Part shown: piece after piece, positions 1 through 64,000 of the stretch | Layout: each line of letters starts with the position of its first letter | How positions within the stretch are numbered: position 1 is the first letter of the stretch | Assembly: GCA_965223545.1 (NCBI GenBank) | Contig: OZ245006.1 | Span: 5,760,001 to 5,824,000, forward strand | Direction of reading: 5' to 3' | DNA from: Planctomycetota bacterium | GTDB taxonomy: Bacteria; Planctomycetota; UBA1135; UBA2386 | Length of the DNA stretch: 64,000 nucleotides | The notes under the pieces: model-generated | Told to the model about the DNA's origin: nothing | Seen by the model: only the letters and a program-made list of their open reading frames with translations | Databases searched by the model: none | Position numbers and translations under genes: made by a program

Positions 1-1266
1 GTTGCCGCCGGGTCATTGGCGCTGCTGGCGGTGGTCCACGGAGCTTGCGTCGGTGGCGTGCGCCGGTCGTTCGATCCGGGGCCCTTTGCCCTGGCCGCCC
101 AAGCGGCGTTGGCGGCGGGTGACCTGCGCCGCGCCGAGAGCTTGCTGCACGAGGCGCGGCGGCGCACGCGGGGCACCGACGCGGCGGTCCACCTCTGGCT
201 GGCCACGGTCGCGGCGATGCAGTGGCAGTCCGACGTCGCTCTGCGCCATCTCCGCGTCGTGCTCGACCTGCCCGATCGCGCCGGCTGGACCGAGGCCGAA
301 GTCCGCGGCGAGATGGGTGACCTGCTGTTCCGCGTCGGCCGTTACGGCGACAGCGCGGCCCATCTGCTGGCCGGCTCCGAGGGGCGTGCCGGCGATTCGC
401 GCCGTGCGCGGGGCGAGCTGGCTCGACTGCTGCCGTCGCTGCGCAAGACCCCCGCCGTGGAGTTCGCCGAGCTGCCGCTGCTGCAGGGCTCCCTGCCGAG
501 GTTGTTGTGCGCCGTCGGTCCGCTCGAGCGCGTGTTCGTGCTCGATACCGGCGCCAGCTTCTCGACTCTGTCGCGCAGCATGGCGGGCGAGCTCGGGGTC
601 GATCCGATCCTGTCCGCTGGGGTCGGCACCGACGGCCAGGGGCAGCGGTTTCCCACCGCCGTTGGCCGGCTGCCGACGTTTGCCCTCGGTGACGTGGATG
701 TGGGACCACAGCCGGTGCTGGTGGTCGACGACGATCGGCTGGCGGTGCGCGACGTCGCCGATGGGTTCGCCCGTGCGACCGGTGCGCTGGTCGGCCTCGA
801 CGTGATCACGCGGTTCTCCGCGACGCTCGATCCCGGCCGCGGCAGCCTCGTGCTGCGGCCGCCCGGGCGCCTCGCCGAAGTCGACTCGCAGCCGTGTCTG
901 TGGGTGCGCAACCGGCTGCTGGTGCCGGTCGAGATCGAGGAGCAGCGGCTGTGGTTCGCGTTGGACACCGGGGCCAGCGCGTCGAGCCTGACCGAGCAGG
1001 GCCTGGGGCTGTTGGTCGGCGGCCACGAACGCGCCCAAGAGGGCTTCCACGAAGTGCTGAGCCCCGGCGGCAGCCGCGTGTCGGTGCGCGTCGTGCGCGG
1101 CCTCGTGCTGCGGGTGAGCGATGTGCGCTTTCGCGGCGTCGACCTACCCGTCCTCGAGCGCGAGGCCCAGGACCTGTTCCCGCTGCACGGCGTTCTCGGC
1201 GCGGACCTGTTGCTGCGTTGTCGGACCACGTTGGATTCGGGGCGCGTGCGGATGGAGGCGTTCTGA
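1..1266 (+). CDS. Secreted/lipoprotein aspartyl protease with N-terminal TPR-like helices and two tandem retropepsin-like domains (5' end probably outside window)
   Basis: Two D-T-G-A-S motifs (VLDTGASFS, ALDTGASAS), each followed by a G-h-h-G-x-D motif; frame is open from position 1. Confidence 0.8.
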   Translation, partial: VAAGSLALLAVVHGACVGGVRRSFDPGPFALAAQAALAAGDLRRAESLLHEARRRTRGTDAAVHLWLATVAAMQWQSDVALRHLRVVLDLPDRAGWTEAEVRGEMGDLLFRVGRYGDSAAHLLAGSEGRAGDSRRARGELARLLPSLRKTPAVEFAELPLLQGSLPRLLCAVGPLERVFVLDTGASFSTLSRSMAGELGVDPILSAGVGTDGQGQRFPTAVGRLPTFALGDVDVGPQPVLVVDDDRLAVRDVADGFARATGALVGLDVITRFSATLDPGRGSLVLRPPGRLAEVDSQPCLWVRNRLLVPVEIEEQRLWFALDTGASASSLTEQGLGLLVGGHERAQEGFHEVLSPGGSRVSVRVVRGLVLRVSDVRFRGVDLPVLEREAQDLFPLHGVLGADLLLRCRTTLDSGRVRMEAF

Positions 1267-1382
1267 GCGTCAGGGTCCGCAAATCTTCGCGCGGCGACAA
1301 CCTTTCGGAAGGCTCGATTCCGCTAGAACTTCGACAACGCAGCTCCCTGAGGCTCGAAGATAACACTGGCCTCTGGGCTCAG
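1263..1382 (+). repeat. Repeat module A copy 1 (120 bp, CTGAGC...GCTCAG inverted ends)
   Basis: Aligns without gaps to 1464-1583, 2050-2169 and 23085-23204; includes the TGA stop of the upstream gene. Confidence 0.95.
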
Positions 1383-1463
1383 CGCGGCCGCCCGCGACCG
1401 CGGGACCCGCGACCGACGCTCGGGTCGCGGAATGCTCCGTGTTTGGTTGCGGCCCCGGCCGCG
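1383..1463 (+). repeat. Repeat module B copy 1 (81 bp palindromic, CGCGGCCG...CGGCCGCG); empty IS110 target site at 1445/1446
   Basis: 3 differences from 23205-23285; its reverse complement matches 2170-2187 joined to 4128-4189; internal stem CCGCGACC/GGTCGCGG. Confidence 0.95.
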
Positions 1464-1583
1464 CTGAGCCTCGGGGTCCGAGAATGTTCGAGCGGCAACA
1501 ACCTTTCGGAAGGCCCGTCGTCGCCGGGACTTCGATACCGCAACTCCCGGAGGCTCGAAGACAACACGGGCGTCTGCGCTCAG
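1464..1583 (+). repeat. Repeat module A copy 2 (120 bp)
   Basis: Only 2 differences from 23085-23204. Confidence 0.95.
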
Positions 1584-1604
1584 CGTGGCCGCCCGGCACC
1601 GCTG

Positions 1605-1673
1605 GACGATCAGGAAGCGGACGTCAGCGGCGCACGAGGCGGCCGACAGACCTCTGAAGCCGGGGTTCGTCAC
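1605..1673 (-). pseudogene. 5' fragment of a nucleotidyltransferase-like gene, truncated at the repeat
   Basis: MTNPGFRGLSAASCAADVRFLIV resembles the N-terminus (MNxDFxDLLxxFxxxxVRFLIVGG) of small MNT-like nucleotidyltransferases; it overlaps the end of the 70-aa partner gene and runs into the repeat arm. Confidence 0.55.
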
Positions 1674-1836
1674 CTTCTAGCCCTTGGATCGCGCGAGCGT
1701 CGCGCACCATGTCCCACAGTAGCGCGACCTTCTGTTCGCCGGAAAAGTTCGCCCAGAAGGCACGGTTCGCCGCCGCCTCGTCGTCGAAGCTGCGGAAGAG
1801 GCGTCCCGTCACACGTGGCCTTGGCTCGTCGGTCAC
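1624..1836 (-). CDS. Small hypothetical protein of the type usually paired with a downstream nucleotidyltransferase (TA-like partner)
   Basis: 70 aa with FWxxxSxEQKxxxxW and C-terminal DEPRLQRSVxRxxRR; GTG start preceded by AGGA. Confidence 0.65.
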   Translation of the reverse strand: MTDEPRPRVTGRLFRSFDDEAAANRAFWANFSGEQKVALLWDMVRDARAIQGLEGDEPRLQRSVGRLVRR

Positions 1837-1959
1837 GTCCTGATTCTACTGCATCACGGCGAGCGGGATGGTGTTCGATGCGCTCAGGCCAGCGCGGCCG
1901 GGCTGCAGCGCTTGGACTACACGCCTGGTGGCGGGCGCGGGCCAGTCGCCGGAGCTGAT

Positions 1960-2049
1960 CGTAGACCAGCGGCCAGCTTTGCGAGCCGGCTCAGCGCCTC
2001 GCCGACGATTTCGAACTGCCGTTCGACCGCGGCCTCGAGCAAACGGGTT
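1960..2049 (-). pseudogene. Internal fragment of HepT-like (DUF86) ribonuclease
   Basis: LLEAAVERQFEIVGEALSRLAK matches the DUF86 helix motif AVERxFEIIGEA; there is no start and no RNxxxH motif, and it abuts repeat A3. Confidence 0.65.
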
Positions 2050-2169
2050 CTGAGCGCCCGGGGCCGAGAATCTTCGCGCGGCGAAAACACTTGCGAAGGC
2101 CGGTTGTCGTCAGGACTTCCATACCACAACTCCCGGACGCTGGAAATCAACACGGGCGTCTGCGTTCAG
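2050..2169 (+). repeat. Repeat module A copy 3 (120 bp, diverged)
   Basis: Same length and ends as the other A copies, with many substitutions. Confidence 0.9.
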
Positions 2170-2187
2170 CGCGGCCGGGGCCGCAAC
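2170..2187 (-). repeat. Left part of inverted repeat module B copy 3, interrupted by IS110
   Basis: CGCGGCCGGGGCCGCAAC is the exact reverse complement of 1446-1463. Confidence 0.95.
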
Positions 2188-2201
2188 GGTATGTGTGGTT
2201 C

Positions 2202-2515
2202 CATGATCTGCGAAGCTAGAGTTCTCCACACCCGTCGCGCCGTAGCGGTGTGGAAGACTCGCGCGATGGTGCAGCCGCAGGAGTCGTGTCGGGAGTCTGG
2301 TCATCGGCCGCAAGAGAGCTTAGGGTCCCCCGGCGTGCGACGGAGAGGTTTCGCGATCTGCCGCAATGGTGGCGCTTCGAGCGGCCCCTCATTTGGTTCT
2401 GCGACTCTCCTCCCGCGTGGGGGACCCGATTTAGGAGATTGGCGGCGTGAGAAATCACGGCCCCGAAACACGAACCGTTTTGGCGACTCGCCTCCTCAGG
2501 CGGACTGCGCGGGTA
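2202..2515 (+). ncRNA. Predicted IS110 bridge RNA (5' hairpin 2219-2260; target-binding loop ~2342-2410; donor-binding loop ~2412-2513); ends approximate
   Basis: Guides GCCGCAA (2360-2366) and TTTGGTT (2392-2398) match the target; TTAGGAGAT (2431-2439) and ACCGT (2474-2478) match the IS ends; both loops share the scaffold GAT-N9-TGGYGGCG-hairpin-CGGCCCC...GCGACTC. Confidence 0.85.
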
Positions 2516-2561
2516 GGGAGAGTCCTCTCGTCGACACTCACTCGTTGAACATGGAGGGGAC

Positions 2562-4064
2562 ATGAATCGATTCGTTGGATTGGATCTCGGCTTGAGGAGC
2601 AAGCACCGAGCCGTCGTTCTGGATGGTGCGAAGTCTCGGGGCAGACCGTTTTCAGTCGAGAACAGCCGTGAGGGTATTGACCTTCTGCTGCGCCGTGCAC
2701 AGGAAGGTGCCGAGGGTCCGGTGAGCTTCGTGATGGAACCAACGGGGTTGGCGTGGCTGCCCATCGCGGCGCACGTGAACGCCGCAGGGTTCCAGATCTA
2801 CGTGAGCAAACCACAGAAGCTGAGCGACCTGCGGAAGTTCTATAGCAAGCACACCAAAACCGACGTAGTAGACGCCGAGGCCGCTGCGCGTCTGCCGCAG
2901 ATGGATCCAAAGGGCGTCCACCAGCTGCGTGTTCCAACTGCCGACGAGACGACGATCCGTCGACTCGTGAAGCGGCGTGAGCGGTTGGCGCGCGAGCTCA
3001 GCGACCACAAGCGTCGTGTGCACGCGATACTGGTACTGGCGAATCCCAGCCTCATGAAGGCCTTGGGGGCAGAGAAGTTCAGTGCCGCTAAGATGGGGTT
3101 TCTGCGGCGCTACGTCGATCCGGTGAAAGCGGTCGGCCTTGGGAAGAGTCGCTTGGAGCGCTTCTTGACGAAGCGATCCAAGGGAACGCATGACCCGTGC
3201 TTGGTCGACCGCGTGCTCGAGTCCTGCCGACAGGCCGCCGAGTACTACGCTGAGCTGCGAGCTGCGGGGCAGATGCCGTTCGACTACGAGGCCATCCAAG
3301 AGGATGTGGTGTACGAGCTGGATGAGATCGAGCGCAAGAACACGGACGTTCGCAAGCTCGACGCAAAGATCAAGAAGCTCTACCTGGGCGTCGATCCTGA
3401 CCGAACACTCGAGCAACTGCGCGGCGTCGGTCCCACGATCGCTGCGGCCATCGAAGCCTTGGTAGGCGACATCGCGCGGTTCTCGAACGGCAAGAAGTTC
3501 GTGAGCTACTGCGGACTGTGTCCACGCCGGAAGCAGACGGGCATGAGCGACCCCTCGATGCCAATCACCAAAACCGGCCAACGAGTACTCAAGAAGTACC
3601 TCTACCTAGCAGCTGACGTCGCTCGCCAGTGGGATCCGGATTTCGCGGCGTACTACGCTCGCCGCTACGCCGCAGGTGATCACCACAACCTCATCCTCAT
3701 CGCATTGGCTGGCAAGATGGCGCGCCGCGTCTACGCCCTCCTGAAGCGTCGCGACAGCCAGCGCGCCGATGACAAGCCGGCGTCGACGCAAGTCCGCTAC
3801 GTCCTGCGAGACGCCGACGGCAACGAGCTCACGAAGGTTGCCGCGCGCGCGCTCATCGCAGCCAAGTTCACGCGCAGCATCGTCGCGCCACAGCGGCATG
3901 AGCGCGACCAACGGCGACAGGGACGAGTGGGGACTCCGACGACGAGGGACTTGAGTGGCCGCCCAATGGACGCCACAGGCCTGGCCGTGGAATCCCCACG
4001 TCAACCTCACCCGATCGGTGATCTCATGCAAGAACACTTCCCTGGTCTTGTGGAAGAGTCCTGA
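2562..4064 (+). CDS. IS110-family transposase/bridge recombinase (500 aa)
   Basis: RuvC-like DEDD residues D8 (GLDLG), E59 (MEPTG), D101/D104 (KTDVVD); Tnp domain LRGVGP...SYCGLCPRRKQTG...ITKTG...YLAA; RBS GGAGG upstream. Confidence 0.97.
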   Translation: MNRFVGLDLGLRSKHRAVVLDGAKSRGRPFSVENSREGIDLLLRRAQEGAEGPVSFVMEPTGLAWLPIAAHVNAAGFQIYVSKPQKLSDLRKFYSKHTKTDVVDAEAAARLPQMDPKGVHQLRVPTADETTIRRLVKRRERLARELSDHKRRVHAILVLANPSLMKALGAEKFSAAKMGFLRRYVDPVKAVGLGKSRLERFLTKRSKGTHDPCLVDRVLESCRQAAEYYAELRAAGQMPFDYEAIQEDVVYELDEIERKNTDVRKLDAKIKKLYLGVDPDRTLEQLRGVGPTIAAAIEALVGDIARFSNGKKFVSYCGLCPRRKQTGMSDPSMPITKTGQRVLKKYLYLAADVARQWDPDFAAYYARRYAAGDHHNLILIALAGKMARRVYALLKRRDSQRADDKPASTQVRYVLRDADGNELTKVAARALIAAKFTRSIVAPQRHERDQRRQGRVGTPTTRDLSGRPMDATGLAVESPRQPHPIGDLMQEHFPGLVEES

Positions 4065-4106
4065 ACAAGCCGTGCACACGCGATGTCGAGCCCCAGCGAA
4101 AACCCC

Positions 4107-4112
4107 TTGACA
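4107..4112 (+). promoter_or_regulatory. -35 box (TTGACA) in the IS right end; pairs with the -10-like TATGTG (2190-2195) only in the excised circle
   Basis: 15 nt to the right end plus 2 nt of the left end give a 17-bp spacer. Confidence 0.75.
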
Positions 4113-4127
4113 TGACTTAGGAGATAT

Positions 4128-4189
4128 CAAACACGGAGCATTCCGCGACCCGAGGTCGGTCGCGGGTCCCGCGGTCGCCGGCGGCCGCG
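4128..4189 (-). repeat. Right part of inverted repeat module B copy 3
   Basis: CAAACACGGAGCATTCCGCGACCCGAG...GGCGGCCGCG matches the reverse complement of B (1-nt deletion); followed by CTGAGC. Confidence 0.95.
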
Positions 4190-4277
4190 CTGAGCGTAGT
4201 CCCCAAAGCTCTTACCCACCGTGGACTCGAAGTCAGCATCTCTACGACGAGCGAGCCGTGCGCGCTACTTTCGCGGT

Positions 4278-4472
4278 ATGGCGGACTGGACGTCGTTCTA
4301 CTACCAGCTGGCGGTCGGTGGATTGGTGTTTGCCGTCGGCATGTTCGTCGGTGTGCGCACCGGCCAGCTCGGCGGTAGTGGGCGTGGCCTGCGCCGCGCT
4401 GGCTGGCTGCTGGCGGGGTTGGTCTTCTTCGCGGCGCTGCAGGCGGCGCTGACCGCGTGGGGTGGGCCGTGA
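4278..4472 (+). CDS. Small two-TM membrane protein, likely SSS transporter accessory subunit
   Basis: 64 aa with two hydrophobic segments; stop overlaps the GTG of the symporter. Confidence 0.7.
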   Translation: MADWTSFYYQLAVGGLVFAVGMFVGVRTGQLGGSGRGLRRAGWLLAGLVFFAALQAALTAWGGP

Positions 4473-6340
4473 CGGCGCAGGTGGCGCTGCACGGCCTCGA
4501 TGTGGCCGTCGTGCTGGTCTACTTCGCCGGCATCACGGCGTTCGGCGCGTTCGTCGGCCGCTCGGTCGGCACGACGCGTGACTTCTTTCTCGCCGGGCAG
4601 CGGTTTCCGGCGTGGTTGGTGGCGTTCTCCTGCGTGGCGACGCTCGTTGGCTCCTACTCCTTCGTCAAGTACAGCTCGCGGGGCTTCGAGCACGGCCTGT
4701 CGTCGTCGCAGACCTACCTGAACGACTGGTACTGGATGCCGCTGTGGATGCTCGGCTGGTTGCCGATGATCTACTTCGGCGGCGTGCTGTCGGTGCCGGA
4801 GTACTTCGGTCGACGCTTCGATCGCCGGGCGCGGGCGGCGGCCACCGTGATGCTGCTGCTGTATCTGGTCGGCTACATCGGCATCAACCTGTACACCATC
4901 GGCGTCGCGCTCGAGACCCTGCTGCGCGGCTCACTCGGCCTCGACACCCTGACGCTGGCCGCGATCACAGCGGCGCTGTGCATGGCTTATGAGTTCACCG
5001 GTGGCCAGCTGTCGGTGATCTTCACCGATCTGGTTCAGGGTGTGCTGCTTCTCGTCGTCGGCCTCTTGCTGTTCGCCGTCGGCATCGCCCATCTCGGTGG
5101 GCTCGATCAGTTCTGGCAGCTGCTGCCCGCGGGCCACCGCCAACCCCTGCCGGCGTTCAACGACGACCCCGGCTGGAACTTCGTCGGCATCTTTTGCCAA
5201 GACGGCGTCGCCGGTGGGGTGGCGTTCTACTTCATGAGCCAGGCGATGCTGATGCGCTTCCTGTCGGCGCGCTCGGTCGGCACCGCGCGGCGCGCCGCGG
5301 CGCTGGTGGTGATCGTGCTGATGCCGCTGGCGGCGATCGCCGTGTCGGGAGCCGGCTGGCTCGGTGCCGCCATGGTCGGCAAGGGCACGCTGCCCGCCGA
5401 TACCGCGCCGAGCGACGTGTTCGTCGTGGTCGCGCACCTGCTTTGCGGTCCTGGGCTGTTCGGCCTGGTGGTGGCGGCCATGCTGGCGGCGCTGATGTCG
5501 ACGGCCGACACCCTGATCAACGCGTCGTCGGCCGTGCTGATCAACGACGTCTACCGGCCCATGCGCCCGGGCCGAGACGACCGGCACTACCTGCGGGCGG
5601 CGCGGTTGGCGTCGCTCTTGGTCGCCGCGATCGGCTTGGCACTGGTGCCCGTCTACCAGGGGTTCGCCTCGATCTACCAGGCGCACGGCGCCTTCACGGC
5701 GGCGATCACTCCGCCGCTCGTGGCGGCGATCCTGCTGGCGTGCACTTGGCCGCGGATGACGACTGCCGGAGCACTCGCCACCCTGATCGGTGGTGCGGCC
5801 GCGATGTTGGCGTCGATCCCGTGGCCCGGTCTGGTGGCGCCGTTTGCCCACGGCGTGCCGCCGGACGGTGGCTACACCTACGTGCGCGCCTGTTACGGTC
5901 TGGCAGCAGCGATGCTGCTGGGCATCGGCGTCAGCCTCTGCACGGCGCCCCGCCCGCGGGCCGAGATCGACGCGCTGACCGTGTGGGGTTGCCGCAAGCG
6001 CGCCTCGACCAGCGCGACGGCGGCCGGGCGCTCCCGCCGTTGGCGCGGACACGCCGCGGCCGCGCCGTTGGTAGCGGACGCGCGAACGCAGGTCGCGGCC
6101 GACGGTGCCCTGCCCGAAGTCGGGCTGTCGCGCGCGGCGCGCGCGCGCCTGGCGGTGGACACCGGCGACGTCGTGTTCATCGACGAGGCGCGGTGGTGGC
6201 GCGGTGGGTTGAGCTCGGTGCGGGCGCGGGTCGGCGCCGAGATCGTCGACGGCGACGGCACGCTCCGACTGGCGCCGGCGGCGATGCGCGCGGCCGGCTT
6301 CGCCGAGCGCGCGGCGGTCGTCGTCGAGCGCGTCGATTGA
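4469..6340 (+). CDS. Sodium:solute symporter (SSS) family protein with soluble C-terminal domain
   Basis: DFFLAG, SVPEYFGRRFD, TDLVQG and AALMST motifs; about 13 TM segments. Confidence 0.92.
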   Translation: MTAQVALHGLDVAVVLVYFAGITAFGAFVGRSVGTTRDFFLAGQRFPAWLVAFSCVATLVGSYSFVKYSSRGFEHGLSSSQTYLNDWYWMPLWMLGWLPMIYFGGVLSVPEYFGRRFDRRARAAATVMLLLYLVGYIGINLYTIGVALETLLRGSLGLDTLTLAAITAALCMAYEFTGGQLSVIFTDLVQGVLLLVVGLLLFAVGIAHLGGLDQFWQLLPAGHRQPLPAFNDDPGWNFVGIFCQDGVAGGVAFYFMSQAMLMRFLSARSVGTARRAAALVVIVLMPLAAIAVSGAGWLGAAMVGKGTLPADTAPSDVFVVVAHLLCGPGLFGLVVAAMLAALMSTADTLINASSAVLINDVYRPMRPGRDDRHYLRAARLASLLVAAIGLALVPVYQGFASIYQAHGAFTAAITPPLVAAILLACTWPRMTTAGALATLIGGAAAMLASIPWPGLVAPFAHGVPPDGGYTYVRACYGLAAAMLLGIGVSLCTAPRPRAEIDALTVWGCRKRASTSATAAGRSRRWRGHAAAAPLVADARTQVAADGALPEVGLSRAARARLAVDTGDVVFIDEARWWRGGLSSVRARVGAEIVDGDGTLRLAPAAMRAAGFAERAAVVVERVD

Positions 6341-6359
6341 TCCCGTGGTCGTTCGTCCG

Positions 6360-9300
6360 TCAGAACCGGTACGCCAGCACCGTGCTGTCGATCGAAGGCG
6401 CGACTGCGGACGGGGTGTCGACGTTGTTCTCGAACACCAACCGCCAGTTCACGTAGACGATGTCGTCCGGGCCGAACGGCTCGTTGCCGCTGGCGAACGC
6501 GGCGAGCACGTGCGGCGACAGCAGCTCCTCGGGCTCGTCGCGGTAGTCGGTGATGTTGCGGTGGTAGAAGTGGGTCCACTGCGCGGTGCCGCCGCGGTCG
6601 TCGAACTTTCGGATGTGCGCGTCGCCCGCTTTGAGCGGGTCGAGATCGACGTTGCCCGCGGTCGGCAACGGCAGGCCGAGCGCCAGTGCCCGCCAGGGCG
6701 AGGGGTCGACCGCGCCGGCGGCGCGCATCTGCGGGCGCACCGAGGTGCCGGCGGGCAGCCGTGTCGCCGGCGGGTCCAGGGTGATCTGCATCGAGCGGAT
6801 CGTGCCGATGGCATACGGTCCGAGCCTCGGATCGGTGCCGCTGGCGGGCATGCGGTGTGGATTGCGTACATCGACGAAGCCCGCAGTTGCCACCGACATG
6901 CGGCGCAGGAAGTCGGCCCGCACCCAGTACACCGTGTTGTCGCCCCACGCCGTCGGATTGCCGGCCGGGTCGAAGCCGCCGGTGGCTCGCGTCTGTTGCT
7001 GCGGCTCGACCCGAATCGGCCCGGAGGCGGTGCGGCCGCCGGCGGAGACGACCCGGAAACTGGGCGAGGCCTGGGCGGCGATGCCGAGTGACACTTGCCA
7101 ACCGTTGAAGCCGGTGGCCATGAACGGATAGGCCGCCGGCAGCGTCGGCGAATCGGGATAGACCCAGAAGTCGGCCAGCAAGGGGAGGGCGATGCTCGCC
7201 AGAAGCCCATCGGTGATCGATTCGAACGAGGCGCTGCTCGACAGCGAGCTGTTGCGGAAGTTCGACCAGGTACCGCTGACTCGCACCAGGTTGCCGTTTG
7301 CGTCGGGGGCGTAGTGCTCGCCCGCGCCGCCGAGGAAGGGCGAGCACAGGTACGGCGTCGTGATGCGGTCGTTGCCTCGGCTGGAGCGACCGCCTTGCTC
7401 GGTGGCGGTCTCGTCGCGCCAGACGAAGTACGGGCGCTGGAAGGGCGGCATCGGCAAGTACTGGATCTGCCCCTGGGGACCGGTGATCGCCTTGGTGTGC
7501 GTCATGGTCCAGATCTGGTCGACGAACGCGGCGACCGGCTGCGGTCGGCGCTCGACCTCGCCGAGCAGGTCGAGGTTGCGGGCCGCGTTCTCGTCGAACT
7601 GACGGCGCAACCCCGATCCCGGCGCCGCCGGCAGACCACCGCGGTTGACGCAGTTTTCGGGCCGCCACTCGGCGTGCGACAGGAACAGGCTGGTGCGGTC
7701 GAACTCGTCGAACAGGACCGGGTCCAATTGGAAGGGGGCCCACCACATCTGCTCGATGTCGAGATTGAAGTCGGCCGGGTCCTCGCAGCTCAGTCCCAGG
7801 TCCATCTCCCGCCAAGTGGATTGCAGGCGCGCGCCGAGCGGGTTCATCGGGTTCTGGACGCCCTGACCGAACACCGCCGACGCGCTGCGGGTGATCGCCT
7901 CGCCGTTTGCGCAGGCCCACGAGGGGGGCGCCGGTTGGTTGCGGGCGTCGACGTGGCCCGAGGACCGGCTGGTCGGCCGCGCGACGAGGCGGCCGTTGCC
8001 GTCGTAGCCGGCGGCGCCAAACAGGTCGGCGATCGGTGCCGCCGCGGGGAACGGCTGTCCCGGCAGCTCGGCGTCGCGGTGGTAGGACGGCCGCTCGTCT
8101 TCGTCCTCGGTCTGCAGACGGCGCACGCAGTACGCAACCCTGTTGTCGCGCGCGTCGGCGTCGAGCGCGAACGGCACCGCGATGCCGTCGGCGGTGCGCC
8201 GCGGATCCGGAACGGAGAACCCCAGGTCGAGGGGCTCGCCGGCGAGATCTTCGACACCGCCGGCGCCGCCGCGCAGGTGAGCGAAGTACCGGTAGCGTCG
8301 TTGCTCGAACGCGATGCCTCGTTCGCGCACGGTCTCGTCCAGATACAGGCCGAGCATGGGCGACAGGCGCACCAGGGTCTGTGAGCCGTTCTCGTCCAGC
8401 GCCCGGCAGCCGACCAGGTACGGCGTGATGAACTTGTCTGCGTTGAACGAGGCCCGCGGAATCACCGCGCCGGTGCGCGCCGGCCCCGAGCCGAGCCGAA
8501 AGGCCTCCAGCGCGTCGCGATCGAACGCATCGTGCATGGCCAGAAACAGCGTGTCGTGCGGCCGGACGCTGTCGAGTGCGACGGGTTTGGAGAACTCCAC
8601 CGCGACCGAGGCGAACGGGTCCACGCCGACGTGGTGCGGGCGCGGGGTGATGCCGCCGGGCGCGAATCGGATGAACAGCGCGGGGTCGTCCCCGGTGACC
8701 TCCGTCGGCTCGGCCGGGTTGCGACGGCTGCCCTCGAAGGGCGCCACCAGCACCGCGCGCGGCGCGTTCTGCCGCAGCCAGGCCGGCAGCTGCTGGGGAT
8801 CGGTCGGGTAACCGGGAGCGGTGCTGGGATCGAGCGCGAGCAGTGCGCGGTCATCCGGCACGACGACATCGACGTGGCCGACTTCGGGCCTGCTCCTGTC
8901 GCCATCGGGGTCGACCAGAACTTCGGAGAAGATCGGTGCGCTTCCGCTGCGGCGGGGGCGGATCACCAGAGCGTCGCCGGCGTCGATCTCGTGCCGCAGA
9001 CCGTCCTTGTAGAGCCGGGCCACCAGCGTCGTCGGGTCCCGGCGGGTGACCCGCTCCAACAGGAACGGGACTCGACCGATCAGTCGCGGCGGGGTGGCGT
9101 CGCGGACGAAACCGCGCGAGACTTCGCTGCCGGTGTCGTTGGCGTTGCCGGCGCGGAAGTCCCGCACGATGCTCGAGTTGCCGGTTCCGTTCCAACCCGT
9201 GAGCGCGCCGCGGGTCGCCGGCCGCACGCCCGGCAGACTCAGCGGGCCGTCCAGGGCGATCGCGATGCGGATGTTGGCGTCGCGTTGGTTGTCGGACGGC

Positions 9301-10040
9301 GGCAGCCCCGTGGGCGTGTTGCGCCATCCCCAGCGCGGCCCCTCGTCGCCGAGCAGCACCGGATCCAGGATGATCTGCTTGCCGTGGACGGCGATGCGCG
9401 CGGGAATCGGCACGAAGGCGCCGCCGCGCGGTGGATTGTTGGGATCGGCGGCGATCTGCAGCAGCTGCACCGCCTCGGTGTTGCGCAGCCCGGTGATGTT
9501 GCCATTCGCGTCGCGCGCGACGAAGAAGTCGTCGTCGACGCCGAGGTTGTGCGAGAACGTCAGCCGCAGCCCGCAGTTGCGTGGCACCAGGGAGAACGGC
9601 ATCGTCCGCAGTGGATCCACCCGCGCGTCGAGCACGGTGCGGACCGTGCGCGACAACATCTGAAACGCGTGGCGGAACTCGGCACTGCCTTCGGCTGCGT
9701 CGATCAAGAGACGCAGCTGGAGGTCGCGCGCGTCGGGGCTGAGCATCCGGTAGCGCAAACCGGTGAGGCCGGCGACCGGCTTGCCGTCGCCGATGTCGGT
9801 GCCGATCAGCACGTCGCGCGCCACGCGACGAATGCCGCCGCCGAGCTCGCGCGCGTAGACATCGGCCAGCCGGCCAAACTCGACGCGCACGAGCTCGGCG
9901 TTGCCGCCGGGCGTGGGGTCGTCGGCGCCACCGATGGCTCCGTCGCACGCCATGATACCGAGCGCCAGCACGGCGCTCGCTGTTGCCTTGACCGCAGCAC
10001 GTCGCCGGCGCTGCGGTCTTGACTCGCCGCGTCCTCGCAT
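6360..10040 (-). CDS. Large secreted lipoprotein (1226 aa) with Ig-like segment, function unknown
   Basis: Lipobox-like LGIMAC; GVDPFASVAVEFSKPV resembles an Ig-like (Big_5) start; long coherent ORF. Confidence 0.75.
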   Translation of the reverse strand: MRGRGESRPQRRRRAAVKATASAVLALGIMACDGAIGGADDPTPGGNAELVRVEFGRLADVYARELGGGIRRVARDVLIGTDIGDGKPVAGLTGLRYRMLSPDARDLQLRLLIDAAEGSAEFRHAFQMLSRTVRTVLDARVDPLRTMPFSLVPRNCGLRLTFSHNLGVDDDFFVARDANGNITGLRNTEAVQLLQIAADPNNPPRGGAFVPIPARIAVHGKQIILDPVLLGDEGPRWGWRNTPTGLPPSDNQRDANIRIAIALDGPLSLPGVRPATRGALTGWNGTGNSSIVRDFRAGNANDTGSEVSRGFVRDATPPRLIGRVPFLLERVTRRDPTTLVARLYKDGLRHEIDAGDALVIRPRRSGSAPIFSEVLVDPDGDRSRPEVGHVDVVVPDDRALLALDPSTAPGYPTDPQQLPAWLRQNAPRAVLVAPFEGSRRNPAEPTEVTGDDPALFIRFAPGGITPRPHHVGVDPFASVAVEFSKPVALDSVRPHDTLFLAMHDAFDRDALEAFRLGSGPARTGAVIPRASFNADKFITPYLVGCRALDENGSQTLVRLSPMLGLYLDETVRERGIAFEQRRYRYFAHLRGGAGGVEDLAGEPLDLGFSVPDPRRTADGIAVPFALDADARDNRVAYCVRRLQTEDEDERPSYHRDAELPGQPFPAAAPIADLFGAAGYDGNGRLVARPTSRSSGHVDARNQPAPPSWACANGEAITRSASAVFGQGVQNPMNPLGARLQSTWREMDLGLSCEDPADFNLDIEQMWWAPFQLDPVLFDEFDRTSLFLSHAEWRPENCVNRGGLPAAPGSGLRRQFDENAARNLDLLGEVERRPQPVAAFVDQIWTMTHTKAITGPQGQIQYLPMPPFQRPYFVWRDETATEQGGRSSRGNDRITTPYLCSPFLGGAGEHYAPDANGNLVRVSGTWSNFRNSSLSSSASFESITDGLLASIALPLLADFWVYPDSPTLPAAYPFMATGFNGWQVSLGIAAQASPSFRVVSAGGRTASGPIRVEPQQQTRATGGFDPAGNPTAWGDNTVYWVRADFLRRMSVATAGFVDVRNPHRMPASGTDPRLGPYAIGTIRSMQITLDPPATRLPAGTSVRPQMRAAGAVDPSPWRALALGLPLPTAGNVDLDPLKAGDAHIRKFDDRGGTAQWTHFYHRNITDYRDEPEELLSPHVLAAFASGNEPFGPDDIVYVNWRLVFENNVDTPSAVAPSIDSTVLAYRF

Positions 10041-10166
10041 GAAAGCGACCTCCGTTCGAGCCCCCGGACCACGGGGCGACTACTGGTTAGCTCATAGCGG
10101 TGCTGGTCCGACGAGGTAACCGCTCTCGGCAGCGGCTCGGCGAGCGGCGCTTGCGGAGGTCGGCGA

Positions 10167-12149
10167 TCAGCTCGCGGCGGACCCCAGCGCGGCCGCCAGC
10201 GCGCGACGCCGGTTCTCGTCGAAGGAGCGGCCGCCGAAGCGAACGTCTTGATAGGCGCGGAACGCCGCCGCCAGCGCGTCGTGGTCGAGTCCCTTCACCC
10301 GTTGCAGCGCCGCGAGATAGGCCTCGAGCGAGGTGTTGCGCGCCCGGGGGTGGCCTGCGTCGGCGAGTCGCTGCAGCAATCGCAGCAGCAGCTGGCGGCA
10401 CGCCTTCACGTCGCTGGTCGTGGCGGGCGCCGTGCTCCGCTGCACGCGCGCCGGGCGCAGCAGCATCAGGGCCGCGAGGATCAACAGGCCGAGCCAGGGA
10501 GCGACCTTTCCCGCTCGCGACGACCACCGGTCCCAGTCGAGGGCGTCCCAGGCACTCTGCTGGAGCTGCAGCTCCGGTCCGGTGTCCGGCGTCTCGGTCG
10601 GCGTCGGCCATCGGGCCGTCGCGTCGGCCAAGATGGCGGCCGGGGTTGGATCGAACACCACCCAGCCGAGCTCCTCGAACGGCAGCTCGACCCACGCGTG
10701 CGCATGTCGTGAGCCGAAGATCCGCTCGTTGGATTCGCTGCCGGTGGTGCCCCCGTACAGCCCGACGGCGATCCGACACGGCACGCCGGAGTGCCTGAGC
10801 AGCACCGCCATCGCCGAGGCGAAGTGCATGCAGAAACCGCGATTGTCGCCGAACAAGAAGTTGACGAGTGCGTGCTGCGAGTCGCCGACGGGGTCGCGCA
10901 GTGCGTAGCCGCAGCGGCGGCCCAGTCCGTGCGCGATGTTGGTGGCGATCGTCTCGGGACGATGCGCGCCGTCGGCGAGCTCGCGGGCGAGCCGAGCCAA
11001 GTCGTCGCGCCGCAGCGCCGCCGGCAGTGCGGTCAAGTGCGAGAACCGCCCGTCGATCGGCGTGCCGACCACCGCCTCGCCCAGGTCTTGGAACTGTACG
11101 CGGTATTGGATCGGGCCGCGCGGCGCCGCCTCGCGCAGGCTCGCGCTGAGCGGCTCGACCCAGAGCCGCGGGCCGTCGTTCGGCGCGAAGATCTCGAACG
11201 TGCCCGGCGGCACGTAGATGAAGCCCGAATGCCCCTCGAGCCGGTGAATGTCGAGAGGCTGGGCGCGCACGCCGGGAACCGGTCGCTGAAAGTAGCGGCG
11301 GCGGCGCAGATCGTGCCGCTGTGGTTGCACCGGCGCGACATCCCAGCGGTCGATGCCGGCGACGTCGAAGTGTCCGCAGCGCAGGTACAAGTCGTCGGGA
11401 GCGGTTGCGTCGGGTGCGACCCGCACGCTGACCAGCTCGTCCTCGATCAGGTTGAGCGGCCCGGTCGGTCCGCGGCCGAGCTCGAACTGCGTGCTCACGC
11501 CGACTTGGCGTGGTGGCGCGGGTGCGGTCCGCAGCGCGGTGCGGTTCGGATTCGGCAAACTGCGCAGTAGCTGGTATGCCCCGCTGAAGGCCAGCAGGCA
11601 CGCCGCGGCGACCGCCGCTCGATGCAGGTTGCGTCCGGTGCGCGATGCGGCTGCCAGCCGCGCGGCGACCGCGCGCAGCGTGCGCGCCCGGCGCGACTCG
11701 TGCTGCAGCACCAGCGAGGCCGCGCACACGAACACGATGACCTGGCCCAGCGGCGTGCGGCTCTGCAGGATGGCACCGATCAGCAGCACGCACAGCGACA
11801 AGAACAGCGAGTGCAGGATGTCGAGCTCTTGATAGCGCAGCGTCGAGTATGCGAGTGGCGCGATCAGCAGATACGTCAGCGCCGCCTGCGGCACGGGTGC
11901 GGCGTCGGTTTGGAAGATGACGAAGGCCAGCGTTCCCTGCAGCATGGCCGCGGCGGCCAGGCGCTCGACGAAGGAGAGGCGGCCGAAGACCGAGCCGGTG
12001 TTGCCCAGCCACAAGAACAGCACGCCGGGCAACGCGAACAGGATCAGCCACAGCGGCGAGAACAGCTGCATCGGCAGTGCCGCGGCCGCGCTGCCGACCG
12101 CGGCGGCGCGGGCCATGCCGACGATGTGCGGGCGGCGGCTCGGCGTCAC
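10167..12149 (-). CDS. Membrane transglutaminase-like protein (TgpA/DUF3488 type)
   Basis: GFCMHFASAMAVLLR...HAWVE...GWVVFDPTP Cys-His-Asp triad; N-terminal TM bundle; GTG overlaps the DUF58 stop. Confidence 0.9.
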   Translation of the reverse strand: MTPSRRPHIVGMARAAAVGSAAAALPMQLFSPLWLILFALPGVLFLWLGNTGSVFGRLSFVERLAAAAMLQGTLAFVIFQTDAAPVPQAALTYLLIAPLAYSTLRYQELDILHSLFLSLCVLLIGAILQSRTPLGQVIVFVCAASLVLQHESRRARTLRAVAARLAAASRTGRNLHRAAVAAACLLAFSGAYQLLRSLPNPNRTALRTAPAPPRQVGVSTQFELGRGPTGPLNLIEDELVSVRVAPDATAPDDLYLRCGHFDVAGIDRWDVAPVQPQRHDLRRRRYFQRPVPGVRAQPLDIHRLEGHSGFIYVPPGTFEIFAPNDGPRLWVEPLSASLREAAPRGPIQYRVQFQDLGEAVVGTPIDGRFSHLTALPAALRRDDLARLARELADGAHRPETIATNIAHGLGRRCGYALRDPVGDSQHALVNFLFGDNRGFCMHFASAMAVLLRHSGVPCRIAVGLYGGTTGSESNERIFGSRHAHAWVELPFEELGWVVFDPTPAAILADATARWPTPTETPDTGPELQLQQSAWDALDWDRWSSRAGKVAPWLGLLILAALMLLRPARVQRSTAPATTSDVKACRQLLLRLLQRLADAGHPRARNTSLEAYLAALQRVKGLDHDALAAAFRAYQDVRFGGRSFDENRRRALAAALGSAAS

Positions 12150-13219
12150 CGCTGCCTCCGGCGCTGAATCAGCCGAACGTTGCCGACCGCGGCCCGGTCG
12201 TCGCGGGCAGCGAACCCGCCCCCGGCGACCCACAGGCACGTGCCGAACGATCTCAGCGTCTCGATGTGCTCTTCGTGCAAGCTGTGGTGCACGACCGTGC
12301 TGGCGGATGCCAGCGCTGTGAGCAGCTCTTCGGTGGCGAGTGGCGCGCGGCAAGAGGTCTGCGCTACCGAGTCGTCGACGAGGAAAACCGTGAGCTCGTA
12401 GCCGCGCTGCGGCAGCTGATCGATCAGGGTCGCGGCGGCGCCGAGCGACCACTCGAGCTGGCGGTTGCGCGGGGTGGCGGCGTAGCCCGGCGGCCGGCGC
12501 AGGTCGATCACGACGCAGGTGTCGCGGTCCACTTCGCCGCGCATATCACGGGCCACCAGCGTCGCGGATGCCGCCGACCGCAGTGCATGCACGCTGCGCG
12601 CGTCCTCGCCCACCCGGTACTCGCGCAGCGCGTAGAAATCCTGGCTGCCGAGCCGGCGCTGCGCCGGCACTCCGGAGGCCTCGATCTGGGATGGCAGCCA
12701 GTGCGTCGCCAGATCGACGCGGGCCGGCTCGGAGATGACCTCGGCGTCGCATTGCAGCACCGCCCAGTTGCGCACCAGCCCGAGCGGGTAGCAGGTCTCA
12801 CACTCCCATTCGCGCCGCGCGTAGCGGCCGCGCCGCAGGCAGCGCGCGGGTAGGTGAGCGGTCGCCGATTCGCCGGCGCCCAGGAGCTCCAGGTGGGCCG
12901 CGCCGGCGCGCGTGCGCGTCGCGGGTTCGGAGAGAAACAGATCGCGCACGGCGCGGCGCGGGCTGCGGTTGTAGATATGCACCCGCTCCTCGAACAGCGC
13001 ACCGGCCTGGGTACGGCGTGGCGCCACGCTGACTTCGAGCTGCGGCAGGCCGCCGATGCGCCACAGCGCGTCGACCAGCAGCGGGGCGAGCAGCAGGGCG
13101 GCGCCGAGGCACGCGTTGGGGTCACCGGTCATCCAGGCACCGAGGCTGGCGAGTGAGGCCAGCAACGCCAGCATGCGCCCGCGCAGCGTGAGCTCCCAGC
13201 GCGTCTTCACTCGGTCCAC
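12146..13219 (-). CDS. DUF58 domain protein
   Basis: DFYALREYRVGEDARSVHALRSA motif; lies between MoxR and the transglutaminase; start approximate. Confidence 0.88.
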   Translation of the reverse strand: MDRVKTRWELTLRGRMLALLASLASLGAWMTGDPNACLGAALLLAPLLVDALWRIGGLPQLEVSVAPRRTQAGALFEERVHIYNRSPRRAVRDLFLSEPATRTRAGAAHLELLGAGESATAHLPARCLRRGRYARREWECETCYPLGLVRNWAVLQCDAEVISEPARVDLATHWLPSQIEASGVPAQRRLGSQDFYALREYRVGEDARSVHALRSAASATLVARDMRGEVDRDTCVVIDLRRPPGYAATPRNRQLEWSLGAAATLIDQLPQRGYELTVFLVDDSVAQTSCRAPLATEELLTALASASTVVHHSLHEEHIETLRSFGTCLWVAGGGFAARDDRAAVGNVRLIQRRRQR

Positions 13220-13224
13220 GGTAC

Positions 13225-14154
13225 TCAGTCGGGGCTTTCCACCGCCGTCAAGATCTCGCCCAGCAGCGCTTCGGCAGCGGTGTCGCCGCCGCGCGCGATC
13301 ATGCGGTGGGCGAACACCGGCACCATGAGGGCGCGGACGTCGTCGGGGACGGCGTAGTCCCGGTCGTGGACCAGGGCGCGGGCCCGGCAGGCGCGGTGCA
13401 GTGCCTGCGCCGCTCGCGTACTCACGCCGACGCGGATCTCCGCCGTCTTTCTGGTGCGGCTGGCGAGCTCGACGATGTAGGCGGCGAGCTCGCGCTGGAC
13501 GGTGACCGCCCGGGTCTGCGCCTGCGCGGCGAGCAGATCGGCCGCGGTGCCCACCGGGGACAGCGCGGCGATGTGCTCGTGGCCGTCCTCGCGGGCGACG
13601 ATGTCGACCTCGTCGTCGCTGCCCGGGTAGCCGATGCGCACCCGCATCAAGAAGCGGTCGAGCTGACTCTCGGGCAGCGGATACGTGCCGGCAAAGGTCG
13701 TGGGGTTCTGCGTGGCGACGACGAAGAACGGATCGGGCAGCGCGTGGGTGACCCGGTCGATCGAGACGCTGCGCTCCTGCATCGCTTCCAGCAGCGCGGA
13801 CTGAGTGCGTGGGGGAGTGCGGTTGAGCTCGTCGGCGACCAGCACGGAGGTGAACACCGGGCCCTGCCGGAAGCTGATCTCGCCGGTCTTCTGGTGGTAG
13901 ATCTGGGCGCCGACGATGTCGGCGGGCAGCAGGTCCGCGGTGCACTGCACGCGTTGGAACGGCAGGTCGAGGCAGCGGGCCAGTGCGCGTGCGAGCAGGG
14001 TCTTGCCGACCCCCGGCCGGTCCTCGATCAACAGGTGGCCGCGCGAAAGCAGGGTGATCGCGGCGAGCTCGATCACGTCGGGCTTGCCGGCGAGCGCCCG
14101 TCCGACCCCTTCACAGAGCGCTGCGGCGAAACGAGTGGTGGTGGACTGGGTCAT
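13225..14154 (-). CDS. moxR: MoxR-family AAA+ ATPase
   Basis: HLLIEDRPGVGKT, RVQCTADLLPAD, DELNRTPPRTQSALLEAMQE, ATQNP, PLPESQLDRF. Confidence 0.95.
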   Translation of the reverse strand: MTQSTTTRFAAALCEGVGRALAGKPDVIELAAITLLSRGHLLIEDRPGVGKTLLARALARCLDLPFQRVQCTADLLPADIVGAQIYHQKTGEISFRQGPVFTSVLVADELNRTPPRTQSALLEAMQERSVSIDRVTHALPDPFFVVATQNPTTFAGTYPLPESQLDRFLMRVRIGYPGSDDEVDIVAREDGHEHIAALSPVGTAADLLAAQAQTRAVTVQRELAAYIVELASRTRKTAEIRVGVSTRAAQALHRACRARALVHDRDYAVPDDVRALMVPVFAHRMIARGGDTAAEALLGEILTAVESPD

Positions 14155-14370
14155 GTGGGGTGCGTGGGGACGCCCACGCCGAAGCGCAGTGTACGGGATC
14201 GGGGGCCGCGGTCCCGCGTTCGAATGCGCCGGGCGGCTTGCTCAACGCGGACAGCAGTGCGTCGGATCAGTCGGAGACCGCCGGGCGCCGGGGCGTGCCC
14301 GGACCGGAAAATATTGTGCGGGCTGCACTCGCGGTCCATCGGCCGCGGCCAGAGTGTCGATAGCAGGGGC

Positions 14371-15495
14371 ATGGTCGCGATCGCGTCGGTGTGCTGTTGG
14401 GCCTTGCTGTCCGTCCAGGCTCCGGAGGCGGAGCCGGTCAGCGACGCCTTGGCGGTGATCGTCACCGAGCGACGAGTCGGCGGAGCGTTGCCGTTGCAGC
14501 GGCTCGGGCTGGGCGATGGCGGGCTCGACGGAGACCGGTTGGCGGCCGCCGGTCCCCGCCTGGGGCGGACCCGCACCCCGGGCGGCGTGCTGGTGCGCGC
14601 GCAGGCGCAGGGTGTCAAGCTCGACTTCCCTTCCGGCGCTGAGCTGTTGGCGGCGCCGGACGGTTGGCTGCACGGTCGCGACGACAGGGCCCACGTGGCG
14701 CGCAGCGGAACCTACGAGCTGTGGTTGGCGGACGGCACGCGCGTGCGCATCGGCCTCGCCGGGCCCCGGCGGCCGTTGGCCAAAGTGGAGTGCATCGCGG
14801 GTTCGCGGTCGTTGGTCTTGTTCCGGGGGCGCCGGCCGCAGTTGCAGTGGGTGGCGGCGCCGCCGCCTGCGCCGATCACCGTGGCCGTGCTCGGGCGCGG
14901 CGACGTGCTCTACCGCGCCGCCGCGACCGGACCGATCCTGACCCTCGAACGCCTCGTCTGTCCGCCCGCCGCCCGCCGCGTCTATCCCGAGCACCGCGTC
15001 GTGCTGGCCGGCGCGCCGCTCGCGGCATCGCTGGTCGCGTTGCCGGCGCGCGTCCCGCCGAAGCCGCTGGAGTTCCCGGCAGCGCCGGCAATCGCCGCCG
15101 AGGTGGCGCGCGCTGCGGGCGTGCTGTTTCCCACGGGCTTCCGGGAGCGGCCGCCGCGGGCGGTCGGCGAAGTCCTGTTCGAGCTGTCGGGAGGGCTGCG
15201 GCTTTGGATTGACGAGGAGCCGGAGCACGGTCTCGCGCTGGCGCTGGGTCCGCCGGCCGGCGAGGCGGTCGTCGAATGGCGCTGCGGCAGCCGCACGACG
15301 CTGCAGCTCATGCGTCCACCTGCGGAAGACGATGGCGGCCCGCGCTACTTCGGTCGCGCGGTCGACTTGACCGATTGGGTTCGACCGCTTTGGCCGCTGC
15401 GGCCATCGGCGGCGGGCGACGCCCAAGTGCGCGCCGTCTTGGCTGCGCTGCGCCGGCCCCGCCCCGTTGCGGCCGGCTTCGACGCCGGCCGTTGA
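14371..15495 (+). CDS. Hypothetical secreted protein
   Basis: Signal-like N-terminus; divergent from moxR; no family recognised. Confidence 0.6.
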   Translation: MVAIASVCCWALLSVQAPEAEPVSDALAVIVTERRVGGALPLQRLGLGDGGLDGDRLAAAGPRLGRTRTPGGVLVRAQAQGVKLDFPSGAELLAAPDGWLHGRDDRAHVARSGTYELWLADGTRVRIGLAGPRRPLAKVECIAGSRSLVLFRGRRPQLQWVAAPPPAPITVAVLGRGDVLYRAAATGPILTLERLVCPPAARRVYPEHRVVLAGAPLAASLVALPARVPPKPLEFPAAPAIAAEVARAAGVLFPTGFRERPPRAVGEVLFELSGGLRLWIDEEPEHGLALALGPPAGEAVVEWRCGSRTTLQLMRPPAEDDGGPRYFGRAVDLTDWVRPLWPLRPSAAGDAQVRAVLAALRRPRPVAAGFDAGR

Positions 15496-15704
15496 ACGAT
15501 TCGCGGGCGCCTCGCGCGCGGCAGCCCGCGTTCGTCGTCCATGCTGCGAAAGCCTGGCCGGTTCCGCGGACTCCCTGCGCATTGGTTTTCGGGCACGGCC
15601 CGGCGGGATACGCAACCGAGGCGGTGCCCAACTCGCGAAATCTCGCTCAGGCCGACGTCTGGGCGAAGTCATCGCTGACACCACTGCCCTCAAGGAGATC
15701 CGAG

Positions 15705-16343
15705 ATGAGAGTTCGAATGACGTGCCTGCTGGGGATGATGTCCATGCTGACCCTGTTCAGCCCCGACGGCCGATCGCAAGTGGTCATCAAGCAAACCGCC
15801 GACGTGAACGGCCAAGGGATCGGAGGACCCTTGGTCTCCAAGAACGGTGCCCAGCTGCTCCGTACTCCGAATGGCATCATGATTGCGGCCTCGATGCCGA
15901 TCCCGGCCCCCGGAACCTATAGCTATCCCCCTGGGAATGCCTACCAGCCCACGGTCTTCATGGGGTCACCGGAGGTGTTCACCGGTTGGGTGTTCTTCTT
16001 CAACAACCCGAGTCAGTGTCTCGTTCCACACGCTTGCGTGCCACCTCCTGCGGGCACGCCGGCGCCGAACGACTTCACTCGGGCATCTGGCGGCGTTTAC
16101 AACTTCTCGGGCCACATAGTGGCTGGCGGCGGCCGACTGACTCTGCTCGGCCACATCTCTGTCGGACAAACACAGTTTGGCGGGCCGTCGACGCTGCAGA
16201 ATCCCCAGGGTGCCGAGATTCACGTCGCCATCGCGCCGCACGGCACCCTGCAACCGGCGCTCATGCCGACGCAGATCATGACGCCGATTGGCGGCCCGCC
16301 GCACTGGTGGTTGTCGCTCTTCCTGGATCCGGCGCAGAGCTGA
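15705..16343 (+). CDS. Hypothetical secreted protein (Pro/Gly-rich)
   Basis: AAGGAG RBS at 15692-15697, signal peptide, AEIHVAIAPHG motif. Confidence 0.75.
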   Translation: MRVRMTCLLGMMSMLTLFSPDGRSQVVIKQTADVNGQGIGGPLVSKNGAQLLRTPNGIMIAASMPIPAPGTYSYPPGNAYQPTVFMGSPEVFTGWVFFFNNPSQCLVPHACVPPPAGTPAPNDFTRASGGVYNFSGHIVAGGGRLTLLGHISVGQTQFGGPSTLQNPQGAEIHVAIAPHGTLQPALMPTQIMTPIGGPPHWWLSLFLDPAQS

Positions 16344-16347
16344 CCGA

Positions 16348-17325
16348 TCAGCGCTTCTCGGCGATCGCCTCGCGGGCGCGGCGCGTGTCGTGCGCGGCGA
16401 GCGCCGCCTCGACGAACGGCAGGTCGCGGCCGCCGGTGCGCTGCATGCGCAGTAGGGCTTCGAGCGCGGCGTGGGTCTGGGTCGCCCCGAGCGCGAGCAG
16501 GAGCTTGGCACGGGTCGTCTGATGCTGCTGCCGCACCAGGTGCGGGCGCAGCACGTCGATCGCTTTCTCGCCGTGCAGGGCCTTGGCGATGCGGCCGACG
16601 GTGATCGCGAAGCGGCGGTCGTCGACGGCGTCGAACGACAGGCACAGCGCGTCGACGGTGCCGGGGAGGCGCATCTCGGCGCACAGCTGAGCCAGCGCGA
16701 TCTTGAAGCGCACGTCCTCGGTCTCGCCGGTGGCGCGGGCCATCAGCTGGCCCTTTTGCGGGGCACCGAGGGCGTCGCGCAGCGCGCTTCTCTCGATGAA
16801 CGCGCCGACGGCCTCTTCGCGGATGCCCGGCGGCCCGTCGAAGACCAACGCCAAGAGCGGCCCCGCGGTGTCGCCGGCCGCGACGCCGTGCTCGCCGGCC
16901 AGGATCAGCCGCGCCAGCTCGACGGCGGCGGACTCGTCCACGTCGGGGACGTCCGGGTTGCTGCCGGGGTGGCCGGTCATCTTGAAGTAGGGCGCGCGGC
17001 TGCCCGGCAGTCCCAGAGCGTGGGCCTTGTCGGCAAAGCTCGACAGGCAGTACAGCCGCTGCACGCCCGGCTTGGGCCGGGTGTGCTCCGACAGCCGCTT
17101 GTGTTCGATGACGGTGAGCTCGTCGATCGGCTCGCCGCGCAGAGTGGTCGAGATGCGCAGCCGGTGCGCGATGAGCTGCTTGCCCAGCGGCTGCACACCG
17201 ACGCCGGTGGCGACGACCACTCGGTCGGCGGCGGCGACCGCGCGCCGCAGCTGTTGGGAGGAGACCGGGGCCGACACCGCGGTGGCCGCCATCAGGACGC
17301 AGGTGCAGAGGATCGCTGGCTTCAT
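16348..17325 (-). CDS. Secreted helical (HEAT-repeat-like) protein
   Basis: Signal peptide, GAGG RBS, repeated amphipathic helices. Confidence 0.65.
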   Translation of the reverse strand: MKPAILCTCVLMAATAVSAPVSSQQLRRAVAAADRVVVATGVGVQPLGKQLIAHRLRISTTLRGEPIDELTVIEHKRLSEHTRPKPGVQRLYCLSSFADKAHALGLPGSRAPYFKMTGHPGSNPDVPDVDESAAVELARLILAGEHGVAAGDTAGPLLALVFDGPPGIREEAVGAFIERSALRDALGAPQKGQLMARATGETEDVRFKIALAQLCAEMRLPGTVDALCLSFDAVDDRRFAITVGRIAKALHGEKAIDVLRPHLVRQQHQTTRAKLLLALGATQTHAALEALLRMQRTGGRDLPFVEAALAAHDTRRAREAIAEKR

Positions 17326-17334
17326 GTCGGTTCC

Positions 17335-19125
17335 TCAGTCGTTGTCGTAGAGCACCCGCTCGCGCAGGTAGGCGTGGTTGAGTCGGTTGAGGCCGCTGTT
17401 GAGGTTGATCGAGCCCTCGAAGCTGATCCGCGGGCTCATCACGTTCTGGGAGAATCCGCTGAACAGCGGGTCGTTGTCGATGTGACCGCCGCTCGAGCCG
17501 GGGAAGTTGGTCGAATCGCCGCCGTAGAGCCCGGTGGGCATCGCGCCGTCCTTGACCAGCCCCATGCTGTGGCCGCACTCGTGCGCGGTGATCACCGAGA
17601 TCGAGCGGGCGAAGCGCAGGATCGCGGTGTCGATCGTCGTCGCGCGCGCGTCCTGCAGGGTGCCTGCCAGGCGCGAGGCGTCCTGCGGGTCGTCCCCGAT
17701 CGGGGTGCCGCCGAACCCCGGCATCAGGTCGTCATACGTGGTGCGAAACGTGCTCGCCGCCCCCGACCGGACGCCGCCGTGCGCGAGGGTGTGCATGAAC
17801 ACTCCGAGCCGCTGGCCGGAGAAGTCGACCAGGCAGTCGTCGTCCTGGGTCTCGTTGCTCTCGTCGAAGATCGCCAGGCCGAGCACGCCTCCGCTGCCGG
17901 CGGCCTCGTAGGCGCCGGCGATGCACATCTGCGAGAAGCCGAACGAGGCGTAGGGCACGCTGCCGGTGGTGGTCGATGCGAACGGCCCCGGCGACGTCGT
18001 GGTGAAGGTCACCGCGACGCCGCTGAAGATCTCGCCCAGGCGCTGCAGCAGCTCTGTCTCGAGCTGGTCGGCGACGGTGGAGTTGACGCCGGAGTCGCTG
18101 CCGAACAACCCGATGATCGCGTACAGGTCTTCGATGTCCGGAGTGCCGTTGGCGCCGTCGATGATGTTGATCGCCGGCGGCGTGCCGCCGCCGCCGGCGG
18201 CGAACGAGAAGCTCTCGATGTCGCGCGAGGTGTCCAAGAACCAGGTCTGGCCGGACTCCATCGGCCGAATCCCATCGTTGACCGAGGTCGTGCGGAAGCT
18301 GAACTGTGCCGGGACCGAGCTCATCCCCGAAGTGTCGACGACGACCGCAGTCACGGTGACGGGGCCTGTGGGCAGCTGCACGCCGGCGGGCACCGTGAAG
18401 GCGCTGTGGTTGCCGGTCGCGGTCAGCGACAACTCGGACGACACATCGCTGCCGGCGGCGATGACTCCGCTCGGACCGGTGACGTCGACGTCGAACGAGA
18501 TCTGGGTCAGCGCGGTGGCGATCGGCGACGACGGATCGTCGTAGTCCAGATCGATGACGAAGCCGTTGGGCGGCACCTGCAGCGTGCCGGCGGCGGGGCC
18601 GGTGCCGTTGATCGGGTCTTGGATGTCGTTGAGCGTCAGCTGACTGATCGTCGGCTCCGACCCGTCGCCCCCGAGGATCGTCTGTGGCGCACTCGGTTCG
18701 GCGAGCGCGCCGTCGGTGCCCGCGACCGCGTCGTTGAGGAGGTCGAAGTCGATGGTCGTCACTCCGGCGGTCAGGTCGACGCCGGCGCCCAACCGGATGC
18801 GGACGGCGCGCGCGTTGATCAACGACGGGGCCAGCGTGACGCTGCCGAGGCTGCCGGCCGACAGCGCGATGTCCTCGTCGGTCAACAGCGCGCCGGTCAG
18901 TGCGATGTCGCGCGACATCAACAGCGTCAGCGAGTCGCCGGCCGCGGCCGTGGCGCCGGTGGTCAGCAGCGTGGCGCCGACGATGATGGGGGCCGGCGTC
19001 GGCGCGCTGCCGCCGCCACCGCTGCCACTGCATCCGATGAGCAGCAAGCCCGCGGTGGCCATCGCGGTGGCGCGGGTTGCCGGCGCGAGCGCCGCCGCGT
19101 GGCGGTACCGAGTCGGGGTTCTCAT
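17335..19125 (-). CDS. Lipoprotein with Ig-like N-terminus and C-terminal zinc metalloprotease (metzincin-like) domain
   Basis: LLIGC lipobox; HECGHSMGL zinc motif; NVMSP Met-turn. Confidence 0.8.
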   Translation of the reverse strand: MRTPTRYRHAAALAPATRATAMATAGLLLIGCSGSGGGGSAPTPAPIIVGATLLTTGATAAAGDSLTLLMSRDIALTGALLTDEDIALSAGSLGSVTLAPSLINARAVRIRLGAGVDLTAGVTTIDFDLLNDAVAGTDGALAEPSAPQTILGGDGSEPTISQLTLNDIQDPINGTGPAAGTLQVPPNGFVIDLDYDDPSSPIATALTQISFDVDVTGPSGVIAAGSDVSSELSLTATGNHSAFTVPAGVQLPTGPVTVTAVVVDTSGMSSVPAQFSFRTTSVNDGIRPMESGQTWFLDTSRDIESFSFAAGGGGTPPAINIIDGANGTPDIEDLYAIIGLFGSDSGVNSTVADQLETELLQRLGEIFSGVAVTFTTTSPGPFASTTTGSVPYASFGFSQMCIAGAYEAAGSGGVLGLAIFDESNETQDDDCLVDFSGQRLGVFMHTLAHGGVRSGAASTFRTTYDDLMPGFGGTPIGDDPQDASRLAGTLQDARATTIDTAILRFARSISVITAHECGHSMGLVKDGAMPTGLYGGDSTNFPGSSGGHIDNDPLFSGFSQNVMSPRISFEGSINLNSGLNRLNHAYLRERVLYDND

Positions 19126-19542
19126 GCGTGTCTCGTTGGTCCTTTGACGGGCTGATCGCGCCGCCGCGGTGATCGCGTTTCCGCCGGTGGCGCGGTTCGA
19201 ACTCGGTCCTGATTACCCGGTGGCAGGGCCGACTCCAGCTCTTTCATCGGCGGAATCAGCGCCAGGCTGACGGCGAACTCGAGCCCGGGCCGCTGTGCGC
19301 CCGCCCGTTTGGCGCCGGTGGCATCGGCGTATCGCGCGATCGACGGCCCGCGCGCAGCGCGTCGGCGATGCGATGCGTGGGCGTGTGCGCCCCGAGGCCT
19401 TCTTTTTCCAGCCGCAATTCCCCACCGGCATGGGCGGAAGTCCCCTCCTGGGGCCTTCGCAACTCAACCCTGCACAAGCACATACCGAAAGAAGGGGCGC
19501 GGTCGCTCAGGCCGCGGCACAACTGGGACACACAGCACTGTC

Positions 19543-20472
19543 ATGATGAAACTCGCGGTCGGGGAGGTCGTCGAGGACTACCAGATCTCCCGATTCCTGG
19601 GCCGGGGCGGATTTGCCTCTGCGTTTCTGGCCGAGCACCAGGGATCCGGTGAAAAGGTCGCCCTCAAGGTGGGCCACCCCTCCGGGGGTGGTCGCCAGGT
19701 GACTCGCTTGTATGAGATCACCTCGCGACGCACGCCCGAGGGCATCAGCCCCGACGAGCTGCCGGGCGAGGCGGTCTTCCTGGAGCCGGCGGGCTTCCGC
19801 ATCGATCTCTTGGATGAGAACGAGATCAGCCAGATGCTGCGCACCGAAGCCGCACTGCTCGAGCACAACAGCTCGACCAATCTGGTCAAGCTCGTCGATC
19901 GGCTCGAGCTCGACGGGGGGCCGGTGTTGGTCTTGGAGTTCGTCCGCGGCAAGACGCTGCGCGAGAAGATCAGGGGCCTCGAGGGAATCCACCTCAACTG
20001 GTTCCTCGCCGCGGTGCGCGCGCTGATCAAGCTCAAAGACGAGGGCGCGCTCGACTACCACGGCGATCTCAAGCCGGAGAACATCGTCGTCAAGCCGAGC
20101 GGCAAGATCGTGCTGATCGATCCCGCGATGCGGCTGCCCGGTCAGCCGGTGATCACGACGACGCCGCACTACAACCCGCTGCTGCACTGCGACAGCAAGG
20201 CCGACGTGATGGCGATCGGCATCATGATCTACGAGATCCTGACCGGCACGTTGCCGTTCGACGAGGTGCCGTGGGAATACGCGGGCACGCGCAGCGGCGG
20301 GGAGACCGTGCGGTTGTCGCTGTCGTATTTCTACAGCTACTGCCCGCCGCAGGTCCTCAACCCGAAGACCCCGCCGGAGCTGGAGCAGATCGTCTACCGT
20401 TGCATCACGGTGCCGTCCTACGGGCTGCCCGAGCTCAAGGCCGACCTCGAGGACTTCATCGGCAAGGCCTGA
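19543..20472 (+). CDS. Ser/Thr protein kinase (atypical activation segment)
   Basis: LGRGGFASA, VALK, HGDLKPEN, ADVMAIG, YEILTGTLPF. Confidence 0.9.
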   Translation: MMKLAVGEVVEDYQISRFLGRGGFASAFLAEHQGSGEKVALKVGHPSGGGRQVTRLYEITSRRTPEGISPDELPGEAVFLEPAGFRIDLLDENEISQMLRTEAALLEHNSSTNLVKLVDRLELDGGPVLVLEFVRGKTLREKIRGLEGIHLNWFLAAVRALIKLKDEGALDYHGDLKPENIVVKPSGKIVLIDPAMRLPGQPVITTTPHYNPLLHCDSKADVMAIGIMIYEILTGTLPFDEVPWEYAGTRSGGETVRLSLSYFYSYCPPQVLNPKTPPELEQIVYRCITVPSYGLPELKADLEDFIGKA

Positions 20473-20496
20473 GCGCGGTTGATATAACGGCGGGGC

Positions 20497-23088
20497 ATGC
20501 GTGTTCTCGCGGCCCTGCTGTGCCTTCTCGCCGGCGTTCTGCTCGTCCTTTGGTGGTCGCCGGCCGATCCGGTGGCGAACTCCGCCGGTGACGGCGTGCG
20601 CGTGGCGGAGGCCGGCGCCGCCGCGTCAGGAGTGGAGCCGCAGCCGGAGGATCCACCCGCGACACCGTTGCCGCGACACGATGTCGCGCCGCGGGCGGTG
20701 GACGTGGGAGTGTTGGCAGGCCGAGTTCGTACGCCGGGCGGCGAAGCAGTCGCGGGCGCGTCGCTCTCCGTTCGCCGTGTCGAGGGCGTGAGCGCCGGAA
20801 GCACGGTGGTGTTGGAGGCCGATGACGACGGTCGGTTCGAGTTCGCCACCGAGCAGCCGTGCACGATCCTGTCGATCTCGGTCGCGCCGACCGAGCGGAC
20901 GACCGCAGTCGAGCGGTGGTTGCGGCTACGGCTGCGGCCGGGAGATCGCACCGAGATCGAGCTGACCGCCGGCAGCGGGGCCACGGTGCGCGGCCGGGTC
21001 GTCGATGGCCAGGGCGCGCCGGTCGCGCGCGCCCGCGTGCTCGCCTGGCACGACGATCCGCATCGCATCGATGGTCGCTACTCGGTTCCGCCGCAGCGGG
21101 CGGTCGAGGCCGATGATCGCGGCCACTTCGAGCTGCGGCACATCGGGCCACGTTTCGTGCTCAGCGCCGAAGCGGACGGGCTGCTGTGCCGCACCCGGCT
21201 GCGTGGCGACGTCGATGGGCGCGATTCGATCGAGGGATTGGAGCTGGAACTCGCCCCCTCGGCGGTGCTGCACGGTCGCTTGTTGGACTCTGGCGGCGAG
21301 CCGATTCCCGATTATCGCTTTGCCAACCACTTCGGATCGAGCAGTAGCAACGCGGACCAGACTGGCGCCCCCGGAGTTTGGCGGGCGCGGCCCGAGCACA
21401 ACGTGACGACGACGGCGGCCGATGGCACGTTTCGCATCGAGGTCGTGCGCGACCATCGCTACTTGTGGGAAGTGCAGCATCCGATGCACCCGATGTGGAG
21501 GGGGGCGCATCGTGCGACCGATGGCGATCTGGAGGTGCAGCTCGAATCCGGCGAGGCGGTGCGCGGTCGCGTGTTCGCGCCGGGTGGAGGCCCCGCGGAT
21601 GGGGCAGTGGTCGAGCTCAACGACTATCCGGATCGTCGCGTTGCCACCGGTCCGGATGGCCGCTTCGAGCTGCGCGGTGCGCCGTTGGCAGAGAAGCACT
21701 ACCTCGCCGTGTCGATGCCAGGGGCGGCGATCCACTGTGTGCAGCCGATCGGTGATCCTGAGGACGTCCGCGTCGAGCTGACGCCGGGGTTGGCGTTGGC
21801 CGGACACGTGGTCGATGCTGGCGGTGCGCCGGTGTTCGATGCGCTGGTCGAGATCGTCGGGGATCGGCAGGTGAACCCTGGGTTTAGGTTCGGTGGCGTG
21901 CCGACGTGGGAATGGGCGCATGGTCGCGACCGGACGCGCACCGCAGTGGATGGCTCGTTTCGGTTCGAGCAGCTCTACGATGGCGAGTTCGTCGTGCGCG
22001 TGCACCATCCCTTCGACGCGCGGCTGACGTCGGAGACCGTGGCCCGCTCGGGGGCCGAGGCAATGCGCGTTCAGCTCGATGAGGCGGCGATGCGCGGGGT
22101 CGTGTTCGTCGGGACCGCGCGTGATGGGCGCACTGGGACTCCGATTCCTTCGTTTCTGGTTTGGGTCACCGACACGGCGACCGGTCGAGGCCAGTCCTAC
22201 GAGGTGGAGGCGGTCGATGGGGCGTTCGAGTTGCCCGGGTTCAAGTCGGGGCGCTACATCGTGGCGGTGGAAGCCGAGGGGTTTGCGCGGGCGGTGGACG
22301 AGGCCCGCGACTGCGAGGTTGGCGAGCACAGGTTCGACGCCAGCATGGATCCGGTGCGCAGCTTGGAGGTGCGCGTCGTCGAAGCCGGCGGCGGCGGCGC
22401 GCCGGCGGAGCTGTCGGTGTTCGAGGTCGGATCGGATCAGCCGCTGTGGGTGATCACCTCTCCTGGCAGCAGGTCGCTGACCCTGGATACCGGTAGGGAC
22501 GGCAGAGCGCGTCTGGAGGGCTTGCCGGGTCGCGCGCTGGTTTTGCAGGTGCGGTCGCCGGGAGCCGACATCGTGCGGCGGCCGTTGGATCTGAGCGAAC
22601 CCCCGGAAGGGCCGGTCACGGTCGTGCTCGCCGCACCGCCCCCGACGGTCGACGTGCATGTGCTCGTCTTGGAGATGCCGGGAGCGCCGATCGAGCTTCC
22701 GCCGGCGGTCACCGAAGAATGGCTGGTCCGCGCGCTCGCGGCGGGCGACGTCGCGCCAGTGGAGCAACCCGTCACCGCCGAGCTGACCGGCATCGACGGC
22801 AAACACCTGAGCTCTGGTGATTGTCGAGTGGTCGGTCGCGAACAGGTCGGGGACTTGTGGAGGTTGGCACTCGAGCTGAGCATGCTGGCCAACGTGGGTG
22901 AGGACCTCGGCTTCGGCGTCACCACGAGTAGTTTGACCGCAGCCCTCCAGCTGCGCGGTGAACGTACCCCGATGCGCCTGTCGGTGCGGGCCGAGGGGTA
23001 CGAGGATGCCGAACGCAGGTTGGACGCGACGGCCGCGCACGGAGAACAGCCGCTGGAGGTGGTCGTCGTTCTGCGGCGCGCGCGGTGA
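20497..23088 (+). CDS. Carboxypeptidase-regulatory-like repeat (beta-sandwich) protein, membrane anchored
   Basis: Repeated GRVVDxxGxPVxxAxV...TxxDGxF units; N-terminal TM segment. Confidence 0.88.
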   Translation: MRVLAALLCLLAGVLLVLWWSPADPVANSAGDGVRVAEAGAAASGVEPQPEDPPATPLPRHDVAPRAVDVGVLAGRVRTPGGEAVAGASLSVRRVEGVSAGSTVVLEADDDGRFEFATEQPCTILSISVAPTERTTAVERWLRLRLRPGDRTEIELTAGSGATVRGRVVDGQGAPVARARVLAWHDDPHRIDGRYSVPPQRAVEADDRGHFELRHIGPRFVLSAEADGLLCRTRLRGDVDGRDSIEGLELELAPSAVLHGRLLDSGGEPIPDYRFANHFGSSSSNADQTGAPGVWRARPEHNVTTTAADGTFRIEVVRDHRYLWEVQHPMHPMWRGAHRATDGDLEVQLESGEAVRGRVFAPGGGPADGAVVELNDYPDRRVATGPDGRFELRGAPLAEKHYLAVSMPGAAIHCVQPIGDPEDVRVELTPGLALAGHVVDAGGAPVFDALVEIVGDRQVNPGFRFGGVPTWEWAHGRDRTRTAVDGSFRFEQLYDGEFVVRVHHPFDARLTSETVARSGAEAMRVQLDEAAMRGVVFVGTARDGRTGTPIPSFLVWVTDTATGRGQSYEVEAVDGAFELPGFKSGRYIVAVEAEGFARAVDEARDCEVGEHRFDASMDPVRSLEVRVVEAGGGGAPAELSVFEVGSDQPLWVITSPGSRSLTLDTGRDGRARLEGLPGRALVLQVRSPGADIVRRPLDLSEPPEGPVTVVLAAPPPTVDVHVLVLEMPGAPIELPPAVTEEWLVRALAAGDVAPVEQPVTAELTGIDGKHLSSGDCRVVGREQVGDLWRLALELSMLANVGEDLGFGVTTSSLTAALQLRGERTPMRLSVRAEGYEDAERRLDATAAHGEQPLEVVVVLRRAR

Positions 23089-23204
23089 GCCTCGGGGTCC
23101 GAGAATGTTCGAGCGGCAACAACCTTTCGGAAGGCCCGTCGTCGCCGGGACTTCGATACCGCAACTCCCGGAGGCTCGAAGACAACACTGGCGTCTGCGC
23201 TCAG
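23085..23204 (+). repeat. Repeat module A copy 4 (120 bp)
   Basis: Near-identical to 1464-1583; overlaps the TGA of the upstream gene. Confidence 0.95.
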
Positions 23205-23285
23205 CGCGGCCGCCGGCGACCGCGGGACCTGCGACCGACGCTCGGGTCGCGGAATGCTCCGTGTTTGGTTGCGGCCTCGGCCGCG
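23205..23285 (+). repeat. Repeat module B copy 2 (81 bp); empty IS110 target at 23267/23268
   Basis: Near-identical to 1383-1463; followed by CTGAG. Confidence 0.95.
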
Positions 23286-23297
23286 CTGAGAGAATGA

Positions 23298-23331
23298 AGC
23301 GAGAAAAACGAGCCTGACTCCGTACGTTTCG
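23298..23331. repeat. Short REP-like palindrome family C, copy 1
   Basis: 30/34 identical to 33758-33791. Confidence 0.75.
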
Positions 23332-23335
23332 CTGG

Positions 23336-23923
23336 ATGCGAAGGGTTTCGATTGTTTGTTTGGTCGGGCTGCTGGCGTCGTGTTCGGCGACGCGTAGCCG
23401 GCTCGTGGATTACGCCGAGGCGCCCGGCCTGCGGGTGGAGTCGCCGCCGGCGGGAGAAGCCGTGGTCGTCTTCTTGCGGCCTGACTTCATGGGCCATGGG
23501 GTCAGCGCGGTGGTCTACGACGGCGAGGAGTTCTTGTCCGTCGTGATGGCCGATTCGCACTACGTGCACCGGACGACCGCGGGGGCGCATCGCTTCATGG
23601 TGGTCAGCGAGGCCGCCGATTTCATGGACGCGGAGCTTGGCAGCGGTCAGGTGTACTTCGCGGAAGTCGATCCTCGAATGGGCTGGTGGCGCGCCCGGTT
23701 CAGTCTGATCCCGTTGCCCGCGGGGGGAGACGACTGGGACGAGCTCGACGGTTGGCTCGAGGATTCGTATGAGATCACGCCCAACGACAAGGGACGGGAG
23801 TGGGCGGTCAACAACCACGAGTCGGTGCTGTCGAAGAAGGCCGAGTTCCTCGAGGAGTGGTTGGAGAAGGAGGCGCGGCCCGCGCTGGGACCGGGCGATG
23901 GTGTGCCGCGGTATCCGGAGTAG
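23336..23923 (+). CDS. Lipoprotein, DUF2846-like
   Basis: LLASC lipobox; AVVVFLRP, GAHRFMVVSEAADFM, GQVYF. Confidence 0.75.
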   Translation: MRRVSIVCLVGLLASCSATRSRLVDYAEAPGLRVESPPAGEAVVVFLRPDFMGHGVSAVVYDGEEFLSVVMADSHYVHRTTAGAHRFMVVSEAADFMDAELGSGQVYFAEVDPRMGWWRARFSLIPLPAGGDDWDELDGWLEDSYEITPNDKGREWAVNNHESVLSKKAEFLEEWLEKEARPALGPGDGVPRYPE

Positions 23924-24040
23924 GTCGGAGAAGCGGGACGTTCGAGCCTGACCTGTAGTTTCGCGGAATCGCGCAGCGTTGGCTCCGTTCGCGGCCAGGG
24001 GAGTTGACCCCGGCTGCTCTGACAGAAACGGAGGAACGCA

Positions 24041-24772
24041 ATGCTCGGCCGGCCTGGATTCCGCGCCGCGGTAGTGCTGCTCGTCGCCGTTCTCGCCGGC
24101 CTCAATGTGGTCCAGTACGTGGCTGGGCGTCGGTCGGACCGCGAGGTCATCGACGAGTTCGCCAAGCTGTGGCTGCACAGCCCCGGTCCCCACCGGTGCG
24201 AGTGGCTCGGGATTCCGGTGCTGCAGAATCCGATGGACGTCTGGGTCACGCAGGAGCTGATCCACGAGGTCGCGCCGGACTACGTGGTCGAGACCGGCAC
24301 GCTGATGGGGGGCAGCGCGTTGGTCTGGGCTTCGGTGCTGGAGCAGGTCAACCCGAGCGGCCGCGTCATCACGATCGACATCGAGGATCGAACGGAGGAG
24401 GCGCGGACGCGGCCGCTGTGGTCGCGGCGCATCGAGTTCCTACACGGCAGCTCGGTCGATCCCCAGATCGTCGCGTCGGTCGCGCGCCGGGTTGCTGGCA
24501 AGAAGGTCGTCGTGATTCTCGACTCGGACCACCGCAGGGAGCATGTCCTGGCCGAGCTGCGTGCCTACACGCCGTTGGTGCCGGTCGGGTCGTACGTCAT
24601 CGTCCAAGACACCGTCTTTGGCCACCCGGTGCCGCCGCTGCTGTCGGGCCCGCTGGCCTGGGAAGCGGTGCACGAGTTCGTGACTGACAACGACGCTTGG
24701 CAGGCCGATCCGCGGTTCGAGCGTCTGTTGTTCACCATGCACCCCGGTGGGTACCTGAGGCGGTTGCGTTGA
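24041..24772 (+). CDS. CmcI-family (cephalosporin hydroxylase / rhamnosyl O-methyltransferase-like) SAM methyltransferase
   Basis: WLGIPVLQNPMD, PDYVVETG..GGSA, VILDSDH..EHVLAEL, PGGYL. Confidence 0.9.
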   Translation: MLGRPGFRAAVVLLVAVLAGLNVVQYVAGRRSDREVIDEFAKLWLHSPGPHRCEWLGIPVLQNPMDVWVTQELIHEVAPDYVVETGTLMGGSALVWASVLEQVNPSGRVITIDIEDRTEEARTRPLWSRRIEFLHGSSVDPQIVASVARRVAGKKVVVILDSDHRREHVLAELRAYTPLVPVGSYVIVQDTVFGHPVPPLLSGPLAWEAVHEFVTDNDAWQADPRFERLLFTMHPGGYLRRLR

Positions 24773-24794
24773 TGGCGTTTGCGGCAGGGGAGCG

Positions 24795-25904
24795 ATGAGG
24801 GTGCTGGTCACCGGCGGCGCCGGCCTGATCGGCAGCCACGTCGTCGACGCGCTCCTCGCGATGGGCTGCTCGGTCACGATTCTCGACAGTTTGGAGCCGA
24901 CCGTGCACCGCAACGGCATGCCGGCCTGGGTTCCCGCTGCCGCGCGTTTCGTGCGCGGTGACGTCCGCGACTCCCGCGCGGTCGGTCGCGCCATCGAAGG
25001 GTGCGATGCCGTCGTGCACATGGCTGCCGCGAGTGGGTTCAGCCCGGACGACAGTGCGATCGAAGCAGTCAACTGTCGCGGTACCGACTGCGTCCTCACG
25101 GCGGTCGCCGGCTCGAGCACCGTGCGCCGGGTAGTCGTCGCGTCGAGTATGGCGGTGTACGGGGAGGGGATGTACGGCTGCGTCCAGCACGGGGCCTTCC
25201 GCGGCGAGGCGCGTGCTCCGGCGGCGCTGGAGCGAGGACACTGGGACGTGCCGTGCCCCACTTGCCGTGGTCCGGGCTTTCCTGTGCCGATCGAAGAAGC
25301 AACGCGGCCGCTACCGAGGGGTACCTACGCGCGCAGCAAGCTCTACCAAGAACAGCGGACGCTCGCCGCGGGCGCGAGCCTCGGTGTGCATGCATCCGCG
25401 CTCAGGTTCTTTCTCACGTTCGGGCCGCGCCAGAGTCTGTCCAACCCCTACTCGGGCATTTGCTCCATCTTCGCTACCCAGCTCCTGAGCGGCGTCGCAC
25501 CCGTGGTCTATGAAGACGGGCGCCAGTCCCGCGACATGCTGGCGGTCGTCGACGTCGCGGGCGCGGTGTGCCTCGCCCTGCGTGATAGCCGTGCTGCTGG
25601 CAAGGTGTTCAACGTAGCGTCGGGAGTGCCGACAGCGATCGCCGAGTTCGTGCATCGTCTCGCCGGCGCCCTGCAGGTGCCAATCGCCCCCGATCTCCCG
25701 CGCCGGTTCCGCCCGCTCGACAACCGCCACATGCTCGGCAGCGCGGCTGCCCTCCGCGCGCTCGGCTGGCGTCCCCAGCTGACGGTGGATGCTGGCATCC
25801 GGCACTACGCGCGCTGGGTGCGTCGCCAACGTCGCGTCACGGCAGAGTTCGCCACTGCCGAAGCCCGCCTGCGCGACCTCGACATCGTGCGCCAGGCCCG
25901 CTGA
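24795..25904 (+). CDS. NAD-dependent epimerase/dehydratase (extended SDR)
   Basis: VLVTGGAGLIGSH, ASSMAVYGEG, YARSK, GPRQSLSNPYSG. Confidence 0.93.
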   Translation: MRVLVTGGAGLIGSHVVDALLAMGCSVTILDSLEPTVHRNGMPAWVPAAARFVRGDVRDSRAVGRAIEGCDAVVHMAAASGFSPDDSAIEAVNCRGTDCVLTAVAGSSTVRRVVVASSMAVYGEGMYGCVQHGAFRGEARAPAALERGHWDVPCPTCRGPGFPVPIEEATRPLPRGTYARSKLYQEQRTLAAGASLGVHASALRFFLTFGPRQSLSNPYSGICSIFATQLLSGVAPVVYEDGRQSRDMLAVVDVAGAVCLALRDSRAAGKVFNVASGVPTAIAEFVHRLAGALQVPIAPDLPRRFRPLDNRHMLGSAAALRALGWRPQLTVDAGIRHYARWVRRQRRVTAEFATAEARLRDLDIVRQAR

Positions 25905-25932
25905 AGGTACGGAGCCTGGATCCGTACCTTCA
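25902..25932. repeat. Family C palindrome with perfect 12-bp arms between convergent genes (possible bidirectional terminator/REP)
   Basis: TGAAGGTACGGA-GCCTGGA-TCCGTACCTTCA. Confidence 0.8.
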
Positions 25933-27945
25933 TCAACGGGGCGTGAGCGAGTGCGCTTCGATCCGCGTGCGGAGTGTGGCGAGGTGTTGTTGGTAGCGGG
26001 GGTGGGTGCTCAGGTCGGTGTGTTGGTCGGGGTCGGTGTGGAGGTCGAAGAGCTCCTCCGCGCCCCAGGAGCCGCGGATGTAGTACAGGCCGTCGGCGAT
26101 CAGCGCGGCCATGTCGCCGCGGGATACCGGCTGCCAAGGTGGGGTGCGGATGCTCCTCTTGACCGACGCCAGCAGTGCTGATTGGGACAGCCCAGTCAGG
26201 GTGTTGGTTCCTTGGCGTAGGGCGGTGGCCAGGCTGTGGCCTGGAAACGGAGTGCGCGGCCGCACGTCGGTCAGATCGAGCACCGTGGCGGCGACGTCGC
26301 GGATCGAAACTGGCGTGGTGATGCGCGCGCCGCGCGCGACGGTGGGGCCGGCGACGATCCAGGGCACGTGCAGTAGCGGTTGGTAGAGGCTGTTGGCGTG
26401 GCCGAGCAAGCCGTGCTCGCCGAAGTGTTCGCCGTGGTCGCCGGTGACGACGACCAGCGTGCGGTCGAGAACCCCCGTCTGCTTCAGCTGCGAGAGCGTG
26501 CGGTCGAGCCGCGCGTCGATGTAGGCCAAGAGCGCGTCGTACGAGTTGCGAAAGCCCTGCAGCTCGGCCGCGGAGCGGTGCCGCGCATCGCGATCCCAGT
26601 TCCACGGATTGGCCGCCGGTGGGCCGAACCGCGCGGCGTAGTCGGCCGGCGGCAGGTAGACCGTGTGGGCGTCGAACAGGTTCAAGAAGGCGAAGAACGG
26701 CCGCTCGCCGCGCCGCGCGACCCAGTCCTCGAACGCCGTGCACACCGCGTCGGCGCCGACCCTCAGCATCTGCGACGCGATCGGTCCGCGCCGTAGGTGG
26801 GCGGCAAAGCGGCCGACGGCGGTGCTCATCAGCAGTAGCGCCGGCGTGGTCTGGTAGTCGACGTACTCGGCGAAGCCGCGACCGAGGCCGGTCCCCCGGC
26901 CGGCGTAGCGAACGTTGCCGACGAAGCCGGCTGTGGCGTAGCCCGCCGCCGCGAACGCCTCGGCCAGCGTCGGGTCGGTGTCGTCGAGCGCGGTGCGGTA
27001 GCCCGCCGACAGCTCGTGCACGTAGCGGCCGGTGAACAGCGAGCTGTGGGCGGGCAGCGTCCACGGCGAGGTCGACATGGCCCGTTCGAAGGTCACACCG
27101 CGCGCGGCAAGGCGTTCGAGCCGTGGCGTGGTCTCCCGCTCGTAGCCGTACACCGACAGGTGGTCGGCGCGGACCGTGTCGAGCACGACGAGCAGCACGT
27201 TGACGGCTCCGGCGTCGGCAGGCGGCAGCGCCTCGATCCGCGCCGCGCTGGCCGCGCGGCGCGCCCACCGCTGGCCGACCGCCGCGAGCGGCAGCAACAC
27301 CAGACCGCAGGCCAGGGCAACCGCGATCCATCGCATGGTGCTCGGGCCCCAGCGCGCGATGGCGCACCGGGTCGCCACCGAGGCGGCGCCGGCCGCCAGC
27401 AGCAGCGCCGCGATACCGTGTAGGCCGGGGTGCAGCAAAGTCTGGCTCCAGACGCCGACGGTTCCGGCCGCCAGCAGCGGAACCGCCACCGGTGCCCGGC
27501 CGCCGAGCCGGTGGGCCAACGCAGCGGACAGGAGGCCGACGGCCATCAGCAGGGCGCAGTACGTCAGCGGCGCGAACCAGACCTGGTCGTCGCCTTGATG
27601 TAGGAGATGGCCGCGGACGACGACGGTCCAGACGCGGTCGTGTGCCACTTCGAGGGCTCCGGTCGCCCAACCGACCGCGCCTCCGAGCAGCGCCCCCTGT
27701 GTTCTCGTACACGACGGTCCGCGTCGCCAAACCTCACCGAGGCGGCGCCGGCGCGCCGGTGAGAGCCGCGCACCGGCGCCGGCGAGAGCCGCGCCCGCGG
27801 CTACCAGACCGAGCTGTGCTCCCCATGCGATCAAGCCTCGTCCAAGGCCCAGCGATGGGCCCAGCACGCCTGCGCTGGCGATCGAGAATCCCAGCGCGAT
27901 GATCGGTGTCGACCAGCGGCTGGCGTCACGCGAGCGGAGCGGCAC
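25933..27945 (-). CDS. Membrane-anchored sulfatase-like hydrolase/transferase (Thr-type)
   Basis: NVLLVVLDTVRADH, SPWTLPAHSSLFTG, DAH, GDHGEHFGEHGLLGH; start approximate. Confidence 0.88.
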   Translation of the reverse strand: MPLRSRDASRWSTPIIALGFSIASAGVLGPSLGLGRGLIAWGAQLGLVAAGAALAGAGARLSPARRRRLGEVWRRGPSCTRTQGALLGGAVGWATGALEVAHDRVWTVVVRGHLLHQGDDQVWFAPLTYCALLMAVGLLSAALAHRLGGRAPVAVPLLAAGTVGVWSQTLLHPGLHGIAALLLAAGAASVATRCAIARWGPSTMRWIAVALACGLVLLPLAAVGQRWARRAASAARIEALPPADAGAVNVLLVVLDTVRADHLSVYGYERETTPRLERLAARGVTFERAMSTSPWTLPAHSSLFTGRYVHELSAGYRTALDDTDPTLAEAFAAAGYATAGFVGNVRYAGRGTGLGRGFAEYVDYQTTPALLLMSTAVGRFAAHLRRGPIASQMLRVGADAVCTAFEDWVARRGERPFFAFLNLFDAHTVYLPPADYAARFGPPAANPWNWDRDARHRSAAELQGFRNSYDALLAYIDARLDRTLSQLKQTGVLDRTLVVVTGDHGEHFGEHGLLGHANSLYQPLLHVPWIVAGPTVARGARITTPVSIRDVAATVLDLTDVRPRTPFPGHSLATALRQGTNTLTGLSQSALLASVKRSIRTPPWQPVSRGDMAALIADGLYYIRGSWGAEELFDLHTDPDQHTDLSTHPRYQQHLATLRTRIEAHSLTPR

Positions 27946-28054
27946 AAGAGAGATCAGAGGTGACCGCCGGTGTTGTGGCAAGCCAGGCCGAGCGCCGCCG
28001 CGGTATGATGGCTTGCCCTGAGCGGAGCGGTGAGTGCCCGCACGGAGGGAACCG

Positions 28055-28828
28055 ATGCTGCGCCGTTGCAAGCGATTGATCTTGGCCCCGCGGAGCGTGA
28101 TCGCGGAACGCAGGATCGCGACCCGCGTGGCCCGCGCGGTGCACGCCGCGCCGCTGGACCCTCGGGTGCAGCTGCCGGCCTACAAGAACATGGACGCCTG
28201 GGTCGACCTCGATCGGCTGCGCGCCCTCGACGGTCCGCTCACCGAGAAGCTTGCGTCGGAATCGGACGGCACGGTCGCGTTCCGGGCGAGTTTCATGCGG
28301 CGGTGGTGGCACCGGCGGACGCCGGGAGCTCGGGCGTTGTATCTGACGCAGAGCACGTCGAAGGACGTCTACGCCGGGGTGGACGACCATTCGCTGTGGA
28401 GTCCGTCGCCCATGGCCGACCGATACCCCGAGGTGATGGACTTCGTCAACACCTTGCCGTTCCGCAGCGTTGGGCGCGTGGTGTTGATGTTCGATCCGCG
28501 CGGGCGGGCCGTGCCACCACACCGCGACTTCGAGTGCGTCGACCGCCGCCACGAGTTCATCTGGTGTCGCACCAATCTGCGCAAGCCGTTCTACATGCTC
28601 GATGAGCGCACCGGGCGGCGGCGCACGGTGCGCTCGTACACGGCGTGGTTCGACCTGGTCAACCAGCTGCACGGCGTCGACGCGTGCGGCGAGTTCGTCT
28701 TCAGCTTGCGGGTCGATGGCGTTTTCGACGACGCTTTGCGCGCGCAGATTCCAGCACCATCGATCAACGCGGCGTCGACGCCCTCGCTGTGGGCCAGCCT
28801 CGAAGCCTCTTGCCCGGAAACAACGTGA
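28055..28828 (+). CDS. Putative cupin/2OG-Fe(II) oxygenase-like protein
   Basis: GGAGG RBS; PPHRD...QLHG...FSLRVDG pattern (HxD...H...R). Confidence 0.55.
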   Translation: MLRRCKRLILAPRSVIAERRIATRVARAVHAAPLDPRVQLPAYKNMDAWVDLDRLRALDGPLTEKLASESDGTVAFRASFMRRWWHRRTPGARALYLTQSTSKDVYAGVDDHSLWSPSPMADRYPEVMDFVNTLPFRSVGRVVLMFDPRGRAVPPHRDFECVDRRHEFIWCRTNLRKPFYMLDERTGRRRTVRSYTAWFDLVNQLHGVDACGEFVFSLRVDGVFDDALRAQIPAPSINAASTPSLWASLEASCPETT

Positions 28829-28831
28829 CGT

Positions 28832-29689
28832 CTATCGGTGCCGCAGGCGCCGCAGCTTGTTGCCGAAACGGCGCGCGCGGGCGCGCAGCATCAGCGGCGA
28901 AAGCCAGGCGTGGGCGTGCACGGCGAGGGCCGGGCGCGGGTAGCGCCAATGGCGTGCTTTCGCTTTCCAGAAGAAGGAGATCGCGCACGACAGGCCCGGG
29001 CTCTCGACCGAGTGCCACCAGTGCACCGGCAGGTAGATCATGTCGCCCGCGTGCATCTCGATTTCGATCGGCGTCGCTTCGGCGAAGCGCGGAAACCGGA
29101 CCAAGTCGGGCCGGCGCGGGTCGACTTGGCTGAAGTTGAGCACCGGTGTGTGCCACGCGAACGGATACATCAGGTGCGATTGAGACGGCGCGAACAACGT
29201 GATGCGCTTGGTGCCGAAGATCTGGCACAAGACCCCTTCCTCGTCACCGTGGTAGTGCGTCGGCGAGAACACGTCGCGGCCGAAGAACAGCGCCGCTTCG
29301 CGGCTGTCGGTGAGCGCCGTGCAGTCGCAGTCGTCCAACAACACCGGTAGGCTGCGGGCCACGGGAGACGGCGCGATGTAGTAGCGATTGTCCGGCGGCT
29401 CGGCGGTCAGCTTGCCGATGTACTCGGCGAACGACATCGTTTCGTCCTGGCCGCCGCGGGGCGTGTAGAAGCGGATGTGTTCGGCTGACGGCTCGAAGCG
29501 GGTGAGGACCGGGGTATCGCCGGCGACGCTGCAAAAGTAGTCGGGTCCCCAACGCTGCACCGCGGGCCAATCGCCGGCGCCCCCCGGAAAGACCGCAGGC
29601 CGGTTGTGGGCGACGTAGTCACGCTCGAACGCGATCCGATCGGGCAGCGCGACGCGGTCGATGTGTTGAGTGGCGGACCGGGCTGGCAC
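28832..29689 (-). CDS. JmjC/Cupin_8 domain oxygenase
   Basis: NRPAVF..WPAVQRW, CQIFGTKRITLF, NFSQVD, GDMIYLPVHWWHSV; start approximate. Confidence 0.9.
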   Translation of the reverse strand: MPARSATQHIDRVALPDRIAFERDYVAHNRPAVFPGGAGDWPAVQRWGPDYFCSVAGDTPVLTRFEPSAEHIRFYTPRGGQDETMSFAEYIGKLTAEPPDNRYYIAPSPVARSLPVLLDDCDCTALTDSREAALFFGRDVFSPTHYHGDEEGVLCQIFGTKRITLFAPSQSHLMYPFAWHTPVLNFSQVDPRRPDLVRFPRFAEATPIEIEMHAGDMIYLPVHWWHSVESPGLSCAISFFWKAKARHWRYPRPALAVHAHAWLSPLMLRARARRFGNKLRRLRHR

Positions 29690-29739
29690 GATTCGTCGAT
29701 GATAGCCATCGCGCCCCGCAGGGGTGGCCTCCCGCTGCC

Positions 29740-31101
29740 CTACTGGAACTTCACGGCGATCGTGTTGGACAGGCATCCCGCGCTCTGGGTGCCGACGTGG
29801 GCCTGCAAGTGGATCGTGGCCGGCGCCGGGTGCTGCAGCGAGAACGAGTCGCGTCCGTCCGCTCCCAGCACGCCTATCTTCGCGGTACCCGCGAAGTTGA
29901 TGAATTGCCAGCCACCCAACGGCGATGGGATCGTAGGAATCGGCAGCAGCGCGGTGTCGTAGCAGACGGTGTACGGCGCATTGGCCGGCCCATGCACGTT
30001 CACCGAGACCGAAGGCTGCTGGGTCGTGCCCCAGCCGTCGGCCGACAGCGATGCCGGGATGTCGCATCCCGCGGCGGCGAGCACACCGCGCGTGATGGCG
30101 CCACATCCCGGCGCGGTCTCGAACAGCTGATGCGTGCCGTTGGGGACGAAACCGACGGCCTTCTCGCTTTGCACAGCGTTGTAGTAGAGAAGAGCTTGCG
30201 GCACCGCGAACAGGGTGTCGAGTTCGCCGAGCAGCATGAGGACGCGGGTGTCGGGGTAGTCCGTGGTCGCTTGTTGGTCATGGAAGAGAACGCTGGCATC
30301 GCGCAGCAAGCACGTCTCCGGGCTCGTGGTCTGCCAGCACGAGTCACACACGAACGAGAACTCGGGGAGGATGCAGCAATCCGGGCCCGGCGGCGGCCAC
30401 ACCGAGTCCGGTACCACCGCGCTGCAAGACGTCGGCCACCCGCAGTGTGCGGTGCCGCAGCAGGAGTAGTCGATCCGTGAGAACGGCGGGCCGGATCCCA
30501 GCACGGCGGCGTCGAGGGTCTCCGGGCAGATCTGGCTGCCGGCCCCCGCCCCCCAGGTCGTCAGCGCGTAGGCGATCTCACCCGAACCACCCGAGTTGCC
30601 CAGCGCGACCAGTGGACGCTGCGGGTAGGTCTGCGCGATCCAGCGCAGCATGCCGATGAAGCGCGCGGATTGCAGGCGGGGATTCGAGCCGGCGCTGAAC
30701 CAGCCCGGCTCCCGCCAGCGGCGCTCGATCGTGCGGAACCCGCGGTCGCGCAGGTCTTGCAGCACCGCGCCGGCGCAGCCCATGCCGTCGCCGTAGTAGG
30801 TCTTGCCCTCGCTCCCCGAGCAAGCCAACACGGTGCCTGCGACGGTTCCGGGCGGGCTCTGGATGCGGAGCTCGACCACGAGATCGGGCAGCCCGCTCAC
30901 CGAGACGGAGAGGGTGGCGTAGCCGATTCCGCCGGGGATCTGGTGCGTCGGGATGTAGCGCACACCGATGTCGGGGATCGGCACGCACTCGGTGCCGGGG
31001 GGTGGGTCGCACGGAGGTGTCTGGGCTTGCACGCCGAAGCCGATCGCGAGCAACGCGAGCGGCAAGATGCTGGGGACAGGAAAGGTCGGCGAAGTGCGCA
31101 T
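29740..31101 (-). CDS. Secreted Cys-rich alpha/beta hydrolase with C-terminal beta domain
   Basis: Signal peptide; GNSGG nucleophile elbow, GELD, GTH. Confidence 0.75.
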   Translation of the reverse strand: MRTSPTFPVPSILPLALLAIGFGVQAQTPPCDPPPGTECVPIPDIGVRYIPTHQIPGGIGYATLSVSVSGLPDLVVELRIQSPPGTVAGTVLACSGSEGKTYYGDGMGCAGAVLQDLRDRGFRTIERRWREPGWFSAGSNPRLQSARFIGMLRWIAQTYPQRPLVALGNSGGSGEIAYALTTWGAGAGSQICPETLDAAVLGSGPPFSRIDYSCCGTAHCGWPTSCSAVVPDSVWPPPGPDCCILPEFSFVCDSCWQTTSPETCLLRDASVLFHDQQATTDYPDTRVLMLLGELDTLFAVPQALLYYNAVQSEKAVGFVPNGTHQLFETAPGCGAITRGVLAAAGCDIPASLSADGWGTTQQPSVSVNVHGPANAPYTVCYDTALLPIPTIPSPLGGWQFINFAGTAKIGVLGADGRDSFSLQHPAPATIHLQAHVGTQSAGCLSNTIAVKFQ

Positions 31102-31280
31102 GGTGCGTCGAGTGCCGAACTGCGGCACTCGTCACGCACTTTCTTCGGTCTTGCCAAAGGCGTCGTGTCGCGGCGTGACGATCGGCGGACTTCGCCACCG
31201 AGCGGGGTGTGTCGCCTGCCGGACCCACGCCGTGTCGGCTCCGGAGGGCGGCGATTCCCCTCGATGCTCCGGAGCAAACG

Positions 31281-33731
31281 ATGCGTGATTCGAAGTGCGG
31301 CCTGTTGCCGCTGTGCCTTTGCGGGTTCGCCCTCCCGTTCCCCGTCGCCGCGCAGGCCACCGTCGACGTCTACCACGACTCTCACGGGATCCCCCACGTC
31401 GAAGTGACCAACGCGTCGTCGCCGGCGGAGGCCGAGCAGGCCGCCCTCTGGGGGGTGGGTTGGGCGACGGCGCGGGATCGCTGGTTTCAGATGAACGTCA
31501 CCCGGCTGATGATGGACGGAGAGTTGGCCAAGTACTTCATGGCCGGGCCGAACAACGCGTTCGTCGACAGCGATGTCGCCGCGCGGCAGCTCGGGTGGCG
31601 CGCGCGCGCGGACGAAGTCGCCGGGCGCCTGCCACCGGATCTCCGGGATCTGTTGCAGGCCTACGCCGGCGGAGTCAACGCATACGTGACCGCGCCGACC
31701 AAGCCGCTGCACCATGGGTTCGCCGACTTCGGCGTGCCGACCAGCGTGCCGTGGACGGTGTCGGACTGTCTCGTCACGTGGTATCGACTGGCCAAGGAGT
31801 TTGCCAATGACGGCTTGGAAGAACTGGTGGCGTTGCAGGACGTGCTCGACGCGGGAGGTTCTCCCACCAATCCGCAGGAGGTGAAGGATGCGCTGTTCGC
31901 GGATCTGCTGCGCGACGACGAAACCGCCGTGCTCAAGCAGTCGGACTTCCCACCGGCCGTGCAGCAGGCGATGGCCGACTACGCCGACCAACACGGCGTC
32001 AACCAGATCCTGCCGCCGTTCGATCACGCCTACCAGCCATCGTTCAGTCAGGTCGTCGCGGTCGGGTCGAACCGCATGATCGAGGGGAGTGCCGGCTTCT
32101 GGTCGGGTCCGCGATTGCCGGTGTACGCGCCCAACATGTTCTACGAGTGGCGCATGCAGTGCTCGGAGTTCCACGTGCGCGGCATTGGCGTCCCCGGCTG
32201 CCCCAACGTGCTGGTGGGCTACGCGATGCAGCCCTCGTTCTCGGTGGCCTGGGGCCTGACCGCGCTGGCGGCCGATCAGGCGGACTTGTTCAGCCTCACT
32301 CTGAACGGCAATGGCTACACGCTCGATGACGACTTCACTCCGTTCGATCCCGACGACACGACGACCGTCTACATCAAGAACCCGGACGGGTCGCTCAGCA
32401 CGACCACGGCAACCTACAAGAACACGGTTTGGGGACCGGTCGTTGCCAGTGGCCCGCAGGGGACCTTCGCCGTCGCCCGGGTCCCGCTGCACGACGATCC
32501 CGGGGCTTCGCCCGCCGCGATCGACACGTTTGCCGCCTTGATGCGCATGTACCGGGCGACGAGCGAAGCCGAGTACACCGCGGCGCTCGAAGACTGGAGC
32601 TACCCATCGGCCAACATGGTCTTCGCCCTGGGCTCGGGCCGGGTCGGCCACGCCATGCTCGGTGCCATCCCCGTGCGTGACGGCGACAACCCCCTCGCCG
32701 GAATCCTGCCGCAGGACGGGTCGGTCAGTAGCAATGGGTGGCAGGAGTTCCTGCCGCACGCGGTGCGCCCGCTGGCGGTGCGCGACGAGAACGGCGTGTT
32801 CTTCTCGGGCAACCACCTTCCCATCGGCAGCTGGTATCCGATGAGTGCCTATGTGCCGGGCGCCGGCGACACCGAGCGTTCGTATCGGCTGCGGCGGTTG
32901 GAGGAGTCCCTCGCGGGCGGGTTCTTCACCGAGCGAACCCTAGACACCCAGCCGCGGGTCGCGGCGCGCGAGGTCGTGCTCGGCATCGTCGAGATCGCGA
33001 ACGCGATGCCGGCCACGGCACGGCGCGGTGAGGCGATCGACGATCCTCAGGCGGTCGAGGCCCTCGGCAGACTGAACACGTGGATCGCCACCAACGGCGG
33101 TGCCATGCAGGGAGGGCAGGGCGAGGATTACAGTGGCGTCCTCGTCGCCGATCGCTTCCCGCGGCGCTTGGCGGTGAGCGCGTTGTTCCCCAGCTATCAA
33201 GTGTACGGCCGGGGCGAGGATGCACTGAAGACGATGGTGCGGGAGCTGCGGCGCAAGATCGCGGAGGGCGTGGCGTTCGACAACCGCGAGATCGCGACCG
33301 TCGAGAACATGCTGATCCAGGCGTTGCAGGAGGCGATGGCGATTGGGGGGGACCCGCCGCTGTGGGGCCAGAAGTACGACGAGGGCCGGGCCGCGAAAGT
33401 CACGCGCTTCGACAGCTTGTCGCAAGGCGGCTCGGTGCTCGGTGCAGGGCAGGTCGTCGAGGCGACGGCGCTCGGCATCCAAGGGCTTCTGCACGCCGTG
33501 GACAAGGACAGCCTCGCCGACATCGACAACGCCGCATACAACACGGTCGTCGTGCTCGACGGGACCGGCCAGCGGAGCCGCGCCTGCATGGGGCTCGGCC
33601 AGTCCGAGCTGCCCGGCGATCCCCACGAGTTCGATCAGGCCCCACTGTGGGCCGGCGGGCTGCTGCGGGACGCCAGCCTGCAAACCCCGGGAGTGGCACC
33701 GACGTTCACGGCGACCTACCCGACACCGTGA
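31281..33731 (+). CDS. Penicillin acylase-family (Ntn hydrolase) protein, divergent
   Basis: DSHGIPHV, GVGWATARDRWFQM, YAGGVNAY, TVWGPVV, NMVFA, F(F)SGNH. Confidence 0.88.
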   Translation: MRDSKCGLLPLCLCGFALPFPVAAQATVDVYHDSHGIPHVEVTNASSPAEAEQAALWGVGWATARDRWFQMNVTRLMMDGELAKYFMAGPNNAFVDSDVAARQLGWRARADEVAGRLPPDLRDLLQAYAGGVNAYVTAPTKPLHHGFADFGVPTSVPWTVSDCLVTWYRLAKEFANDGLEELVALQDVLDAGGSPTNPQEVKDALFADLLRDDETAVLKQSDFPPAVQQAMADYADQHGVNQILPPFDHAYQPSFSQVVAVGSNRMIEGSAGFWSGPRLPVYAPNMFYEWRMQCSEFHVRGIGVPGCPNVLVGYAMQPSFSVAWGLTALAADQADLFSLTLNGNGYTLDDDFTPFDPDDTTTVYIKNPDGSLSTTTATYKNTVWGPVVASGPQGTFAVARVPLHDDPGASPAAIDTFAALMRMYRATSEAEYTAALEDWSYPSANMVFALGSGRVGHAMLGAIPVRDGDNPLAGILPQDGSVSSNGWQEFLPHAVRPLAVRDENGVFFSGNHLPIGSWYPMSAYVPGAGDTERSYRLRRLEESLAGGFFTERTLDTQPRVAAREVVLGIVEIANAMPATARRGEAIDDPQAVEALGRLNTWIATNGGAMQGGQGEDYSGVLVADRFPRRLAVSALFPSYQVYGRGEDALKTMVRELRRKIAEGVAFDNREIATVENMLIQALQEAMAIGGDPPLWGQKYDEGRAAKVTRFDSLSQGGSVLGAGQVVEATALGIQGLLHAVDKDSLADIDNAAYNTVVVLDGTGQRSRACMGLGQSELPGDPHEFDQAPLWAGGLLRDASLQTPGVAPTFTATYPTP

Positions 33732-33757
33732 GCCGGCGCCCCGCGCGGGTCCCTTGT

Positions 33758-33791
33758 AGCGAGAAAATCGAGTCTGACTCGGTACGTCTCG
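33758..33791. repeat. Family C palindrome between convergent genes
   Basis: AGCGAGAAAATCGAGTCTGACTCGGTACGTCTCG, similar to 23298-23331. Confidence 0.75.
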
Positions 33792-33792
33792 T

Positions 33793-35769
33793 CTACTTGG
33801 CGAGGATTTCGGTGGCGCGGCGGCGGAGGCGATCGAGGGCTGCCGCGTGGGCGGGGTCGTCGGCCAGGTCGTGTTCCTCGAGGGGATCGGCGTCGAGGTC
33901 GTAGAGCTCCTCGATGCCGTCACCGTTGTGGATGTAGTGCAGCGGGCCCTCGAAGAGCGCGTGCAGTGGCCCGCGTGAGTGTGGTTCGAAGGATGCGACG
34001 TTGATCCCGGCGGTGAGCTCGCACAGGACCGGCGATGGTTCGACGGCGTCCCCGCGCAGGGCGGCGATCAGCGACGCGCCGGGCCAACGGTCACCGGTGT
34101 TGTCGAGGCAGTCGAACAGGGTCGCCGCCATGTCGCGCTGCGTGACCTCGCGCTCGTATCGGGTGGCGGGCAGCACGCCGGGCAGCGTGAACGAAAACGG
34201 CACGTGGAGGTTGGGGCGGTAGAGGCTGTTGCCGTGCCCCATCAGGTCGTTCTCCTTGAAGTGCTCGCCGTGGTCACCGGCAATGATCACCAGCGTGTTG
34301 TCGAGCAGGCCCCGTTGGGCGAGCGCGTCGAATACTCGACCGGCTTGGGAGTCGAGGTAGGCGAGGCAGGCGTCATACGCGTCGATGAATCCCTGGATCT
34401 CCTCCTCCGACCAGTTCGAGGCGCGGTGGTTCCAGTGCGGGACCCATTCTGCCATCGGCGCGAAGTGGCCTTCGTACTCCGGCGGCGGGGCATACGGCTC
34501 GTGCGCGTCGAAGTAGTTGAGGAAGGCGAAGAAGGGCTGGTCCTCGACGTCGTCGAGCCAGCTCAAGAACAGGTCGGTGACGACCGTGGCGTCGTTGCGG
34601 GTGACCGCCTGGTATTGAGCCAAGCCCGTCATCCGGGCGATGGCGTCCCCCAGCGAGGTGCAGAATAGGGTGATGCCCGGCGTGATCTGGAAGTCCTCGT
34701 AGCGGTGAAAGCCACGCGCCAGCCCCTGCACGCCGAGGCAATAGCGGAGGTTGCCGACGAAACCGCCAGTGGCATACCCGCGCGCACCGAACTCCTCTGC
34801 GATCGTCGGCCAGGTGTCGTCCAGCGGCTTGCGCCAGTTGACCGACAGCTCGTGGTGGTAACGACCGGTGAACATGCTCGAGTGCGACGGGAGGGTCCAC
34901 GGCGACGTCGAGTAGGCACGCTCGAACAGCACCCCCCGCTCGGCCACGCCGTCGAGGTTCGGTGTCGTGGTGCGGTGGTAGCCGTAGCTCGACATGTGGT
35001 CCGCACGCACCGTGTCGAGCACGATCAACAGGACGTTCTTGGCTCCTGGTGCCGCCCGACCGCCCTCCGCGGGTGGCGTGGGGGCGCGGTTGGCCCACGC
35101 CATTTGGCCGACCGCGCCGAGCGCGAGGGCCACGATCAGCAATGGAGCGGCCCAGCGGCAGGCCACGACGACCGCGTTCGAGCGCGGCGCCAGCGAGCGA
35201 GCGATCGCGAATGCCGCGCACAGAGACAGAAACCAGACCGATCCCTGATCGAGGGAGCCGTACAGCCGGAGCTGGGTCCACACGACGACCAGTAGCGACG
35301 AAAACGCGACCGCGGGCAGTGACGCCCACCGGGGGCGGATCATTGCCACCGCGGCCCAGATCAGTCCCAGCACGAGATGCCAAACCAGGTAGCAGGCGGG
35401 TCCCAGCCACAGGACTTCCTCCGGCTGCCGCAGCACGACCCCCCGCGTCGCGGCGCGGATCGCATGGTGGGCCAGCTCGACTCCCCCGTTGAGCAACCCG
35501 ATGACCGCCGTGACGGCCAGGCACTCGTACGGCCCGCACTTTCGTGCCAGCGCGGTGGAAACCCGTTGGCGAAGGGCCGGTTCGGCGAAGAGGCCGAAGC
35601 CGATCATGGCGAAGCCCCCCGCCGCCAGCAGAAGCTGGGGCGTGCCGAGGCCGTGCCCGGCGCTGATCCCCAGCACATCGGCCAGGAACCCGACGAGGAC
35701 CGCGACTCCACCGGTCAGCAGGAGAAGCGTGGGTAGGGCGGCGCCGTGCGAGATTGGACTTGGCTTCAT
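33793..35769 (-). CDS. Membrane-anchored sulfatase-like hydrolase/transferase (Thr-type), paralog of 25933-27945
   Basis: NVLLIVLDTVRADH, SPWTLPSHSSMFTG, DAHEPY, GDHGEHF. Confidence 0.9.
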   Translation of the reverse strand: MKPSPISHGAALPTLLLLTGGVAVLVGFLADVLGISAGHGLGTPQLLLAAGGFAMIGFGLFAEPALRQRVSTALARKCGPYECLAVTAVIGLLNGGVELAHHAIRAATRGVVLRQPEEVLWLGPACYLVWHLVLGLIWAAVAMIRPRWASLPAVAFSSLLVVVWTQLRLYGSLDQGSVWFLSLCAAFAIARSLAPRSNAVVVACRWAAPLLIVALALGAVGQMAWANRAPTPPAEGGRAAPGAKNVLLIVLDTVRADHMSSYGYHRTTTPNLDGVAERGVLFERAYSTSPWTLPSHSSMFTGRYHHELSVNWRKPLDDTWPTIAEEFGARGYATGGFVGNLRYCLGVQGLARGFHRYEDFQITPGITLFCTSLGDAIARMTGLAQYQAVTRNDATVVTDLFLSWLDDVEDQPFFAFLNYFDAHEPYAPPPEYEGHFAPMAEWVPHWNHRASNWSEEEIQGFIDAYDACLAYLDSQAGRVFDALAQRGLLDNTLVIIAGDHGEHFKENDLMGHGNSLYRPNLHVPFSFTLPGVLPATRYEREVTQRDMAATLFDCLDNTGDRWPGASLIAALRGDAVEPSPVLCELTAGINVASFEPHSRGPLHALFEGPLHYIHNGDGIEELYDLDADPLEEHDLADDPAHAAALDRLRRRATEILAK

Positions 35770-35960
35770 GGAGGCGGAGAATCGCGGATCGAGACGGTCA
35801 CGAGAGCGGGCGGGCGCGCGGCCCATCGGGTCGTGTGACCCAGCTCGACGAGGAGGTTACCCCCTGGTGGGAAGAAGCTTGGTCGGTCACCGTCCAAAGT
35901 CCATCATGCGGCGCGTCCGCTCGGGCCGTGCCCTGCGCTGTCGGAGTCCGACTCCGCAAG

Positions 35961-37289
35961 ATGATGATGGTTTCTTCAAACGCTCCCGCGCCGCGCGCGC
36001 TGTCGTTCGCTGCCGTTGCCGTGGTCTGTTCGCTCACCGGCTGCGCGGTCGTGCAGGAGACCCCCGTGGACCGCAGCCTCGCCCACCTCAAGGCGGCCAA
36101 CTACGAGCTGGCCTTCCAGGAGCTGCAGGGCGCGCGGGTGGACCCCTCGGATACGGTATACCGTACCGTGCAGCTGGCGTATTTGCTGGGCACCGGCCAG
36201 CGGTTGGTGTTCGAGGGCCGCGAGGGCGAGGCGATGGCGATCTACGAGGCCGTCCTCGACCGCTACCCCGGCAACCAGGTGGCCGCGCAATGGCGGCGCA
36301 AGTGCATGGTCAAGCTGGCGTCCTCGGCGGCGCGCCGCGGGGACCACGCGCGCAACGGCGGTGATCTCGAGGAGGCGCTGCTCGAGTACGCGGCGGCGCT
36401 CGAGTTCGTCGCCGACCACGACGGCGCCCTGCACGGCCGCGAGCTGGTCGCCAAGGAGCTCAATCGGCGCCGGCAACGGGCGGAGACGCACTACACGCAG
36501 GGCGTGCGCGCGCTCGGCGAGAAGCTGTGGGGACAGACCTGGTACCACATGGTCAACGCCGTCGAGATCGACCCCGAGCACGAGAAGGCGCGCGTGCGGC
36601 GCGATTCGGTCGCGCTGCGGCTGGAGGCGGCGCGGCTGGAGGCGGCGCGCGCGTTGGAGCGTTCTGGGCACTACGCCGCCGCGCTCAAGGCGTATCGCGA
36701 CTTGGCCAAGGACGACGAGTCCTCGGCCGAGCTCGCCGCCGCGATCGCGCGCATGGAGCGCGAGGTCGAGGTCGGAGAGGCTCTGCAGCGGGCGGAGATG
36801 GCGGCGATGCGCGGCGAGTACGACGCGGCGCGCACGCTGCTCGAGGACGTCCTGGACAAGACCGAGGCCGAGCAGGCGCGGGCCGCCGAGATGATGATCC
36901 TGGTGCGCGAGCGCGTGCTGGAGCGCCGGCTGGAGCAAGCGAGCATCATGGAGCTCGAGAACCAGATCGAGGAGGCGCTCGAGGAGTACCGCGCGATCGC
37001 CGCCGAGTGGGAGGGATTCCGCGACGTCGATGCGCTCGTGCAAGACCTCGAGGCGACCGTCTCAGCGGCGGCAGCGGCGCATCAGCGCGGCGTCGAGGCG
37101 CGCGACGCCGGCGATCTGCCGGCCGCCGTCGAGGCCTTCGAGGAGGCCCTGCTGGTCTACCCCGGCTACAAGGGGCTGGAGCGAGAGGTGGCGGAGCTGC
37201 AGGCGCGGATCGACGCGGGCGCCGAGCAGCCTCCGACCCCGTCCGCGGCCACGCCGACCGATCCCGCCGGCAACGGTGGCGGCGAGTAG
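35961..37289 (+). CDS. TPR-repeat lipoprotein
   Basis: LTGC lipobox; multiple TPR-like helical repeats. Confidence 0.8.
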   Translation: MMMVSSNAPAPRALSFAAVAVVCSLTGCAVVQETPVDRSLAHLKAANYELAFQELQGARVDPSDTVYRTVQLAYLLGTGQRLVFEGREGEAMAIYEAVLDRYPGNQVAAQWRRKCMVKLASSAARRGDHARNGGDLEEALLEYAAALEFVADHDGALHGRELVAKELNRRRQRAETHYTQGVRALGEKLWGQTWYHMVNAVEIDPEHEKARVRRDSVALRLEAARLEAARALERSGHYAAALKAYRDLAKDDESSAELAAAIARMEREVEVGEALQRAEMAAMRGEYDAARTLLEDVLDKTEAEQARAAEMMILVRERVLERRLEQASIMELENQIEEALEEYRAIAAEWEGFRDVDALVQDLEATVSAAAAAHQRGVEARDAGDLPAAVEAFEEALLVYPGYKGLEREVAELQARIDAGAEQPPTPSAATPTDPAGNGGGE

Positions 37290-37316
37290 GCCGCGCGCGG
37301 CGTAGGATGCGGTTTC

Positions 37317-39212
37317 GTGCGCATCCACTCGCTCACCACTCGCTTTCTGATCACGCTGCTGCTGTCCACCGCGCTGCCGTTCCTGGCGTTCGGCTGGTAT
37401 GCCCGCGTGGCCATGGAACAGCGGCTGGAAGAGCAAGTCGTGCAGGTGTTTCTGCCGGACCAGGCGCGGGTGGCCGCGGACGAGATCCGCGCCAAGCTGG
37501 AGCGCATCCAGCAGGCGTTGGGCATGCTGCAAGTAGCGACCGGCAAGCCGCTGCGCGCCGGCCGGCGCGCGGAGGAGATGGACGACTTGTTCGTGCAGGA
37601 CGTCGACAGCATGCCGCACTTCCACCCCGACCTCGTGCTGTTGGTCGACGAGACCGGCGTGGTGCGGGGGTCGCGGCTGCATCCGCGGTTGGATCCCAAG
37701 ACCATGGCCACCCGCCGCGCGCTGCTGCCCGCCCAGGTGGCCGACACCGATTGGTTCGCCGAGCTGTCGGAGCGGCGTGGCGGCGCGGTGTGGGAGTCGC
37801 GGCACCTGTCGCCGTACCTGCACAAGACTCCGCAGAAGGAGTCGCTCGATCCCAAGGACTACAGCTTCGCGTTGGCCTACACGGTGCCGACGGCGACGCC
37901 GGCGCGGTGGGGCGTCTACGCCTTGTTCTCGTGGAACGAGGTGCAGCAGGTGCTCGACGAGACCGCGCGGTTCCTGCGCGACGAGGCCGGCTTCCGGTCG
38001 GCGGAGGTGTTCTTGTGCGACGCGCGCGGCCACTTCCTGGCGCACACCGACCGCGCCCTCTACGCCGGCGCGCGCTTGCCGCTGGAGATGGCAGTGCAGC
38101 TCCCCGGGCCGGGCGGCGCGGTGGAGATGCCGATGGTCGGGGCGCAGCACGAGGAGCGCCGCGCCGGGTTTGCCGCGGTGGAGACGTCGTCGTCGCGGCT
38201 GGAGTGGTGGGTCGGCCTGCACGCGCGCGATGACGAGCTGCTGTCGACGAGCCGTGATCTCAGCAACGTCCTGCTGTTGGTGACCGCGGTCACCGCGCTG
38301 ATCCTGGTGGCGTGGTCGATGGTCGCCTCGCGCGCCATCCTGCGCCCGGTGCGGCGGCTCGCCGAGGCGACCGAACGGGTCGCGCGCGGCGACCTGACCG
38401 CGCGTGTGCCCGCCGGCGGGCGGCACGAGCTCGCCGATCTCGGCCGCGCCTTCAACCGCATGGCCGAAGACCTGGTCGAGCAGAGCGACAAGCTGCGCCA
38501 GGTCGAGCGACAGGCGGCGTGGGCGGAGATGGCGCGCCAGGTCGCGCACGAGATCAAGAACCCGCTGACGCCGATGCGCATGAGTGCGCAGCTGCTGCTG
38601 CGTGCCAAGGCGGAAGGCGACGCGCGGCAGGGCGAGCTGACCGATCGGCTAGCGCGCACCGTCCTCGAGCAGACGGACGCGCTGGCGCGCATCGCCTCCG
38701 ACTTCCGTTCGTTTGCCGGGCCACCGCAGCGCGCTTTCGAGACGGTGCCGGTCGACGACGTGCTGCGGGATGCCGAGCGCCACTTCGTGTCGATGAGCGA
38801 GAGTGGCGGCGTTCGCGTCGAGTTCGAGCTCGACACCGAGGGCGCAGTGGTCGCGGTCGACCGCGAGGAGATGCGCCGCGTGCTGCTCAACCTGCTGCAC
38901 AACGCGCACCAAGCGTGCGGTGCGCGCGGGCTGATCCGGGTCCGCAGCTTGCTGCGCGACGACCGTGTGCTGGTGCGGGTCATCGACGATGGGCCGGGCA
39001 TCGACCCCGAGGTCGAGCCCAAGCTGTTCGATCCGTACTTCACCACCAAGTCGTCGGGCACCGGTCTGGGGCTGGCGATCAGCCGGCGCATCCTCGAGGC
39101 GCACGGCGGCAGCATCGCGCTCGAGTCGACGCGCGTCGGCCAGACCGTGTTTCGCATCGAGCTGCCGCTGGCCGGCGCCGCGGCCGAGGCCGGGCAGGGA
39201 GTGACACGATGA
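37317..39212 (+). CDS. Membrane sensor histidine kinase with HAMP domain (NtrY-like H-box)
   Basis: AWAEMARQVAHEIKNPLTP, NLLHNA, DDGPGI, FDPYFTTK, GTGLGL. Confidence 0.95.
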   Translation: MRIHSLTTRFLITLLLSTALPFLAFGWYARVAMEQRLEEQVVQVFLPDQARVAADEIRAKLERIQQALGMLQVATGKPLRAGRRAEEMDDLFVQDVDSMPHFHPDLVLLVDETGVVRGSRLHPRLDPKTMATRRALLPAQVADTDWFAELSERRGGAVWESRHLSPYLHKTPQKESLDPKDYSFALAYTVPTATPARWGVYALFSWNEVQQVLDETARFLRDEAGFRSAEVFLCDARGHFLAHTDRALYAGARLPLEMAVQLPGPGGAVEMPMVGAQHEERRAGFAAVETSSSRLEWWVGLHARDDELLSTSRDLSNVLLLVTAVTALILVAWSMVASRAILRPVRRLAEATERVARGDLTARVPAGGRHELADLGRAFNRMAEDLVEQSDKLRQVERQAAWAEMARQVAHEIKNPLTPMRMSAQLLLRAKAEGDARQGELTDRLARTVLEQTDALARIASDFRSFAGPPQRAFETVPVDDVLRDAERHFVSMSESGGVRVEFELDTEGAVVAVDREEMRRVLLNLLHNAHQACGARGLIRVRSLLRDDRVLVRVIDDGPGIDPEVEPKLFDPYFTTKSSGTGLGLAISRRILEAHGGSIALESTRVGQTVFRIELPLAGAAAEAGQGVTR

Positions 39213-42200
39213 CGGAGCCCAGGAGCAAAGCGACACAGGAGCGCACCCGCACGCTGGTCACCGCCGGGATCGCCGCGCTGCTGCTCGCCTCCCTGGTGTG
39301 GTGGGCCGTCCCGCTGTTCTCGACCGCTGCGCCCGCGCCGGCTCCGGGCAGTGAGGGTAGCACGCTGCAGGGCGATCTCGCCGCGCAGCCGGACGACATC
39401 GACGGGCGGCTGCGCGCGCGGATCGTCGCCGAGGCTTCGGCCTCGTCGCCGGCGACCGGAGTCCGCGGCCGGGTGGTCGCCGCCGCCGACGGCCGTCCGC
39501 TGGCCGATGTCGAGGTCGTCGCCCTGCGTCGCCCGCCGAGTCTCGAGCGGCTGTGGAGCCGCGTGGTCGGCCTGCTCCGCCACGGCATGTGGACCGACGC
39601 CGGGCAGCTGCCGGAGGTGCTCGGTCGGACCACCACCGACACGAGCGGCCGCTTCGAGCTCTTGCGGCTGGCGCCGGGTCGCGTGTATCTCGATGCGCGT
39701 TCGTCGAAGGTCTTCGTGCGGACCCCGCGCGCCGTGCGCGTGGCGCGCGGCGAGGTGCGGGACGGCATCGAGCTGCTCGGCGTGCCGGCGGGTGCGCTGC
39801 GCGGTCAAGTGTTCACCCCTGTCGGCAGTGCCGCCGCCGGCGCCCGGCTCACCGCGGTACCGGGAATCAACAAGTTCTTCGTCCACTTGACCCAGCGCAC
39901 GCTGCGATGGTTCGACGTCGAGGCGGACGCCGAGGGCCGCTTCTCGATCCTCGGGGTGCCGGCCGGCGACTACGTCGTGGTGGCCAACCATCCGAGCATG
40001 GCGCTGCTGGAGGAAGTGGGCGTCGAAGTGCGGGCCGGCGAGACGACGACCCTCGAGCTGCACGGCCGCGCCGGCGCCGAGATCAGCGGAGTGGTGCTCG
40101 ATCCCGAGGGCGCGCCGGCGACCGCGGCGACGGTGTCGCTGATCTTCGCCGACGAGCAGCGGGCGTTGTTCAGCAGCCAGGGGCGCAGCGCGCCGTGGCC
40201 GGTCGACCGCGCAGGTCGGTTCCGGATTCCGCGGGTCGCATCCGGTCGGGTGGCGATCGCGGCGCACGCCGAGGGGCTGGCGCCGTCGCCGGTGCAGGTG
40301 CTCTACGTCGTCGATGACGCGCCGCACACCGACCTCGTGCTGGAGCTGCAGCCCGGCGACGCCCTCCGCGGCCGCGTCGTCGACGGCCAGGACGAGCCGC
40401 TGGCCGATGCGGTCGTGTCGGCCTGGCCCGTGCACCTGCCGACCGATGCCGACGTCACGCTGGGCATGCTCAAGATCCGCAAGGTGACGGCGCGCAGCGA
40501 TGCGGACGGCGCCTTCGCCATCCCGGGGCTGGACGCCGAACGCCTGGTGGTGCGCGCCGACAAGCCCGGCTACGCCACGGCCTTCCACTTCGGCGCGCGA
40601 CTCGACGACGAGCCGCTGGTCGTCCGCTTGATGCGCGGCGCGACGGTCCGCGGCCGCGTGGTGGATGAGAACGGAGAGCCCAAGGCCCGGTATGCGGTGC
40701 AGGCGCTCGCCCGGCCCCGCGGCGGTGACGAGGACACGCGGCGCCGCGGTCCGCTGTGGGCGGCGGCGTTCGGCAGCGAGCCGCAGCAGATGCAGTTCCG
40801 CGAAGGCAAGGACCTCGCCGACTTCGGCATCGAGGGGGACTGGGTCGACGTCGTCGCCGAGGACGGCCGCTTCTCGCTCGACGGCGTGCCGCCGGGACGC
40901 GTGCGGGTGCGGGTGCGGGTCGAGGGTAGCGCGTCGCCCGACGAGCAGTACGTCGATCTGCTGCCGGGGGCGGTGTCGCCGGAGCTCGAGTTCGTCGCCG
41001 GCGCCGGGATCACCGTTTCCGGCCGGGTGGTCGATGCGGAGAGCGGCGCCGGGGTGCCGGGTGCGCAGGTCACCGGCCACCGCGCCGGCGTGCAGCGGCG
41101 CGGGCTGATCGCCAACCTCGAGCTCGAGGACTTCGACTTCCTCGGGCTGTCGGCCAACAGTGGCCGGCGCTCGGCTTTGACTGGCCGGCAGGGAGAGTTC
41201 GCGATCACCGGCATCGAGCCCGGCCGCTACCGCTTCGTCGCGCGGCACCCCGACCGGGCCAAGAGCGCCGGCGTGCAGCTCGAGCTGGTGGCGGACGAGA
41301 CCCCGGAGCCGCTGCGGCTCGAGCTGGGGAGTGGTGGCGCGATCGCCGGGCGGGTCACCGGTGCCGGCCGGCAGCCCGTCGAGGACGCGTTGGTGGTGGC
41401 CTTGAGCCTGTCGGCGGGGGCGATGAAGGGCGGCGCCACCGACGCGCGCGGCCGCTACCGGATCGAGGGACTGACTCCCGGCCAGTACGTCGTCTTCAAG
41501 TCGCGCATCGCCGACTACACCCGCAACGTCGCCTACGACCTGCTCGGCAACATGCGCCTGAAGACCGCAGCGGTGCGCGCCGGTCGCACCGCGCAGGTCG
41601 ACATCCACGACGCCGAGGAGGGCACTGTGCGGGTCTACGGCGTGGTCCGCGACGGCGGCCAGCCGGTGGCCAACGTCATGGTCAGCGCGCTTTCGCACGA
41701 CGCCGAGGGCATCCTCGGCATGGGCGTGCGCGCGCAGCCGACCGACGACGCCGGCGCCTACGAGCTGGTGGGCATGAAGCCGGGCCGCTACTACCTACAG
41801 GTCACCCGCTTCATGGGCCGCCGCCAGCAGGCGGACACCGCGTTCGACATCCCCGAAGGCGTCGCCCAGGTGCGCGTCGACCTCGATCTGCCGCAGAGCG
41901 TGGTGCGCGGACACGTGCTGGATGCCGACGGGCAGCCGGTGGGCGACGTCATCGTGCAGGTCGGGGTCGAGCGCGGCGCGGCGGGGCTCGACGCCGGCGA
42001 TGCCCCGTCGGGCCTGCTCGGTGTGCTGCTGCAGAACAACGTGCTGCAGGTGCGGTCGGCCAGCGACGGCAGCTTTGCCTTGCGCGGCCTGGGGCCGGCG
42101 GTCTATCGCGTCGTCGCCGCCGGCCGCCGGCTGACCGGTGCGCGCCGCGACCTCTACGGCGACGCCATCGCCGGCGGCATCGCGGTCGATGGGGTCCACG

Positions 42201-42832
42201 ACGTCGATGGACTGCAGCTGGTGTTGCCGCAGGCCGGCGAGGTGCGCGGCACCGTGATCGACGGCAGCGGGCTGCCGGTCGCCGGCGCCGAGGTGCACTA
42301 CGAGCGCGAAGACGAGCCGCCGGCCGGTCTCGATCTGTTCGGCATCGCGCTGCGGCCGGCGCGCACCGACGCCGAGGGCGCGTTCGTCATGCGCGGTGTG
42401 ACGCCGGGCCGCTACCGGCTGCGCGCCGATCTGGAGGGCAGCGCACCCGGGCTCGCCGAGGGCGTCGTCGTGCGCGAGGGCGCGGCGAGCGAGGTCGTGC
42501 TGCAGCTGGTGCGCGGCGCGACGCTGCGCATCCGGGTCACCAACATGGACGGCTCTCGCGTGCCCGACGCGCGGGTCACCGTGCTCGATGGCTCGGGCCG
42601 CCCGCTGGCGCGCAAGGTCTCGGTCGCTTCGGTGTTCCGCCGCCTGGTCGGCAACAGCGGCCAGCGCGACAGCGGCTGGTACGAGATCGGCGATGTGCCA
42701 CCCGACACCTACACCATCGTGGTCACGGAAGAGGGCCACCCGGAGCTACGCGTAACGCGGGACGTGCGCGATGGCGAGGTCGTCGAGTGGGTGGTGGACA
42801 TGGTCGCCGAACTCGAGCGCGCGGGGCGCTAG
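39209..42832 (+). CDS. Large carboxypeptidase-regulatory-like repeat protein
   Basis: About 10 GRVVDxxGxP...DxxGxF repeats; N-terminal TM; ATGA overlap with the kinase. Confidence 0.88.
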   Translation: MTEPRSKATQERTRTLVTAGIAALLLASLVWWAVPLFSTAAPAPAPGSEGSTLQGDLAAQPDDIDGRLRARIVAEASASSPATGVRGRVVAAADGRPLADVEVVALRRPPSLERLWSRVVGLLRHGMWTDAGQLPEVLGRTTTDTSGRFELLRLAPGRVYLDARSSKVFVRTPRAVRVARGEVRDGIELLGVPAGALRGQVFTPVGSAAAGARLTAVPGINKFFVHLTQRTLRWFDVEADAEGRFSILGVPAGDYVVVANHPSMALLEEVGVEVRAGETTTLELHGRAGAEISGVVLDPEGAPATAATVSLIFADEQRALFSSQGRSAPWPVDRAGRFRIPRVASGRVAIAAHAEGLAPSPVQVLYVVDDAPHTDLVLELQPGDALRGRVVDGQDEPLADAVVSAWPVHLPTDADVTLGMLKIRKVTARSDADGAFAIPGLDAERLVVRADKPGYATAFHFGARLDDEPLVVRLMRGATVRGRVVDENGEPKARYAVQALARPRGGDEDTRRRGPLWAAAFGSEPQQMQFREGKDLADFGIEGDWVDVVAEDGRFSLDGVPPGRVRVRVRVEGSASPDEQYVDLLPGAVSPELEFVAGAGITVSGRVVDAESGAGVPGAQVTGHRAGVQRRGLIANLELEDFDFLGLSANSGRRSALTGRQGEFAITGIEPGRYRFVARHPDRAKSAGVQLELVADETPEPLRLELGSGGAIAGRVTGAGRQPVEDALVVALSLSAGAMKGGATDARGRYRIEGLTPGQYVVFKSRIADYTRNVAYDLLGNMRLKTAAVRAGRTAQVDIHDAEEGTVRVYGVVRDGGQPVANVMVSALSHDAEGILGMGVRAQPTDDAGAYELVGMKPGRYYLQVTRFMGRRQQADTAFDIPEGVAQVRVDLDLPQSVVRGHVLDADGQPVGDVIVQVGVERGAAGLDAGDAPSGLLGVLLQNNVLQVRSASDGSFALRGLGPAVYRVVAAGRRLTGARRDLYGDAIAGGIAVDGVHDVDGLQLVLPQAGEVRGTVIDGSGLPVAGAEVHYEREDEPPAGLDLFGIALRPARTDAEGAFVMRGVTPGRYRLRADLEGSAPGLAEGVVVREGAASEVVLQLVRGATLRIRVTNMDGSRVPDARVTVLDGSGRPLARKVSVASVFRRLVGNSGQRDSGWYEIGDVPPDTYTIVVTEEGHPELRVTRDVRDGEVVEWVVDMVAELERAGR

Positions 42833-42837
42833 CGCGA

Positions 42838-43554
42838 GTGGCGGAGCGCCCCGGCGAGAGCGGCCGCGTCGCCGTCGTCATCCCGGTGTTCAACGAGGAG
42901 CGCAGTCTGCCGCTGGTGCTGGCCGAGCTGCCCGGTGAACTCGTCGACACGGTGTTCGTCGTCGACAATGGCAGCACGGACCGCAGCGCAGAGGTCGCCG
43001 CCCGCGCCGGCGCCCGCGTCGTGCCGCAGCCCGAGCGCGGCTATGGCGCGGCGTGCCTGGCGGGCATCGGGGCCACCGAGGGCCACGCCATCGTCGTCTT
43101 CCTCGACGGCGACTACTCGGACTACCCCGACGACCTGCGCGCGCTGCTGCCGCCGGTGCGCGACGGCGAGGCCGACCTGGTCATCGGCAGTCGCGCGCTG
43201 CTGCCGGAGTCCCGCGCCGCCCTCCTGCCGCAGGCGCGGTTCGGCAACTGGCTGGCGACGCGGCTGATGCGCTGGCTGTTCGGCATCCGCGCCACCGATC
43301 TGGGCCCGTTCCGCGTCATCCGCCGCGACGCGCTGATGCGACTGGGAATGCGGGATCGCAACTTCGGCTGGACCGTCGAGATGCAGCTGCGGGCGGCGCG
43401 CGCCGGTCTGCGGGTCCGCGAGCTGCCGGTGCGCTACCGCAAGCGCATCGGCCAGAGCAAGATCACCGGCACGCTCAGGGGCACGGTGATGGCCGGCTGG
43501 GTCATCCTCAGCACCATCGCGCGCTTTCGCTGGTCGCCGCCGGATCGGGGGTGA
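42838..43554 (+). CDS. Glycosyltransferase family 2 (DPM1-like)
   Basis: VIPVFNEE, VDNGSTD, RGYGAACLAG, FLDGD, TDLGPFR, GWTVEMQ. Confidence 0.95.
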   Translation: MAERPGESGRVAVVIPVFNEERSLPLVLAELPGELVDTVFVVDNGSTDRSAEVAARAGARVVPQPERGYGAACLAGIGATEGHAIVVFLDGDYSDYPDDLRALLPPVRDGEADLVIGSRALLPESRAALLPQARFGNWLATRLMRWLFGIRATDLGPFRVIRRDALMRLGMRDRNFGWTVEMQLRAARAGLRVRELPVRYRKRIGQSKITGTLRGTVMAGWVILSTIARFRWSPPDRG

Positions 43555-43856
43555 GCGCGGATCTGACACACTCGCCCGAATCGACAAGCATGCGATCGAC
43601 ATCGGTTGACAAACAGGATGGCCGCTCTTGCCCGATGCCAGAAGGAGTCGATGGCGTGCTCGGCCGAGATTCCTCCGGCGACCTGACTTGGTTGCACCAC
43701 TCACTACTTGACGAGCACCAAGGAACAATGCTGGCTGTCGTTCCGTCGAGCTCTTTCACCCACGCGCCGCGTGGATGCGATGCCACTCCGCGACGCTCAA
43801 CGATGCGGCGTCCGCAGCACAGGCTTCGCGTCGTGACACGCAGAGTGTTCGTGAGT

Positions 43857-44678
43857 CTAAGTCGAAGACTTGTCAAGCTCCGCAGCCGTATCCGCAAAGA
43901 CACCAGCGAAATCCGTTGCCTCACGTTCGGTCTGGCCGCCGCTCTTGAGAAACGCCGCGATGATAGCCTGGGTCTTCTCTTCGGCGGCACGCTCAAGGAA
44001 GTAGCGCAACTCAATCGCAGCGCCTGCGGCTTCGTCACGAATTGAAGCATTCACAATGTCCTTGTACATCGCCACGTCACGCAAATCCCTGGACCTTAGC
44101 GTAGCCAGAATACCTTCGAGGTAGTCATCAAGCTCCGCCTTGGGCACATACTTCGTGATGATGTTCAACGCCTCTGCGTCCTGCGCAGAAATGTCCTCTC
44201 CGGTCAAGAGGAACTGCATCGCCTTCTTCCGGCCCATGCGACGGGCGAACTGAACGCCCCCTTGTCCGCCGGTCGGAATGTTGACCCCAATCTCGGGTTG
44301 CGCGAATGCGGCGTTCTCAGTGCCATAAGTGATATCGCAAGCCATCGTGAACTCATTTCCGCCGCCGCGCGCGAAGCCGTCGACAACAGCGATGGACAGT
44401 TGTGGCAAAGATTTGACGTTATTGATCATCTCCGCGAAGGCGTAGATCCCTGCTTGGCCTTCGGAGGTTCCGTTGATCGTCTTCAGATCAAGATGGGCTA
44501 CGAAGAACTGCGGGTTGGCTGACTTAAAGACAATGGCCCTAGTCTCCTGGTCACCCTTCAGGGAATAGAAGAACTCATTCATCTCACTGATGACATCCAC
44601 TGTCCAGATGTTGGCCGGTGGATTATCGATGACAACGGTCTTGATGCCGTCGTCGGTCGTGATGCGTAGCTTGCTCAT
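43857..44678 (-). CDS. Enoyl-CoA hydratase/isomerase family protein
   Basis: IDNPPAN, FFVAHLD, GFARGGGNE, FAQPEIG; codon usage visibly less GC-rich than the flanks. Confidence 0.92.
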   Translation of the reverse strand: MSKLRITTDDGIKTVVIDNPPANIWTVDVISEMNEFFYSLKGDQETRAIVFKSANPQFFVAHLDLKTINGTSEGQAGIYAFAEMINNVKSLPQLSIAVVDGFARGGGNEFTMACDITYGTENAAFAQPEIGVNIPTGGQGGVQFARRMGRKKAMQFLLTGEDISAQDAEALNIITKYVPKAELDDYLEGILATLRSRDLRDVAMYKDIVNASIRDEAAGAAIELRYFLERAAEEKTQAIIAAFLKSGGQTEREATDFAGVFADTAAELDKSST

Positions 44679-44820
44679 CGTAGATCGCGCGTTTGCCTGG
44701 TTCGGGATGACTACACGCGCCACAAGAGGGTGCCCGCGCGTCGTTCTCAGCTCTTGATGCACCATGCCGTGCCAAGTATCTTGTTGCAACCAGGTACATT
44801 TTGGTGACTTAGTATACAGC

Positions 44821-45201
44821 GTGGCAAAAAAGCATGTCCGGCGTGATGGCCTGTGCCCGATCGAGCGCGTCATCGATGTCTTCGGTGGCAGGTGGAAACC
44901 AGCGATAGTTCACGCTTTGGAACTAGAGGGTACCCTTCGATTCAACGAGATCCGGAGACTGGTCTCAGGTGTCACCCAGCGCATGCTGACCCAACAACTG
45001 CGAGGCCTGGAGCGAGACGGAATCGTCTCGCGGCGGCACTTTCCCGAGATCCCACCTCGCGTCGAGTACACACTTACGAAGCTCGGCCGGAGCTTGGGGC
45101 CAGTCGGCCGAGCTATTGAGGCCTGGGGCAGTAGCCACATGGCGGACGTGGAGAAATCTCGCAAGAGCTACGATCAAGTGAACGGAAATGCCCCCTCTTG
45201 A
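44821..45201 (+). CDS. HxlR-family winged-helix transcriptional regulator
   Basis: CPIERVIDVFGGRWK, LRFNEI, TQRMLTQQLRGLERDG, PPRVEYTLT. Confidence 0.95.
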   Translation: MAKKHVRRDGLCPIERVIDVFGGRWKPAIVHALELEGTLRFNEIRRLVSGVTQRMLTQQLRGLERDGIVSRRHFPEIPPRVEYTLTKLGRSLGPVGRAIEAWGSSHMADVEKSRKSYDQVNGNAPS

Positions 45202-45685
45202 GTGTTCGAAACAACGGGTGTGAGTTCGTGCAGCAGTTGACCGGAACAGCGCGATCGGGGGCTTACAAGCTCGTTGTGTCGGGTCACCTCGCCGGCTGCT
45301 GGGGGGGAACCGTTCTCCCACGACGCCCCCGGGGTATCGTCAACCGCTCCCTCTATCGCTATTCCGGCACCTTGAACGGCCATCGCCGGAGGTGTTCCGA
45401 TTCTTCTCGACCGAGCCCTCGAAAACCAACCGCGACTCCGATCGCCGATGGCTCGCCGGCCTCTCGCAGCCGGTGGAGCCGGGTCCCTGCATGACCACAT
45501 GATCACGTCGCGTCCCACAGGGTGACACGCCGACACGCCCGAGAACCTCACGACCTCATCGAGAGTTCGCCGTTGCCGAAGCGCCGGAGCAGGGGGCAGG
45601 CCACGAGCTTGCACTCGAGCCGGCCCAGGGCGCCGGATCGGCCCCAGCGTGTGCATGCGGAGGACGGCCGGGTATCGTCCCGGCG

Positions 45686-47788
45686 ATGGACAGCCGCTAC
45701 CGCGAGGGCGAAGCGCGCGAATGTATGGAGCGCTATGGCGCCCGCTGGGGCGAGGATCTGGCGCAACGCATCTACACCGCGCGGCTGCTCGGTGCCGACG
45801 CCAAGCTCGTGCTGCACGGCGGCGGCAACACGTCGGTCAAGACCGCGCAGCCGTCGGTGTTCGGCGAGCCGCTCGAGGTGCTCTGCGTCAAAGGCAGTGG
45901 ACACGATCTGGCGCGGATTGGTCCCGACGGTTTGCCGGCGTTGGAGCTCGAGCCGCTGCGCCGGCTGCAGTCACTGGCGACGCTGTCGGATGCGGAGATG
46001 GTCAACCAGGTGCGGGGCCGCTTGCTCGACGCGACCGCACCCAACCCGTCGATCGAGACCCTGCTGCACGCGTTCTTGCCGCACAAGTTCGTCGACCACA
46101 CCCACGCCGACGCGGTCTTGGAGCTGACCAACCAGCCGCGTGCCCAAGACCTTCTCAACGAGGTGTACGGTGAGCGGGTCGCCGTGTTGCCGTGGATCAT
46201 GCCCGGCTTCCCGCTCGCGCGGGCGGTGCTCGAGGCCTGGCAGCAGCAGCCCGACTGCGAGGGCGTGGTGCTCATGCAGCACGGGCTCTTGACCTTTGGG
46301 GAGACCGCGCGCGAGAGCTACGAGCGCATGGTCGGGCTCGTCGACTTGGCCGAGCGGTTCGTCGACGCAGCGCAGCCTTCCGCGCCGCCCGCGGCGACGG
46401 GGGCGCCGCCTGCGGCGGCGCGCGCGCGGGCCGCCGCGGTGCTGCCGGTGGTGCGCGGCGCGTTGGCGCACGCCGCCGACGGGCGCTTGGGAACGCGCCA
46501 CCGCCGCCTGGTCGGCGTCTGGCGCGGGGCGGCCGACCTGGTCGAGATCTCGTCGCGGTCGACGACCCCGGAGCGCGTCCGGCGCGGTCCGTTGACGCCG
46601 GACCACGTGATCCGCACGCGGCCGCGCTACCTGTACCTCGACGGGGATGCCGCCGCCGATCCGGCCGCTTGCCGGGCGGCGGTGGCCGGCTTTGCCGAGG
46701 ATTACCGCCGCTACTACGACGAGCACGCGACCGCCGTCGGCGCCGACGCGCCGATGATGGACCCGGAGCCGCGGGTCGTCGTGGTCGAGGGCTGCGGCGT
46801 GCTGGCGTTTGGCGAGGACGTCGCCGCCGCCGGCATCGCGGGCGACATCGCCGAGCAGACGCTGCGCTCGATCGAGCGCGCCTGCGCCGTCGGTGACTAC
46901 CAGCCGCTGCCGCCGGCGGCGCTGTTCGAGATCGAATACTGGGGACTCGAGCTGTACAAGCTGCGCGACCGAGTGGCGTCCGCGCTGAGTGGTCAGGTCG
47001 CGCTGGTGACCGGCGCCGCCGGCGCGATCGGCGCCGGCATCGCGGGCGAGTTGCTCGCCGCCGGCGCGCACGTCGTGATCAGCGATCTGGACGGCGAGCG
47101 TCTGGCGCGCGTCGAGGCGCGGCTGGCGGCCGAGCACGCAAACGCGCGGATCGTCGCGGTGACCGCCGACCAGACCGACGGCGCGCAGGTGGCGGCGATG
47201 TTCGAGGCCGCGGTGATGGCGTTCGGCGGTGTCGACGTGGTGGTGCCCAACGCCGGCATCGCGCACGTCTCGACCTTGGGTGACATGGATCGCGCCGCGT
47301 TCGAGCGGGTGATGGCGGTCAACACCACCGGCACGATGCTGGTCTTACGCGAGGCGGCGCGGGTGTTCGGCGCGCAACGGACTGGCGGTGCCGTCGTCGT
47401 GCAGAGCAGCAAGAACGTGTTCGACCCCGGTGCCGGCTTCGGCGCCTACTCGGCCAGCAAAGCCGCCGCCCACCAGCTCGGCAAGGTCGCCGCGCTCGAG
47501 CTGGCGCCGCTCGGCGTGCGCGTCAATATGGTCAACGCCGACGCCGTGTTCGGCGACGACGAGGTGCCGAGCGGCCTGTGGGCCGAGGTCGGCCCCGACC
47601 GCATGCGTGCCCGCGGGTTGGACCCCGAGGGGTTGCGCGCGTTCTACCGCGACCGCAGCCTGCTCAAGCAGACCGTGCTGCCGGCGCATGTCGGTCAGGC
47701 GGTGGTGTTCTTCGCCGCCGGGCTGACGCCGACCACGGGAGCGACGTTGCCGGTCGACGCCGGGGTCGCGGGGGCGTTCCCGCGGTGA
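45686..47788 (+). CDS. Bifunctional class II aldolase / short-chain dehydrogenase (RhaEW/YuxG-like)
   Basis: LVLHGGGNTSVK, PSIETLLH, HTHAD, TPDHVIRT, EYWxLE, TGAAGAIG, YSASK. Confidence 0.93.
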   Translation: MDSRYREGEARECMERYGARWGEDLAQRIYTARLLGADAKLVLHGGGNTSVKTAQPSVFGEPLEVLCVKGSGHDLARIGPDGLPALELEPLRRLQSLATLSDAEMVNQVRGRLLDATAPNPSIETLLHAFLPHKFVDHTHADAVLELTNQPRAQDLLNEVYGERVAVLPWIMPGFPLARAVLEAWQQQPDCEGVVLMQHGLLTFGETARESYERMVGLVDLAERFVDAAQPSAPPAATGAPPAAARARAAAVLPVVRGALAHAADGRLGTRHRRLVGVWRGAADLVEISSRSTTPERVRRGPLTPDHVIRTRPRYLYLDGDAAADPAACRAAVAGFAEDYRRYYDEHATAVGADAPMMDPEPRVVVVEGCGVLAFGEDVAAAGIAGDIAEQTLRSIERACAVGDYQPLPPAALFEIEYWGLELYKLRDRVASALSGQVALVTGAAGAIGAGIAGELLAAGAHVVISDLDGERLARVEARLAAEHANARIVAVTADQTDGAQVAAMFEAAVMAFGGVDVVVPNAGIAHVSTLGDMDRAAFERVMAVNTTGTMLVLREAARVFGAQRTGGAVVVQSSKNVFDPGAGFGAYSASKAAAHQLGKVAALELAPLGVRVNMVNADAVFGDDEVPSGLWAEVGPDRMRARGLDPEGLRAFYRDRSLLKQTVLPAHVGQAVVFFAAGLTPTTGATLPVDAGVAGAFPR

Positions 47789-48741
47789 CCGCCGAGGCCG
47801 CGATCGAGGTCGCCGACCTGCACAAGGTGTACGGCAGTGGCGCCAACGCGGTGCACGCCGTGCGCGGCCTCGATCTCACCGTACCGCGTGGTGTGGTGTT
47901 CGGCCTGCTCGGCCCCAACGGCGCCGGCAAGACGACGACGGTGGAGATCTGCGAGGGCCTGTCCAAGCCGACCTCGGGGTCGGTGCGCGTGCTCGGCTGC
48001 ACGTGGGGCCGCGGCGACGACCTCGCGCTGCGCCAGCGGCTCGGGGTGACCCTGCAGGAGACCCGCTTCTTCGAGAAGCAGACCGTGCGCGAGCTGATCG
48101 CGCTGTTCCACAGCTTCTACGATCGCGGCCGCTCGGTGGACGAGTGCATCGACGCTCTCCAGCTCGGCGAGAAAGCGAATGCCCGCACCAAGGACCTCTC
48201 GGGTGGGCAGCGTCAGCGGTTGGCGATCGCCTGCGCCCTGGTCGGCGAACCCGAGCTGCTGTTTCTGGACGAGCCGACCACCGGTCTCGACCCGCAGTCG
48301 CGCCGCCAGCTCTGGGATGTGATTCTGCAGTTTCGGCAAGCCGGCGGCTCGGTGTTGCTGACGACGCACTACATGGAAGAGGCCGAGCAGCTGTGCGACG
48401 CGGTGGCGATCGTCGACCACGGTGCCTGCATCGCGCGCGGTACGCCGGCCGAGCTGGTGGCGTCGGTCGGTGGCGACCACGTCGTCGAGGTCCGCGCTGC
48501 CGGCCTCGAGGCCGCCGTCGACGAGGCCGCGCTGGCGCGGCTGCCGGGGGTGCGCGGCGTGCGGCGCGACGGCGACGTCGCCGTGCTGACCGTGCAGGCA
48601 GTGCACCGCGCCGTGCCGTCGCTGCTGCAGGAGATCGCCACCGCCGGCCTCGAGCTGGATGGGTTGGCGACCCGCCACACTTCGCTCGAGGACGTGTTCG
48701 TGCAACTGACCGGTCGCCACTTGCGCGAGGGGGAGGCGTGA
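47785..48741 (+). CDS. ABC transporter ATP-binding protein (DrrA-like)
   Basis: GPNGAGKTT, LSGGQRQR, LDEPTTGLDP, TTHYMEEAE. Confidence 0.96.
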   Translation: MTAEAAIEVADLHKVYGSGANAVHAVRGLDLTVPRGVVFGLLGPNGAGKTTTVEICEGLSKPTSGSVRVLGCTWGRGDDLALRQRLGVTLQETRFFEKQTVRELIALFHSFYDRGRSVDECIDALQLGEKANARTKDLSGGQRQRLAIACALVGEPELLFLDEPTTGLDPQSRRQLWDVILQFRQAGGSVLLTTHYMEEAEQLCDAVAIVDHGACIARGTPAELVASVGGDHVVEVRAAGLEAAVDEAALARLPGVRGVRRDGDVAVLTVQAVHRAVPSLLQEIATAGLELDGLATRHTSLEDVFVQLTGRHLREGEA

Positions 48742-49766
48742 GGCAGCGGGTCGTGCGCGAGCTCGTGCTCACCACGCTGCGCGAGTTCCTGCGCTCGCGC
48801 GAGGCGGTGTTCTGGACCTACGGCTTTCCGGTGTTGATGGCGGTGGTGTTGGGGCTGGCGTTCTCGCGCGACGCGCCCGAGCCGCTGCGCGTCGCGGTCG
48901 TCGGCGCGCCGGCGGAGACCCTCGAGCTGCTGCGCGAGGCCGGTGGGCTGGAAGTGCGCTCGCTGGCAGCGGAGGAGGCCGAGCAGGCTCTGGCGTCGGC
49001 GTCGACCGACTTGATCGTCACCGGGCCTGCCGATGCACCGGTGCTGACGCGCGATCCGGTGCGCGTCGAGTCGCGCCTGGCCTATGCCGAGGTCGACGGT
49101 CTGCTGCAGCGGAGCGCCGGCCGGGCGGATCCCGTGCCGGTCGTGGAGGGCGAGCTCGGCGGCTCCTTCGAGCGCTACATCGACCTGCTGATCCCCGGCC
49201 TGATCGGGCTCAACCTGCTCGGTGCCGGCCTTTGGGGCATCGGCTTCAACCTGGTCGACATGCGTGCCAAGCATTTGCTGCGGCGGCTGGTCGTCGCGCC
49301 GATGCTGCGCGCCGAGTTCCTGCTGGCGTTCTTGCTGTCACGCTTGGGGTTGGTGGTGATCGACGCGCTGTTGATCCTCGCCTTCGGCATGCTGGCGTTC
49401 GATGTGCCGGTGCGCGGTTCGTGGGTGCTGCTGGTCGCGGTGATCGCGCTGAGTGCGACGGCGTTCACCGGTGTCGGCCTGCTGGTCGCGGCGCGGCCCC
49501 GCACCATCGAGGGTGTCGCCGGCATCATGAACCTCGTGTCGATGCCGATGTGGCTGTTGTGCGGCAGCTTCTTCAAGACGTCGTACTTCCCCGACTTCGT
49601 CCAGCCGCTGGTGCAGATCTTGCCGCTGACGCACGCCAACGACGCGCTGCGTGCGGTGATGCTGCAGGGTGCCGGCGTGGCCGAGATCTGGCCGCAGCTG
49701 GCCTATCTCGGCGGCTTCGCGGTGGCGATGTTCGCCGCTGCGCTGCGTTGGTTCCGCTGGGTCTGA
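48738..49766 (+). CDS. ABC-2 type exporter permease
   Basis: RYIDLLIPGLIG, LRRLxxxP, PLTHANDALR. Confidence 0.93.
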   Translation: MRQRVVRELVLTTLREFLRSREAVFWTYGFPVLMAVVLGLAFSRDAPEPLRVAVVGAPAETLELLREAGGLEVRSLAAEEAEQALASASTDLIVTGPADAPVLTRDPVRVESRLAYAEVDGLLQRSAGRADPVPVVEGELGGSFERYIDLLIPGLIGLNLLGAGLWGIGFNLVDMRAKHLLRRLVVAPMLRAEFLLAFLLSRLGLVVIDALLILAFGMLAFDVPVRGSWVLLVAVIALSATAFTGVGLLVAARPRTIEGVAGIMNLVSMPMWLLCGSFFKTSYFPDFVQPLVQILPLTHANDALRAVMLQGAGVAEIWPQLAYLGGFAVAMFAAALRWFRWV

Positions 49767-49782
49767 GACCAGCGGGTCCGTC

Positions 49783-49998
49783 TCACCGACCGGAGGGCGG
49801 GCACGGCTGGCATTGCGGCGGGCACGGCACCGGCGTGCACTTCGAAGGCGGGCAAACTGTCGGCGGACACTGCGAAGGCGGGCACTGCGGCGCCGGCTGG
49901 CTGCAGCACGGCGGGCAGCAGTCCAGTGTGCCGCCGCCGGCGGCTGGCGCGGCGAAGGCGAGCAGGACGGGGAAGGTCAGCGTCAGAATCGCGTTCAT
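49783..49998 (-). CDS. Secreted Cys/Pro-rich mini-protein (71 aa, 11 Cys; metallothionein-like candidate)
   Basis: GGAG RBS, signal-like MNAILTLTFPVLLAFAAPAA, then CCPPCC and CPPxx repeats; own ECF-type promoter. Confidence 0.75.
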   Translation of the reverse strand: MNAILTLTFPVLLAFAAPAAGGGTLDCCPPCCSQPAPQCPPSQCPPTVCPPSKCTPVPCPPQCQPCPPSGR

Positions 49999-50036
49999 GG
50001 TTTTTGACTCCACGGTCGTTGGTCAGAGAACGCTGC

Positions 50037-50067
50037 TTTGGACACCCGTGCGCTCGACGTGCATTCC
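50037..50067 (-). promoter_or_regulatory. ECF-sigma-type promoter GGAAT-N18-TGTCCAAA upstream of the Cys-rich mini-protein
   Basis: Same motif and spacing as 51581-51611. Confidence 0.7.
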
Positions 50068-50083
50068 GCGCTCGGGCGCAGAA

Positions 50084-50524
50084 TCACTCCTGCTCGCGCA
50101 GCAGATCGGCGGGGCCACCGCAGCTGCGCAGCAAGGTCGCGATCTGTTCGTCGTTGAGCACGGCGCGCACGCGCAGCACGGTCTCGACGGAGTTGAGCAG
50201 GCAGCGCGCCTGCAGCTCGCCGATCTCGGCCGCCAGCCGCCGGCTGCGCTCGGGGTCGAGGCTGGCGCGCGTCAGGGCCGTGCTCAGCTCTTGGCGCAGT
50301 GCGGCCAAGTCTTCGCGCAGCACCGAGCGCTCCGAGCAGCAGTTGGCGCAGTCCTCTTCGAGCGCGGTGCGCTGCGCCGGGGTCAGCTCGAGAGCGGCGA
50401 TGTCGGGAGCCGGCGCGGCGGGGGGTCGGTCGGCCCCGTCGCCGGAAACCCACTGCAACGCGTTGAGCAGCAGGCTGCAGCACAGCGCGCCGAGCAGGGC
50501 GCAGGTGGAGAGTCGGAGCGTCAT
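50084..50524 (-). CDS. Periplasmic Spy/CpxP/CnrX-like (heavy-metal sensor) protein with CxxCC
   Basis: SLLLN anchor, LTPAQ and LNDEQ (LTxxQ) motifs, coiled coil, DCANCC; ATGA overlap with the anti-sigma gene. Confidence 0.8.
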   Translation of the reverse strand: MTLRLSTCALLGALCCSLLLNALQWVSGDGADRPPAAPAPDIAALELTPAQRTALEEDCANCCSERSVLREDLAALRQELSTALTRASLDPERSRRLAAEIGELQARCLLNSVETVLRVRAVLNDEQIATLLRSCGGPADLLREQE

Positions 50525-50967
50525 CGTCGTTCTTTCAACAGTGCGTCGATCAAGCGGGCTTCGGGCGGCCAGCGCACGCTGGTGGCGTCGCGCAGCACGA
50601 GGCCGGGATCGAGATGGGTGAGGGGTGCGGGCCACTCCGGCGTCGCTTCGGGCGTGCGCGGCGTGGCGGCGGCGACGCCGAGTGCGGCCGTCGCGGTGAG
50701 CAGGGCACCGGCGGCAATCGCCGTCAGCTGCCGCAGGTGTGCGTGCCGGCGGCGTGCGCGGTTGCGCGCGAACAGCGCGCCGAGGTCTTGCGCCGGTGCG
50801 CGGGTCCGGCGCAGTGGCGCCAGTCGGTCGTGCAGGTGGCGGAGGCCCGCCCTCGCCGCCGCGCACGGCGCGCAGGTGGCGACGTGTTGGTCCAGCGCGG
50901 CGCCCTCGGCAATGGGCAGCTCGCCGTCGAATGCAGCCGAGAGCTGCGCGAATCGATCACATTCCAT
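50521..50967 (-). CDS. Zinc-finger (zf-HC2) anti-sigma factor
   Basis: C...LSAAFDGEL...HVATCAPC plus one TM segment. Confidence 0.9.
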   Translation of the reverse strand: MECDRFAQLSAAFDGELPIAEGAALDQHVATCAPCAAARAGLRHLHDRLAPLRRTRAPAQDLGALFARNRARRRHAHLRQLTAIAAGALLTATAALGVAAATPRTPEATPEWPAPLTHLDPGLVLRDATSVRWPPEARLIDALLKERR

Positions 50968-51553
50968 GGCGACTCCGGGTCAGTGAGGCCGCCGGCGGCG
51001 CGGGGTGCTCGCGCAGCGGTTCGGTGTGGCGCAGGAGCGCGGCCCGCGCGCGTGACAGCCGCGACATCACGGTTCCCGCCGGCACCTCGAGCGCGGCCGC
51101 GATGTCGTCGTAGCTCAGCCCCTCGATCTCGCGCAGAACCAGCACGGCGCGGTGCTCCGGACTCAGCTGCTGCAGGGCGCGATCCAGCGCCTCGCGGTCC
51201 TCGGCCGCATCCAGCCCGGCCTCGGGGCCGCCGCCGTCGGCCGCCGGCTCGTGCTCGCCGAGCCGGAGCACGCGGGCCGCGTGCCGGCTCCGCCGCCGGC
51301 GGAAGTTCAGCGCGTGGTTGACGGTCAACCGGTAGACCCAAGTCGAGAACCGGCTCCGGCCGGAGAACTCGCGCGCCTTGTCCAAGATCCTCAGCAGCAC
51401 CTCTTGCATGGCGTCCTCGGCGTCGGCGGGCTGGCCGAGCAGACCGAGGCACGTCCGGTAGATGGGGTCCGCGAAGGCGTCGTGGAGCGCAGCCAGAGCG
51501 TCCACGTCGCCCCGCTTGCAGCGCGCCACTTCGGTTGCGTCGAGATCGATCAG
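50957..51553 (-). CDS. ECF RNA polymerase sigma-70 factor (start probably the CTG at 51553)
   Basis: DAEDAMQE, FSTWVYRLTVN, LREIEGLSYDDIA, GTVMSRLSRAR; GGAGG at 51564-51568. Confidence 0.93.
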   Translation of the reverse strand: MIDLDATEVARCKRGDVDALAALHDAFADPIYRTCLGLLGQPADAEDAMQEVLLRILDKAREFSGRSRFSTWVYRLTVNHALNFRRRRSRHAARVLRLGEHEPAADGGGPEAGLDAAEDREALDRALQQLSPEHRAVLVLREIEGLSYDDIAAALEVPAGTVMSRLSRARAALLRHTEPLREHPAPPAASLTRSRHGM

Positions 51554-51580
51554 CGTGGTCGAGCCTCCGTCGGGCCAGCG

Positions 51581-51611
51581 TTTCGACAGCGGCGACCCTC
51601 CCGGGAATTCC
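51581..51611 (-). promoter_or_regulatory. ECF-sigma-type autoregulatory promoter GGAAT-N18-TGTCGAAA
   Basis: Matches 50037-50067; lies just upstream of the sigma gene RBS. Confidence 0.7.
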
Positions 51612-51747
51612 AGCCGAAAGCGCAAATCCAACAGGATGCGGGATCTGCGGCCGGATGTGGTGAAATCTGCCGCGTGACCAGTTGCGAGACCTCGGGGGGC
51701 ACGGGCCCCTTCCACGCGATCGCCTCATCCCGGCCCGGGGGGCGGCG

Positions 51748-53298
51748 ATGACCAGTCCGATGGACCGTCTGGCGGCGATGCGGGAACGCTCCCTGCAGGG
51801 CGGCGGCGAGAAGCGCGTCGAAGCGCAGCACGCGCGCGGCAAGCTGACCGCCCGCGAGCGGATCGACCTGCTCGTCGACGCGGGATCGTTCACCGAGATC
51901 GACCGCTTCGTCACCCATCGCTGCCGCGACTTCGGCATGGACGCGCCCGAGAACAAGATCCTGGGCGACGGCGTGGTCACCGGCTCGGCGCGCATCGACG
52001 GCCGGCCGGTCTATCTGTTCAGTCAGGACTTCACCGTGTTCGGTGGATCGCTGTCGGAGACCCACGCCGCCAAGATCTGCAAGGTGATGGATCTGGCGAT
52101 GAAGATGGGGGTGCCGGTCATCGGGCTGAACGATTCCGGCGGCGCGCGCATCCAGGAGGGTGTGGTGTCCCTCGGCGGTTACGCCGACATCTTTCTGCGC
52201 AACACGCTGGCGTCCGGCGTGGTGCCGCAGATCAGCGCGATCATGGGGCCGTGCGCCGGCGGCGCGGTGTACTCGCCGGCGATCACCGACTTCGTGATGA
52301 TGGTCGAGGGCTCGAGCTTCTTGCACATCACCGGCCCCGACGTCGTCAAGACGGTGACCCACGAGGACGTCACCTCCGAAGAGCTCGGCGGCGCGCGCGT
52401 GCACAGCCAGGTCAGCGGCGTGGCGCACTTCACCAGCGCCGACGACGCGAGCTGCCTGCGGCTCTTGCGCGAGCTGCTGAGCTACCTGCCGCTCAACAAC
52501 GCCGAGGACCCGCCGTTCCGCGCCACCGAGGACGATCCCGACCGGCGCGAGGCCAAGCTCGACGGCATCGTGCCGGCCAACAGCAATCAGCCGTACGACA
52601 TGCGCGACGTGGTCCGCCTCATCGTCGATGACGGGCGGTTGCTCGAGGTGCAGGAGAAGTTTGCCCGCAACCTGCTGATCGGTTTCGCGCGCCTCGGCGG
52701 ACACGTCGTCGGCGTGATCGGCAACCAGCCGGCGCACCTGGCCGGCGTGCTCGACATCTCGGCTTCGCTGAAGGGCGCGCGCTTCATTCGCTTCTGCGAC
52801 GCGTTCAACATCCCCCTCGTCACCTTCGAGGACGTCCCCGGCTTCCTGCCCGGCAAGGACCAGGAGCACGGTGGCATCATCACGCACGGCGCCAAGCTGC
52901 TGTATGCCTACTGCGAAGCCACCGTGCCCAAGCTGACGGTGATCACCCGCAAGGCCTACGGCGGTGCCTACGACGTGATGTCGAGCAAGCACATCCGCGG
53001 CGACGTCAACCTGGCCTGGCCGTCGGCCGAGATCGCGGTGATGGGCGCCGAGGGCGCGGCGAAGATCGTGTTCCGCAAGGAGATCGCCGCCGCCGACGAC
53101 AAGGCGGCCGCCGAGGCCGAGCTGGTCGCCGGCTACAAGGAGAAGTTCTACAACCCGTATCTCGCGGCGGCGCGCGGCTACATCGACGACGTCATCGAGC
53201 CCAAGGAGACCCGGCCGACGCTGATCCGCGCACTCGAGCTGTGCGGTCGCAAGCGCGACCGCAACCCGGCCAAGAAGCACGGCAACATCCCCCTGTGA
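51748..53298 (+). CDS. pccB: Acyl-CoA (propionyl-CoA) carboxylase carboxyltransferase subunit
   Basis: [53 protein letters not shown]. Confidence 0.95.
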
Positions 53299-53303
53299 CC
53301 GGC

Positions 53304-54815
53304 ATGTCGACTCCCTCCACCGAGGCGTCCTTTCGGCGCCTGTTGATCGCCAACCGCGGCGAGATCGCGCTGCGGGTGCAGCGCACCGCGCAGGAGCTGG
53401 GCATCGAGACGGTGGCGGTGTTCTCCGACGCCGACCGCAACGCCCTGCACGTGCGGCGCGCCGACTATGCTGCCCGCATCGGCCCGCCGGCGCCGTCGCA
53501 GAGCTATCTGCGGATCGAGGCGCTGCTCGAGGCCGCCGCGCGGCACGACTGCGACGCCGTCCACCCCGGCTACGGCTTCCTCGCCGAGAACGCGCCGTTT
53601 GCCCGCGCCTGCGCCGACGCCGGCATCACCTTCATCGGCCCGCCGCCGCGCGCGATCGAGCTGATGGGTGACAAGGTCGCGGCGCGCCGCGTCGCCGCCG
53701 AGGCGGGCGTGCCACTGGTGCCCGGCCTCAAGGACGAGGTGCGGGACGCCAGCGCGCTGCTCGAGGCCGCCGCCGGCATCGGCTATCCGGTGATGCTCAA
53801 GGCGGCCGCCGGGGGTGGTGGCAAGGGCATCCGCATCGTCGAGCGCGAGGCCGACCTCGCGGCGGCGATGCGCATGGCGCAGGCCGAGGCGGAGAGCGCG
53901 TTCGGCGACGGCCGCGTCTACCTCGAGAAGCTGCTGGTGCGCCCGCGCCACGTCGAGATCCAGGTCATGGTCGATCGGGAAGGCAACGCGGTGCACTACG
54001 GCGAGCGCGAGTGCTCGGTGCAGCGCCGCCACCAAAAGCTGGTCGAAGAATCGCCTTGCCCGGTCCTGAGCCCGGAGATGCGCGCGCGCATGGGCGAGGC
54101 CGCATGCCAGCTCGCGCTGGCGGTGGGCTACGAAGGCGCCGGCACGGTGGAGTTCTTGTTGTCCGGCGGCGAGTTCTACTTCTTGGAGATGAACACGCGC
54201 CTGCAGGTTGAGCACCCGGTCACCGAGATGTGCTACGGCGTCGATCTCGTGCGCGAGCAGATCCGCGTCGCCGCCGGTGCTCGGGCGGCGCCGGCGCCCG
54301 AGCCGCACGGCCACGCCATCGAAATCCGGCTCAACGCGGAGGACCCGGACACGTTCTTTCCGTCGCTGGGCCGCATCGTCCGGCTCAATCTCCCCGGTGG
54401 CCCCGGTGTGCGCATCGACGCAGCACTCTACCGCGGCCTCGAGGTCACGCCGCACTACGACAGCATGCTCGGCAAGCTGATCGTGCACGCCGCCGACCGC
54501 GAGCAGGCGATCGCCCGCGCCGAGCGCGCGCTGCGCGAGCTGCGCATCGTCGGCGTCGCCACATCGGTGCCGGTGGCGCTGGACGTGCTGCGCAGCGAGG
54601 CGTTCCGCTCCGGCGACTACGACACCGGCATCGCGGCCGGGCTGGACCGGACCATGGACGAGCGCGACGCCGAGCTGGTCTCGCTGGCCGCCGCCGTCGC
54701 CCGCTTCCGAGGTGCCGAGCGCACCGTCGAGTCGGGTGCCACCCACCAGCCCGGCTCTGCGCACCCGTGGCGGCTGATCGATCGGTTGGAGCGGCTGGGA
54801 GGACGGCTGCGATGA
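53304..54815 (+). CDS. Biotin carboxylase subunit
   Basis: LIANRGEIA, HPGYGFLAEN, GGGGKG, RECSVQRRHQK, EMNTRLQVEHPVTE. Confidence 0.96.
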   Translation: MSTPSTEASFRRLLIANRGEIALRVQRTAQELGIETVAVFSDADRNALHVRRADYAARIGPPAPSQSYLRIEALLEAAARHDCDAVHPGYGFLAENAPFARACADAGITFIGPPPRAIELMGDKVAARRVAAEAGVPLVPGLKDEVRDASALLEAAAGIGYPVMLKAAAGGGGKGIRIVEREADLAAAMRMAQAEAESAFGDGRVYLEKLLVRPRHVEIQVMVDREGNAVHYGERECSVQRRHQKLVEESPCPVLSPEMRARMGEAACQLALAVGYEGAGTVEFLLSGGEFYFLEMNTRLQVEHPVTEMCYGVDLVREQIRVAAGARAAPAPEPHGHAIEIRLNAEDPDTFFPSLGRIVRLNLPGGPGVRIDAALYRGLEVTPHYDSMLGKLIVHAADREQAIARAERALRELRIVGVATSVPVALDVLRSEAFRSGDYDTGIAAGLDRTMDERDAELVSLAAAVARFRGAERTVESGATHQPGSAHPWRLIDRLERLGGRLR

Positions 54816-55327
54816 AGTACTTCACGCGAATCGGTGGCGTCGAGCGCAGCTACGAGCTGCGCCGGCGCGGCGCGGTGATCCTGGTGCGCTGCGGCGACCG
54901 CGAGCACGAGGTCGACGTGTCGATGATCGGCGACGGCTCGGCGGTGTCTCTCTTGGTCGACGGCCGCTCCCACGACTGCGTGATCGAGACGGTCGACGGC
55001 GGCCTGGTCGTGCAGTACCGCGGCGCGCGCACGCCGGTCGAGGTGCTCGACGAGCGCGAGCGCGCGGCGGTCGACGTCTCCGGTGCCCGTCAGTCGGCGG
55101 TGCAGGAGGTCGTCGCGGTGATGCCCGGCGTGGTCGTCGAGCTGATGGTCGCCGAGGGCGACACCGTCGAGGCCGGTCAGGTGCTGGCCGTCCTCGAGGC
55201 GATGAAGATGCAGAACCCACTGCAGGCCGAGGCCGGCGGCGTGGTCACGCACGTGGCCGTTGCCGCGGGGGATGCGGTGGCGGGTGGGGCGCTGCTGCTG
55301 CGGATCGAGCCGCCGGCGTCCGCGTGA
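54812..55327 (+). CDS. Biotin carboxyl carrier protein
   Basis: EAMKMQN biotinylation motif. Confidence 0.95.
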   Translation: MKYFTRIGGVERSYELRRRGAVILVRCGDREHEVDVSMIGDGSAVSLLVDGRSHDCVIETVDGGLVVQYRGARTPVEVLDERERAAVDVSGARQSAVQEVVAVMPGVVVELMVAEGDTVEAGQVLAVLEAMKMQNPLQAEAGGVVTHVAVAAGDAVAGGALLLRIEPPASA

Positions 55328-55329
55328 CT

Positions 55330-55349
55330 GGGGCTGCCCCTGGTTTTTT
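55330..55349 (+). terminator. Possible weak intrinsic terminator after the carboxylase operon
   Basis: GGGG-CTG-CCCC stem followed by a T6 tract. Confidence 0.4.
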
Positions 55350-55376
55350 GCGCGCGAAAGCGCTGGTTGCGCGGGA

Positions 55377-57110
55377 ATGCGGGTGATGCGCACCTTCGTC
55401 TTCACCGCATTCGTCGTGGCCGGGCTCGGCGGGCTCGTCGCGGCGCAATCCGGCAACAACGTGTTGATCGTCGTCGCCGACGACCTCGGCGTCGATCACG
55501 TCCGAGTCTACGGCGAGGGCACGACCACGCCGGCGACGACCAACCTCGACGCCCTCGCCGGGCGCGGGGTGCTGTTCCGCAACGCGTGGGCCTACCCGAC
55601 GTGCTCGCCGACGCGCGCCGCGCTGAACACCGGGCGCCATCCCTTCCGCACCGGCGTCGGCAGCCCCGGGGCCCAGTTGGCGACCAACGAGTTCACCGTC
55701 CCCGAGGTGCTGGACGCGCAGAGCTCGGGCTACGCGCACGCCTGGATCGGCAAGTGGCACCTGGGATCCAATCGCGCGACGGCGCACCCGACCGACGCCG
55801 GCTGGTCGCACTTCACCGGTTTGCTCGGCGGCGGTGTTCCCGACTACTACCGCTGGCCGCGCGTCGCCAACGGCGTCAGCAGCATCTCGACGACGTACTC
55901 CACGACCCAGATCGTCGACGACGCGCTCGCGTGGATCCAACAACAGCAAACGCCGTGGCTGTGCGTCGTCGCGTTCAACGCCCCGCACACTCCGTACCAC
56001 AGTCCCCCGGCGCATCTCCACTCGCAGGTGCTCGCCGGTCTCGACCCGAGCACCACTCCTTTCCCGTTCTATCAGGCCGCGGTGGAGGCGATGGATGCCG
56101 AGATTGGCCGATTGTTCGCGACCCTCGGAACCGTGATGGACTCGACCAACGTGGTCTTCCTCGGCGACAACGGCACACCCCGGCAGGTCTCTCGGGCGCC
56201 GTTCTCGCCGCGGCACGCCAAGGGCACTGCGTACGAGGGCGGCGCCGGTGTGCCGTTCATCGTCGCCGGACCCGTGGTCGTCGGCGGAGGGCGCGAAGTC
56301 TCGGCGCTGGTCTCGGCCGTCGATCTGCCGGCCGCGATCGGCGCGCTGGCGGGCGTCGACCACCGTACGCCCCTGGTCATGAGCGACTCGGTCAGCTTCG
56401 TGCCCTACTTGACCGACCCCGCGCAGGCGCCGTTGCGTGCCGCGCTCTACACCGAGTCGTTCTCCAACGGTGCCAATCCATCAACCGACGGCTTCGCCGC
56501 CGCGCGCGACTCGAGCTACAAGCTGATCCAGCGCCTCGCGCCGACGGGGGTTACCGAGGAGGTGTACGACCTGGTCCAGGATCCGTTCGAGACGCGCAAC
56601 TTGGTGTCGCTCGGGCTGGGCGCCGCCGCGCAGAGCGCGCGGGATCGGCTTGCCGCCCACATCGCCGCGGTGCGCGACACGACCGGTCGTTTCGAGAGCT
56701 ATGGGAGCACCGCGTGCGCTGGCACTGGCGGCATCCCACAGCTCGTCGGTACCGGCACTCCGCGCGCCGGCGGCAGCTACGGTCTCACGCTCACCCGCGG
56801 CGCCGCGGGTCAGCCGGCGCTGTTCGCCATCGGCGCTTTCGACGACGTCTTTCTGGGGCTTCCGCTGCCGTTTGATCTGGCCCGGATCGGCGGCGGACCC
56901 GGATGTCTGCTCTGGTCCTCGGCGGAAGCGCATCTGGTCGTCCCCACCGACGCTGCCGGCTCCGCCTCGGTGTCGGTGGTGATCCCGGCGCTGGCCGTCG
57001 CCGTCGGCGGCGCGGTGCACCACACGGCGCTGGTCGTCGATCCGTTCGCGCAGCAGAACCCAGCTGGCTTGACCGCGACGGCCGGGGTGCGGGCGATCCT
57101 CGGCCGGTGA
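55377..57110 (+). CDS. Secreted Cys-type sulfatase with C-terminal extension
   Basis: NVLIVVADDLG, CSPTRAALNTG, GKWHLG, NAPHTP, GDNG, KGTAYEGG. Confidence 0.93.
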   Translation: MRVMRTFVFTAFVVAGLGGLVAAQSGNNVLIVVADDLGVDHVRVYGEGTTTPATTNLDALAGRGVLFRNAWAYPTCSPTRAALNTGRHPFRTGVGSPGAQLATNEFTVPEVLDAQSSGYAHAWIGKWHLGSNRATAHPTDAGWSHFTGLLGGGVPDYYRWPRVANGVSSISTTYSTTQIVDDALAWIQQQQTPWLCVVAFNAPHTPYHSPPAHLHSQVLAGLDPSTTPFPFYQAAVEAMDAEIGRLFATLGTVMDSTNVVFLGDNGTPRQVSRAPFSPRHAKGTAYEGGAGVPFIVAGPVVVGGGREVSALVSAVDLPAAIGALAGVDHRTPLVMSDSVSFVPYLTDPAQAPLRAALYTESFSNGANPSTDGFAAARDSSYKLIQRLAPTGVTEEVYDLVQDPFETRNLVSLGLGAAAQSARDRLAAHIAAVRDTTGRFESYGSTACAGTGGIPQLVGTGTPRAGGSYGLTLTRGAAGQPALFAIGAFDDVFLGLPLPFDLARIGGGPGCLLWSSAEAHLVVPTDAAGSASVSVVIPALAVAVGGAVHHTALVVDPFAQQNPAGLTATAGVRAILGR

Positions 57111-57158
57111 GTCTGCGCGGGCAGCCCGCCCAGGATGCGGTCCCTCGGCTCGCAAGAG

Positions 57159-58217
57159 TCACGGCGCGATCGGTTGTCCACCCACGCTCCCCGCCAGCAG
57201 CTGGGAGGCGACACCGAACATCTCGACTTCTACCGGGCCCACGCCGCGCGCCAGCGACAGGGCGCAGTCGATCGTTCGCGACTGCCCCCGGCTGTCGACT
57301 TGCTGCAGTCGCATGCGCAGGACCAGCAAGCCGTCGAACGTGCCGAGCGGCGTGGTCGTCGACGCTCGGAACTCGGGCGTGATCCGCAGGCGGGCCGTGC
57401 CGGTGTAGTTCTGCGCGGTGCTGCCGTAGGGCTCGAACCCCTTTAGCGTGTAAGCCGCTTCGATGGGTTGGCCGAGGGTGACCGCGGGTGGCGCGAACGG
57501 CACCGCTGCGTGCACCTCTTGATAGCCCGATCCACCGGTGGTCGTGCGCACGCCTCGCATGCCGCTGCCGCCGTTGGTGAGTTCGAGGTAGAACGCCAGG
57601 TCCTCGCGCGGGCGCTCGAACGCTAGAACCACCAGGGTTTCGCCGGGGAAGTTGGGCTCGTCGGTGACCTCGACGGCGGTCACGGTCAGGTCGTTGTCCA
57701 GCTCCCAGCGGTTGCCGTCCTGAAGGGGGAGTAACTCGGAAGTGGGGACGCCGCCGAAGAGGCGTTCGCCGACCCACGCGGTGACCGGCTCCGATATGGC
57801 TGCGGTCGCGCTCGGCTCGCTCGCGGCGGCGGTCGTGTCGAGCTCGATGACGCCGCTCGGGCCCCGCGCCAGCAGTACTGGCGGCGAGCCGGCGCGCGCG
57901 TTCTCGTCGAACGGCAGCGTCAGCAGCAAGGGCTGCAACAGTTGCAGGTTGCCCGGCCGGAGCTCGATCGCGGGCCCGATGGCGACGAAGCCGGGATGGG
58001 CGATGGGGCGGGCCTCGGCGATCGAGATGCGTTGCGGCCGCGCCAGGGCCCCCTCGGGGAACTCTGCGACGGTGCCGGCGAGCGGTCCCTCGCTGATCGA
58101 CAGCATGCCGCCGCTCGGTCCGATGCCGAGCTCTTCGGCCGTCGTGCCTGTCGACCCGTCGGTGCACGCCAGCGGCAAGAAGAGGAGGAGGAGTCGCAGA
58201 GGTGTTCGCTTGCGCAT
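57159..58217 (-). CDS. Hypothetical lipoprotein with ZU5-like N-terminal domain
   Basis: LPLAC lipobox; IGPSGG...FPEGAL...GPAIEL pattern. Confidence 0.7.
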   Translation of the reverse strand: MRKRTPLRLLLLFLPLACTDGSTGTTAEELGIGPSGGMLSISEGPLAGTVAEFPEGALARPQRISIAEARPIAHPGFVAIGPAIELRPGNLQLLQPLLLTLPFDENARAGSPPVLLARGPSGVIELDTTAAASEPSATAAISEPVTAWVGERLFGGVPTSELLPLQDGNRWELDNDLTVTAVEVTDEPNFPGETLVVLAFERPREDLAFYLELTNGGSGMRGVRTTTGGSGYQEVHAAVPFAPPAVTLGQPIEAAYTLKGFEPYGSTAQNYTGTARLRITPEFRASTTTPLGTFDGLLVLRMRLQQVDSRGQSRTIDCALSLARGVGPVEVEMFGVASQLLAGSVGGQPIAP

Positions 58218-58437
58218 GGGGCTTGGTGGGTGAACGACTCCACCAATGCACCGGGTCGGACCCGTTCCACTCAACCGCGGAGTCGGTTAAGAAGCCATGA
58301 AGCGGGGGCGTGCGTTCGATGCGGGGCGTGTGAACGACCTGCCAAGTCGGCGTCAAGTGTTGAGACCACCGGATCGGAGGCCTGCTGGATTGGTTATGGA
58401 GCAGGCAGACCAGAGTCGATTTCGCATCGAACCGAAC

Positions 58438-60807
58438 ATGTCTCCACTGAACTCACGGTTTCTGATCACTGTCCTGCTTCTGCCCGCCGCAGCTGCGCAG
58501 GCACCGCATTCCATTCACCCGCTGTCGACGACGGGCGTCGCCGGCGGAGTCGCCGAGATCGTCGACGCGACGGACGACGGGCGGACGCTCGTCTACACCG
58601 ATTCTGGCGCTGGTGCGCTCGGTGTCGTCGACCTGTCCGATCCCGCGGCGCCCGTGCAGCTGGCCAGCTTGCCGGTCGCCGGCGAGCCGACCAGCGTCGC
58701 GGTGTGCGGTCGCTGGGCCCTCGCGACTGTTTGGACCGACAAGCCGACCCACGGCGGCGCACCGCCGGCCTTCCTGCCCGGCGAGCTGGCGGTCGTCGAC
58801 CTCGTGGATCCGCGCGCGCCGGTGATCACCGGCACCGTCGACATCGGCTATCACCCGGACAGTCTGCGCGCGACTGTCATCGGCAATCAGCTGATCGCCG
58901 TGGTTGCCATCGAAAACGAGCCGGTGGTGGTGCAGGGCGGACTGGTCATCGACGAGGATCGCCCCGGCAGCCCTGACGACGTCTCGCCCCCGGGCCTGAT
59001 CCAGATCGTGGTCCTGGATCCTGTGTCGCCCGGGCGGTCGGTGGTCATCGACCTGCCGCTGCCGGCGGCGAGGCTGGCTGCGGCCGGGCTGCTGTACCCC
59101 TCGGATCCGCAGCCGGAGTTCGTTGCCCTTCACGGCACGACCGCGGCAATCTCATTGCAGGAGAACAACGGGATCGCGGTCGTCGACCTGCAGGATCCCC
59201 ACAACCCGATTCTGGCGCGCGTGTTCGGTCTCGGTGTCGCGGCCAGCCGCGATGCCGACCTGACCGAAGACGACGACATCCGATTCATCGAGCGCTATCC
59301 GGACGCGATCGGCGTCAGCAAGCCGGCGCCGTTGGATGGCGGCGGCAACCCTGTGCCGGGAGGCGTGCGCTTCCCCGATGCGATCGCCTTCACGCCAGAC
59401 GGCAATGCGTTGCTCAGCGCCGACGAAGGCGAGCTGAATTTCACCGGTGGTCGTGGCTTCAGCGTTTGGAGTCTCGATGGCAGCTTGATCTGGAGTGACG
59501 TCGGACTCCTGGAGCGCGTTGCCGTCGTGTTCGGCCACTACCCCGAGGGTCGCTCCGAGAACAAGGGAATCGAGATCGAGGGCATTGCGACGTCGCGCGT
59601 CTCGGGGCGTGACTACGCCCTGGTGCTGTCCGAGCGCGGCTCGTTCATGGCCGTGTTCGGCATCGATGACCCGGCGGCGCCGCGCTTGCTGCAGGTCCTG
59701 CCGACCGGCGTCTCGCCGGAGGGCATCGCCTTCCTGCCGCAGCGAGACTTGCTCGTCACCGCCGACGAGGTTTCCGGAACCCTAAGCGTGTTTGGCGCCC
59801 TTCGTGGCCGGTACCGCCCCGACCGCGATCAACCGCAGCTGTTCTCTGCCGACGGCACGCCGTGGGCTGCGTTGTCCGGCCTCGCCGCGGCGGGGTTGGC
59901 GGACACGTTCTGGGCGGTGCCGGACAACGCGTTGCCCACCTCGATCTACGCGGTGGTCGCCGGCGGACATTATGCGCCGGTGCTCCGCTACCGCGCCGTG
60001 CGCCGCAATGGCAAGCAGGCGCGCTACGACGGCGAAGGCATCGCGGTCGACACCTCGATCCTGGCTGCCGGCGGGCATCCCCTCAACCGGGGGTGGTGGC
60101 TGGCGAGCGAAGGCGACGCGCAATCGGCGCCGAACCTCTTTGTGCAGGTCGATCCGAGCGGCGCTGTCGTGCGCGAGATCCAGCTGCCGGCACACATCGA
60201 TCCGGCCTCCGATCCAGCGCTCGGTGGCGCGGCGGTCGGCCCCGCCGGCGGTCAGACCATCCGCAGCAACGGGTTCGAGGGTTGCGCGGTGTCGGCAGAT
60301 GGTCGCTACCTGCTGGCCTGTATCCAGCGGGACTTCGTCGACGAGTTCCCGACCGGCAATCGCTACGCGCGGATCGCGCGCTACGACCTGCGGCAGATCG
60401 CCCGCGGCACGGCGCCTTCCAGCGGGCTGCGCTTCGGCGGCGACTGGGAGTTCTTCTACGTGCCGCTGGACTCCAACGACCCGACCAACTGGGCCGGGTT
60501 GTCGGAGGTCACGGTGCTCGGCGCCGATCGATACGCCGTTCTCGAGCGCGACAAGGAGCTGGGGCTCGCGAGCCAGCTCAAGCGCGTCTACTCCTTTTCC
60601 CTGCAAGGGCTGACGCCGGATGTCGATGGCTTGCCGGACGCGAGCGACACGGTCGGCAAGTCGCTGCTGCGCGAACTGCTGCCCCTCTTCTTCCCGTACG
60701 AGAAGGTCGAGGGGATGGCCTTGACCGGCCGAGGCGAACTCTGGGTGGGGCTCGACAACGACGGTGGCGAGGTCGAACCGCGCTTGGTCAACACCGGAAG
60801 GCTCTGA
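58438..60807 (+). CDS. Secreted beta-propeller protein: alkaline-phosphatase/choice-of-anchor-I-like domain plus phytase-like esterase domain
   Basis: GEPTSVA, PQPEFV, LQENN, YPEGRSENKG, SERGS, NGFEG, EKVEG, DNDG. Confidence 0.85.
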   Translation: MSPLNSRFLITVLLLPAAAAQAPHSIHPLSTTGVAGGVAEIVDATDDGRTLVYTDSGAGALGVVDLSDPAAPVQLASLPVAGEPTSVAVCGRWALATVWTDKPTHGGAPPAFLPGELAVVDLVDPRAPVITGTVDIGYHPDSLRATVIGNQLIAVVAIENEPVVVQGGLVIDEDRPGSPDDVSPPGLIQIVVLDPVSPGRSVVIDLPLPAARLAAAGLLYPSDPQPEFVALHGTTAAISLQENNGIAVVDLQDPHNPILARVFGLGVAASRDADLTEDDDIRFIERYPDAIGVSKPAPLDGGGNPVPGGVRFPDAIAFTPDGNALLSADEGELNFTGGRGFSVWSLDGSLIWSDVGLLERVAVVFGHYPEGRSENKGIEIEGIATSRVSGRDYALVLSERGSFMAVFGIDDPAAPRLLQVLPTGVSPEGIAFLPQRDLLVTADEVSGTLSVFGALRGRYRPDRDQPQLFSADGTPWAALSGLAAAGLADTFWAVPDNALPTSIYAVVAGGHYAPVLRYRAVRRNGKQARYDGEGIAVDTSILAAGGHPLNRGWWLASEGDAQSAPNLFVQVDPSGAVVREIQLPAHIDPASDPALGGAAVGPAGGQTIRSNGFEGCAVSADGRYLLACIQRDFVDEFPTGNRYARIARYDLRQIARGTAPSSGLRFGGDWEFFYVPLDSNDPTNWAGLSEVTVLGADRYAVLERDKELGLASQLKRVYSFSLQGLTPDVDGLPDASDTVGKSLLRELLPLFFPYEKVEGMALTGRGELWVGLDNDGGEVEPRLVNTGRL

Positions 60808-60846
60808 GCGTCGCCGCCGGCTCCCGCCCTGGCTGGTTTCCAAGAA

Positions 60847-60877
60847 GGCGAGGGCAAGTGTAGACTCCGCCCTCGCC
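60847..60877. terminator. Hairpin downstream of the phytase-like gene
   Basis: GGCGAGGGC / GCCCTCGCC 9-bp arms; no U tract. Confidence 0.35.
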
Positions 60878-60943
60878 ATTCCCGAGCCTCTCGCATTCCC
60901 CGGAAAGAGCGCGTCCCCGCGCGGCACGGGAAGCGGTGACGGG

Positions 60944-61825
60944 TTGCGTCCACGAAGGCTCCGCTCGGCCTCGACGCTCTTCCTGGTGACACTGTGCGCG
61001 CTCGCGTGCGCGCCGGTGCGCGAGCACACGGGGCCTTGGCAGACCGCGGCGCAGCAGCCTGGCGACGCCGCCAGTCGGGCGGTGCTGCACGCGATGCGCG
61101 ACGACCCATCCGACGTGCCGGAGGCGGAGGCGTTGGCGCACTGGGTCCGCTTGATCTTTCACCGCGGCGCTAGTGGCGATGGCGAAGGTGCCCGCAGCGC
61201 GCTGCGTGACGCGACCGCGGCGCTGCCGGAGCGGCGTGCGCTGTGGGTGGCACTGGGCCGACACCTCGATGGTGAGCGGCCGGAGCCACGCATGACGCCG
61301 CCGCTTGGCGGCGCATCCGACCTGGTGGTCGTGCTGCCGCCCGCCGGTCGAGTGGGCAGCCTGCTCGCCGCCGACGTGGGCCTGGCCGCCGAGCTCGAGC
61401 TGCGCCGCCGCGGAGTGTCGGTCGTGCCGTTCGAAGTCTCTCTCGCGCTGCTGGCCCAAGCCGGCATCGACGCCGAGACCGCGCGCCCCGCCGGCGACGT
61501 CGCCGCCGCCGTGCGCGCGCTCGGGGCGCATGCGTTCTTGGCCATGCGGGTGCGGCGCTGGCAGCTCTCCTCGGCGCGGGCGAACGCGTCACTGGATTGT
61601 GATGTCGATTACCAATGGCGCCGAGCCGCGGACGGCACGATGTCTTGGCGCGACGCCACCACCGGCCCGTGGGCGCTCGGTTTCCAGCCGCGGTTTTTCG
61701 ACAGCGAAGTCGCCCACCGCGAGTTCTTGCGAGGAACGATCCAGCCGCCGGCCGGCCGGGACAACACCAACGCCCTGGAGATCGCGCGCGCCGTCCACCG
61801 CGACGTGTTCCAGCGACTGCCATGA
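60944..61825 (+). CDS. Hypothetical lipoprotein
   Basis: LCALAC lipobox; start approximate. Confidence 0.6.
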   Translation: MRPRRLRSASTLFLVTLCALACAPVREHTGPWQTAAQQPGDAASRAVLHAMRDDPSDVPEAEALAHWVRLIFHRGASGDGEGARSALRDATAALPERRALWVALGRHLDGERPEPRMTPPLGGASDLVVVLPPAGRVGSLLAADVGLAAELELRRRGVSVVPFEVSLALLAQAGIDAETARPAGDVAAAVRALGAHAFLAMRVRRWQLSSARANASLDCDVDYQWRRAADGTMSWRDATTGPWALGFQPRFFDSEVAHREFLRGTIQPPAGRDNTNALEIARAVHRDVFQRLP

Positions 61826-63396
61826 AAGTACGGAGCCAGGCTCCCGTTCATCACCTCGCCCCCCGACCACCCCGCGCTCGACGCAGATCCGGCGCGATCC
61901 TCGGTGTTGCCGCATGGCTTGCACTGACGTGGGTCACGATCGGGTTGTGGCAGCAGAGACACAACACGCTCGAGAGCAACGGTTCGTGGATCACGTCCAA
62001 GAGCGAGCTCGAAGTCGGCACGATCGGTGGAGTGATGTTCCGGGTGACGCGGCCTGCCCTGCACCGGAATCGGCTCGACCTGAGCGCCTGGTTCGGCCAT
62101 CAGGAAGTCGTGCTCGAGCAGCCGGTCGAGGGCTGTGCGACCGTCGCGTTCCGGTTTCGTGTCGACGAAGGCGCACACCTGACCCTTCTGTTCGACGGTG
62201 TCGGTCTCGGCACCGAGGAGGAGGGGTTCCGCGGTCTGCGTCTCAGCCGTCACCCCGTGTTTCCGAGTGCCCTGCTGCGCATGAACGGCAAGCGCCTGTT
62301 CTCCGCCAACCAACCCCTCGAACCGTCGCCGCCGATCGAAGATGGCTGGCACGAGGCCGTCTTTCGTCGAGGAGCGGAGGACTACCGCCTTTGGCTCAAC
62401 GGTCACCCGGTCGCGCGAGGTCCACTCCCTGCCGCGCCGGCTCGACAGCGCGTCGGATTCCGCGGCGGCACAGTCCGCGTGTTGGTCGATGACGTCGCGG
62501 TTGCTGGCGCCGATGGACGGCGCCTCTTCGACGAAGGGTTCGCCGGCCGACGCCCAGCGCTCGGCGTCGCCGCGGCGGTGGGTGGCGCAGCGGCCGTTCT
62601 ACTCGCTGCGATCCTCGTCCTCGTGCGTCGTCGCCCCCGGCGAGCGCCGCCGTCGTTCTATGTCACCACCGTGGCCGCCGCCGCTGCTCTCGCAATTGGC
62701 ACGGTGTGGGGCGTGGACTATCGCTGGCTCTCCGCCCGCTATCCCGCTGACGTGCTGCACGTTCCAGGCTACCGCAACGCGATGTTCGACCGCGGTGAGG
62801 TCGACGCTCTGCCCGCCACGCATGCCTTGCGGGTGGTCTTCGCCGGCAGCTCGCAGACCTTCGGGTGTGGGGCACGCTGGCAGGAGGACCGGTGGACCCG
62901 CCGCGTCGAGCAGCTGTTCAACGCGCAGCATCCCGAGCACCCGATCTCCTGCATCAACCTCGGGGTCTCGGGGGATCGCGTGGCGGACGCGGTGGCGCGG
63001 ATGCACCGGCGCCTGCCGGGCCTTGCACCGGACGTGGTGGTGATCAACTTCGGCCACAACGATCCCAACACCCACGCCTTCGCGACCGCTCTGCTCGAGT
63101 TCATCCAGCTCAACCGGAAGCTCGGCGCCCGCACCATGCTCATGCTCGAGCCGAATGGCATCGAGCCGCCGGTGTTCACGGGTGGCAACCCCCGGCGCCT
63201 CGACAACCATGCCGTGATGCGTCACGTCGCCGAGGTCGGGCAGTTGACGGTTCTCGACGCGCAGGCGGCCATGGATGCCGCGGCCGACCGTGGTTTCTTG
63301 TGGTGGGACGCGGTGCACCAGACGTCGGGTGGCCAGGAAGTGATGGCGCGCTTCGTGGCCGGTGAGTTGGGCCGCCACCTCGGCCGCGGCGATTGA
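61822..63396 (+). CDS. Membrane-anchored SGNH/GDSL hydrolase-domain protein
   Basis: FAGSSQTFG, NLGVSG, NFGHND, DAVH blocks. Confidence 0.85.
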   Translation: MKVRSQAPVHHLAPRPPRARRRSGAILGVAAWLALTWVTIGLWQQRHNTLESNGSWITSKSELEVGTIGGVMFRVTRPALHRNRLDLSAWFGHQEVVLEQPVEGCATVAFRFRVDEGAHLTLLFDGVGLGTEEEGFRGLRLSRHPVFPSALLRMNGKRLFSANQPLEPSPPIEDGWHEAVFRRGAEDYRLWLNGHPVARGPLPAAPARQRVGFRGGTVRVLVDDVAVAGADGRRLFDEGFAGRRPALGVAAAVGGAAAVLLAAILVLVRRRPRRAPPSFYVTTVAAAAALAIGTVWGVDYRWLSARYPADVLHVPGYRNAMFDRGEVDALPATHALRVVFAGSSQTFGCGARWQEDRWTRRVEQLFNAQHPEHPISCINLGVSGDRVADAVARMHRRLPGLAPDVVVINFGHNDPNTHAFATALLEFIQLNRKLGARTMLMLEPNGIEPPVFTGGNPRRLDNHAVMRHVAEVGQLTVLDAQAAMDAAADRGFLWWDAVHQTSGGQEVMARFVAGELGRHLGRGD

Positions 63397-63515
63397 TCTG
63401 GGGCCGCTTGGCGCTTCCTCGGTCGGCGAGCCGCGATCGAGCCACTCCAGGCCCGAGCAAGACACCCGCAGCTCGACAATGGCGGTGGCGGGGCCGAGAC
63501 TCATGCAGCGCAGAC

Positions 63516-64000
63516 ATGATCCGCGAGCACCTGTTCCACAAGACCAACGTCACCGACCCGATGTTCCGCTGGCGCGGCGGTGAGGTTACCCGACTCGAAG
63601 GGTTGTCCGACGGCGTCTTCGCCCTCACGCTCACGCTGCTCGTCATCAACAACGAGGTCCCCGGCACCTTTTACGAGCTGTGGGAGACCACGCTGCGGCT
63701 GCCGATCTTCCTCGCCTGCTTCGCCATGCTGATGATGGCGTGGCGCGATCACTCGCTCTTCTTTCGCCGCTACGGGATCCAGGACTTGCCGATGACCGTG
63801 CTCAACGCGGCGTACCTGTTCCTGATCATCTTCCTCGCGTTCCCGCTGAAGTTTCTGGCGACGTTCCTCTTCAATCTGATCTGGGACCGCGGCGCGTTGC
63901 GCGCGATGTTTGCCCTGCCCGACGGTCAGGAGTGGTCGTTCGCCTTGGGCCAGAACAGCACGATGATGTTGTTCTACGGTGCGGCGCTGATCGGGGTCTT
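63516..64000 (+). CDS. TMEM175/DUF1211-family potassium channel (3' truncated by window edge; not in ORF track)
   Basis: Translates as MIREHLFHK...TRLEGLSDGVFALTLTLLV...W..H..FFRRY. Confidence 0.85.
   Translation, partial: MIREHLFHKTNVTDPMFRWRGGEVTRLEGLSDGVFALTLTLLVINNEVPGTFYELWETTLRLPIFLACFAMLMMAWRDHSLFFRRYGIQDLPMTVLNAAYLFLIIFLAFPLKFLATFLFNLIWDRGALRAMFALPDGQEWSFALGQNSTMMLFYGAALIGV

Follow-up and report, generated by a model that had tools for sequence, protein, structure and literature searches.

The stretch from 2330 to 2515 very probably encodes the body of a bridge RNA belonging to an active insertion sequence of the IS110 group, located at 2188-4127 of the window (the whole 64,000-nucleotide stretch of DNA that was analyzed). 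This reading comes from sequence comparison: the boundaries of the element, its copies, the empty sites, the complementarities, the conservation and covariation of the RNA, and the co-variation of guides with flanks were all computed directly. Bridge RNAs were described in 2024 and, in the parts of the original reports drawn on here, are predicted in most IS110 elements (Durrant 2024, Hiraizumi 2024). The parts that define a bridge-RNA system of the IS110 group are present in the element; its kind is known and its lineage is new. The coordinates of its features are collected in Table 1.

Table 1. Features of the insertion sequence, its putative bridge RNA and its target site (window positions)
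Feature	Position	Strand	Remarks
Insertion sequence	2188..4127	+	11 copies, 0 differences; no target duplication; ends and flanks without a common base
Left target half (left target plus target core AC), GCCGCAAC	2180..2187	+	identical in 11/11 copies; contiguous with CAAA in 95 empty sites
Right target half, CAAA	4128..4131	+	identical in 11/11 copies; bases further out variable
Left-end terminus	2188..2195	+	right donor GGT 2188-2190; -10-like TATGTG 2190-2195; GGTAT starts the left end of relatives
Predicted 5' hairpin, CCACAC...GUGUGG	2226..2253	+	7 predicted pairs, mostly by sequence conservation; 1 compensatory pair
Probable bridge RNA body, both loops	2330..2515	+	sole match of model R1 in the window, 170 bits
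Putative target-binding loop	2342..2410	+	stems GGAGAG/CUCUCC and UCGC/GCGA; apical hairpin 2369-2388; all modelled pairs form
Left target guide, GCCGCAA(U) = GCCGCAAU	2360..2367	+	same sense as left target; last U lies opposite target C, as a U·G wobble with the bottom strand
Right target guide UUUG plus core guide GU	2392..2397	+	complement of AC+CAAA
Putative donor-binding loop	2412..2513	+	closing helix CCCGCG(U)/(G)CGCGGG; apical hairpin 2441-2464
Left donor guide, UUAGGAGAU	2431..2439	+	identical to the right end of the element, 4117-4125
Right donor guide ACC plus core guide GU plus one U	2474..2479	+	complement of AACGGT (2185-2190), the left junction
Recombinase, 500 aa	2562..4064	+	DEDD domain 5-162; Tnp domain 281-366; D8/E59/D101/D104; T326; extension from 398
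-35 box, TTGACA	4107..4112	+	15 nt before the right end; TTGAC box and its spacing kept in relatives
Left donor TTAGGAGAT plus donor core AT	4117..4127	+	final bases of the element; 11 copies

An initial search of the genome found that a 1.9-kb unit is repeated and that its flanks are part of a far more numerous short repeat. An end-anchored comparison of the genome copies then set the element at 1,940 bp. Its 11 copies lie at 11 different flanks and are 100% identical (0 differences in 1,940 bp), and each keeps the open 500-codon frame and the identical RNA region. The earlier note on this DNA had called the element intact, and the identical copies with their open reading frame bear this out. 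We conclude that the element recently copied itself eleven times and is active.

All 11 copies are inserted at the same point, GCCGCAAC|CAAA, and the only flank bases common to them are these 12, GCCGCAAC plus CAAA. The unoccupied site, GCCGCAACCAAA, occurs uninterrupted 95 times in the genome, within a REP-like repeat; two unoccupied sites fall in the window, at 1442-1453 and 23264-23275 (minus strand). The target that had been predicted from the letters of the window, GGCCGCAACCAAAC, is correct, given the 95 empty sites and the 11 copies that all sit between the two halves. The joint 2187->4128 is also present in contigs from DNA runs, where contigs of the element have about ten times the depth of the flanks. 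A core common to both junctions was considered as C, AC, AAC or AT, and none of these is compatible with the empty site.

The REP-like repeat around the element (flanks 2100-2187 and 4128-4195) has the consensus ..CTCAGCGCGGCC-N3-GCCGCAACCAAAC.CGGA... Within it, GGCCGC of the left target forms a short inverted repeat with GCGGCC, of which it is the 3' arm, an arrangement that recalls the target stem-loop of ISPpu10. The genome holds other IS110 elements as well. An IS110 transposase model has 38 matches in it (e.g., L102-L113, and C1:6849683-6850669 in L002): 11 in the element studied here, 23 in a second element, 3 in a third, and 1 other. At one place a copy of our element is followed, about 200 bp downstream, by a copy of the third type.

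Two loops can be read in the RNA region, and the strings from which the earlier note read them lie where it placed them. In the first loop these are GGAGAG (2342-2347) opposite CTCTCC (2405-2410), TCGC (2352-2355) opposite GCGA (2401-2404), GCCGCAAT (2360-2367) and TTTGGTT (2392-2398). In the second they are CCCGCG (2412-2417) opposite CGCGGG (2508-2513), TTAGGAGAT (2431-2439 and again at 4117-4125) and ACCGTT (2474-2479). The scaffold GAT-N9-TGGYGGCG ... CGGCCCC ... GCGACTC is present in both loops, and the inner hairpins are CGCU-UCG-AGCG in loop 1 and CGUGA-GAAA-UCACG in loop 2.

The minimum-free-energy fold of 2330-2530 alone is no better than that of shuffled sequences (z = -0.56). We therefore give folding energy no weight, and the support for the structure comes from comparison with relatives. 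Nearly all relatives of the protein come from metagenomes (103 clusters at E<=1e-20, with 73% identity for the best), and 400 other genomes of the phylum yielded none in a protein search at E<=1e-30. Relative loci with flanking DNA numbered 88, 80 from metagenomes and 8 from genomes. The upstream regions of the closest relatives align across the entire two-loop region, and model R1, a covariance model made from 11 sequences with 30 hand-chosen pairs, matches 63 of the 88 loci. All 63 matches are on the strand of the gene and just upstream of it, with a few tens of bases left between their end and the start codon. The model has no match in the other IS110 elements of this genome that were tested. 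In 1500-5000, the sole Rfam 15 match at E<=1 resembles a snoRNA and is put down to chance.

In the R1 alignment (59 distinct rows), modelled stem positions are paired in 89% of cells, compared to 71% in shuffles and 38-53% when the partners are slid; the alignment was fitted to the model and so favors the structure, a bias that the slid controls carry in part only. The stems covary, with compensatory changes on both sides in 28 of the 30 modelled pairs. The apical helices are paired in 99.5% (target loop) and 97.2% (donor loop) of cases among the 59 distinct sequences. The helix that closes the donor loop is paired in 70.6%, with a covariation score of 0.33. The GC-rich segment that contributes to it, 2412-2419, can pair either with 2507-2513, closing the donor loop, or with 2334-2339, making a longer target-loop stem. 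Both alternative helices covary on columns that are unpaired in the model (70.6%, score 0.33, and 81.6%, score 0.52, respectively), figures to be read with the CG-repeat-like nature of the segments around 2412-2419 in mind, as partners slid by 2 still pair in 48-62% of cells. An outer stem made by UAGGG (2321-2325), or its loop-loop pairing with the 3' hairpin loop, holds only in some relatives and was set aside. The hairpin at 2226-2253 is probably the 5' stem-loop of the transcript. This conserved hairpin follows the -10-like box, precedes the loops, and carries a near-invariant motif, CUGUGGAA, on its 3' side.

A structured RNA in this position could also be a cis-acting leader of the recombinase mRNA that affects translation or stability. 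The protein itself would then recognize the REP-like repeat, and the matches in the loops would be incidental. The RNA is indeed directly upstream of the ribosome-binding site (GGAGGGG, 2553-2559), with a small hairpin (2518-2529) alongside, and the target lies inside a palindromic repeat; in the part of the ISPpu10 preprint drawn on here, the structure of the target matters for that element (bioRxiv 10.64898/2026.03.19.712850). A leader would not account for the behavior of the guide columns, which change with the flanks in relatives far above cross-pair controls, nor for the core guides of the two loops, which co-vary through five dinucleotide types, nor for the fact that the bases conserved at the 11 insertion sites are exactly the 12 nucleotides that the guides cover. 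We consider it extremely unlikely.

Each loop carries matches to DNA at the ends of the element or its target. In loop 1, UUUGGU, part of the wider guide string UUUGGUU (2392-2398), is the complement of ACCAAA. In loop 2, ACC is the complement of GGT at 2188-2190, and TTAGGAGAT occurs at exactly two places in the 64-kb window, 2431 and 4117, where 0.02 occurrences are expected (100 shuffles). The left and right target guides and left and right donor guides (LTG, RTG, LDG and RDG) that the earlier note assigned hold: matches in the loops correspond to the target and to both ends of the element itself, and in relatives the target guides change with the flanks.

The family-wide comparison separates the guides from the scaffold. 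Column entropy is 1.80 bits in the left target guide and 1.84 bits in the right, which is nearly random across the family, and 0.74-0.88 bits in the scaffold, 0.60 in the left donor guide and 0.58 in the ACC of the right donor guide. The ends of the relatives were called by motif rules, without empty sites (GGTAT opens the left end; a TTGNNN box that precedes TTAGGNGA lies 15 nt ahead of the right end). With ends so called, an exact run of at least 6 between the left target guide and the left flank of the same locus is found in 16 of 31 unique loci, compared to 19 of 920 cross-pairs (2%). For the reverse complement of the right target guide and the right flank of the same locus, such a run occurs in 15 of 32 loci, compared to 11 of 972 cross-pairs (1%). 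Examples of guide and flank in relatives are AAGACGAG / AAGACGAGC, GACGAAAU / GACGAAAT, UCCCCAUAU / TCCCCATAT, UUCGAUCGC / TTCGATCGC, GGGUAGUA / TACTACCC and CCCACGUG / CACGTGGG.

We take this co-variation of guides and flanks to be natural retargeting on one scaffold, and the case for the loops being guides rests mainly on it. Covariation of guides across homologs had been proposed as a check, and target guides do track the flanks of their own loci. The suggestion that the system is probably reprogrammable stands to the extent of this natural variation, in which one scaffold appears to carry different guides for different flanks. In one closely related pair of loci, L061 and L032, a change in the left donor guide is matched by one in the right end (both AGGAGA in L061, both AGGAAA in L032). 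Covariation on the donor side is otherwise hard to see because the donor ends are conserved.

The core guides of the right target guide and the right donor guide are both GU in this element. Among 50 distinct sequences, the two core guides are equal in 44, through five dinucleotide types (GU, AU, CU, AG and AC). When core guides are compared with the 2 nt to the left of the element, perfect pairing is found at 19 of the 34 loci, pairing with one G·U wobble at 6 more, and no such pairing at the other 9; perfect core pairing in cross-pairs is 18%. In a distant branch of the RNA family (L090, L092, L095, L096 and L101), the core guides are AG and specify CT, which is the core of IS621. The left flanks at these five loci end in CT, and their left ends begin with GGTATAAT, a perfect -10 box.

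GU core guides specify AC, and the target core is AC, but the right end of our element finishes in AT. The junctions read ..GCA-AC|GGT on the left and ..GAT-AT|CAAA on the right in 11 of 11 copies. Of the 28 unique loci whose right end was called, 10 have an arrangement of AT versus (A/G)C, and in 13 the right end matches the core guide of the right target guide exactly. The same dinucleotide is on both sides in 7 of the 23 unique loci in which both ends were called. A GU core guide can pair with AT by a G·T wobble, and the donor core is read only by the right donor guide: the left donor guide stops before it, reading UUAGGAGAU and then U-GG, compared to TTAGGAGAT and then AT-GG in the donor.

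The layout of the junctions can be compared with what is described for IS621. In the parts of the two IS621 reports used here, top strands are cut after core position 9 and the right donor guide then pairs with the incoming target core, and a "handshake" dinucleotide beside the right donor guide pairs with target positions 6-7 (Durrant 2024, Hiraizumi 2024). By analogy, the layout seen in all 11 copies, with the target core on the left and the donor core on the right, is the one expected if top strands are cut 3' of the core and exchanged. The last U of ACCGUU fits a handshake guide of the IS621 type rather than a part of the right donor guide. The string would then be read as ACC for GGT, GU for the target AC, and U for the preceding A, a reading that explains why ACCGUU is the perfect complement of the left junction AACGGT (2185-2190). 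Two preprints of 2025-2026, in the parts consulted, argue that other IS110 elements transfer the top strand or a single strand.

A left target guide of fixed register by alignment column was tried and fails, as our element and loci L024-L026 differ by one position. The left target guide lies one position further 3' here than in L024-L026, despite the common target half GCCGCAAC. The uncertainty of about 1 nt that the earlier note attached to the guide register remains in place.

The recombinase is recognizable from its sequence and predicted fold. The ORF at 2562-4064 matches DEDD_Tnp_IS110 (PF01548, 1.9e-24) and Transposase_20 (PF02371, 4e-21) in Pfam, and residues 4-397 match NCBIfam NF033542, "IS110 family RNA-guided transposase", with 208.7 bits (cut-off 140). 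An annotation pipeline would already give it that name. A profile of 39 family members matches ISCro4 (1e-27) and IS621 (1.3e-25). The AlphaFold model (pLDDT 86.5) has IS621 and ISCro4 synaptic complexes as its ten best PDB matches, with target-normalized TM scores of 0.70-0.73 and about 20% identity. Given an identity of about 20% to both, "divergent subfamily" was a fair description. The DEDD catalytic tetrad aligns with the published tetrad residues of IS621 and is conserved among the 39 members: D8, D101 and D104 are invariant or nearly so, and the column of E59 has E in 35 and D in 4. Residues 398-455 (3753-3926) are predicted to form a beta-hairpin and helices (block pLDDT about 89-93) beyond the end of the IS621 fold. 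The extension is a conserved feature of the family; against Pfam, the C-terminal 104 aa reached only chance matches below the threshold. Residues 456-482 are predicted to be disordered.

The residue that aligns with the catalytic serine of IS621, S241, is a threonine, T326 (codon 3537-3539), in the motif GLCPRRKQTG in 11 of 11 copies. The assignment was counted from the alignment: D13 of 8wt6 chain A corresponds to the published D11, an offset of 2, which makes the Ser of YESG S241. A threonine keeps the hydroxyl side chain. The column has S in 22 of the 39 family members and T in 17, interleaved across identity levels. In literature on IS110, bridge RNA and threonine, we found no mention of a threonine nucleophile.

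The threonine is one of three observations that might indicate a real bridge RNA in an element that is no longer mobile, one that is decaying and whose copies spread in some other way, such as duplication. The others are that the donor core AT differs from the AC that both core guides specify, and that no circle junction was seen in DNA contigs. We think this very unlikely. Eleven copies with 0 differences in 1,940 bp lie at 11 different flanks, each exactly at the site that the guides specify. The 17 family members with threonine are scattered among those with serine, and the AT/AC arrangement recurs in the 10 of 28 unique loci described above. An active element is the preferred reading, and the 11 identical copies imply activity of the T326-bearing recombinase.

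We infer the steps of transposition, including transcription from the junction, binding of RNA by protein and the chemistry of strand exchange, from IS621. Circle formation would join TTGACA near the right end to TATGTG at the left end, with TTAGGAGATAT directly joined to GGTATG at the predicted junction, and so would generate a promoter of the sigma-70 type. The joined ends would read TTGACA-N17-TATGTG. Relatives keep the box and the spacing, and have better -10 boxes, up to TATAAT. A promoter scan of the integrated copy found 0 complete promoters. The contigs from DNA runs contain empty-site joints and showed no right-end-to-left-end circle joint. Of the sequencing runs listed for this sequence, none is recorded as RNA, and one RNA run (a polyA library with another organism label) gave 0 reads. 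The junction promoter would transcribe the left end, with a start near 2200, so that the 5' hairpin and a variable linker would precede the target-binding loop and then the donor-binding loop. The recombinase would bind this RNA, and top strands would be cut just 3' of the core and exchanged, placing the element between GCCGCAAC and CAAA of the REP-like repeat.

IS621 of E. coli (PDB 8WT6-8WT9) is similar to this system in several respects, as far as the excerpts of Durrant 2024 and Hiraizumi 2024 used here describe it. Both have the DEDD plus Tnp recombinase fold and a left-end RNA with a target loop and a donor loop. In each loop the 5' guide is of top-strand sense and the 3' guide antisense, and the core guides are in both 3' guides. 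Both have a REP-type repeat as target, the promoter predicted here would be split between the right and left ends as in IS621, and a cut just 3' of the core is compatible with the junctions seen here. The two also differ. The proteins share about 20% identity, with 500 aa here compared to 328 residues in the IS621 chain. The left end here is longer, at 374 nt, and a linker that varies separates its 5' hairpin from the loops. AT is the donor core and AC the target core here, whereas IS621 shares CT, paired by all four guides, and the left donor guide here ends before the core. Lastly, threonine stands at the position of S241, and a C-terminal extension of about 60 aa is predicted to be folded.

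Other members of the family provide further comparisons. ISCro4 (PDB 9T56) is the best match in sequence and fold among solved structures, with 20-21% identity, a comparison made at the level of the protein. ISPpu10 of Pseudomonas putida, an IS110 element that targets REP sequences, also has one conserved multi-copy repeat as its target, a natural guide-target interface with a G·U wobble, and a promoter, P_junc, across the junction of its right and left ends, like the one predicted here; it differs in having a CT core on both sides and its wobble outside the core, whereas the wobble here is within the core (bioRxiv 10.64898/2026.03.19.712850, in the part drawn on here). Elements of the IS1111 group (seekRNA, or right-end bridge RNA) have a recombinase of the same family and choose targets with an RNA guide. 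However, their RNA is in the right end, downstream of the gene. The RNA of our element is upstream of the gene and its right end is 63 nt, which is the arrangement of the IS110 group.

We speculate, as a possibility that falls somewhat short of probable, that donor and target cores in this clade need not match. The right end might keep AT over many rounds while targets have AC or GC, both being read by wobble of the GU core guides and by the terminal U of the left target guide. Junctions that are always asymmetric (the 11 copies and 9 further unique loci) would then mark inheritance of the top strand only, which would fit the top-strand, copy-out models of the two 2025-2026 preprints, in the parts consulted. 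Serine and threonine might likewise be interchangeable as the nucleophile, and 2412-2419 might close the stem of either loop.

Bridge recombinases are under development as programmable tools for DNA insertion, work for which active new orthologues and their guide maps provide useful material to start from. The one-position difference between donor core and target core raises the questions whether the cores have to match and from which strand the surviving sequence comes, and the threonine at the position of the IS621 catalytic serine asks what the nucleophile can be. The natural record of this element is unusually complete, with 11 identical copies, 95 empty sites, and a 12-nt target that is fully explained by the guides, and about 60 related loci share its scaffold but aim at other sequences.
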